A program made the position numbers and the translations under genes. Shown here in pieces: positions 1-36,119 of a DNA stretch of 36,119 bases. The notes below the pieces were generated by a model. It made no database searches and was not told the DNA's origin. It worked only from the letters and a program-made list of their open reading frames with translations. Source of the DNA: Chloroflexota bacterium. GTDB taxonomy: Bacteria > Chloroflexota > Dehalococcoidia > Lucifugimonadales > JADFKI01. Position 1 is the stretch's first letter. Every line of letters starts with the position of its first letter. The DNA is taken from contig JAQBUT010000028.1 in assembly GCA_027623195.1 (NCBI GenBank), forward strand, positions 1 to 36,119. The letters run 5' to 3'.

Positions 1-59
1 CAGAGAGCTCGCCAATTCAGCCGATTCTCTCCACTAAGTTTTCTGTCCCACTTCGCTGA

Positions 60-2054
60 ATGACAACAGCTACAGAGTTGAGATTGCTGGATTCCCAATT
101 CGGTGGAAGCCTGGAGCAGGGAATCATCAGCGATGGTCAGCTAATAGAGCTTTCGGACAGGGCAGGCACTTACAGCGCTACTCTGGACCTCATTATTTTG
201 AGCATACCCGCTCTGCGGACATCTATAACGAACGTCGAAATCTATGGCGCCATTCGAAACTCTGAGAGCCGAACTTTGGACGCTCAACGCGAGCTTTCGT
301 TAGTGGTTGGCCAGCTGAACCAGCTAACTGGTACGGAGCCCACGATCCTCGGGGCGGTTAGAATTTCAGACGTTCAGGACAGGACATCTCAAATATCCGA
401 CACAATTGCGTCCTCCAAGGACGACCTGGACGACCTGATATCCACTGTCAGACCAGGCGAGCCCATTCCAACAGTAGGTCTGATACCTCTGGGTGATCGT
501 TTCGTGGCATCATCGGAGATACTTCTCTCCCTTTCTCAGAGCGTAGCCTCCATCAGGGCGCCTGAAGCCGACGTCGAGGCCAGAGCCAAGCTTATATCTG
601 TCGAGGACCAACTTCAGGCGTCTTCAATAGCACTGACGACAGTCTCCGGTGAAATCGCAAAGCTGTCAGATAGGCCAAGTGCGCTGGTCGACCAGTCCAT
701 TCGCAACGCCTCCGATTTTGGAAGAGTCGCGGCCGAGACCTTCAATTCGGCTGCTCAGAGCCTTCGTCTCATTCGCAACGACATAAACGCCGAAATGATC
801 ATACGGCCAGACCGGCTTATAGTGCTTGGTGAGGAGTTTCACCGCCTGGAGCAGGACGTAATGGCCGTGTCTACGTACCTTGCGCAGGCCGAGGCGAGGG
901 AAAATATCTCGGTAATTCTGACTGCATTGGCAGAGGCGAGAGGGATCTCAGACGAACTGGGCCTGGAAATTGGCGCCACGGCGGATGATTTCGGGGCTAT
1001 AGGGCAGCCTAGCGACGCCGAGGCTACCTTATATACTCAGCTGCTAGACTCGCAGCGTCAGTTGCAATTGGGTCGGCTTATTTTCGATAGGCCAACGGCC
1101 AGCATACTCGAAAAGGCCGTCACGGCTACCAGCACGGGCAAGGACGACACCCTGGCCAATGGAATTGTGGGTTTGGCTGCAGGGTTCCTGCTGGGTGTAA
1201 TCATAGTTGTAATGCTGGAATACATGGACAAGCGCTTAAGGGGCCAGGAAGATATCAAACGCCAGCTTGGACTCTCACCCCTCGGTGTAATTCCCATTGC
1301 AGCGGGTACCTGGAATCCGCACCCTCAAATTACCGTGGATTCTCCGCCTTCGACCTTCTCGGAGTCGCTACGAATGGTCAGGACGGCAGTCGACATAGGA
1401 CGCCGGCAGGAATCCGCGCAGATTTTGCTTGTGACCAGCCCCAGAGAAGGCGATGGTAAGACTACCATAGCTCTTAATCTGGCCCGGAGCATGGCCATGG
1501 AGAACAAAAAGGTGTTGCTGGTTGATGGCAATCTGCATACCCCAGAGGTGGCGTCAGCCTTTAAGCTTGAGGACCAGCGAGGTCTGAGCGACGCCCTCAA
1601 GACCAATTCGGCGCCTGCGGACTATGTGGTTGAAGTGGATGGCGTACACATTCTTCCTGGGGGCGCTTCCGTAGACAACCCGGCCGATGTTCTTGCGACG
1701 CCTAGCTTTCAAGAATTTCTTCAAGATGCCAAAAAGGATTACGACATAATAATAATGGATAGCCCTCCGGCAATTGGGTATGCAGACACCGTGATTTTGG
1801 CTAAAAATTCGGACGGCGTCATATTCACTTACAAGGCTAGGCACACTAGCGCAGGGGATGCTGAATACGCTAGTCAGATAATGCAATCTGTGGGCACGCC
1901 GACCGTCGGGGTAATTCTGAACATGGCTGGCGATCATGACTCTGGCGTAGTATTTCCCAAGGTGCGCCGAACCACACCACATCCGCCTCCGACGTCTGGA
2001 TGGCGGTCGTCTTGGATAGGGTCTAAGATCAAAAGAACCCCTAAAAGTAATTAA
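60..2054 (+). CDS. Polysaccharide co-polymerase / BY-kinase (Wzc/CapB-like), probably 5'-truncated
   Basis: Long helical region, one TM segment (NGIVGLAAGFLLGVIIVVMLEYMD), Walker A SPREGDGKTT, LLVDGNLH and IIMDSPP motifs. No N-terminal TM helix; in-frame TGA at 57-59 directly before the ATG. Confidence 0.85.
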   Translation: MTTATELRLLDSQFGGSLEQGIISDGQLIELSDRAGTYSATLDLIILSIPALRTSITNVEIYGAIRNSESRTLDAQRELSLVVGQLNQLTGTEPTILGAVRISDVQDRTSQISDTIASSKDDLDDLISTVRPGEPIPTVGLIPLGDRFVASSEILLSLSQSVASIRAPEADVEARAKLISVEDQLQASSIALTTVSGEIAKLSDRPSALVDQSIRNASDFGRVAAETFNSAAQSLRLIRNDINAEMIIRPDRLIVLGEEFHRLEQDVMAVSTYLAQAEARENISVILTALAEARGISDELGLEIGATADDFGAIGQPSDAEATLYTQLLDSQRQLQLGRLIFDRPTASILEKAVTATSTGKDDTLANGIVGLAAGFLLGVIIVVMLEYMDKRLRGQEDIKRQLGLSPLGVIPIAAGTWNPHPQITVDSPPSTFSESLRMVRTAVDIGRRQESAQILLVTSPREGDGKTTIALNLARSMAMENKKVLLVDGNLHTPEVASAFKLEDQRGLSDALKTNSAPADYVVEVDGVHILPGGASVDNPADVLATPSFQEFLQDAKKDYDIIIMDSPPAIGYADTVILAKNSDGVIFTYKARHTSAGDAEYASQIMQSVGTPTVGVILNMAGDHDSGVVFPKVRRTTPHPPPTSGWRSSWIGSKIKRTPKSN

Positions 2055-2142
2055 TTTGTAATTAAGGCACCGGCACGCTTAATATCGATAATGTCGATGT
2101 GACCGTTGAGGTCACGTCTAATCCCATCTGGAGGCAACAACT

Positions 2143-3903
2143 TTGACGGAAAATAAGACAGATTCCACGATTATTGAACCATATGGCGGCAGACTGGTAG
2201 ACCTGCTCGTTCCGCCGAACGAGGTTGGGGAGCTGAAGGCGAAAGCTAGCCACCTGCCCTCCGTTCAGGTGTCTGAGCGCATCGTATGTGACCTTGAACT
2301 TCTGGCCACAGGGGGCTTTTCTCCCTTGGACCGGTTTATGGGCAAGGAAGACCATCAGCGCGTGCTGGATGAAATGCGCCTGATGAACGGCCATCTCTTC
2401 CCCATTCCTATTACTTTTCCCGTTGACCCGAGCGAAAACATAAAACTCGGCGGACAGATTGCCATACGGAACTCCAAGAACGAGCTTCTGGCTGTCATGG
2501 ACGTGGAGGAAATCTACGAGTGGGACCGTGCAGAGGTTGCTGCGAAGGCATTTGGGACCACCGACTCGGCCCATCCACTGGTTGCGGAGATGAATCGCTG
2601 GGGTAGCCACAACATTTCCGGGGCGCTGCGAGTTTTGCAGTTGCCCTCACACCCGGATTTCCACGAATCACGACTGACGCCGGGGCAGACTAGAGAGGCT
2701 TTGGCAAGCTTTGGCTATAAGAACGTTGTTGCCTTCCAGACGAGAAATCCGCTTCACAGGGTTCACGAGGAACTGACCAAGCGTGCGGCAGAATCTGTTG
2801 GGGGCGTCTTGCTTTTGCATCCTGTGGTTGGGATGACCAGGCCAGGGGACGTCGATCATTTCACCAGGGTCAGGACGTACAAAGCCCTAACGGAAAATTA
2901 CTATGAAGGCAATAGGATATTGCTGTCGCTCCTTCCTCTTGCGATGCGCATGGCTGGCCCTCGGGAGGCCTTGTGGCATATGCTCATCCGACGCAACCAC
3001 GGAGCAAATCACTTCGTCGTTGGCAGGGATCACGCCGGGCCGGGCAACGATTCCACAGGCAAGCCCTTCTATGGACCTTACGACGCCCAGGAGATGGCGG
3101 AGGAGTTCAGCGCTGAGCTTGGCGTGAAGGTTGTGCCATTCAGCGAGCTAGTCTACCTACCAGATGAGGATAGGTATGAAGAGGTATCAAGAATACCCGC
3201 AGATACCAAGACTGCTTCTATATCCGGCACCCAGGTTAGGGACCAGTACCTGAATGCGGGACGACTGCTACCCGACTGGTTCACCAGGCCCGAGGTGGCG
3301 AGCATACTTTCTGATTCGTATCCGCCGAGGTTCCGGCAGGGCGTCTGCATATGGTTCACAGGATTGAGCGGCTCAGGCAAGTCCACGACCGCGGATATCC
3401 TGACGGTGCTGCTCATGGAACATGGCCGGCAGGTTACTGCGCTCGACGGGGACGTCGTTCGGACTCATCTATCCAAAGGCCTGGGTTTCAGCGCCGAGGA
3501 CAGAGATACGAATATCAGGCGAATCGGCTTCGTCGCCTCGGAGATAGTGCGACACGGCGGTACCGCAGTTTGCGCAGCCGTTAGCCCATACAAGGCCACT
3601 CGAGATGAGGTCAGGGCTATGGTAGGTTCAGACAAATTCATCGAAGTTTTCGTGGACACCCCTCTGGATGTTTGCGAAGGCAGAGACGTGAAAGGCATGT
3701 ATGCCATGGCTCGTCGTGGCGAAATCAAGGGATTCACTGGTATTGACGACCCTTACGAGTCACCGGAAAACCCGGAAATCACGTTGGACACGGTCACGCG
3801 TTCACCCGAAGAAAATGCCCGTCTGATCGTTGATACGATGATAAAGGATGGGTTCTTGAAGCCATCCGCGATGGTTAACGGGAAGTCCGAGAGCCACGCA
3901 TAG
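2143..3903 (+). CDS. sat-cysC: Bifunctional sulfate adenylyltransferase / adenylylsulfate kinase (PAPS synthase)
   Basis: ATP sulfurylase motifs AFQTRNPLHRVH and VGRDHAG; C-terminal APS kinase P-loop GLSGSGKST, LDGD, RDVKGMY, FTGIDDPYE; GGAGG upstream of the TTG start. Confidence 0.95.
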   Translation: MTENKTDSTIIEPYGGRLVDLLVPPNEVGELKAKASHLPSVQVSERIVCDLELLATGGFSPLDRFMGKEDHQRVLDEMRLMNGHLFPIPITFPVDPSENIKLGGQIAIRNSKNELLAVMDVEEIYEWDRAEVAAKAFGTTDSAHPLVAEMNRWGSHNISGALRVLQLPSHPDFHESRLTPGQTREALASFGYKNVVAFQTRNPLHRVHEELTKRAAESVGGVLLLHPVVGMTRPGDVDHFTRVRTYKALTENYYEGNRILLSLLPLAMRMAGPREALWHMLIRRNHGANHFVVGRDHAGPGNDSTGKPFYGPYDAQEMAEEFSAELGVKVVPFSELVYLPDEDRYEEVSRIPADTKTASISGTQVRDQYLNAGRLLPDWFTRPEVASILSDSYPPRFRQGVCIWFTGLSGSGKSTTADILTVLLMEHGRQVTALDGDVVRTHLSKGLGFSAEDRDTNIRRIGFVASEIVRHGGTAVCAAVSPYKATRDEVRAMVGSDKFIEVFVDTPLDVCEGRDVKGMYAMARRGEIKGFTGIDDPYESPENPEITLDTVTRSPEENARLIVDTMIKDGFLKPSAMVNGKSESHA

Positions 3904-3981
3904 AATTAAATATGGGCAACGGCTATATGGTAATTGATGCTTTAGGCCGCGGTTAGCCGGTTCCCTAAACCATAGGAGTAA

Positions 3982-4025
3982 AAGGCTCGCGTACATCTGA
4001 AAACGTACGCGAGCCTTCTTATTTT
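3982..4025 (+). terminator. Intrinsic terminator after sat-cysC
   Basis: Perfect 13-bp stem AAGGCTCGCGTAC/GTACGCGAGCCTT followed by CTTATTTT. Confidence 0.75.
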
Positions 4026-4247
4026 CCAATGACGGTCGCGCCGCTCTGCACCAAAGACCTGTCCGTTGTCGAAAACCGATAGGCTGGGCCTTCCATTCAA
4101 TTAGCATCTTCCAAAGTTTTTCATAAGTTGGGTTAGGTTACCCAATCCTAGATACCTCAATTCGTAAAATGATTACCAACTGAAGCCGTTTCGAAGAATA
4201 GCGTTATTTGTAGGCCGCTGGAATGGGAAACGGATTAGGAGTGACTA

Positions 4248-5510
4248 GTGGCATTTAGCTTCGTTAATACGGAAAATAAAAGCCTTAAGGATTAAAGGGC
4301 GGTCGCATTGGCCGACCAGATGGACAGAGTAGACGACCTTAGCAATTCCTTAAAAGGCGCCAGGGTCATACACGTGAACTCAACGGCAGTTGGCGGCGGT
4401 GTTGCGGGAATCCTCAAGAGCCTTGTGCCGATGATGAACGACGCAGGCACCCAAAGCGAATGGATGGTCGTGGAGGGCGTGCCTGAGTTCTTTGACGTCA
4501 CGAAACGCCTGCACAACCTACTCCAGGGCGCAGAGGGCACACTTTCCAGCGAGGAGTACGACCGCTATTACGACCATAACGCCAGGGTGGCTAAGGAGAT
4601 CGCCGACGCGGGCATCAACCCTGATGTTTGGGTACTGCACGACCCGCAAACGCTGCCTCTGGCATCACTGTTTCCGGCCGGATCAACGATTATCTGGGTA
4701 TGCCACATCGACACTACGGTACCCAATCAGCAGGTAATAGGCCAGCTTCGGCCCCTAATGCGTGAGGCCCTGCGCTTGGTATTCTCTCTGCCTCAGTATG
4801 TCGTGCATGGCCTGGAAGACAAGCGCGTGCACATCACTCCTCCGGCGATCGACCCGCTTCTGCCCAAGAATGTGGAGCCGTCTGTGGAAAGCGTCAGGGC
4901 CACATTCGTAAAAATGGGACTTGACGTTAATCGCCCGGTCATGTCGCAAGTGTCGCGTTTCGACCTTTGGAAGGACCCTTGGGGAGTCATAGACGCCTAT
5001 CGAACCGTCAAGAAGGAAATGCCTGAAGTCCAGCTAGCCATGCTAGGTGTGATAGAGGCCGAGGACGCCCCAGAGGCGTTCGATGTTCTGGAAAACGTTC
5101 GGAATTACGCAGCCAACGACAAGGATATTCACCTATATGCCGACCCCGAACTGGTTGGCCAAACGGATGTTGGCGCAATCCAGGCTGGGGCTGACGTCAT
5201 AATTCAGAAATCAATACGAGAGGGCTTCGGCTTGACGGTGACCGAGGCCATGTGGAAAGGCGCGCCCGTTATCGGCGGAAACGTTGGCGGCATACGTATC
5301 CAGATCGAAGATGAGAAGAACGGTTACCTCGTTGATTCATCCGACGAGTGTGCTGGGCGAAGGATGGCAATGCTGAACGACCCGGAGCACACTCGCGAAA
5401 TGGGCAAAGTCGCCAGGGAATCCGTCAGGCAAAAGCTCCCTACTCCCAGGCTGTTGGGTGACTACCTTTTCGCAATAAAAGAGTCCACGAAGGGTGCGCT
5501 TACCACTTAG
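4248..5510 (+). pseudogene. treT: GT4 glycosyltransferase, trehalose synthase TreT-like; interrupted by TAA at 4293-4295 (intact ORF remains at 4308-5510)
   Basis: Motifs HVNSTAVGGGVA, FFDVTKRLHNLLQG, HDPQ, QVSRFDLWKDPWGVIDAY and QKSIREGFGLTVTEAMWK. AGGAG precedes a GTG at 4248 that is in frame with 4308 and reads MAFSFVNTENKSLKD*RAVA. Confidence 0.7.
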
Positions 5511-5596
5511 GGGACGGGGCGGACCGGCCTATTTATATGCAGGAGTTCGCACCGGAAACGTTTTAGATTTCTTTTTCGGATAAATTTAGGTGACAG

Positions 5597-5640
5597 AAGT
5601 TCCCACGCCGGATAACCTGGCATGGGAACTTTTTGCTTTT
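5597..5640 (+). terminator. Intrinsic terminator after the treT-like gene
   Basis: Stem AAGTTCCCACGCCGG / CCTGGCATGGGAACTT followed by TTTGCTTTT. Confidence 0.6.
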
Positions 5641-6284
5641 GTAGGAACGGGTTATTGAACACTATTAATCACCTTGGTCTGACGCTGGCTGTGGCTGTGC
5701 CCGCTGAGTTCATCCTTCGTAATAGAACCGTTAGCGGTAGAAGAAATGAACATGGAAAAGCGCTGCCATTGGCAGGAGTTCCTGCGCGATTGGCCAACCA
5801 TTTTGATTTGGGGATTTACTTCGATTTCCGACTGGTCATGATCGGTTCCATCGTGCCGGATATTCTGGACAAACCCTTGGGGTTTTTAATCGCGCCCGAC
5901 CTGCTTAACAACAACCTTCGAACCATCGGGCACAGCGGGCTTTTCGCGCTGGCGTTCGTTCTGGCTGGCCTCGCCATACACTTCATGTTTCGCAATCCGC
6001 AAGTCCTGATTATGGCCGTATCTAGCGCAGGCCACCTGATATTGGACCAGATGTGGAACATACGAGACACCTTGCTGTGGCCATTGCTAGGACTGGAGTT
6101 CCGTCAAGGAACGACCACCCTGTCTGAATATATTTGGTTCCATGTTCATGGACTATTGGATCCGAGACCTATGGACCTGGTAACAGGTGGAATCATTCTG
6201 GTATTCATCATTTATGTGACTGTCTTTACGGGAATAAAACCCTTCCTCAAGAGCGGGAAAATACGTCCGGTTATGCCCGCTTGA
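5622..6284 (+). CDS. Membrane-bound metal-dependent hydrolase (YdjM/DUF457-like); true start probably slightly downstream
   Basis: Motif series H-LGLT, GSIVPDILDKP, RTIGHS, GHLILD and LLWP with hydrophobic helices. The ATG at 5622 lies inside the upstream terminator hairpin. Confidence 0.75.
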   Translation: MGTFCFCRNGLLNTINHLGLTLAVAVPAEFILRNRTVSGRRNEHGKALPLAGVPARLANHFDLGIYFDFRLVMIGSIVPDILDKPLGFLIAPDLLNNNLRTIGHSGLFALAFVLAGLAIHFMFRNPQVLIMAVSSAGHLILDQMWNIRDTLLWPLLGLEFRQGTTTLSEYIWFHVHGLLDPRPMDLVTGGIILVFIIYVTVFTGIKPFLKSGKIRPVMPA

Positions 6285-6407
6285 AAGAGCGTAGCGTTTT
6301 GAATTAGCTGATGCGTGCTCGCCTGATGCGGTTAGTACTCTCCACTTGGACTCTCTGGTAGTATTAGGGCCGAATGTCAAACCTAACACCAACGGAACAG
6401 GACCATT

Positions 6408-7736
6408 ATGCCTACCATTAAGGAAATCAAATCCACGGCGTTAAAGGCAATCGACTCCAGCTCGTCCGAACTTATCGGCGTGGCACAGCACATCCTCAAC
6501 AATCCGGAGCCCGGGTTTCGAGAGGAAAAGACCTCCCGCTACGTCGCAGGCAAACTGCGGGAGATGGGTATCTCCTATCAGGACGGCATTGCCATCACTG
6601 GCATCAAAGGCGTGCTGGACACTGGACGCTCAGGCCCCACCGTAGCCGTTATGGGCGAATTGGATTCTCTGAAGGTTCTGGGACACCCGCACGCCGACCC
6701 AGAGACGGCAGCAGCCCATGCCTGTGGCCACCATTGCCAGGTCGCCATGATGCTCGGGGTAGCCACCGGTCTGAAGGCGGTAGGCGTGTTGGACCATCTT
6801 TCTGGGCGCATTGTGCTCATCGCTGTGCCGGCCGAAGAGTACATCGAAGTCGAGTATCGTGATGAGCTTCGCAGGCAGGGCAAAATTGAGTTCCTCGGCG
6901 GCAAACCCGAGTTCATCAGGCTAGGCGCACTGGACGATGTGGACATGGCCATGATGACCCACACCTCGGCCAATGCGGAGGAGGGCAAGATCGCATTCGG
7001 AGGCACCAACAACGGCATAGTAGCCAAACGCATCCAGTTCCTGGGAAGGGCTTCACATGCTGGCGGCGCGCCACATGCTGGAGTAAATGCTCTCAACGCA
7101 GCCATGATAGCCTTGTCTGCCATTCACGCACAGCGCGAGACATACCGTGACGACGATACGGTGCGGATTCATCCCATCATCACCCAGGGCGGCGTCGCCG
7201 TAAGCTCTGTTCCGGCCGACGTTCGGATGGAGACCTACGTCCGGGGCAAGTCCGTTGAGGCGTTCCTCTCCGCCAGCGAGAAGGTTGATCGAGCGCTCAG
7301 GGCGGGGGCCATGGCCGTGGGCGGGAGCGTTAACATAACGACGCTGCCTGGCTACCTTCCAATTCAGAGCGACGAAACAATGCTGGGGATATACGAAAAG
7401 AACGCTGCACAACTGGTTGGCCAGGAGAATCTCGTTCGGCTCAACCACAGGACTGGCTCCACGGATATGGGTGATGTCTCTCAGCTCATGCCCGTTATTC
7501 ACCCTTACGTTGTAGCTGCAGAGGGCATCGGCCACGGGTCAGATTACGTGGTTACGGACTACGAGCTTGGGGTCATTACCGGAGCCAAGGCTATGGCCAT
7601 GACGGTCATTGACCTGCTCTCGGATGACGCTAGGGTAGCGCAGCAGGTGAAATCCGAATACCAGGCTCCCATGACCAAAGCGCAATACCTCGCCCTTATG
7701 CGCAGCATGTTCAAAGAGGGCTCCTACACGCAGTAA
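6408..7736 (+). CDS. M20 family amidohydrolase (ACY1-like/AbgB-like), copy 1
   Basis: NPEPGFRE, GELDSL, AHACGHH, PAEE, GRASHAG, GSTDMGDVS. Confidence 0.9.
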   Translation: MPTIKEIKSTALKAIDSSSSELIGVAQHILNNPEPGFREEKTSRYVAGKLREMGISYQDGIAITGIKGVLDTGRSGPTVAVMGELDSLKVLGHPHADPETAAAHACGHHCQVAMMLGVATGLKAVGVLDHLSGRIVLIAVPAEEYIEVEYRDELRRQGKIEFLGGKPEFIRLGALDDVDMAMMTHTSANAEEGKIAFGGTNNGIVAKRIQFLGRASHAGGAPHAGVNALNAAMIALSAIHAQRETYRDDDTVRIHPIITQGGVAVSSVPADVRMETYVRGKSVEAFLSASEKVDRALRAGAMAVGGSVNITTLPGYLPIQSDETMLGIYEKNAAQLVGQENLVRLNHRTGSTDMGDVSQLMPVIHPYVVAAEGIGHGSDYVVTDYELGVITGAKAMAMTVIDLLSDDARVAQQVKSEYQAPMTKAQYLALMRSMFKEGSYTQ

Positions 7737-7751
7737 ACAGGGGATTCATTC

Positions 7752-9095
7752 ATGCCAACGAACCAAGAGTTAAAAGCCAAAGCCATGGCGGCCATCGACG
7801 ACCGCGCCGACTGGCTCCTAGACGTTTCCAAGACCATACTGGCAAATCCCGAACCGGGCTTCTACGAATACAAGACCGCCGGGTACGTTAGCGGCAAGCT
7901 AGACGAACTAGGGATTGCCCATCAGGACGGTATCGCACTAACGGGCTTAAAAGGCTATTTGCGGGGAGGCCAGCCTGGTCCAACGGTTGCGGTAATTGGG
8001 GAGCTTGACTCGCTGAGGGTGCCGGGCCATCCACACGCCGACGCGGTCACCGGGGCCGCGCACGCCTGCGGACATCACTGCCAGATCGGCATGATGCTGG
8101 GCGTAGCGATAGGCATTATGGCTGCGGGCGTCCAGCAAGAACTGGCCGGCAGCGTCGCCCTTATGGCCCTGCCCGCCGAGGAATTCATCGACGTCGAGTA
8201 TCGTTACGGCCTTCATAACGAGGGCAAGCTGGGTTTCATGTCAGGCAAGCAGGAGTTCATCAGGCTTGGCGCTTTCGACGATGTGGACATGGCCATGATG
8301 GTCCATACAACTTCGTCGAGCGAAGATGGCAAGTTTGCATTGGGCGGCACAAGCAACGGCCACGTCACCAAGTATGTTAACTTCCTCGGCAAGGCCGCGC
8401 ACGCCGGGGCGTCCCCTCACATGGGAGTAAACGCGTTACAGGCAGCAACCGTCGCCTTGAACGCGCTGAACGCCCAACGTGAGACGCTACGAAACGAGAA
8501 CATAGTTCGCCTGCACGGCATAATGACGCGGGGGGGCGCATCTGTTAACTCCACGCCGGCTGATGTTCGCTATGAGGGCAGGGTACGGGGCAGGACCGCT
8601 GAGGCGATAGCCGACGCCAGCATGAAGATGGATCGTTGCATGCGAGCAGGGGCCTTGGCCATGGGCGGCAAGGTCAACATCGTCACGCTTCCGGGGTATA
8701 TGCCTGTTATCAATGATCTCGGCATGACCGATATCTTTCGGGACAACGCTGAGCAACTGGTCCCGGCTGGGGACATTATCACCCACCCTGCCGATCTGAA
8801 TCGAGGCGGCTCCACTGACATGGGAGACCTTAGCCAGATAATGCCCGTGATCCACCCTTACACTGGAGCGGCTACAGGCGCGGGTCACAGCATCGAATAC
8901 ATAGTTGAAGATTACGTGCAGGGAGTCATTAACCCAGCGAAGGCCATGGCCATGTCGGTTATCGACCTGCTGGCGAGAGGTTCCGCGAAAGCAAAAGAGG
9001 TTCTGGACGGCCACACGCCAGTAATGACGAAAGACCAGTACGTGGCGTTCCAGAACTCCCGGCTCGTTGAAGAGCTTTACGACGGTTCGGTGTAG
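7752..9095 (+). CDS. M20 family amidohydrolase (ACY1-like/AbgB-like), copy 2
   Basis: Same motifs as the preceding gene: NPEPGFYE, GELDSL, AHACGHH, PAEE, GKAAHAG, GSTDMGDLS. Confidence 0.9.
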   Translation: MPTNQELKAKAMAAIDDRADWLLDVSKTILANPEPGFYEYKTAGYVSGKLDELGIAHQDGIALTGLKGYLRGGQPGPTVAVIGELDSLRVPGHPHADAVTGAAHACGHHCQIGMMLGVAIGIMAAGVQQELAGSVALMALPAEEFIDVEYRYGLHNEGKLGFMSGKQEFIRLGAFDDVDMAMMVHTTSSSEDGKFALGGTSNGHVTKYVNFLGKAAHAGASPHMGVNALQAATVALNALNAQRETLRNENIVRLHGIMTRGGASVNSTPADVRYEGRVRGRTAEAIADASMKMDRCMRAGALAMGGKVNIVTLPGYMPVINDLGMTDIFRDNAEQLVPAGDIITHPADLNRGGSTDMGDLSQIMPVIHPYTGAATGAGHSIEYIVEDYVQGVINPAKAMAMSVIDLLARGSAKAKEVLDGHTPVMTKDQYVAFQNSRLVEELYDGSV

Positions 9096-9161
9096 CAGCG
9101 TAAGCTATCAGCCTCTTGGGCCAACTAACTTGCCTACCGTTTGTTCTTGAAGACCTGTGGG

Positions 9162-9226
9162 TCGACAGGCTCACCACGAACGTTGGCATAGTAGTCCGTT
9201 CACCCTGAGCTTGTCGAAGGATGGAC
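9162..9226. repeat. REP-like inverted pair (GTTCACCCTGAGCTTGTCGAAGG type) between convergent genes
   Basis: TCGACAGGCTCACCACGAACG (9162-9182) is a degenerate reverse complement of CGTTCACCCTGAGCTTGTCGA (9197-9217). Confidence 0.7.
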
Positions 9227-9245
9227 CTAAGAGTAACCCCGCCTA

Positions 9246-11828
9246 TTACCCCACGAACCAGTTCGACAGGTCGTGGCGGTTACGCTGGAGCCATGCGCTG
9301 TTCAACTGAATGCGTTCCAGGGACTGGCGGATTGTCCGCTCCGCACCCGGCGCAGGATGGTCGGTGAAGAACCGCTCAACGTCCTCACGCATCTCCATCG
9401 TTGTGAAGCCAGAAGTTATGCCCACCAACCTCATCAACGCAAAGCCGCCCTCACCGTAACGGCGGTCCAACTCCGCCCAGTTGTCCTTTAGGAACTGCCA
9501 GGCCAGATCCCGTCCTGACCTGTTCCCGGCAACCAAACCCAGTACAGAAACAGCTTCGTGGGCCCGAATTTCGTCACCCAGAGCTCTGTTCAGAGTCTCC
9601 TGAAGGAGTTCGGGCTGTTCGAAGCTGGTAAGGCCGTACAGGAACCTCACCTGCTCCTCCTGCATCGAAGCCTTGGCCCGCAGTTCCCACATGGTGTCAT
9701 AGGTTGACCGGTCGCCTTTTTGTGCGGCGAGGCCAAAGACGATGCCTCGAATGTCGGGGCTGACGTTTGCAGGGTTCTCGACGTAGGCCTTGAAGCGAGC
9801 GGCCGCCTCCCTCAGCGTATCCTCGTCGTCTGCGCCTCCCAGGTGACTTAAAACGGTGCTTCGGAGAAGCGTGTCCAGATGTCCCTCGCCTGGCTTGGCG
9901 TCCCAGCCTACTTTTCGCCCCGTCTCCTGCATGATGCTTCGGGAGAACGCCTGGAAACCTCCGTAGAAAGACTCTTCCCACAGCAGCGTGTCCATACCTC
10001 CCATGTTGGATGACAGGTCGGAGCACACGGGGGCGTTGTCCTCGTTCTTGTAGGCCTCGGCAATGGCAAGAAAGTCGGTCGCCGGTATCATGCCCGCCCT
10101 GCTCAGGGCGTAAGCATCATTCTGGATGCCCAGCCTGTCGGAGGCGGAGAGTTCTTTGGTCCGAATTGGTTCAGCCAGACGTTGCAGGTCCTCTGGAGAA
10201 TACTTAACCCTGAAGAAACCCGTCTGCTCAGGGTTGACCTTCACCCAGGCGTACTCGCCGTCTGATGTTTCCAGCGTGGTGGATGTCTCTCGATCATCCA
10301 TTAGCAGCGAGACCGAAGCGCCGTTGGTCGTGACTCCTACCGGCACCCTCCACAGGGCAGTATCGCTTTCGCCCGGGCTCAGAATGTCGTCGTAAGTAAA
10401 TTTACGCTGGCTCAGGTGGACGTTGACGCCGGTGGGGGACCGCTGTAGTTCGGTATCTAACACAGGATAGCCTGTCTGGATTACCCACGTGTCCATGATG
10501 TCGGCCACGGGCTGCCCGGAGGAGTCGCCCAGGGCGTTCCACAGGTCTCGACGTTGGGCGTTGTCGTACTGGTGCTTCGTCAGGTACTGGTGTAGGCCTC
10601 GCTGGAAGACATCTGCCCCGATGAAGGTCTCCAGCATACGCAGCACAGACGCCCCTTTGCTGTAGCTAATGGCATCGAAAAGCTGGCCAATCTCGTCCGG
10701 GTTCTTGACCTCCTGCTCAATGGGGTGAGAGTTGCGCAGTCCATCCAGGCTTAGGCCTCGATTGGTATCTCCGGAAACGAACTGAGTCCACACCTCCCAT
10801 TCGGGGAACAGGTTGTCCGTGGCTTTGTCGCCCATCCAGGAAGCGAAGCTTTCGTTTAGCCAGAGGTCATTCCACCACGCCATGGTCACCAGATCGCCAA
10901 ACCACATGTGGGCCATCTCGTGAGCAATGATAGAGGCGACCGTCTGACGGGTGCCCGCTGATGTGTTGTCCGGGTCCACCAGCAGCGCGGTCTCCCTGTA
11001 GGTAATCGCGCCCCAGTTTTCCATCGCGCCTGCAGCAAAGTCTGGTATCGCAATGTGGTCCATTTTGGGCAAAGGGTAGGGGATTCCAAAGTAACCATTG
11101 AAAAACTTCAAAAGCCTTAGGGAGGTTTCCAAGGCGAACTGCCCTTGTGCCTCCCGGCCCCTGGTGGTGAACACCCGCATTAGAGTGCCGTTATCCCCAG
11201 TTTTCTCTATGTAGGTGAGGTCCCCAATTACGAAGGCCAGCAGGTATGTGGACATAATTGGTGATTCTGCGAATGTTATTGTCTTTGAACTGTTGGCTTC
11301 GGACTCGCTTACCACAGGCATATTGGAAACGGCGGTTAGCCCCGACGGAATCACCAGCGTCAACTCGAAGGTTGCCTTAAGCGCCGGTTCGTCCCAGCAA
11401 GGGAATGCCCGGCGGGCGTCTGTAGACTCGAACTGGGTTGACGCCATCAACTGGTCGTTTCCGTCAATGTCCTGGTACTGGCTGCGGTAGAAGCCCCTAA
11501 GCTTGTCGTTCAGGTCTCCAGTGAACGCAATGTCCAGTGATGCTGCTCCTTCGGCCAAGTTGACGCCGAAATCGAACGTTACCGTCTCCTGTTTATCGTC
11601 ATAGGTTATGTTCTGAGACGGTAATGTCTTTCCACCCTCGGTAAGAACGCAACTCTGGATCTCGATTTCGATGGAGTTCATCGTTATCGAGGAAGTCTGC
11701 TCGAGAATTTCGATTGTTGTGATTACCCGACCCTTAAAAGTGTACTGCTTGAGGTCTGGTTCCAAGGTGATCTGGTACTTTACGGGTTTGACGTTGGCCG
11801 GCACTAGAATCGCGTTAGACTTCGCCAT
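9246..11828 (-). CDS. pepN: M1 family zinc aminopeptidase (aminopeptidase N / puromycin-sensitive type)
   Basis: GAMENWG, HEMAH followed by WLNESFA, AISYSKG, ERAP1-like C-terminal domain. Confidence 0.95.
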   Translation of the reverse strand: MAKSNAILVPANVKPVKYQITLEPDLKQYTFKGRVITTIEILEQTSSITMNSIEIEIQSCVLTEGGKTLPSQNITYDDKQETVTFDFGVNLAEGAASLDIAFTGDLNDKLRGFYRSQYQDIDGNDQLMASTQFESTDARRAFPCWDEPALKATFELTLVIPSGLTAVSNMPVVSESEANSSKTITFAESPIMSTYLLAFVIGDLTYIEKTGDNGTLMRVFTTRGREAQGQFALETSLRLLKFFNGYFGIPYPLPKMDHIAIPDFAAGAMENWGAITYRETALLVDPDNTSAGTRQTVASIIAHEMAHMWFGDLVTMAWWNDLWLNESFASWMGDKATDNLFPEWEVWTQFVSGDTNRGLSLDGLRNSHPIEQEVKNPDEIGQLFDAISYSKGASVLRMLETFIGADVFQRGLHQYLTKHQYDNAQRRDLWNALGDSSGQPVADIMDTWVIQTGYPVLDTELQRSPTGVNVHLSQRKFTYDDILSPGESDTALWRVPVGVTTNGASVSLLMDDRETSTTLETSDGEYAWVKVNPEQTGFFRVKYSPEDLQRLAEPIRTKELSASDRLGIQNDAYALSRAGMIPATDFLAIAEAYKNEDNAPVCSDLSSNMGGMDTLLWEESFYGGFQAFSRSIMQETGRKVGWDAKPGEGHLDTLLRSTVLSHLGGADDEDTLREAAARFKAYVENPANVSPDIRGIVFGLAAQKGDRSTYDTMWELRAKASMQEEQVRFLYGLTSFEQPELLQETLNRALGDEIRAHEAVSVLGLVAGNRSGRDLAWQFLKDNWAELDRRYGEGGFALMRLVGITSGFTTMEMREDVERFFTDHPAPGAERTIRQSLERIQLNSAWLQRNRHDLSNWFVG

Positions 11829-11877
11829 GCATTTCCCCTGATAAACAAGATTTTAAGATTGAGGTAAATTCGAGTAG

Positions 11878-12657
11878 CTAGGCGCCCTTCCAGTTGGGCT
11901 TACGCTTCTCTGAAAAGGCTCGTGGCCCCTCGATGAAATCGTCTGAGGCGGCGGCCTTCTGATATTCGGTGTAGTTTCGGCTCAGTGAGACATCCAGAGG
12001 CCAGCCCAGGCCCGACATGGCCATCTGCTTACTGGCCCTGGCCGAGAGAGGCGCGACCTCCAGGATCTCGTTGGCCCAGCGTTCAGCCGTGGGCATAAGA
12101 TCGGCCAGCGGCACAACTTCGTTGATCAGCCCCAACCTGTAGGCTTCCCTGATGGAGATTCGTTTGGCCGTGAGCATCATGCCCATGGCAATCTTCAATG
12201 GGATGTGTCTGGGCAGCCTATGGACGCCACCAGCTCCCGCCACCAGGCCCACACGAGGCTCTGGCAGACCAACTTCAGCATGGTCGGCCGCTATGATGAT
12301 ATCGCATGCTAAGGCTAACTCGAACCCGCCGCCTAGCGCGAAGCCGTTAACGGCCGCGATGATGGGCTTCCAGCACTCATAATTAGATGTGATGCCGCCG
12401 AACCGCGCTATATCGAGACTGCGATCACGCCTTCCATGTTCAGCCGTGTACTTCAGGTCGTTACCGGCGCTAAAGGCCCTGTCGCCCGTGCCTGTGATGA
12501 TTGCAACCCAGACTTCTGGGTCTTCCTTGAAGTCGGTGAACGCGTGGTAAAGTTCCTGATTGGCAGGGGGATGTAGGGCGTTCAGCCTATCGGGCCTATT
12601 GATGGTCACGTAGGCGATACGGCCCTTCTTCTCGTAGTTGATGAATTCGTATGGCAT
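11878..12657 (-). CDS. Enoyl-CoA hydratase/isomerase (crotonase) family protein
   Basis: AFSAGNDL, KPIIAAVNGFALGGGFELAL, GLPEPRVG, AFSEKRKPNWKG. Confidence 0.92.
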   Translation of the reverse strand: MPYEFINYEKKGRIAYVTINRPDRLNALHPPANQELYHAFTDFKEDPEVWVAIITGTGDRAFSAGNDLKYTAEHGRRDRSLDIARFGGITSNYECWKPIIAAVNGFALGGGFELALACDIIIAADHAEVGLPEPRVGLVAGAGGVHRLPRHIPLKIAMGMMLTAKRISIREAYRLGLINEVVPLADLMPTAERWANEILEVAPLSARASKQMAMSGLGWPLDVSLSRNYTEYQKAAASDDFIEGPRAFSEKRKPNWKGA

Positions 12658-12790
12658 TAAGCATCTCCGTGGAGCTTTTTGACTTTAAGTGCGACGACTT
12701 CCGCGCGAAAGTATATCAAAATCCTTAGGAAAGCCGCATCTTTTTAGGCTCTGAATTCCCATTGGGACGCCGCTTTGATACGGCGTGGAG

Positions 12791-13390
12791 TCACCACCGG
12801 TCCAGATGAAGCACCTCATCGACAGACCTTCGCTTGATGGGTCCGTAGCTTACGCCCTCCGCGAGGAAGCCCACTGGCAGGAGTGCAGCCGTTTCGACAT
12901 TATCCGGTATGCCCAAGAGATTCTTCACCTCGTCCTCGTAGGCTTTGTGAAAGGTCGTCAGAACGCTCCCCAGGTCCATCGCCCTGGCCGCCAGAAGTAT
13001 GTTTTGCACGGCTGGATATATGGATGCGCCTGTGGTTAAGGTGGTTGAGCCGCCGTGCTCTATGCAGGCCAGAATCAGCACAGGGGCTTCTCCCAGGTGG
13101 TCCACCAGATACACCGCCGAATTGAATAGCCTCTTGTTCTCCGCCTCAACGTACTGTAGTCGAGGAATGGCGGCCCGACCCGCCTTTTGGTAGATATCGC
13201 CGAGCTTGCCCCTTAGTTCCGAGTCGCGCACCACGATGAAAGACCAGCGCTGCTGATTTGTCCCGCTGGGCGCCCTTGTCGCTGCGTCAATGAGCCTGGT
13301 AATCATCTCATCCGGCACAGGGTCGGGTTTCAAATAACGAATCGCCCTCTGGGTATTCATGGCCTCGAACAGGTCAATATCAGCGCTCAT
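12791..13390 (-). CDS. Nitroreductase family protein
   Basis: QRAIR, APSGTNQQRWSF, QNILLAARAMDLGS. Start moved to the ATG at 13390, which has AGGAG upstream. Confidence 0.9.
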   Translation of the reverse strand: MSADIDLFEAMNTQRAIRYLKPDPVPDEMITRLIDAATRAPSGTNQQRWSFIVVRDSELRGKLGDIYQKAGRAAIPRLQYVEAENKRLFNSAVYLVDHLGEAPVLILACIEHGGSTTLTTGASIYPAVQNILLAARAMDLGSVLTTFHKAYEDEVKNLLGIPDNVETAALLPVGFLAEGVSYGPIKRRSVDEVLHLDRW

Positions 13391-13706
13391 ATGGATTCTC
13401 CTGGTACGATTTTCACTGGTCACGCAATTATAGACTAAGACAGCCGAACGTTATCCGCACCGTTCGAATCAAACCGGCATAAGGTTTTGTCGCCCTGGAC
13501 AAAAGTTCCTTATGCCTGTGGTTCGGCGGGCCAACTTCGGAATTACGTATGAGGTACCCTATAGAGCGAGACTGCAAAAGGGTAAATCGTTCAAAATCGG
13601 CCAATTTGTCCGTGGCGTATGGGGTTCAGGTAGAATTTCCCAGCTTTGCCCGATTGTCGCAGGGGTGACCGGGTCGTATTTCACAGGTGCTCAGGAGGCA
13701 GTGGTC

Positions 13707-14726
13707 ATGAAAGTTGGTACCAACGTCAGAGGCAAGGGGCTTGCTGAGATACCAGGTGACACGACGCAGGCGGAGAGGTTGGGGTACGACTTTATCTCAA
13801 CCAATGAGACAAAGCATAATCCGTTCCTGGCTGCCACCCTGGCGTCAGAGCACTCGACCACTATGAGCGTCCGAACTTCCATAGCGCTTGCGTTCGCCCG
13901 CAGCCCGATGGACACAGCGTACATGGCTTGGGACTTGCAGGCGCTGTCAGGCGGTAGGTTCCATTTGGGACTTGGTAGCCAGGTGCGCGGTCACATCATA
14001 AGGCGATACAACATGCCGTGGGGCAGGCCTGCTGCACGGATGCGAGAGTACATCCTTGCGCTGAGGGCCATCTGGGACTCCTGGCAAAAGCAGACCAAAC
14101 TTAACTTTCAGGGGGAGTTCTATAACTTCAATCTGATGCCACCCTTTTTCGATCCAGGTCCCATTGAAAAACCCGAAATCAAAATATATATCGCTGCGGT
14201 TAATGAGCGCATGCTACAGGTCGCCGGGGAGGTCTGCGACGGCGTTCTGCTCCACTCGTTCAACACGCCCAAGCACACCACGGAAGTGGTTCTCCCCAAC
14301 CTCGCAGAGGGAGCGGCCAAAGCCGGCAAGACTCTGTCAGACCTGGATATTCACGGCGGAGGATTCATCGTAACGGGTGCCAATGATGAGGAATTGGAAG
14401 CAAATAAACTGGAGACCAAGAACAGCATTTCTTTCTACGCCTCCACAAGAAGCTATGCGCCCGTCATGAACACACACGGTTGGAACGACACCGCCCAGAA
14501 GCTGTATCGCATGTCGGTAGGTGGTCAGTGGGGCCAGATGGGCGAGCAAATGACGGATGAGATGCTAGAGGCCTTTGCGGTGGTGGGGACTCACGACGGC
14601 ATAGTCGATAAAATTAAGGAGCGTTACGGCTCTTTCGCCAATTCATTGTCCTTCTCAATACCGCTCAGGGCTCCCGGAGATGAGGACAGGCTCCGGGAAT
14701 TGGTGCGACAGCTGAAGGCTGACTAA
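13707..14726 (+). CDS. LLM-class F420-dependent oxidoreductase (TIGR03617-like)
   Basis: ETKHNPF, IALAFARSP, GRFHLGLGSQV, ARMREY, FYASTRSY. Start moved to the ATG at 13707 after AGGAGG. Confidence 0.88.
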   Translation: MKVGTNVRGKGLAEIPGDTTQAERLGYDFISTNETKHNPFLAATLASEHSTTMSVRTSIALAFARSPMDTAYMAWDLQALSGGRFHLGLGSQVRGHIIRRYNMPWGRPAARMREYILALRAIWDSWQKQTKLNFQGEFYNFNLMPPFFDPGPIEKPEIKIYIAAVNERMLQVAGEVCDGVLLHSFNTPKHTTEVVLPNLAEGAAKAGKTLSDLDIHGGGFIVTGANDEELEANKLETKNSISFYASTRSYAPVMNTHGWNDTAQKLYRMSVGGQWGQMGEQMTDEMLEAFAVVGTHDGIVDKIKERYGSFANSLSFSIPLRAPGDEDRLRELVRQLKAD

Positions 14727-14727
14727 C

Positions 14728-15363
14728 CTAGCTAAGCTTTACCTGACGGGCAGGCAGACGACGTTTTTCTCTGGCGATTATGTCTTCAATTTCCTTTGCA
14801 GCCCGGTCAAGGCCGTCCCTTTCGTTAACAACAACGTAATCGAACAGTTCAGCCTTTTTTAGCTCTGAAGAGGCTGTTCGTAATCGCAATTCAAAAGCCT
14901 CCTCGGACTCAGTATTTCGTTCCTGTAATCTTCGCCTTAGCTCGTCAATTCCAGGCGGGGCCAGGAAAATGAAAAGCGCTTCGGGACAGATGCTTCGTAT
15001 AGTGTCGGCACCCTGAACGTCGATTTTTAATATCACGTCTTGGCCTCTACCGAGGGCTTCAGTTACCTGGGATTTTGGCACGCCATAATGGTTCCCAAAT
15101 ACCTCTGCATGCTCCAGAAGGCCGTCGGTTCGGAGTAAATCCTGAAATTCATCAGCTGTCAGGAAAATGTAGTCCTCGCCGTCGCGCTCAGCTGGGCGTC
15201 TGGCGCGAGTGGTGGCGGTGATCGTGAAATGATGTGGGCAGCCTAATTCCTGCATCCTCGAAAGAACGGCGTCCTTGCCGACTCCTGAAGGGCCGGACAA
15301 AACAATAAGCAGGGGAGTGCTGGCAGGGCCAGTGGAATCAGACCTGGCGGATTGTGATCCCAC
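14728..15363 (-). CDS. gmk: Guanylate kinase
   Basis: SGPSGVGKD P-loop, TTRARRPAERDGEDYIF, GNHYG, IDVQG. Confidence 0.95.
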   Translation of the reverse strand: MGSQSARSDSTGPASTPLLIVLSGPSGVGKDAVLSRMQELGCPHHFTITATTRARRPAERDGEDYIFLTADEFQDLLRTDGLLEHAEVFGNHYGVPKSQVTEALGRGQDVILKIDVQGADTIRSICPEALFIFLAPPGIDELRRRLQERNTESEEAFELRLRTASSELKKAELFDYVVVNERDGLDRAAKEIEDIIAREKRRLPARQVKLS

Positions 15364-15458
15364 TTAGCAACACCTGCCTTTTTCAATAACGCAGATAATG
15401 GACTTAACTGGGGAACATGCGCCTATTCGCGCTGATACGAAATTGAGGGTGGGGAAGT

Positions 15459-16451
15459 TTAACGTCGGTAAACCCACGAATCCTTCTTTTCGCCGCCGGA
15501 TAGCAGGCTGTACCGTTTGCTCAAACGCTCTCCAAAGAAGGCTGTGGCCATGGACTCACGAGAGCTAGGCAACGGATTTTCGTGCTTGCCGGTAACTGCG
15601 TTGGCCTGCCACTTCCCGTGCTCCTCCCATGACTTTATGAACGCCTGAACCAGGTCCTCGCTGCCGTCTTTAATCATGTTGCGGAATTCGTACAGCTCTG
15701 TAATGTACTTATCTATCCAGTGGACCATTGTCTCAGCATTTGCCAGACACGCGGCTTCGTTATCCAAGGGGTCTGAAGATGACAGACTGGCATGCTGGGC
15801 AAACTTGTCACCGGTAAGTTTGTGCATCTCCCTCCATGACTCGCTTTTCGCGACCGTTGAGGTAAACGCCGATGACATCACAATTGGAAGCAAATCCATA
15901 GCAGTGGTGTAGCTATCGTGCTCATGCGGGTCCAGGAATAGGGGATTGGCGTGCATAAGCTCAATGAAACCGATAACCGTCTTAACCGACTGCTGGTCGG
16001 CGGTGGCCCCTGGCATTACGCAGTATTCGATCCCTTGAAACAGGGTGGCGACTGCGTCGTCCAGGCTACCGTGTTCTCGCTTGATGAGTGGATGGCCTCC
16101 GACGAAACTTACGCCTTTGGGAAGAAAGTTTTCGGCCCAGTCAATGACTTTAGTTTTGGTCGAGCAGGTATCTGTGATTACGCAATCGTTTTCGATGATA
16201 GGGCCGATGGCCTCCAGCATTTCGCGCATTTCGGTGAAAGGAATGTCCAGCACGATAAGTTGTGCCCCTTCCACTGCGGAGCGCAATAGCGTTTCCGTCT
16301 TGTCGTAAGCGCCCATTTTTGCAGCCGCAGACAGCGCTTGCTTGTCGCCGGAGCTTCCGACGACCTCAGTATTCTTTAACTTGGCGGTTTTCAGGGCTAG
16401 CCCCATAGATACGCCAACGGGACTTGTCCCTATGATTGTTATTCGCTCCAA
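15459..16451 (-). CDS. Prephenate/arogenate dehydrogenase-like protein (divergent TyrA family)
   Basis: N-terminal Rossmann-like strand, ITDTCSTK, FVGGHPL, EHD motif; several family motifs are degenerate. Confidence 0.75.
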   Translation of the reverse strand: MERITIIGTSPVGVSMGLALKTAKLKNTEVVGSSGDKQALSAAAKMGAYDKTETLLRSAVEGAQLIVLDIPFTEMREMLEAIGPIIENDCVITDTCSTKTKVIDWAENFLPKGVSFVGGHPLIKREHGSLDDAVATLFQGIEYCVMPGATADQQSVKTVIGFIELMHANPLFLDPHEHDSYTTAMDLLPIVMSSAFTSTVAKSESWREMHKLTGDKFAQHASLSSSDPLDNEAACLANAETMVHWIDKYITELYEFRNMIKDGSEDLVQAFIKSWEEHGKWQANAVTGKHENPLPSSRESMATAFFGERLSKRYSLLSGGEKKDSWVYRR

Positions 16452-16558
16452 CTCACTCCTCCTGCTTTATCCACCTAGCTTAACGCTCAGCGCAATTTTC
16501 TCTACGATCTATACGAAAAAAGCGCGCCCGCAGTTTACCATACCTGGCGGGCCTGCCG

Positions 16559-17227
16559 TTAATATCCGAGCACTAGCACCCGCAATATATTGATTATCGG
16601 AACGATCACAATGCTCAAAATCCCGACAGGCAAAACTATGCCGCTCAGGATCAGCACCATCAGGATCATAGGGCCCATTCTCTCTGTTTTAGCAAATGAA
16701 AGGGCCGCGTCCCTGGGGAGTAATCCCAGCACAACTTTGAAGCCATCCAGAGGCGCAATGGGCAACAGGTTGAAAGCCGCCAGCACTAAATTCCAAGTTA
16801 TAAGAGCGCCGAGAAACGGGGCGATTATTTCGGTACTCGCCGGCGACCCGTTCAGTAGGCCTAACCTGAAGGGCAGCGCTGCCAAAAATGCCACGATTAC
16901 ATTGGAAATGGGTCCCGCTATGGAAACAACGGCCATGCCTGATTTTTCGCCAATGCGTAGGTTCCACGGACTAACAGGGGTAGGCCTTCCCCAACCGAAA
17001 CCGGCAATGACGATCATGATTGTTCCCAACGGGTCCAGATGCGCCTTGGGATTCAAAGTGAGTCGACCCTGATTCTTGGCGGTAAGGTCTCCCAGCCGGT
17101 ATGCCGAGAAGGCGTGGCTGAACTCATGGACCGATATGCCGATAACCAGCGCCAGCACGAAAGCGACCAGGCCAATCACGGCGTCCATGGGATCAATAGA
17201 AATTTGGTCGATAAATTGAAATATCAC
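16559..17227 (-). CDS. Site-2 protease family (M50) membrane metalloprotease
   Basis: HEFSH, GRLTLNP, AGPISN, FNLLPIAPLDG. Confidence 0.92.
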   Translation of the reverse strand: MIFQFIDQISIDPMDAVIGLVAFVLALVIGISVHEFSHAFSAYRLGDLTAKNQGRLTLNPKAHLDPLGTIMIVIAGFGWGRPTPVSPWNLRIGEKSGMAVVSIAGPISNVIVAFLAALPFRLGLLNGSPASTEIIAPFLGALITWNLVLAAFNLLPIAPLDGFKVVLGLLPRDAALSFAKTERMGPMILMVLILSGIVLPVGILSIVIVPIINILRVLVLGY

Positions 17228-17301
17228 TTATTTATATTTAGCCCTGTCAAAGAGTCCCTTAAGAGTTGAACGTTCGTCCCCTTTATGTAAAAGAGGCAAA
17301 T

Positions 17302-17333
17302 AAAAAGGCGGGGCGACAAAAGCGCCCCGCCTT
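17302..17333 (-). terminator. Intrinsic terminator after the hesB-like gene
   Basis: AAGGCGGGGCG / CGCCCCGCCTT stem with an A-tract on the left (U-tract on the minus strand). Confidence 0.75.
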
Positions 17334-17356
17334 GATTTTACCAGTATTCTTATTAC

Positions 17357-17803
17357 TTAGTGGCCGCCGCAGGCGCATCCGCCCCCGCCGCTACCACAAC
17401 CGCCAGCGCTTTCGCCACCAGAGCCACATCCGCCACTCTCGCCACCGGCGCCACATCCGCATGCGCCGCCGCTGCCACAACCGCCGCCTGCCGAGTTCTG
17501 GAAGTTGGGATTGCTGATAACGAATCCGCTTCGCATCAGGCCGTCAACATAATCAATCTGGGCGCCCTCAACCAGGGGAGCGCTTTCCGGATCTACCAGA
17601 ACCTGTACGGTGTCGGTTTGGATGACGAAGTCGTCGACATTGGCTGCCTTTTCCATACCAAGCATGTACTGGAAACTTCCCTGTGGGCCGGGCACAACCA
17701 TCATCCTTAGAAGAGATCCCTCTTCTCCACCTTGCTCACCAATAATTTCACCAAGCTTCTGGGCCGCCTTTTCGGTCACATCTATGATTGGGGCATTTGC
17801 CAC
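17357..17803 (-). CDS. HesB/IscA-family Fe-S accessory protein with Gly/Cys-rich tail
   Basis: IDVTEKAA, VLVDPES, GAQIDY, GFVISNPN, CGCG. Start set at GTG 17803 after GGAGG. Confidence 0.8.
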   Translation of the reverse strand: MANAPIIDVTEKAAQKLGEIIGEQGGEEGSLLRMMVVPGPQGSFQYMLGMEKAANVDDFVIQTDTVQVLVDPESAPLVEGAQIDYVDGLMRSGFVISNPNFQNSAGGGCGSGGACGCGAGGESGGCGSGGESAGGCGSGGGGCACGGH

Positions 17804-17965
17804 TTGGAAACCTCCAGTCAGATTCCTTCTTTTATATGCATTAAAGTAACTTATGTTATGGGAAGATGCTATCACCAAGTTTAACAGCCGGTCAAGGCTC
17901 AATTAAGGCAACTAAGCCCCAACCGGAGCCGTTAGACGCAATTTCCAACTTGAGTCAAAAAAATA

Positions 17966-17995
17966 TTGACATCCGGTATTTCAGGTCAATATACT
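17966..17995 (+). promoter_or_regulatory. Sigma70-type promoter of the 5S rRNA gene
   Basis: TTGACA (17966-17971), 18-bp spacer, TATACT (17990-17995), with an A-rich tract upstream. Confidence 0.8.
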
Positions 17996-18008
17996 ATTTG
18001 TAATTAGT

Positions 18009-18128
18009 CCTTTGGTGGTTCTAGCGAGGTGGACCCACCCGTTCCCATCCCGAACACGGCAGTGAAACACCTCAGCGCCTACGATACTGCATCCGCAAGG
18101 GTGTGGGAAAATAGGTCACCGCCAGGGG
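18009..18128 (+). rRNA. rrf: 5S ribosomal RNA (stand-alone)
   Basis: Conserved CACCCGTTCCCATCCCGAACACGGCAGTGAA, GATACT and GGGAAAATAGGT segments; terminal helix TTGGTGG/CCGCCAG. Ends approximate. Confidence 0.95.
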
Positions 18129-18392
18129 GCTTTTTCTTTTACCAGGCATTTGCACCCGAAAATAACCCTTCTTCCTATTGTTTTAATTGCCGTAGGATTG
18201 TATTCTGCGGCAAAGTACCTTCACAATCCGCTGCACCGGCCAAACCACGGCATTAACTGGGTTACATCACCCTCTTGGCCTCCTACTTATACGGGGCAAT
18301 CACTTCAACCCAGGAAGCCCAAAGACCTGTGAAGCGAAATAAAATGGCCATCTTGTACTCCATCGGCTAAATTGCTCTCCTATGTTTACGAC

Positions 18393-18421
18393 TTTACAGC
18401 TTTAGCCGATATACCTATAAT
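18393..18421 (+). promoter_or_regulatory. Sigma70-type promoter of rpsA
   Basis: TTTACA-N17-TATAAT about 40 bp upstream of the rpsA start. Confidence 0.65.
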
Positions 18422-18462
18422 GTAGGAAGCCCGCCAAATATGTTAGGAAAGCCTGTATAGCC

Positions 18463-19686
18463 GTGACATTGAACGCCTCCGATGACGAGTTTGATTCCTC
18501 CGAGGATCCTGAGGGTATGGAACAACTCCTCGAGTCTATGGAGCCTCTCAAGCCCCTGAGAAGGGGCGACGTGATCGAGGGTGTTGTCATGCGTGTTGAT
18601 GGCGAGGGCATTATTGTCCATATAGGACATAAGGCCGAGGGCGTAGTGCCAGCGCGAGAAATGCGAACCCTTAGCGCGGACGAGGTCGAAGCTATTAACG
18701 TGGGGGACGAGATTGTCACCTACGTGGTACGGCCTGAGTCAGCTGATGATGCAGCGATACTGTCGGTAGACCGAGCTGTTGGCGAGACAGGTTGGCACGA
18801 TCTAGAGAAGTCAATGGAGGCCAACGAAACCGTCGAAGGACAGGTAATTGGCTTCAATCGCGGCGGCGCCATAGTAGAAGTCCAAAAGATACAGGGATTC
18901 GTTCCCATGTCCCAGTTGGTAAGCGTCTCTCGTGAAGTTTTTAAGGCAATGCAGGCTGAAGAGTCTCCGGAGCCTGAAGCATTGGACGAACAAGAGGCAG
19001 TGGAGCCTTCCGACGAAGCGCCCGCACAAGATAATGTTCCAGCAGTGGATGTAGCGGCAGTAGAGATCGGCAAGGAACTGCAACTCAAGATACTCGAAAT
19101 TAATCGGGGCCGCAATCGTGCCATCTTCTCCGAGCGGCAGGCCGTTCAGGAGTGGCGCGACGAGCAAAAGGCTCGATTAGTCCAGGAGTTGCAGGAAGGC
19201 GAGACCCGCACCGGGAAGGTTACAGGCATAAGTAGCTTTGGAGCCTTCGTAGACTTGGGCGGAGCGGATGGCCTAATACACATCTCAGAAATGTCCTGGG
19301 GGCCGGTTAACTCCCCTGAAGATGTGGTTCAAGTGGGACAAGATGTCGACGTTTTTGTCCTCAGGGTGGATACTGAAAATCGTAAGATAGCCCTGAGCCT
19401 GAGGCGGCTACAGCCGGAGCCTTGGGAGACGATAAACGACCGATACGCAGTAGGCGACCTGGTGGACGCGACCATAACCAAGCTCACGAACTTCGGCGCG
19501 TTTGCTCGTGTTGAAGGAAACATTGAGGGCCTGATTCATATATCAGAGTTAGCTTCGCGAATGATCCAGCACCCTAAGGAAGTTGTGGGAGAAGGGGATG
19601 AGGTTAAGCTCAAGATCTTAAGGATCGAGCCGGAGCGAAGACGGCTGGGGCTTAGTCTAAAGGCGGCGGAAGAGGAACTCCTGTAA
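18463..19686 (+). CDS. rpsA: 30S ribosomal protein S1 (4 S1 domains)
   Basis: Repeated S1 motifs: KAEGVVP, NRGG...GFVP, FGAFVDLGGADGLIHISE, FGAFARVEGNIEGLIHISE. Confidence 0.92.
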   Translation: MTLNASDDEFDSSEDPEGMEQLLESMEPLKPLRRGDVIEGVVMRVDGEGIIVHIGHKAEGVVPAREMRTLSADEVEAINVGDEIVTYVVRPESADDAAILSVDRAVGETGWHDLEKSMEANETVEGQVIGFNRGGAIVEVQKIQGFVPMSQLVSVSREVFKAMQAEESPEPEALDEQEAVEPSDEAPAQDNVPAVDVAAVEIGKELQLKILEINRGRNRAIFSERQAVQEWRDEQKARLVQELQEGETRTGKVTGISSFGAFVDLGGADGLIHISEMSWGPVNSPEDVVQVGQDVDVFVLRVDTENRKIALSLRRLQPEPWETINDRYAVGDLVDATITKLTNFGAFARVEGNIEGLIHISELASRMIQHPKEVVGEGDEVKLKILRIEPERRRLGLSLKAAEEELL

Positions 19687-19732
19687 CCCTGAATATCCGC
19701 TAGCGCGAAACTCCTTCCAGGAGAGTTGAGAT

Positions 19733-22225
19733 ATGGCAAGTAGGTTCGAAAAGTTCTCGGAGAGGGCACGCAGAGTCCTTTCGTTGGCCCAAGAAGAGGC
19801 CCAACGTTTCAATCACAATTACATCGGGACGGAACATATCCTCCTCGGACTCGTTCGAGAGACGGATGGCGTGGCCGCCAGAGTACTGTCCAACCTCGGC
19901 GTAGAACTTCACAAGGTGCGTTCAGCTGTTGAATTCATCATCGGGCGAGGTGAGCGCTCCACCCCTGGAGAGATAGGCCTCACCCCCCGCGCCAAGAAGG
20001 TCATTGAGTTAGCGGTGGATGAGGCACGACGCCTAAACCACCACTACATCGGAACTGAGCATCTCCTCATAGGGCTGATGCGTGAGGGCGAAGGTGTCGC
20101 GGCGGGCGTATTAGAAAGCCTGGGCGTTAACCTGGATAAGGTACGCGGCGAGACCAGTCGCATCCTGACTCAGTCCTCGCAGAGCCCGCAGGGCAGCGGC
20201 AGTGCCGCCAGTGCTCGCATTCAGACACGCACGCCAACACTGGATCAGTTGGGTATAGATCTGACCCAGGCGGCAAGGGCTGGCAAGCTGGACCCCACTG
20301 TGGGCCGCAGCAAAGAAATTCAGCGTGTAACGCAGATTCTCAGCCGGCGCACCAAGAATAACCCTGTCCTTATTGGTGAGCCAGGCGTGGGCAAAACGGC
20401 CATCGTTGAGGCCTTGGCCCAGCAGATCGCCAACAACGATGTCCCTAGCACCCTACAGGGCAAGCGCCTTGTGACGCTGGACATGGGCGCGCTGGTGGCT
20501 GGCACCAAATATCGCGGCGAGTTTGAAGAGCGGCTTAAGAAGGTTGTGGACGAGATCCGCAGCTCCGGGAACTGCGTGCTCTTTATTGATGAGATACACA
20601 CCATGATCGGGGCAGGCGCCGCAGAGGGTGCCGTTGACGCCGCCAATATCCTTAAGCCTTCTTTGGCCAGGGGTGAACTTCAAACCATCGGGGCAACAAC
20701 CCTGGACGACTATCGCAAGTACGTCGAAAGGGACCCGGCGCTTGAAAGGCGCTTCCAGCCTGTCCGTGTGGAAGAGCCTTCTGTGGAAGAGACGGTGGAG
20801 ATTCTTCACGGCATAAAGGGCCGTTACGAAGAGCACCACCAACTGAAGATTACAGACGAGGCCATCAGGGCAGCTGCAAGTATGTCTTCCCGGTTTATCG
20901 CCGACAGGTTCCTGCCCGACAAGGCAATCGACCTGATTGACGAAGCAGCATCCCGAGTGCGCATCAACTTCTCCACAGCTCCGCTGTCTGTCAAGGAATC
21001 CATGAAGATGCTGGACAGTGTGCGCAAGGAGAAGGACGAGGCCATTTCCGGTCGGCAGTACGAGTATGCAGCAGAGCTTCGTAATCGGGAGATGAGTCTT
21101 TCGGAAAAGCTTGAAGTTCTAGAGACTAACTGGGAGTCCGAGCGGGGTGAAGATACCCCGAGCGTAGGTGAAGAAGACATCGCTGAAGTCGTCAGTATGT
21201 GGACGGGAATCCCCGTCACGCGACTGGCGTCAACCGAGACAGAACGCCTCGTAAACATGGAAGAGGTTCTTCATGAGAAGGTTGTGGGCCAAGACGAGTC
21301 CATCAACATTATTTCGAAGGCCGTCCGAAGGGCGAGAGCCGGTCTAAAGAATCCCAAAAGGCCCACGGGCGTGTTTATGTTCCTGGGGCCAACTGGTGTG
21401 GGTAAAACGTACCTGGTTCAGAAGCTAGCCGAATTCATGTTCGGCAGTGATGAATCCATGATACGCATAGACATGTCGGAGTTCATGGAACGACACTCTG
21501 TAGCCAGACTGGTGGGCGCGCCCCCGGGCTACGTCGGGTATGAGGATGGTGGACAGCTAACGGAGGCGGTAAGGCGCAAGTCTTACTCGGTTATCCTCTT
21601 GGACGAAATTGAGAAGGCCCATCCAGAAGTCTTCAATATATTGCTGCAGATCTTCGACGATGGTCACCTGACGGATGCCAAGGGCCGCAAGGTGGACTTC
21701 AGAAACACTATCATCGTTATGACGAGCAACATTGGGTCAGACCTCATAAGGCAGGACCGGGCTATCGGATTCTCTGCCAAGGCCGATGGCGAAAAGGGTT
21801 CCCGCCAGGCCTATGAACGTATGAGGGATAACGTCAACGATGAGGTGAAACGTTTCTTCAGGCCCGAGTTCCTGAACCGGATCGACGGCCAGGTGGTGTT
21901 CCACCCTCTCACGCAAGAGCATATGCTGGATATTGTTAAGCTCATGCTGGTGGACGTGTCATCAAACCTGATTGAGAAGGGCATGGACTTGGAGGTTACC
22001 GAGGCTGCACAGGCTTGGATTGCCGAAAAGGGCTACGACCCGCAGTTCGGCGCAAGGCCTTTGCGGAGGGTGATTCAAGACTACCTGGAAGATAAGTTGT
22101 CGGACGCTATTCTGGGCGGCACCCTGAATCCAAGCGACACCGCCGTCGTAGAGGTTGAGGATGATAACGAGGGACTGAAGGTACATGCCAAGGCTAAGGA
22201 GGCCCTTCCTGTTCCTGTAGCCTAA
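19733..22225 (+). CDS. clpC: ATP-dependent Clp protease ATP-binding subunit ClpC
   Basis: Two Clp-N repeats (YIGTEH), Walker A GEPGVGKT and [11 protein letters not shown]-type middle domain (YEYAAELR), ClpP-docking IGF loop. Confidence 0.95.
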
Positions 22226-22249
22226 AGTCCAAAGCAAATTGCAAAACTT

Positions 22250-22293
22250 ACAAAGGCCTGGATGCGTTTGACGCATCCAGGCCTTTGTTTATT
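22250..22293 (+). terminator. Intrinsic terminator after clpC
   Basis: 18-bp perfect stem ACAAAGGCCTGGATGCGT/ACGCATCCAGGCCTTTGT followed by TTATT. Confidence 0.8.
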
Positions 22294-22442
22294 GGTTTAA
22301 GTAGATGGTTTTGTAAATACTGAGCCTGATTTAATATCAAATATTCGTTCATTGGTACTTTTGTTCTGATATGGGCTTTGCTAAGATGGCACCTGCTTAC
22401 ACAGCGGAATTTTTACCTCGAAATCTGTGGGATAGTAGGGAC

Positions 22443-23831
22443 ATGCCGAAAACTAAAGAAAAAACCATTTTTGTTTGCGATTCGTGCGGTAACGAGACTG
22501 CCAAGTGGGAGGGTAAATGCCCTTCTTGTGGAAACTGGAACACCCTGGGCGAGGTACGGCAAGCCGCGACTAACCTGCGCCGTACATGGATTGCGGGACC
22601 ACAGAGCATGGCGGTTCAACTGGCCGATGTATCGACGGACGATCTCCCGCGAATGGAGACTTCATCAACCGAGTTCAACAGAGTCCTCGGCGGTGGAATA
22701 GTTCGAGGGTCACTGACATTGGTTGCCGGTGACCCGGGTATTGGCAAGTCCACCATCCTGCTCAGTTTGGCCGGGGACGTGGCAAGCTCTGGCAACACGG
22801 TCTTGTATGTCTCAGGTGAGGAATCTGCATCGCAGATAAAGCTCCGAGCGGACAGGTTAGGAGTTGACGGACGAAATCTATATCTGCTGCCGGCGACGGA
22901 CGTAGGGGATGTTCTGTCACAACTGGAATCAAATGTCCCTGGCCTGGCGGTCGTAGATTCAATACAAACGCTTTACGACAGGGACGTATCATCAGAGCCG
23001 GGAAGCGTCACGCAGATACGCGAATGTGCCCGCAAGCTTCTTGACTGGGCTAAGGCCCGCAATGTCCCTGTCATTTTGACAGGGCACGTAACAAAGGGAG
23101 GGGACATAGCCGGTCCAAGGGTCCTGGAGCACATGGTAGATGTAGTGCTCTACATGGAGGGTGACCCCGTAAGCTCATGGCGTCTTCTCCGCAGCGTCAA
23201 AAACCGGTACGGCTCCACCAACGAGGTAGGGGTATTCGAGATGACAGGTGAGGGCCTTGAGGACGTTCTGGATCCCTCGAGAAGTCTGCTGGCAGAACGA
23301 GCCAATGGCGCCATAGGATCAGCCGTAGCGCCTATTCTGGAGGGCAGCCGAACACTACTTGTAGAGATACAGGCGCTGACAAATCCTTCGGTATTGCCAT
23401 CTCCCAGAAGGGTGGCCACCGGAATTGATCACAATAGACTGCAACTGGTCTGCGCTGTGCTTAGTCGGCGGGCGGGCATCTCCCTGGCAAATCAGGACGT
23501 AATCGTGAATGTCACAGGCGGCCTCAAGGTAAGCGAGCCTGCGGCAGACCTGAGTGTGGCGCTGGCCATTGCCTCGAGCTACCGAAACGAGCCGGTCGAT
23601 CCGGGACTGGCTGCTATCGGAGAATTAGGACTGACCGGAGAGGTTAGACGAATACCCCAGTTGGAACGCCGATTGCAGGAAGCGTCCCGTCTGGGATTCC
23701 AGAGATGCCTCCATCCAGGTGATCCAATTACCAAGGGTTCAGGATCAAATAGCCTGCAACCCATATCAGTTTCAAATCTGAGGCAGGCCATAGGGTTAGG
23801 CCTGAAAGCTCCTGTTGACCTGGCCAGGTAG
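22443..23831 (+). CDS. radA: DNA repair protein RadA/Sms
   Basis: C4 zinc finger CDSCG...CPSCG, GDPGIGKST, KNRYG motif, Lon-like C-terminus. Start moved to ATG 22443. Confidence 0.95.
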   Translation: MPKTKEKTIFVCDSCGNETAKWEGKCPSCGNWNTLGEVRQAATNLRRTWIAGPQSMAVQLADVSTDDLPRMETSSTEFNRVLGGGIVRGSLTLVAGDPGIGKSTILLSLAGDVASSGNTVLYVSGEESASQIKLRADRLGVDGRNLYLLPATDVGDVLSQLESNVPGLAVVDSIQTLYDRDVSSEPGSVTQIRECARKLLDWAKARNVPVILTGHVTKGGDIAGPRVLEHMVDVVLYMEGDPVSSWRLLRSVKNRYGSTNEVGVFEMTGEGLEDVLDPSRSLLAERANGAIGSAVAPILEGSRTLLVEIQALTNPSVLPSPRRVATGIDHNRLQLVCAVLSRRAGISLANQDVIVNVTGGLKVSEPAADLSVALAIASSYRNEPVDPGLAAIGELGLTGEVRRIPQLERRLQEASRLGFQRCLHPGDPITKGSGSNSLQPISVSNLRQAIGLGLKAPVDLAR

Positions 23832-23890
23832 CCAGACAATAAGAAATGTCCGACGAGCATAACCCGGTTAAATCGTTTAGGGAGTCCACA

Positions 23891-25084
23891 ATGAGAAGTG
23901 CATACGTACAGTGCGTTGGCGGGGCCAGCGGAGACATGATCCTGGGAGCCCTCATCGACTCTGGAGTATCGCTGGAGGACCTGATTGGCGAACTCGCCAA
24001 GCTGAAGGTCGGCGGGTACAGCCTGGTCCAGCAGAAGGCTCAGCGAGGCGGGCTGGATGGTACTCATCTGAAAGTGGAAATTAGCGAAGGTGGGAACCGC
24101 AAAAGAAATTTTTCGGATTTCATCGCCGTTGTAGAGGCCTCGGACTTGGCTGACAAGGTGATCGAAAGGTCCTGTGCAGTATTCCGCAGGTTGGCAGAGG
24201 CAGAATCAGCCGTACACGGTACTCCCGCTGATGAGACGCACCTACACGAATTAGGCACGGTAGACACTTTGGTAGACGTTGTTGGCAGCGTGATTGGTCT
24301 GGAGATGCTGGGGATCGACCGTCTGTACTGCTCCCCTTTCCCTTCTGGATCGGGTGTTGTGAAGACTGAGCACGGCATTTTGCCTGTGCCTGCCCCCGCA
24401 ACCGCGGCTCTATTCGCCATGGCGCGTGCCCCGGTGGTGCCGCCTCCGGGTAACGCCACGAATACTGGTGAGATGGTAACGCCCACAGGGGCGGCAATTT
24501 TGACCACACTGGCAACGTTCAAGCAGCCAAGCCTTAACGTAGAACGAATTGGTTACGGCTTGGGAACCCGTGAGTCACCATACTATCCCAACGCCCTAAC
24601 CTTATGGCTGGGCGAGGAGACTGGCGCGTTATACAACGCGAGCATGCGTCTGATCGAAACGAATCTAGATGACATGACGGGAGAGATGCTCGGCTACGTG
24701 CAGGAGCGACTTTTCGAATTGGGCGCCAAGGATGTCTGGTTCACGCCCATTCAGATGAAAAAGAACCGGCCTGCGACGATGCTTAGCGCTATCGTCCATA
24801 GCGATCTGGAATCCAACGCCATCAACATGGTGATGAGAGAGACGTCCACCCTGGGTGTTCGGGTTCGGCCCCTTGAGCGCTATGAAGCGGAACGTCAGAA
24901 CGTGGATATAGAGACTGCGTATGGAAAGGTATCGGTCAAGGTGAAGCGGCTGGAGGGTGCCACCGTCAGCGTAGCGCCTGAATACGAAGATGCCAAGCGT
25001 ATCGCCGCAGAGCAAACCCTACCACTACAGGAAGTCTACCGAGCGATCCAACGTGAGGCTGAAGACCAGCTTTTGGAATCATAA
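23891..25084 (+). CDS. larC: Nickel pincer nucleotide cofactor biosynthesis protein LarC
   Basis: GASGDMILGALID, HLHELG, HGILPVPAPAT, TPTGAAIL, ETNLDD, MKKNRP, PEYED. ATG 23891 follows GGAG. Confidence 0.92.
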   Translation: MRSAYVQCVGGASGDMILGALIDSGVSLEDLIGELAKLKVGGYSLVQQKAQRGGLDGTHLKVEISEGGNRKRNFSDFIAVVEASDLADKVIERSCAVFRRLAEAESAVHGTPADETHLHELGTVDTLVDVVGSVIGLEMLGIDRLYCSPFPSGSGVVKTEHGILPVPAPATAALFAMARAPVVPPPGNATNTGEMVTPTGAAILTTLATFKQPSLNVERIGYGLGTRESPYYPNALTLWLGEETGALYNASMRLIETNLDDMTGEMLGYVQERLFELGAKDVWFTPIQMKKNRPATMLSAIVHSDLESNAINMVMRETSTLGVRVRPLERYEAERQNVDIETAYGKVSVKVKRLEGATVSVAPEYEDAKRIAAEQTLPLQEVYRAIQREAEDQLLES

Positions 25085-25194
25085 GAAAGCCCTTGCCGGG
25101 GTCTTAAATATCCGCCTTCAATCAGAAGGAAGCCCTCCCATCGCAAAGGGGAAGACTGCGACTTATTATTGGCCACCAAAGGTCAGGATATCAG

Positions 25195-25223
25195 TTGACC
25201 GAGTATTGGCCATACCTTACAAT
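25195..25223 (+). promoter_or_regulatory. Sigma70-type promoter of the tRNA-tuf operon
   Basis: TTGACC-N17-TACAAT about 105 bp upstream of tRNA-Thr. Confidence 0.6.
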
Positions 25224-25327
25224 AATCAAGTAGCGGGCTAGTGGCCAGATGATGTGGCAGCTAGCCTCCTTTGTGTAAAGGCTGAGCGGATATTGACAGC
25301 CTGTATATATGACCAGATTAAGCTAAT

Positions 25328-25401
25328 GCCCCAGTGGCGCAACAGGTAGCGCAGCCGACTTGTAATCGGCAGGTTAGTGGGTTCGAGTCCCCTCTGGGGC
25401 T
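25328..25401 (+). tRNA. tRNA-Thr (TGT), CCA not encoded
   Basis: Acceptor stem GCCCCAG/CTGGGGC, anticodon arm GCCGA-CTTGTAA-TCGGC, T-loop GTTCGAG. Confidence 0.95.
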
Positions 25402-25557
25402 TACCCTTTCCCTTGAAGAACTTTCAAACTAAAAACACTTTGCGCCTTTGTCACAGGAATACCTTTGTTTAGGTTCACCCCTGTGATAAACTGAATTTTG
25501 GCACTGGTGATAGGCTGCTTCACATGCCTGACATTCACCCACCGATAGGGTTTCCAT

Positions 25558-25644
25558 GGAGGGATGGGAGAGTGGTTAAATCCACCAGACTGTAAATCTG
25601 GCGCCCTTAGGGCTACGTAGGTTCGAATCCTACTCCCTCCACCA
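25558..25644 (+). tRNA. tRNA-Tyr (GTA)
   Basis: GGAGGGA/TCCCTCC acceptor, CCAGA-CTGTAAA-TCTGG anticodon arm, long variable arm, GTTCGAA, terminal ACCA. Confidence 0.96.
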
Positions 25645-25711
25645 AATAAGTCTGTTAGAATTGTAAACGGGTAATCGTTTAGAACATATATCGAAGTAAC
25701 CAAACATTATT

Positions 25712-25787
25712 GCCCTCATAGCTCAGTTGGCAGAGCGCGTTCTTGGTAAGAACGAGGTCAGCAGTTCAAATCTGCTTGAGGGCTCCA
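25712..25787 (+). tRNA. tRNA-Thr (GGT)
   Basis: GCCCTCA/TGAGGGC acceptor, GTTCT-TGGTA-AGAAC anticodon arm, GTTCAAA, terminal TCCA. Confidence 0.96.
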
Positions 25788-25809
25788 TAAATTGGAGGAG
25801 AAGGCAGGA

Positions 25810-27009
25810 ATGGCAAAGCAAAAATTCGAGAGGACTAAGCCACACGTAAACGTTGGCACTATCGGTCACGTGGACCATGGAAAAACAACGTTGACGGCGG
25901 CCATAACTAAGGTTCTCGGTGCGGCGGGTCTGGCGGACTTTAGGGCTTTCGATACCATCGACAATGCGCCTGAAGAGAAGGCTAGGGGCGTAACCATAGC
26001 CATTCAGCACGTTGAGTACCAGACTGTAGGCCGACACTATGCTCACGTGGACTGCCCCGGTCACGCGGACTATATCAAAAACATGATTACAGGTGCCGCT
26101 CAGATGGACGGCGCTATCCTCGTGGTTAGCGCGCCTGACGGCCCTATGCCACAGACTCGGGAGCACATCCTCTTGGCTCGCCAGGTGGAAGTGCCCGCCA
26201 TTGTTGTCGCCTTGAACAAGGTCGACGCCATGGATGACGAGGAGTTGCTGGAACTGGTAGAGATGGAACTTCGCGAGTTGCTCACCTCCTACGGTTTCCC
26301 GGGGGACGACATTCCAATAGTTCGAGTCAGTGCCCTTAGGGCCCTAGAGGCAGATGATCTTTCAAGGGATTCCGAGTGGGGCAAGGGTATCTGGGAGCTT
26401 ATGGACGCTGTAGATAGCTACATTCCAGTTCCCGATCGCCCCAAGGATCTTCCATTCCTTATGCCCATCGAGGACGTGTTCAGCATTAAAGGACGCGGCA
26501 CGGTGGTCACGGGCCGGGTGGAGCAGGGTGTCGTTAAGGTCGGCGACCAGATCGAAATCGTCGGCATGAAGGATACCATCACGACAACCGTTACAGGTGT
26601 CGAGATGTTCCATAAGCTATTGGACTCGGCGGAGCCAGGAGACGCTGTTGGGCTCCTCCTTCGCGGTATCGAGCGCGAGGGTGTTGAGCGCGGTCAGGTC
26701 CTTGCTGCGCCAGGCAGCATTACGCCGCATACGGACTATGATGCGCAGGTTTACGTGCTGGGTAAGGATGAGGGTGGTAGGCATACACCGTTCTTCAACG
26801 GTTACAAGCCTCAGTTCTACATCCGCACCACGGACATAACTGGTGAGATCATTTTGCCGGAAGGCACCGAGATGGTTATGCCCGGTGACAACGTTGAGAT
26901 GAAAGTGAAGCTGATTATGCCTGTCGCTATAGATGAGCAGTTACGCTTCGCAGTGCGTGAGGGCGGACGGACAGTTGGCTCCGGCGTCATCACGAAGGTC
27001 ACGAACTAA
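25810..27009 (+). CDS. tuf: Elongation factor Tu
   Basis: [47 protein letters not shown]. Confidence 0.99.
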
Positions 27010-27028
27010 GTCTGAACGAAATTAGTGT

Positions 27029-27061
27029 GAAGGCCGCGAGCAATACTCGCGGCCTTCTTTT
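27029..27061 (+). terminator. Terminator-like hairpin between tuf and rpmG
   Basis: GAAGGCCGCGAG/CTCGCGGCCTTC stem followed by TTTT. Confidence 0.65.
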
Positions 27062-27072
27062 GGAAAGCGATT

Positions 27073-27240
27073 ATGGCACGCAGAGCAGAAAATCGAATAC
27101 TGGTTAACCTGGGTTGCAGCGAATGCCGCGAACGAAGCTACAATTCGTCCAAAAACCGGCGGAACGACCCACAGCGTATCGAGCTAAAGAAGTACTGCCC
27201 TCGATGCAGGGTTCATACTCTGCACAGAGAGGTTCGGTAA
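27073..27240 (+). CDS. rpmG: 50S ribosomal protein L33 (zinc-ribbon type); absent from the ORF track
   Basis: Manual translation [55 protein letters not shown] with two CxxC pairs. Confidence 0.97.
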
Positions 27241-27246
27241 CTATTT

Positions 27247-27483
27247 ATGGCCCGCAACCCTAGCGCCCCACGCAGACTAGGAAGCCAGGCGGCAAGACGC
27301 GCCATGGGGTTTCGCGCGTTTGGCGAAATTGTTTCAGAGCTGCGAAGAGTCACCTGGCCTACTCGGCAGGTGACTTTCCGTCTATCTCTTATGGTTATAG
27401 GTGTGGCGACAGCAATCGGCGTGTTTTTGGGTGCCGTTGACTTCGCCTTCTCTCGTATGTTTGTAGTTATCCTGGGCGGTTGA
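27247..27483 (+). CDS. secE: Preprotein translocase subunit SecE
   Basis: ELRRVTWPTR plus a single TM helix; lies between rpmG and nusG. Confidence 0.95.
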   Translation: MARNPSAPRRLGSQAARRAMGFRAFGEIVSELRRVTWPTRQVTFRLSLMVIGVATAIGVFLGAVDFAFSRMFVVILGG

Positions 27484-27486
27484 TTT

Positions 27487-28053
27487 ATGACTGTCAGTAA
27501 AAGCGAAGAAATAAATCCACGATGGTACATCCTGCATGCATATTCAGGGCAAGAGGACCGCGTCAAGAAAAATCTTGAACAGCGGATCTCTACCATGGAT
27601 GTTCAGGATAAAATACTTCGAGTGGTAGTCCCCACCGAAGAAGAGATTGAGATAAAAGACGGGAAGCGTAAGTCTGTCCCGCACCGTGTATTCCCAGGTT
27701 ACATCCTGGTTCAAATGCGCATGGATGACGAGAGCTGGCACGTGGTTCGTAACACCCCGGGCGTTACAGGCTTCGTTTCTGCTGAGGATGAGCGAGATGC
27801 CCGTCCCAAACCCGTCCCTCTTGAAGAAAAAGAGGTCGATGCCATCCTCAACCAGATGGAAACCGACGAACCTCGCGTCAGAGTTGGCTACACCAAGGGG
27901 CAAATGGTTAGAATTACAGACGGACCTTTTGTCGACTTCATGGGCGTAGTAGACGAGGTCAGCATAGAAAAATCCAAAATCAGAGTACTGGTGTCCTTCT
28001 TTGGACGCGAGACTCCTGTTGAATTAGATTTCTTACAGATTGAACGGGCATAG
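27487..28053 (+). CDS. nusG: Transcription termination/antitermination factor NusG
   Basis: WYILHAYSGQE, FPGYILV, VRNTPGVTGF, KOW domain, FGRETPVEL. Confidence 0.98.
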   Translation: MTVSKSEEINPRWYILHAYSGQEDRVKKNLEQRISTMDVQDKILRVVVPTEEEIEIKDGKRKSVPHRVFPGYILVQMRMDDESWHVVRNTPGVTGFVSAEDERDARPKPVPLEEKEVDAILNQMETDEPRVRVGYTKGQMVRITDGPFVDFMGVVDEVSIEKSKIRVLVSFFGRETPVELDFLQIERA

Positions 28054-28070
28054 CCCAGAGGAAGCATTAA

Positions 28071-28493
28071 TTGGCCAAGAAAGTAAAGTCCACAGTCAAG
28101 CTCCAGATCGAAGCTGGAAAGGCCACACCGGCTCCTCCGGTGGGTCCTGCGCTCGGTCAACACGGCGTCAACATTATGGGCTTCGTGAAGGAGTATAACG
28201 AGAAGACTTCTTCTCAGGTCGGAAACATCGTGCCAGTGGTAATCACCGTGTACGAGGACCGATCATTCAGCTTCGTAATCAAGAGCCCGCCTGCTTCGGA
28301 CCTTCTCCGAAAGGCTGCTGGCATATCCAAAGGCAGTAGCAATCCGCGTGCTGACAAGGTTGCCAAGGTTCCCAGGGCTAAGCTCCAAGAGATCGCAGAA
28401 ATGAAAATGGTCGACCTTAATGCTGCCGACATTGAAGGCGCCATTAAGATTATTGAAGGTACGGCCCGCAGCATGGGCATCGAAGTCATATAA
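28071..28493 (+). CDS. rplK: 50S ribosomal protein L11
   Basis: [26 protein letters not shown]. Confidence 0.98.
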
Positions 28494-28543
28494 CACAATT
28501 TCAATTAAGGGCCAATACAGTCCCTAATTAAAGGATTAACCGA

Positions 28544-29257
28544 ATGCCAAAATCAGGAAAGCGATATGAGCAGGCCTTGGCTCAGATTGATGTTAACAAA
28601 GAGTACCAGCCCGACGAGGCGGTTGCTCTTGCAAAGAAGGTTTCCTCGGCAAAGTTCGACGAGACCGTAGAGATCCACCTGCGAACCGGTTCAGACCCAC
28701 GGCATGCCGATCAGATGATCCGAGGCGTCGCAATGCTACCTCATGGGATAGGCAAAACAGTTCGCGTCACCGTGTTTACGCAGGGCGAGAGTGAGACTTT
28801 TGCAAAGGAAGCCGGCGCTGATTTTGTTGGCGCAGACGACCTCATTAAAAAAGTTGAGGGTGGGTGGACTGATTTCGATGTCTCCATCGCTACACCGGAC
28901 ATGATGGGTAAAATCGGAGGCCTTGGGCGTATTCTGGGACGAAAGGGCCTCATGCCCAATCCCAGGACTGGCACTGTGGTACAGCCTCAAAATATAGCCC
29001 AGGCTGTTCGCGAGGCCAAACTAGGCCGTGTGGAATACAAGGTCGACAAGTCGTCGATTATCCACGCTCCCATTGGGAAGGTCAGCTTCGACGAATCCCA
29101 ACTTCTTGATAATTTGGGCACGCTAATGGACAATATTGTTCGGTCGCGACCCAGCGGCATAAAGGGCCAGTATATCCGATCGGCGTTTATTACCACGACC
29201 ATGGGCCCAAGCATACAGATGGATATTGCCAGCGCATCAGCACTTAAAGTAGAATAG
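28544..29257 (+). CDS. rplA: 50S ribosomal protein L1
   Basis: AKFDETVE, LPHGIGK, GLMPNPRTGTV, TTMGP. Confidence 0.98.
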   Translation: MPKSGKRYEQALAQIDVNKEYQPDEAVALAKKVSSAKFDETVEIHLRTGSDPRHADQMIRGVAMLPHGIGKTVRVTVFTQGESETFAKEAGADFVGADDLIKKVEGGWTDFDVSIATPDMMGKIGGLGRILGRKGLMPNPRTGTVVQPQNIAQAVREAKLGRVEYKVDKSSIIHAPIGKVSFDESQLLDNLGTLMDNIVRSRPSGIKGQYIRSAFITTTMGPSIQMDIASASALKVE

Positions 29258-29264
29258 GTTAGTC

Positions 29265-29406
29265 GCCACAGACAGCGGGTCTGCTATTCGAATGACGAGT
29301 GGCAGTTAAATTATAAGCCCGCCTAGGCAGACTCTTAGGGAATGGTTTTTGTCAGGATGCTATAGTACATCCGGGCCCTGAGTCTGTGGCTCAGGGCTTT
29401 TTATTT
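29265..29406 (+). ncRNA. Ribosomal protein L10 leader (attenuator)
   Basis: AGACAGCGGG...TTAAA...CCCGCCTAGG core upstream of rplJ, followed by GCCCTGAG/CTCAGGGC-TTTTT terminator. Confidence 0.8.
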
Positions 29407-29430
29407 GACCAAAATTAGGTGAGGTGAACA

Positions 29431-29964
29431 TTGCCTACGGAGAAAAAAGAAAAGGCGATAAGCGACTTCAAGCATTGGCTTGATGGCGCAACTATTGTTA
29501 TTTCCACCAACTACACTGGTTTGCCCGTTAGCGAAATGACGGATTTACGTCGCGCCCTACGGGCCAAGGACGTTCGTTACAAGGTTGTGAAGAACACGTT
29601 GGCTTCCCGGGCGGCCGATAATTCAGACCAGGCGGCGGTTAGGGAAATAATACAGGGCCCTAGCGCCGTGGCCTTTGGGTACGGCGAACCAACGGAACCG
29701 GCCAAAGCGCTATCGGATTTCATAAGGGAACGTCGATCCGTGCTTTCCATTACGGGTGCTGTCATGGACGGCCGGGTTTTGTCTCCCGCGCAGGTGGAAC
29801 AGCTAGCCAGTCTGCCTCCCAAGGATCAACTGGTAGCCCAACTGCTAGGCCAGATGCTAGGCCCTATTTCCGGTCTGGCAAATGTGCTCAACGGACCATT
29901 ATCCGGACTGGCACGAGTCCTACAAGCCCACGCAACCAATTTACAGGAACAAGAAGCAAGCTAA
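29431..29964 (+). CDS. rplJ: 50S ribosomal protein L10
   Basis: YTGL, VVKNTL, LASLPPKDQLVAQLLG; GAGGTG upstream of the TTG start. Confidence 0.97.
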   Translation: MPTEKKEKAISDFKHWLDGATIVISTNYTGLPVSEMTDLRRALRAKDVRYKVVKNTLASRAADNSDQAAVREIIQGPSAVAFGYGEPTEPAKALSDFIRERRSVLSITGAVMDGRVLSPAQVEQLASLPPKDQLVAQLLGQMLGPISGLANVLNGPLSGLARVLQAHATNLQEQEAS

Positions 29965-30001
29965 TAATTTGAGAATAAAACTTTCCTGAGGAGGGAATCA
30001 T

Positions 30002-30385
30002 ATGGCAACGAAAGACGAAATTCTGGATTCCATCAAGGCCTTATCAGTCCTGGAGCTCTCCGAGTTGGTAAAGGCTTTAGAGACTGAGTTCGGCGTTAAC
30101 GCAGCCGCTCCAGTGTCCATGGCCACGGTGCAGGGTGTTGCGGGCACAGCCGCAGCCGCTGAGGCTGAGGAGCAGACCGAATTTAACGTGACCATTCAGG
30201 AGATCGGACCTAACAAGATCAACGTGATTAAGGCCGTTCGCGAAGTCACCACATTGGGTCTTAAAGAAGCCAAGGAACTGGTCGAAGCCGCCCCTTCCGC
30301 CGTAAAGGAAGGCATTGGCAAGGACGAGGCCGAAGAGGTTAGGGTAAAACTAGAGGCCGCCGGCGCAGTAGTTAAGGTAGGCTAA
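30002..30385 (+). CDS. rplL: 50S ribosomal protein L7/L12
   Basis: [38 protein letters not shown]. Confidence 0.98.
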
Positions 30386-30443
30386 AATTCCGAGCGGTTC
30401 TTTTCCCTGGTAGGGCCAGGACCACATAGCAAACAGACAAAAG

Positions 30444-30477
30444 AAAAGCCCAGGTCTGCTAGAGACCTGGGCTTTTT
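30444..30477. terminator. Bidirectional intrinsic terminator between rplL and larA
   Basis: AAAAGCCCAGGTCT/AGACCTGGGCTTTT, with A- and T-tracts on the two sides, between convergent genes. Confidence 0.85.
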
Positions 30478-30496
30478 GTATTCTTAATATAATGTC

Positions 30497-31780
30497 TCAA
30501 CCAACGTAAGGTATGGTTTGGGGCCCTTCCGGAAGAACGCATATGCGGGCTTGAGATCCGTGCATTGCCAACGCTTCTTCTACGGCGGTAGACAAGTCTT
30601 CCACAGGCTCTAGATGAGCGCCTTGTACCTCTTGCTTGCTCAGGAACGAAGATTTCAACAACACTCTGGCTCTCATCTGAATTTGCGCCTGAATCTGTAC
30701 TTGCCACTGATCGTGCTTGTCGTAACCGGGCGTGTTAATCATCGCCAGGAGATCCTCTGGGCCAGTTGCGGATGCTAATATCTCCTGGTATCGCCCGTGG
30801 GCCGGTACGCCGTCTGAACACTCAGCCGCGCATATGATGGTGCCGCCTTGTGTGACTACCTGGGCAGCCGCTGACATTCCCTTCACCGCCTGGTATAGGT
30901 TCTGGTCCAGAGGGTAACCGCTGTTGGTTGTCAGCACCACCTCGTAAGGAGCATTCACAGCTTGCATTGCGGAACGTTTGGCCACCTGGCAGGCCGCCTG
31001 ATGGACCTGGAACATCTCGCCCGCATAGGCGCTGGTTATCTGCCGGTTACGGTTGATAGTTACGTCCAAACTGAAGTCGACGCCTGCCTGCTTGGCTATG
31101 CCACGCACGGCGTCGTGGATAGGATTACCCTTCGTTATGCCCCATGTGGCGTTGGGATGACCGATCATTGTGGCGTCGTGCAGCCGCATGATCGTATCGA
31201 ACCCGGCCAGCCCCGGCGCAACCATCTTTGGGCCTCCACTAAAGCCGGCAAAGAAGTGTGGTTCCACGAAACCGGTAGTTATTCTGACGTCACTTTCCGC
31301 CCAGGCTCGGTTAAGGTAAACGGGTATGCCTTCCGGTGTATCGGCGACGTGTTCCAGGACATCGGAATCGAAAGCAGAGTGATTGATCACGCGGTAGTTT
31401 GAAACAATATCGTCGCCCAGCATGTCTCTCAACTCATCATCCGTGTTGGGCCTGTGCGTGCCTGTTGCGATCAGTAAGGTGATGTCACCATTTGGAATGT
31501 GACCAAGCTCTGCTAGAACCGCCGGCAGCACCACTTTGCTCGGCATGGGCCTAGTGCCGTCGCAAACGGATATGACGACAGTCTGGCCCGATTGCGCCAG
31601 CTGCCTCAAAGGCTTCGCGCCGACAGGATTACGTAGCGCGGTCCTCAAGGCACCCTCCTGGTCAGGCAGGCCGGGGACATATGTCGGCTCGATTACCGTG
31701 GTCCTGTCCCTGGGCAGCCTCACCATAAGACCGTCCTTGCCGTAAGCCAGCCTCACATCAATGTTGTTGTCAGACGGCAT
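30497..31780 (-). CDS. larA: Nickel-pincer-dependent lactate racemase (LarA family)
   Basis: DGTRP, ATGTHR, EPHFFAGFSGGPK, YPLDQNLYQAVKG, DQWQ. Confidence 0.9.
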   Translation of the reverse strand: MPSDNNIDVRLAYGKDGLMVRLPRDRTTVIEPTYVPGLPDQEGALRTALRNPVGAKPLRQLAQSGQTVVISVCDGTRPMPSKVVLPAVLAELGHIPNGDITLLIATGTHRPNTDDELRDMLGDDIVSNYRVINHSAFDSDVLEHVADTPEGIPVYLNRAWAESDVRITTGFVEPHFFAGFSGGPKMVAPGLAGFDTIMRLHDATMIGHPNATWGITKGNPIHDAVRGIAKQAGVDFSLDVTINRNRQITSAYAGEMFQVHQAACQVAKRSAMQAVNAPYEVVLTTNSGYPLDQNLYQAVKGMSAAAQVVTQGGTIICAAECSDGVPAHGRYQEILASATGPEDLLAMINTPGYDKHDQWQVQIQAQIQMRARVLLKSSFLSKQEVQGAHLEPVEDLSTAVEEALAMHGSQARICVLPEGPQTIPYVG

Positions 31781-32444
31781 GATTCATCACCCATATCTGC
31801 TTGGACTGCGGGATATCGTTGTTGTCCATCTCAAGGCTGCTCACTCCCAGGAATCGAACGTTGCCCTGGGTTTCCAACCAGCCTTCCGCCGACCTTAGAG
31901 AGGACTCGACAGTAGTTAAACCAGGGATGTAGTAGTGCATAGGTATTACAACTCGCGGCTTGAGCCGGTCAATCAACTCATCCACCTGGACGTAACTGAG
32001 AAGATGGCAGGAGTCGTCCACGGTGACCATTAGCACATCAATCTCGCCTATCCCCTGCGCTACGACCTCAGGCATATCGTGTCGGTTGTCGCCTATGTGG
32101 CAGTAACGTATGCCTCCGACCTCTACCGTGAAGACAGTGTTCTTCATTCCAAGAAGACCAGACCGGCCGGAGTGTATGTCCGTGAAACCGCTAATGCTGA
32201 AGTCGCCGAGAGTGAAGTTACCCTCCCCGCGAAGAACGGTTGGGCAGTTCGAAATCCTATGGAAATGATTATGGTCGAAATGGTCGTGAGTCACCATCAC
32301 GACATCGGCCTGCAGCGGTGGAAAGGGCTCGGGAAACCAGTGTCTGTCCTCGGAGTTGCCGAAGGGGTCAACCAGCAAACTGGGACCGCCCTCCGCCTGC
32401 CAGAGGAAGGCGCAATGGCCGTAGTAGGTCAGCGATGTCGACAC
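31770..32444 (-). CDS. MBL-fold metallo-hydrolase
   Basis: YYGHCAF, VDPF, THDHFDH, HIGD, IPMHY. Start moved to GTG 32444, just after the upstream stop. Confidence 0.88.
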   Translation of the reverse strand: MSTSLTYYGHCAFLWQAEGGPSLLVDPFGNSEDRHWFPEPFPPLQADVVMVTHDHFDHNHFHRISNCPTVLRGEGNFTLGDFSISGFTDIHSGRSGLLGMKNTVFTVEVGGIRYCHIGDNRHDMPEVVAQGIGEIDVLMVTVDDSCHLLSYVQVDELIDRLKPRVVIPMHYYIPGLTTVESSLRSAEGWLETQGNVRFLGVSSLEMDNNDIPQSKQIWVMNHAV

Positions 32445-32448
32445 GATG

Positions 32449-33528
32449 CTACGACGTCCGCAAGAGCGCTTCGCATAGGTGGGCGGTATCCACCAACTCT
32501 GGGATAACGACGTACTCCCGCACCGTGTGCATGCCGTGGTCGGCCATTCCAATCACGACTGCGCTGATATCGTTCAGGCGAAAGACGTTGCCGTCCGTGC
32601 CGCCCCCAGAGGGGTGCATGACAGGCTCCATGCCTAGCCCACGCAACGTAGACTTGACCCGAATTGTGGCTGCATCATCGTCCGTTAGCGTATAGGTCTC
32701 GAACTCCGTATGGAGGTGATTGCCTATCTCGGCCTCTGGGAACATGGCCTGCACCTCTTTGATGGCGTCGGAGATTTGAGTGCGAATGTCGTCCAGTGTT
32801 TCCAGATTACGGCTGCGGAATTCACCGCGCACCAGCGTGTTCTCCGCCACGGCGTTGCGGACGCTGCCACCTTCGATTGTGCCTACGTTGAAGGTAGTTT
32901 CGTCGTCCAGTCGGCCCTGAGGCAGACGTGTGATTAACTCTGCGGCGATACGTATGGCGGAAATACCCTTTTCCGGTTCCACACCTGCGTGCGCTGCCCG
33001 GCCAGTAATCTCGATGTCGAATCCGATGTACGTCGGGCTGGCAGAAGTTATCTGGCTGGCAGGGCCCTCGCCGTCGAATACAATTGCTTCTTTAGCAGTG
33101 ATCAGGGAGAAGTCCAGGTTGCGGGCGCCAACGAGGCCTATCTCCTCCTCACGAGTGAAGGCGACTTCGATACCCACATGCGGGGTTCCGTCCTCGAATA
33201 CAGACTCTAGCCCTTCCAGAATGGCAGCCACACCGCACTTGCAGTCGCCGCCAAGTATTGTTGTGCCGTCGGACACAATTCTGTCGCCGTCGATGGAGGG
33301 TTTGATGCCGCGCCCAGGTTCAACAGTATCCAGGTGCGCAGACAGTAGGATGGGGTTCTCACCACCGTCACTGGCGACCATATTGCCATATGCGTCCCGA
33401 GTCACCTTTAGGCCAAAGCCTTCCAGTCGACGCGTCATTTCCTGGGCCATTGCCTCCTCTTCCCCGGAAGGGCTGTCGATCTGGACCAGGTCCATGAAGG
33501 TTTTTACCAGGCGGTCTCGGTTAATCAA
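32449..33528 (-). CDS. M20 peptidase T-like metallopeptidase
   Basis: IDSPSGEE, SAHLDTV, LGGDCK, EEEIG, GRAAHAG, GGTDGN, GMHTVRE. Confidence 0.9.
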   Translation of the reverse strand: MINRDRLVKTFMDLVQIDSPSGEEEAMAQEMTRRLEGFGLKVTRDAYGNMVASDGGENPILLSAHLDTVEPGRGIKPSIDGDRIVSDGTTILGGDCKCGVAAILEGLESVFEDGTPHVGIEVAFTREEEIGLVGARNLDFSLITAKEAIVFDGEGPASQITSASPTYIGFDIEITGRAAHAGVEPEKGISAIRIAAELITRLPQGRLDDETTFNVGTIEGGSVRNAVAENTLVRGEFRSRNLETLDDIRTQISDAIKEVQAMFPEAEIGNHLHTEFETYTLTDDDAATIRVKSTLRGLGMEPVMHPSGGGTDGNVFRLNDISAVVIGMADHGMHTVREYVVIPELVDTAHLCEALLRTS

Positions 33529-33747
33529 TATCTTTTCCTTTGCTCTGCATTGAGTCGTTAGGCTGTCGAATGACGCAGACTATTATAGGGCATCTGCGTG
33601 AGGCTTATCGAGCCGCTGGGAAGAGGCCGTAAGGAAACGTAAAGCGGGTATATTTAGCTACGTATGCAGAGAGTCAGGGCTTGGACTTCGTGGCCCGTCG
33701 CTGTAATATACGCGCATAACCTCTGAATAAAGGCCACAGGTGATGCC

Positions 33748-34032
33748 ATGACCACAGATGTCGAAGGGCGCTACGCCACCATGATTCGCGATCTGCCTCA
33801 GGGCGAGCGCCCCAGGGAGCGTTTGCGCGATTATGGCCCAAGCTACCTGAGCAACTCGGAGCTTATCGCCATACTGTTGCGGGTCGGTTCGGAAGGCGAG
33901 AGCGTGCTGACGCTGGCTTCGCGAGTGCTGGCCACGTTTGGGGGCCTGGGCGGCTTGGGCAAGGCAACCTATGGCGAGCTCTGCAACCTGCACAGCATCA
34001 GCGACGCCAAGGCATGTCAGCTCCATTTATAG
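33748..34032 (+). pseudogene. radC: RadC (UPF0758) 5' fragment interrupted by an integrated element
   Basis: ERPRERL...LSNSELIAILLRVG...AKACQL, then an abrupt stop; the C-terminal JAB domain (HNHPSG) is missing. Confidence 0.9.
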
Positions 34033-35629
34033 GCAGCTTATTCAATCCACTTTCCATGGTGTCACCGGGCTCCACGAGCATGGTCACTTCGATAGTCTCA
34101 CCTATCACAACTCTCGAAACCATGGATCTCATGACATCGCCCCTCTCAGCCTCAGTGAGTTCATCCAGTCTGGAAGCTATGGTCCGGGCATTGGCGGTAA
34201 AGGATTCGACCATCATGGCCTTGTGTTCCAGGTTACGAAGTTCAGCGTCCATGCGGTCCAGGTCCCTTGAATGGAACTCTCGGCGCTCGGTTATGGACTT
34301 CATGCGTTTGTCCCTTTCAGCATCAGTCATGTAGCCCCGCTGGTGGGAATCTAGTATTCGCTCCCTCTCCGCATCAAGGCTGCTCAATTCTGCTCTCTTG
34401 ACCTCCAGGTCTTTCGATGTCCCGGTCTCCTTGAACTCCCTGCGACGTTCCTCAAGGAGTTCAAGCACTAGCTGGGGGTTGCGGAGGACGGAGGCGACCT
34501 TATCCCAGACGGCCCTCTCTAGCTTGCCTGCGCCTATACTCCGGCGTTCGCATTGAAAGCCCTCAATCCCCCTTCTCCCGGTACGCCCTTCTATACAGGT
34601 GTACCACCTGTCTGGGGTGACCCTGGGGACTTTGAACTTGGTGCCGTCAGCGCGCTTTTGGTAGCGGTAGCGGCTGAGGTTGTGGACGAAACGTTGACCG
34701 CAACTGGCGCAGAAGGTGAGGCCAGCGAGGGGGAAGTTGTCACGGTGCTTTGCGTCGGACTTGGTGCCCTTGAATCGTGCCTTACGGTCCTGGGCAGCCT
34801 CCCAGACTGTCTCATCAACTATCGGGGGGTGAGGTATGAGAATCCAGTCGGAACGCTCAGTCTTTTCTCGAATCTTGGAGTCCCCGGGACCCTCTCGGGA
34901 TGATGTCTTGTTGTAAAAGCCCTTTCCGATGTAAGTCTCCTTATCCAACATTTGCATTAGGCTGGCTCTCACCCAGACTCCACCGCTGCGAGTGTAGATT
35001 CCATCCCGGTGGAGACCCTCAATAACCCGCGGGACAGGCGTACAACCGACGTATTCCTGGAATACCCGCCTGACTACGCTTGCCTCAGGTTCGTAGATTT
35101 CGGGCTTGCCGTCCTTGCCTTTGACATAACCATAAGTAACCTTGTCGGAATTGAGTTGCTGTCTGTGGGCCCTTCCTTCCGCACCCATCCGTGACCTGAC
35201 GGACTTAGTCTCGCTCTCTGCCTCGGCCACCAGGAGCCACATTCCGAAAGCCAGGCGATTATTAACGGTGTTGCCTTCCACGATGGAATAAAACTCCGTG
35301 CGGGTCATATCCATCGCCTCACGGAGTCGGTAGCCGATGTAAGGGCGTCGAGACAGCCTGTCCAGCTTCCAAACTACCACGATGTCGAATTGGTTCTCCG
35401 TCACCGCCTGGAGCATGGCGTTGAAGGCTGGGCGATTCACTTTCCTACCGCTTATGCCCGGGTCCTCGAAAAAGGTCAGTTCGTAGTCGTTATCCTGGCA
35501 CCAGGACTCTATGGATTGGCGCTGCTCAGTGAGGCTGTATCCGGACCTAACCTGCTCCTCTGTCGATACCCTGAGGTAGGCTGCCGCCCTTTTTCGCTGC
35601 GGTGGATTCTTTTCAGGGTAAGTAATCAC
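33998..35629 (-). CDS. Large serine recombinase (resolvase, recombinase and zinc-ribbon domains)
   Basis: Catalytic YLRVST, RPAF, DRLSR, YGY, YIG, LAGLTFCASCG...YTC...C and a coiled coil. Start set at GTG 35629 after AGGAGG. Confidence 0.95.
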   Translation of the reverse strand: MITYPEKNPPQRKRAAAYLRVSTEEQVRSGYSLTEQRQSIESWCQDNDYELTFFEDPGISGRKVNRPAFNAMLQAVTENQFDIVVVWKLDRLSRRPYIGYRLREAMDMTRTEFYSIVEGNTVNNRLAFGMWLLVAEAESETKSVRSRMGAEGRAHRQQLNSDKVTYGYVKGKDGKPEIYEPEASVVRRVFQEYVGCTPVPRVIEGLHRDGIYTRSGGVWVRASLMQMLDKETYIGKGFYNKTSSREGPGDSKIREKTERSDWILIPHPPIVDETVWEAAQDRKARFKGTKSDAKHRDNFPLAGLTFCASCGQRFVHNLSRYRYQKRADGTKFKVPRVTPDRWYTCIEGRTGRRGIEGFQCERRSIGAGKLERAVWDKVASVLRNPQLVLELLEERRREFKETGTSKDLEVKRAELSSLDAERERILDSHQRGYMTDAERDKRMKSITERREFHSRDLDRMDAELRNLEHKAMMVESFTANARTIASRLDELTEAERGDVMRSMVSRVVIGETIEVTMLVEPGDTMESGLNKLPINGADMPWRR

Positions 35630-35660
35630 GACTAACGCCTCCTGTCGGCAAATGTGAAAT

Positions 35661-35788
35661 AAAAAAAAAGCCCGCCACTTTGCTGGAAGCAGCGGGCTTT
35701 GAAATGCTAAAATTATCCCGCCGTGCCTGTTAACTCCAGGTGTGGCCACGCCTCGGGGTGTTTCAGCACCGCCGGGGCCATTTCTTAT
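35661..35788 (-). ncRNA. Candidate structured leader / small RNA upstream of the recombinase, ending in an intrinsic terminator
   Basis: Lies between a consensus promoter and the RBS. Contains two hairpins, then an AAAGCCCGC/GCGGGCTTT stem with a 9-U tract. Confidence 0.65.
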
Positions 35789-35794
35789 GACATG

Positions 35795-35823
35795 AGTATA
35801 TGGGGCATCGACTATAGAGTCAA
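35795..35823 (-). promoter_or_regulatory. Sigma70-type promoter directed toward the recombinase
   Basis: Minus strand TTGACT (35823-35818), 17-bp spacer, TATACT (35800-35795). Confidence 0.8.
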
Positions 35824-35852
35824 TTCCATGATGAACCGGGTGGAGGCCAATT

Positions 35853-36119
35853 GGTTCTGTTGCAAAGCTTTGGGTAGTCCGATAACGTCATTGCACAGTA
35901 CTCGAAAGTATGGAGCATCTCTGTGACATTTGTTGCGTCAGACAAGCCCTTCAAAGGTCGCCATTCCGAGGGGCAGGTCATCATCCTATGCGTGCGGTGG
36001 TACCTGAGATACTCACTCAGCTATCGAGACCTCAAAGAGATGATGACTGAACGAGGTCTTGAAGTAGACCACACCACAATTTATCGCTGGGTCCAGAGCT
36101 ATGCCCCCGAGTTAGAGAA
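35853..36119 (+). mobile_element. IS6-family insertion sequence, left end (truncated by window end)
   Basis: Terminal sequence GGTTCTGTTGCAAAG at 35853-35867 matches the IS6/IS257-type inverted repeat and is followed by a transposase start. Confidence 0.9.
35923..36119 (+). CDS. IS6-family transposase, N-terminal part; absent from the ORF track
   Basis: Manual translation MTFVASDKPFKGRHSEGQVIILCVRWYLRYSLSYRDLKEMMTERGLEVDHTTIYRWVQSYAPELE; GGAG upstream of the GTG. Confidence 0.93.
   Translation, partial: MTFVASDKPFKGRHSEGQVIILCVRWYLRYSLSYRDLKEMMTERGLEVDHTTIYRWVQSYAPELE

Follow-up and report, generated by a model that had tools for sequence, protein, structure and literature searches.

The stretch of DNA analysed here, which we call the window, is the whole 36,119-nt contig JAQBUT010000028.1 of the Chloroflexota bacterium assembly GCA_027623195.1. 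It carries a large serine recombinase gene whose product matches the Pfam Resolvase (E = 7.8e-28), Recombinase (E = 5.4e-17) and zinc-ribbon (E = 2.5e-08) families; the nearest NCBIfam models are CcrB, CcrC and XisF, all of which score far under their cut-offs. At its 3' end the gene meets the 5' part of radC, so that the radC junction lies at the opposite end of the integrase gene from the leader that is the subject of this study (Table 1). The catalytic part of RadC is encoded on a different contig (C62:2-358) and, because the 5' part abuts the recombinase, we conclude that radC is the insertion site of the element to which the integrase belongs. On the other side, an IS6-family element begins approximately 30 bp upstream of the -35 box of the leader promoter, and the contig ends inside it. 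The N-terminus of its transposase matches NF033587 (E = 1.4e-22), and positions 35853-35867 hold what we take to be the IS6-family inverted repeat.

Table 1 Features of the integrase locus, in window coordinates.
Feature	Position	Strand	Description
radC, 5' part	33748..34032	+	Interrupted by the element; Pfam UPF0758_N, E = 1.2e-25
Large serine recombinase gene	33998..35629	-	543 aa; Pfam Resolvase, Recombinase, Zn_ribbon_recom
Integrase RBS and start codon	35643-35638; 35629-35627	-	AGGAGG; GTG
Intrinsic terminator	35658..35700	-	14-bp stem (35700-35667), loop UUCCAG, U9 (35666-35658)
Predicted antisense promoter	35705..35713	+	Extended -10 TGCTAAAAT (hexamer 35708-35713); start predicted near G35720
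Antiterminator 5' strand	35717..35723	-	CGGCGGG; complementary to CCCGCUG (35696-35690) in the terminator 5' arm
Hairpin 2 (P2)	35720..35746		Core CCUG/CAGG (35740-35726); extended 10-bp hairpin on the + strand
Predicted antisense RNA (countertranscript)	35720..35789	+	About 69 nt; 5' hairpin, spacer, terminator hairpin, U-rich tail
Linker between P1 and P2	35743..35749		GUGGCCA; invariant or near-invariant in alignments A3, A4 and A7
Hairpin 1 (P1)	35750..35778		7-bp outer stem with one C.A mismatch, bulged C35771, 4-bp inner stem, loop CUGAAA
A-rich leader 5' end	35780..35789	-	On the + strand, U-rich CAUUUCUUAU after the antisense terminator hairpin
Predicted leader start	near 35788	-	From the promoter at 35795..35823
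Sense (leader) promoter	35795..35823	-	-35 TTGACT (35823-35818), 17-nt spacer, -10 TATACT (35800-35795); 10 of 12 consensus matches

The promoter is followed by a non-coding stretch of approximately 130 nt. A first-pass annotation had proposed that this stretch is a promoter-driven structured leader directly 5' of the integrase RBS, comprising hairpin 1, a small second hairpin and a terminator with nine U residues. All of these features are found in place on the minus strand, and the leader is kept before homologous as well as non-homologous serine recombinases: the promoter, both hairpins and the terminator are retained in relatives, with compensatory changes, as is the layout in which the promoter is followed by the terminator and then the RBS. 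The full leader has an MFE of -52.5 kcal/mol (z = -3.44), equalled by 1 of 200 shuffled sequences. The C.A mismatch in the outer stem of P1 becomes U.G on the plus strand, where P1 reads as the GC-rich hairpin of the predicted antisense terminator. Between the U-tract and the start codon lie approximately 30 nt, which are occupied by the RBS and thus leave no space for another integrase promoter.

The same annotation had raised the possibility of a known Rfam motif. The leader matches no Rfam 15 family: cmscan of positions 35400-36119 at E ≤ 10 gave no match that reaches its gathering score, neither C4 nor c4-a1b1 is listed at that threshold, and the best match, rnk_pseudo (20 bits against a gathering score of 55), aligns mainly over the terminator. 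Across the loci of 26 relatives, searched at E ≤ 1, the motif itself is likewise unmatched, and the only matches above gathering score are three tRNA genes (L162, L172 and L173), none of which overlaps it. Four further candidates were rejected. A resemblance to 5S rRNA (UGAAACACC and CCACCUG) is borne out neither by the genome's own 5S gene, which is unlike the leader, nor by RF00001, which has no match in it; a resemblance to the NAD+-I riboswitch (ACANCCCC) is unsupported by any Rfam match. A pseudoknot between the linker and the downstream motif (GUGGC:GCUAC) is contradicted by the linker variants GCGGC, AUGGC and ACGGC, which are uncompensated (by eye), and a leader peptide from the AUG 3' of P2 in the main family would, by eye, meet a stop at codon 3 in some members. 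The 5S gene of the genome lies at window positions 18011-18127.

Copies of the leader recur within the genome and well beyond it. A second, partial copy is intergenic in the window genome (C11; 83% identity over 54 nt and 73% over 103 nt), and a third, found in a genome of the same genus, has its own TTGACA-N17-TACCAT promoter. A first covariance model built from these and the window copy matches 40 genomes in a sample of 151 from the order and often finds several copies in one genome. In further samples of 151 genomes each, a second model matches 12 from the class and 10 from the phylum, with the window genome included in each count. Pattern scanning of species-representative genomes gave at least 119 stretches, and all 80 of the titles listed are Dehalococcoidia or Tepidiformaceae MAGs. 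The corresponding scan of metagenomes returned mostly chance matches in GC-rich coding DNA; a hairpin filter was passed by 22 of 121 matches, approximately 16 of which look genuine by eye.

A same-strand serine recombinase homologue starts 25-77 nt downstream in 84 of 91 aligned copies (338 nt in one), and six of the 91 lack a recombinase within the available flank, which for one of them (L004) is only 59 nt. The recombinases of the main group are 62-100% identical to the L009 protein over approximately 290 aa, and that of the window falls in a different clade. By eye, nearly all copies have CTTTGAC-N17/18-TAnnAT at a fixed distance upstream. The genes further upstream vary: among 15 main-family copies the neighbour is YhcG/DUF1016 in three, NYN in one, DUF3800 in one and a protein of no family in ten. 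Hence, no conserved protein regulator adjoins the leader.

Members of the main family fold into P1 (11 bp with the bulged C), P2, a further helix after P2 (P3) and the terminator. The helices are supported by covariation in alignments A4 and A7, the latter with 69 sequences that include divergent, metagenomic and viral members. In A4, which was fitted to the model structure and so favours it in pair counts, the cells pair in 93.1% of cases, and changes on both sides are seen in 16 of 32 pairs, a result reached by 0 of 500 shuffles. For P1 and P2 in A7, fitted in the same way and with the same bias, 91.1% of cells pair compared with 73.3% in shuffles, 13 of 17 pairs have changed on both sides and the covariation score of 0.390, compared with 0.096, is equalled by none of 500 shuffles. 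Pairing in A7 falls to 22-60% once the partner columns are slid. All six P2 pairs have changed on both sides in A7, and P1 covaries in both alignments. The junction nucleotides (the bulged C, GUGGCCA and YGAC) are strongly conserved.

The first-pass annotation had further proposed that CGGCGGG pairs with CCCGCUG to form an antiterminator that excludes the terminator, and the complementarity is present: for a nascent leader that stops where the terminator 5' arm ends, the MFE structure (-32.8 kcal/mol) contains the antiterminator. With the prefix extended to the end of the terminator loop, the MFE structure lacks it (-34.8 versus -33.8 kcal/mol), and the full leader favours the terminator by its MFE over a fold in which the antiterminator is forced (-43.3 kcal/mol). 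If the bases that the predicted antisense RNA would cover are held unpaired, the terminator alone forms. A complementary run of 6-9 nt between the segment after P2 and the terminator 5' arm occurs in seven of seven window-type leaders, in several spellings. Its mean length is 7.43 within leaders and 6.55 across them, and 191 of 5,000 permutations reach the former, which suggests modest covariation backing for the antiterminator. In the main family, P3 abuts the terminator without overlap. Prefix MFE structures there have at least 75% of the 5' arm paired upstream in 23 of 87 sequences, the partners varying from one to another, and prefix folding of the 87 predicts no single conserved antiterminator; with the antisense-covered bases masked, the 5' arm is paired to that extent in none of them.

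The variation within P1 and P2 indicates the strand on which they are maintained. Read from the complementary strand, an A.C mismatch becomes a G.U wobble, and a helix kept on the sense strand would tolerate G.U and avoid A.C; P1 and P2 do not vary in this way. In P1 of A7, A.C or C.A occurs in 45 of 756 cells and G.U in one, so that the former make up 45 of the 47 non-Watson-Crick cells. For P2 the counts are 40 and three (40 of 59 non-Watson-Crick cells), giving 85 versus four for both hairpins together, and in P1 of A4 they are 50 and zero. The A.C and C.A cells are spread over 13 of 17 pairs and 56 of 69 sequences, compared with three of 17 pairs and four of 69 sequences for G.U. Folding of the hairpin core gives a more stable antisense than sense strand in 53 of 68 cases. 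Sense-strand G.U is common in P3 (35 cells) and in the terminator (96 of 865 cells) of the relatives. These contrasts show that P1 and P2 are maintained on the opposite strand, and P3 and the terminator on the sense strand.

This signature makes it most likely that the trans-acting RNA of the system is a convergent antisense transcript. In the window, its putative promoter is an extended -10 box with no -35 match, and the predicted RNA folds at -33.6 kcal/mol (z = -3.25) into two clean hairpins, with 1 of 200 shuffles equally good. A start at 35720 would make it cover all of P1 and P2 together with 35723-35720, that is, four of the seven antiterminator bases. Across the family, 129 of 141 loci have a TAnnnT hexamer on the antisense strand whose end lies 9-13 nt from P2 (128 loci) or 15 nt away (one locus), the distance being 10 nt in 95 loci and 11 nt in 23; control windows give 1-24 of about 140. 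The hexamer has 25 spellings and, read on the sense strand, appears 10-15 nt after P2 as ATTGTA, ATTCTA, ATTATA, ATGCTA, ATTTTA and others; its only conserved positions are those critical to a -10 box. TGn precedes it in nine of ten window-type relatives (by eye).

At the other end of the predicted antisense RNA, the 10 nt that follow hairpin 1' (P1 as read on the plus strand) contain a mean of 4.05 T against a background of 2.09 in the 141 loci, and at least five T are present in 28% versus 4%; the U-tract is weak in many main-family members. In the C11 copy, by eye, the antisense strand has a perfect TGATATAAT and a hairpin followed by AUUUUUUAU, and the sense promoter and terminator are degenerate. 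The strand asymmetry, the TAnnnT at a fixed distance and the U-rich tail point to an antisense RNA of approximately 69 nt.

Some relatives place the P1-GUGGCCA-P2 module directly on a gene. By eye, 33 of 44 viral-contig matches have a Shine-Dalgarno sequence in the P2 loop, as do some metagenome contigs and phylum-level matches; the start codon mostly follows P2 by 2-6 nt. Of 35 downstream ORFs scanned, 13 encode HNH/His-Me-type endonucleases (HNH_3, HNH, Endonuclease_7), several with NUMOD4 or AP2. There are two tyrosine integrases and one each of serine recombinase, Cas1, winged-helix protein and metallophosphoesterase; two have sub-threshold matches (GIY-YIG and NinG) and 14 belong to no family. 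Among deposited phage genomes, the module is found at annotated HNH endonuclease genes of the Gordonia phages Spooky, Squiddly and Malisha and of Microcystis phage MinS1. Rfam has no match at any of these loci. In these relatives the loop of the antisense hairpin would carry an anti-Shine-Dalgarno sequence, and translation would be blocked.

For the window, we consider it reasonably probable that the region is a two-strand control module in which the integrase is subject to countertranscript-driven attenuation. The strong promoter on the minus strand would start the leader, and CGGCGGG, just 3' of hairpin 2, would pair with the terminator 5' arm and allow read-through into the serine recombinase gene. 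Inside the antiterminator loop, TGCTAAAAT would start the antisense RNA on the plus strand, consisting of hairpin 2', the spacer and hairpin 1', with the U-rich tail completing its own terminator. By pairing with the nascent leader, the antisense RNA would tie up both hairpins together with part of the antiterminator strand; the terminator could then form and transcription would stop approximately 30 nt before the integrase start codon. The expected outcome is low integrase expression once the element is established and a burst when it enters a cell without the antisense RNA. We infer from the sequence that both RNAs are produced, that they pair and that pairing raises termination.

A different switch had been suggested by the first-pass annotation, in which the apex of hairpin 1 would pair with UUUUAGCA in the antiterminator loop and with UUCCAGCA in that of the terminator, acting either in cis or by way of the released ~130-nt RNA, much as in the same-strand P4 CI and P1 C4 systems. 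Both complementarities do exist in the window (UGCUGAAA with UUUUAGCA, eight pairs with one G-U; the apex with UUCCAGCA, 7 of 8), and by eye a UGCU(G):(U)AGCA match recurs in several carriers of UAGCA, with eight pairs in the window and L093, six in L245 and five in L004, L248, L249 and L090. However, a complementary run of at least 8 nt arises in 442 of 2,000 dinucleotide shuffles of the downstream RNA, and among 87 distinct relatives the apex matches its own downstream loop no better than those of others (5.02 versus 4.96; 49 of 200 permutations reach the observed value). With pairing no better than chance and no covariation, the loop-target switch is unsupported. Part of the supposed loop (UG) also belongs to the stem of P1. 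UAGCA is replaced in the main family by UACUAC, which does not match the apex, and no C4-type Rfam match is seen at E ≤ 10. Moreover, UUUUAGCA is the reverse complement of the extended -10 box TGCTAAAAT (plus strand, 35705-35713), so that UAGCA is accounted for by the antisense TGnTAnnnT, and the target is better read as the putative -10 box of an opposite-strand promoter. The sense-strand switch is thus very improbable, and for the role of trans-acting RNA the evidence favours an opposite-strand transcript over the released sense leader. Tiny excesses in other loop comparisons (P2 loop with P3 loop, 4.24 versus 4.04; P2 loop with terminator loop, 3.30 versus 3.16; P3 loop with the post-terminator segment, 5.75 versus 5.45), each reached by 0 of 200 permutations, are attributed to relatedness.

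A sense-strand sensor, that is, a riboswitch or protein-binding leader with P1, GUGGCCA and P2 as its binding domain and no antisense RNA, would fit the use of one conserved module with two expression platforms (the terminator and the ribosome site in P2), the strongly conserved junction and, as a response to a universal host signal, the unrelated downstream proteins. It is nevertheless unlikely, given that P1 and P2 have many A.C mismatches and almost no G.U pairs, contrary to what is expected of a sense RNA helix, that the downstream motif varies exactly as a -10 box does and that Rfam offers no match. Strand-specific selection on hairpins with an extrahelical base is also shown by folded single-stranded DNA sites, including recombination or replication sites comparable to integron attC or the ends of IS200/IS605, and the neighbouring genes encode enzymes that cut or join DNA. 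Even so, bottom-strand hairpins acting as DNA rather than RNA are very unlikely here: the fixed-distance -10-like hexamer and the U-rich tail are what a transcript would have, the leader that contains the module runs from promoter to gene, many members have a ribosome site in the P2 loop, and the radC junction of the window is at the other end of the integrase gene. The sensor and the DNA-site readings each account for fewer observations than antisense attenuation does. Finally, the leader has its own promoter and strong terminator, and copies without a downstream integrase exist (L002, L004, L031 and L033), as would be expected of a free-standing ~130-nt sense small RNA gene merely beside an independently expressed integrase. 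We give this very little credence, given the missing space for a second promoter before the start codon, the fixed placement of 84 of 91 copies upstream of a serine recombinase and the relatives in which the module is directly on the start codon.

Countertranscript-driven attenuation of the kind favoured here for the window is known from plasmid rep genes, namely pT181 (RNAI/II and repC) and pIP501 (RNAIII) or pAMbeta1. Like these, the window leader has alternative antiterminator and terminator helices before the RBS, a predicted convergent promoter inside the leader and a putative small, discrete, fully complementary antisense RNA with its own terminator hairpin, and pairing is predicted to favour the terminator; these likenesses are seen at the level of sequence. 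Unlike them, the family has no sequence or Rfam relationship to these plasmid systems, the controlled gene is the large serine recombinase of an integrative element and not a replication initiator, the same module is also used with a translational platform before homing endonucleases, tyrosine integrases and Cas1, and the hosts are Chloroflexota (Dehalococcoidia) and actinophage-like viruses. The prgQ/Anti-Q system of the Enterococcus faecalis plasmid pCF10 also has convergent promoters, and its antisense RNA terminates the nascent sense leader of a mobile element. Convergent promoters and antisense-caused termination in a mobile-element leader are likewise predicted for the window, whereas the pCF10 system controls conjugation genes, is tied to pheromone signalling and is unrelated in sequence. 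PMC3181467 deals with this system.

Translation-blocking antisense RNAs include CopA/CopT of R1 and RNA-OUT/RNA-IN of IS10, the latter limiting a mobility enzyme. RNAII of pMV158, which acts on repB, is described as an antisense RNA that blocks translation (PMC4485353). These three resemble the relatives with a ribosome site in the P2 loop; the window copy has a terminator platform instead. Processing from the same strand gives rise to the P4 CI and P1/P7 C4 RNAs, whose action depends on short complementary sites that are repeated. These RNAs share with the window a small mobile-element RNA that would cause premature termination or blocked expression in a leader, but the short sites of the window are at chance level and the evidence there favours a transcript of the opposite strand. 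We found no description of the motif in the literature searched, which includes parts of PMC5737381, PMC8040213 and PMC3146451, whose supplementary tables could list it. Mechanisms of this class are known; what appears to be new is the family, together with the genes it targets and the two expression platforms it uses.

A broader reading, which we regard as speculative and rather doubtful, is that a portable antisense cassette common to serine and tyrosine integrases, Cas1 and phage homing endonucleases serves as a sensor of establishment or copy number, with stand-alone antisense genes such as the C11 copy conferring RNA immunity in trans to related elements that arrive later. So understood, the cassette would comprise the sense promoter, P1-GUGGCCA-P2 and the convergent antisense promoter, and would be shared by Chloroflexota and actinophage-like viruses; each enzyme would be produced in a burst on entry of the DNA into a cell without the antisense RNA, and be silenced from then on.

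Large serine recombinases drive many integrative elements and serve as genome-engineering tools, and the natural restraint of their expression is poorly known. Here, we define a large RNA control family without Rfam match, present in one order of Dehalococcoidia and, through its relatives, in Gordonia phage genomes. Most likely it subjects integrases to antisense attenuation of the plasmid kind, and homing endonucleases to antisense control of translation. A further outcome is that the functional strand of a conserved hairpin can be read from its ratio of A.C to G.U mismatches. If confirmed, the proposed mechanism would extend countertranscript-driven attenuation beyond plasmid replication control, give a testable account of low, entry-triggered integrase expression and provide a compact natural switch for synthetic use.

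The integrative element that carries the large serine recombinase gene (integrase) splits radC, and the two parts of the gene lie on different contigs of the same genome (table). About 30 bp upstream of the −35 box of the leader, the conserved RNA control region (hairpins P1 and P2, then a terminator) in front of the integrase gene, an IS6-family element has been inserted, with GGTTCTGTTGCAAAG at window positions 35853–35867 as its terminal repeat. The window contig ends within this IS6-family element, and hence the remainder of the integrative element was not assembled together with the window. A supposed likeness of the leader to 5S rRNA was rejected by comparison with the window's own 5S rRNA gene.

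Coordinates of the features discussed in the text
Feature	Location	Strand	Details
5S rRNA gene	window 18011–18127	+	RF00001, 94.7 bits
radC 5' part, UPF0758_N (N-terminal)	window 33748–34032	+	adjoins integrase 3' end
RadC catalytic part	C62 (another contig of the genome) 2–358		begins at edge of 2.6-kb contig
IS6-family element	window 35853–36119	+	transposase N-terminus from 35923, NF033587, E 1.4e-22
Orphan module copy	C11 (another contig of the genome) 111611–111739 (locus L002 1425–1553)	−	
P1–P2 module	L348 1186–1263		Gordonia phage Spooky, gene 31

Divergent copies of the module are found about 120–400 nt from tRNA genes at loci L162 (tRNA-Sec), L172, L173 and L004, the last with a tRNA-like 3' end read by eye, consistent with these copies marking the integrase-proximal ends of elements that use tRNA genes as insertion sites. 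In two order-level matches (L031 and L033), both with GATAAT as the antisense hexamer, the leader lies upstream of calcineurin-like metallophosphoesterase genes and not of recombinases. Two metagenome relatives (L245 and L249) have TTGACAGCATCATGACAGCATC in common about 40–70 nt 3' of the leader terminator, and this could be a second promoter or operator. In Gordonia phage Spooky, the deposited HNH endonuclease CDS of gene 31 begins at an ATG upstream of the module. The conserved layout, with a Shine-Dalgarno sequence in the P2 loop followed by GTG at 1264, suggests that the true start is approximately 26 codons downstream of the deposited ATG.

The orphan copy on C11 has a CoA-transferase-like gene on one side and an epimerase-like gene on the other, and no integrase lies close to it. 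Its sense promoter and terminator appear degenerate, whereas on the antisense strand TGATATAAT forms a perfect extended −10 and AUUUUUUAU comes after a hairpin. The copy is possibly an antisense RNA gene that stands alone, or else the remnant of an element that has been lost.
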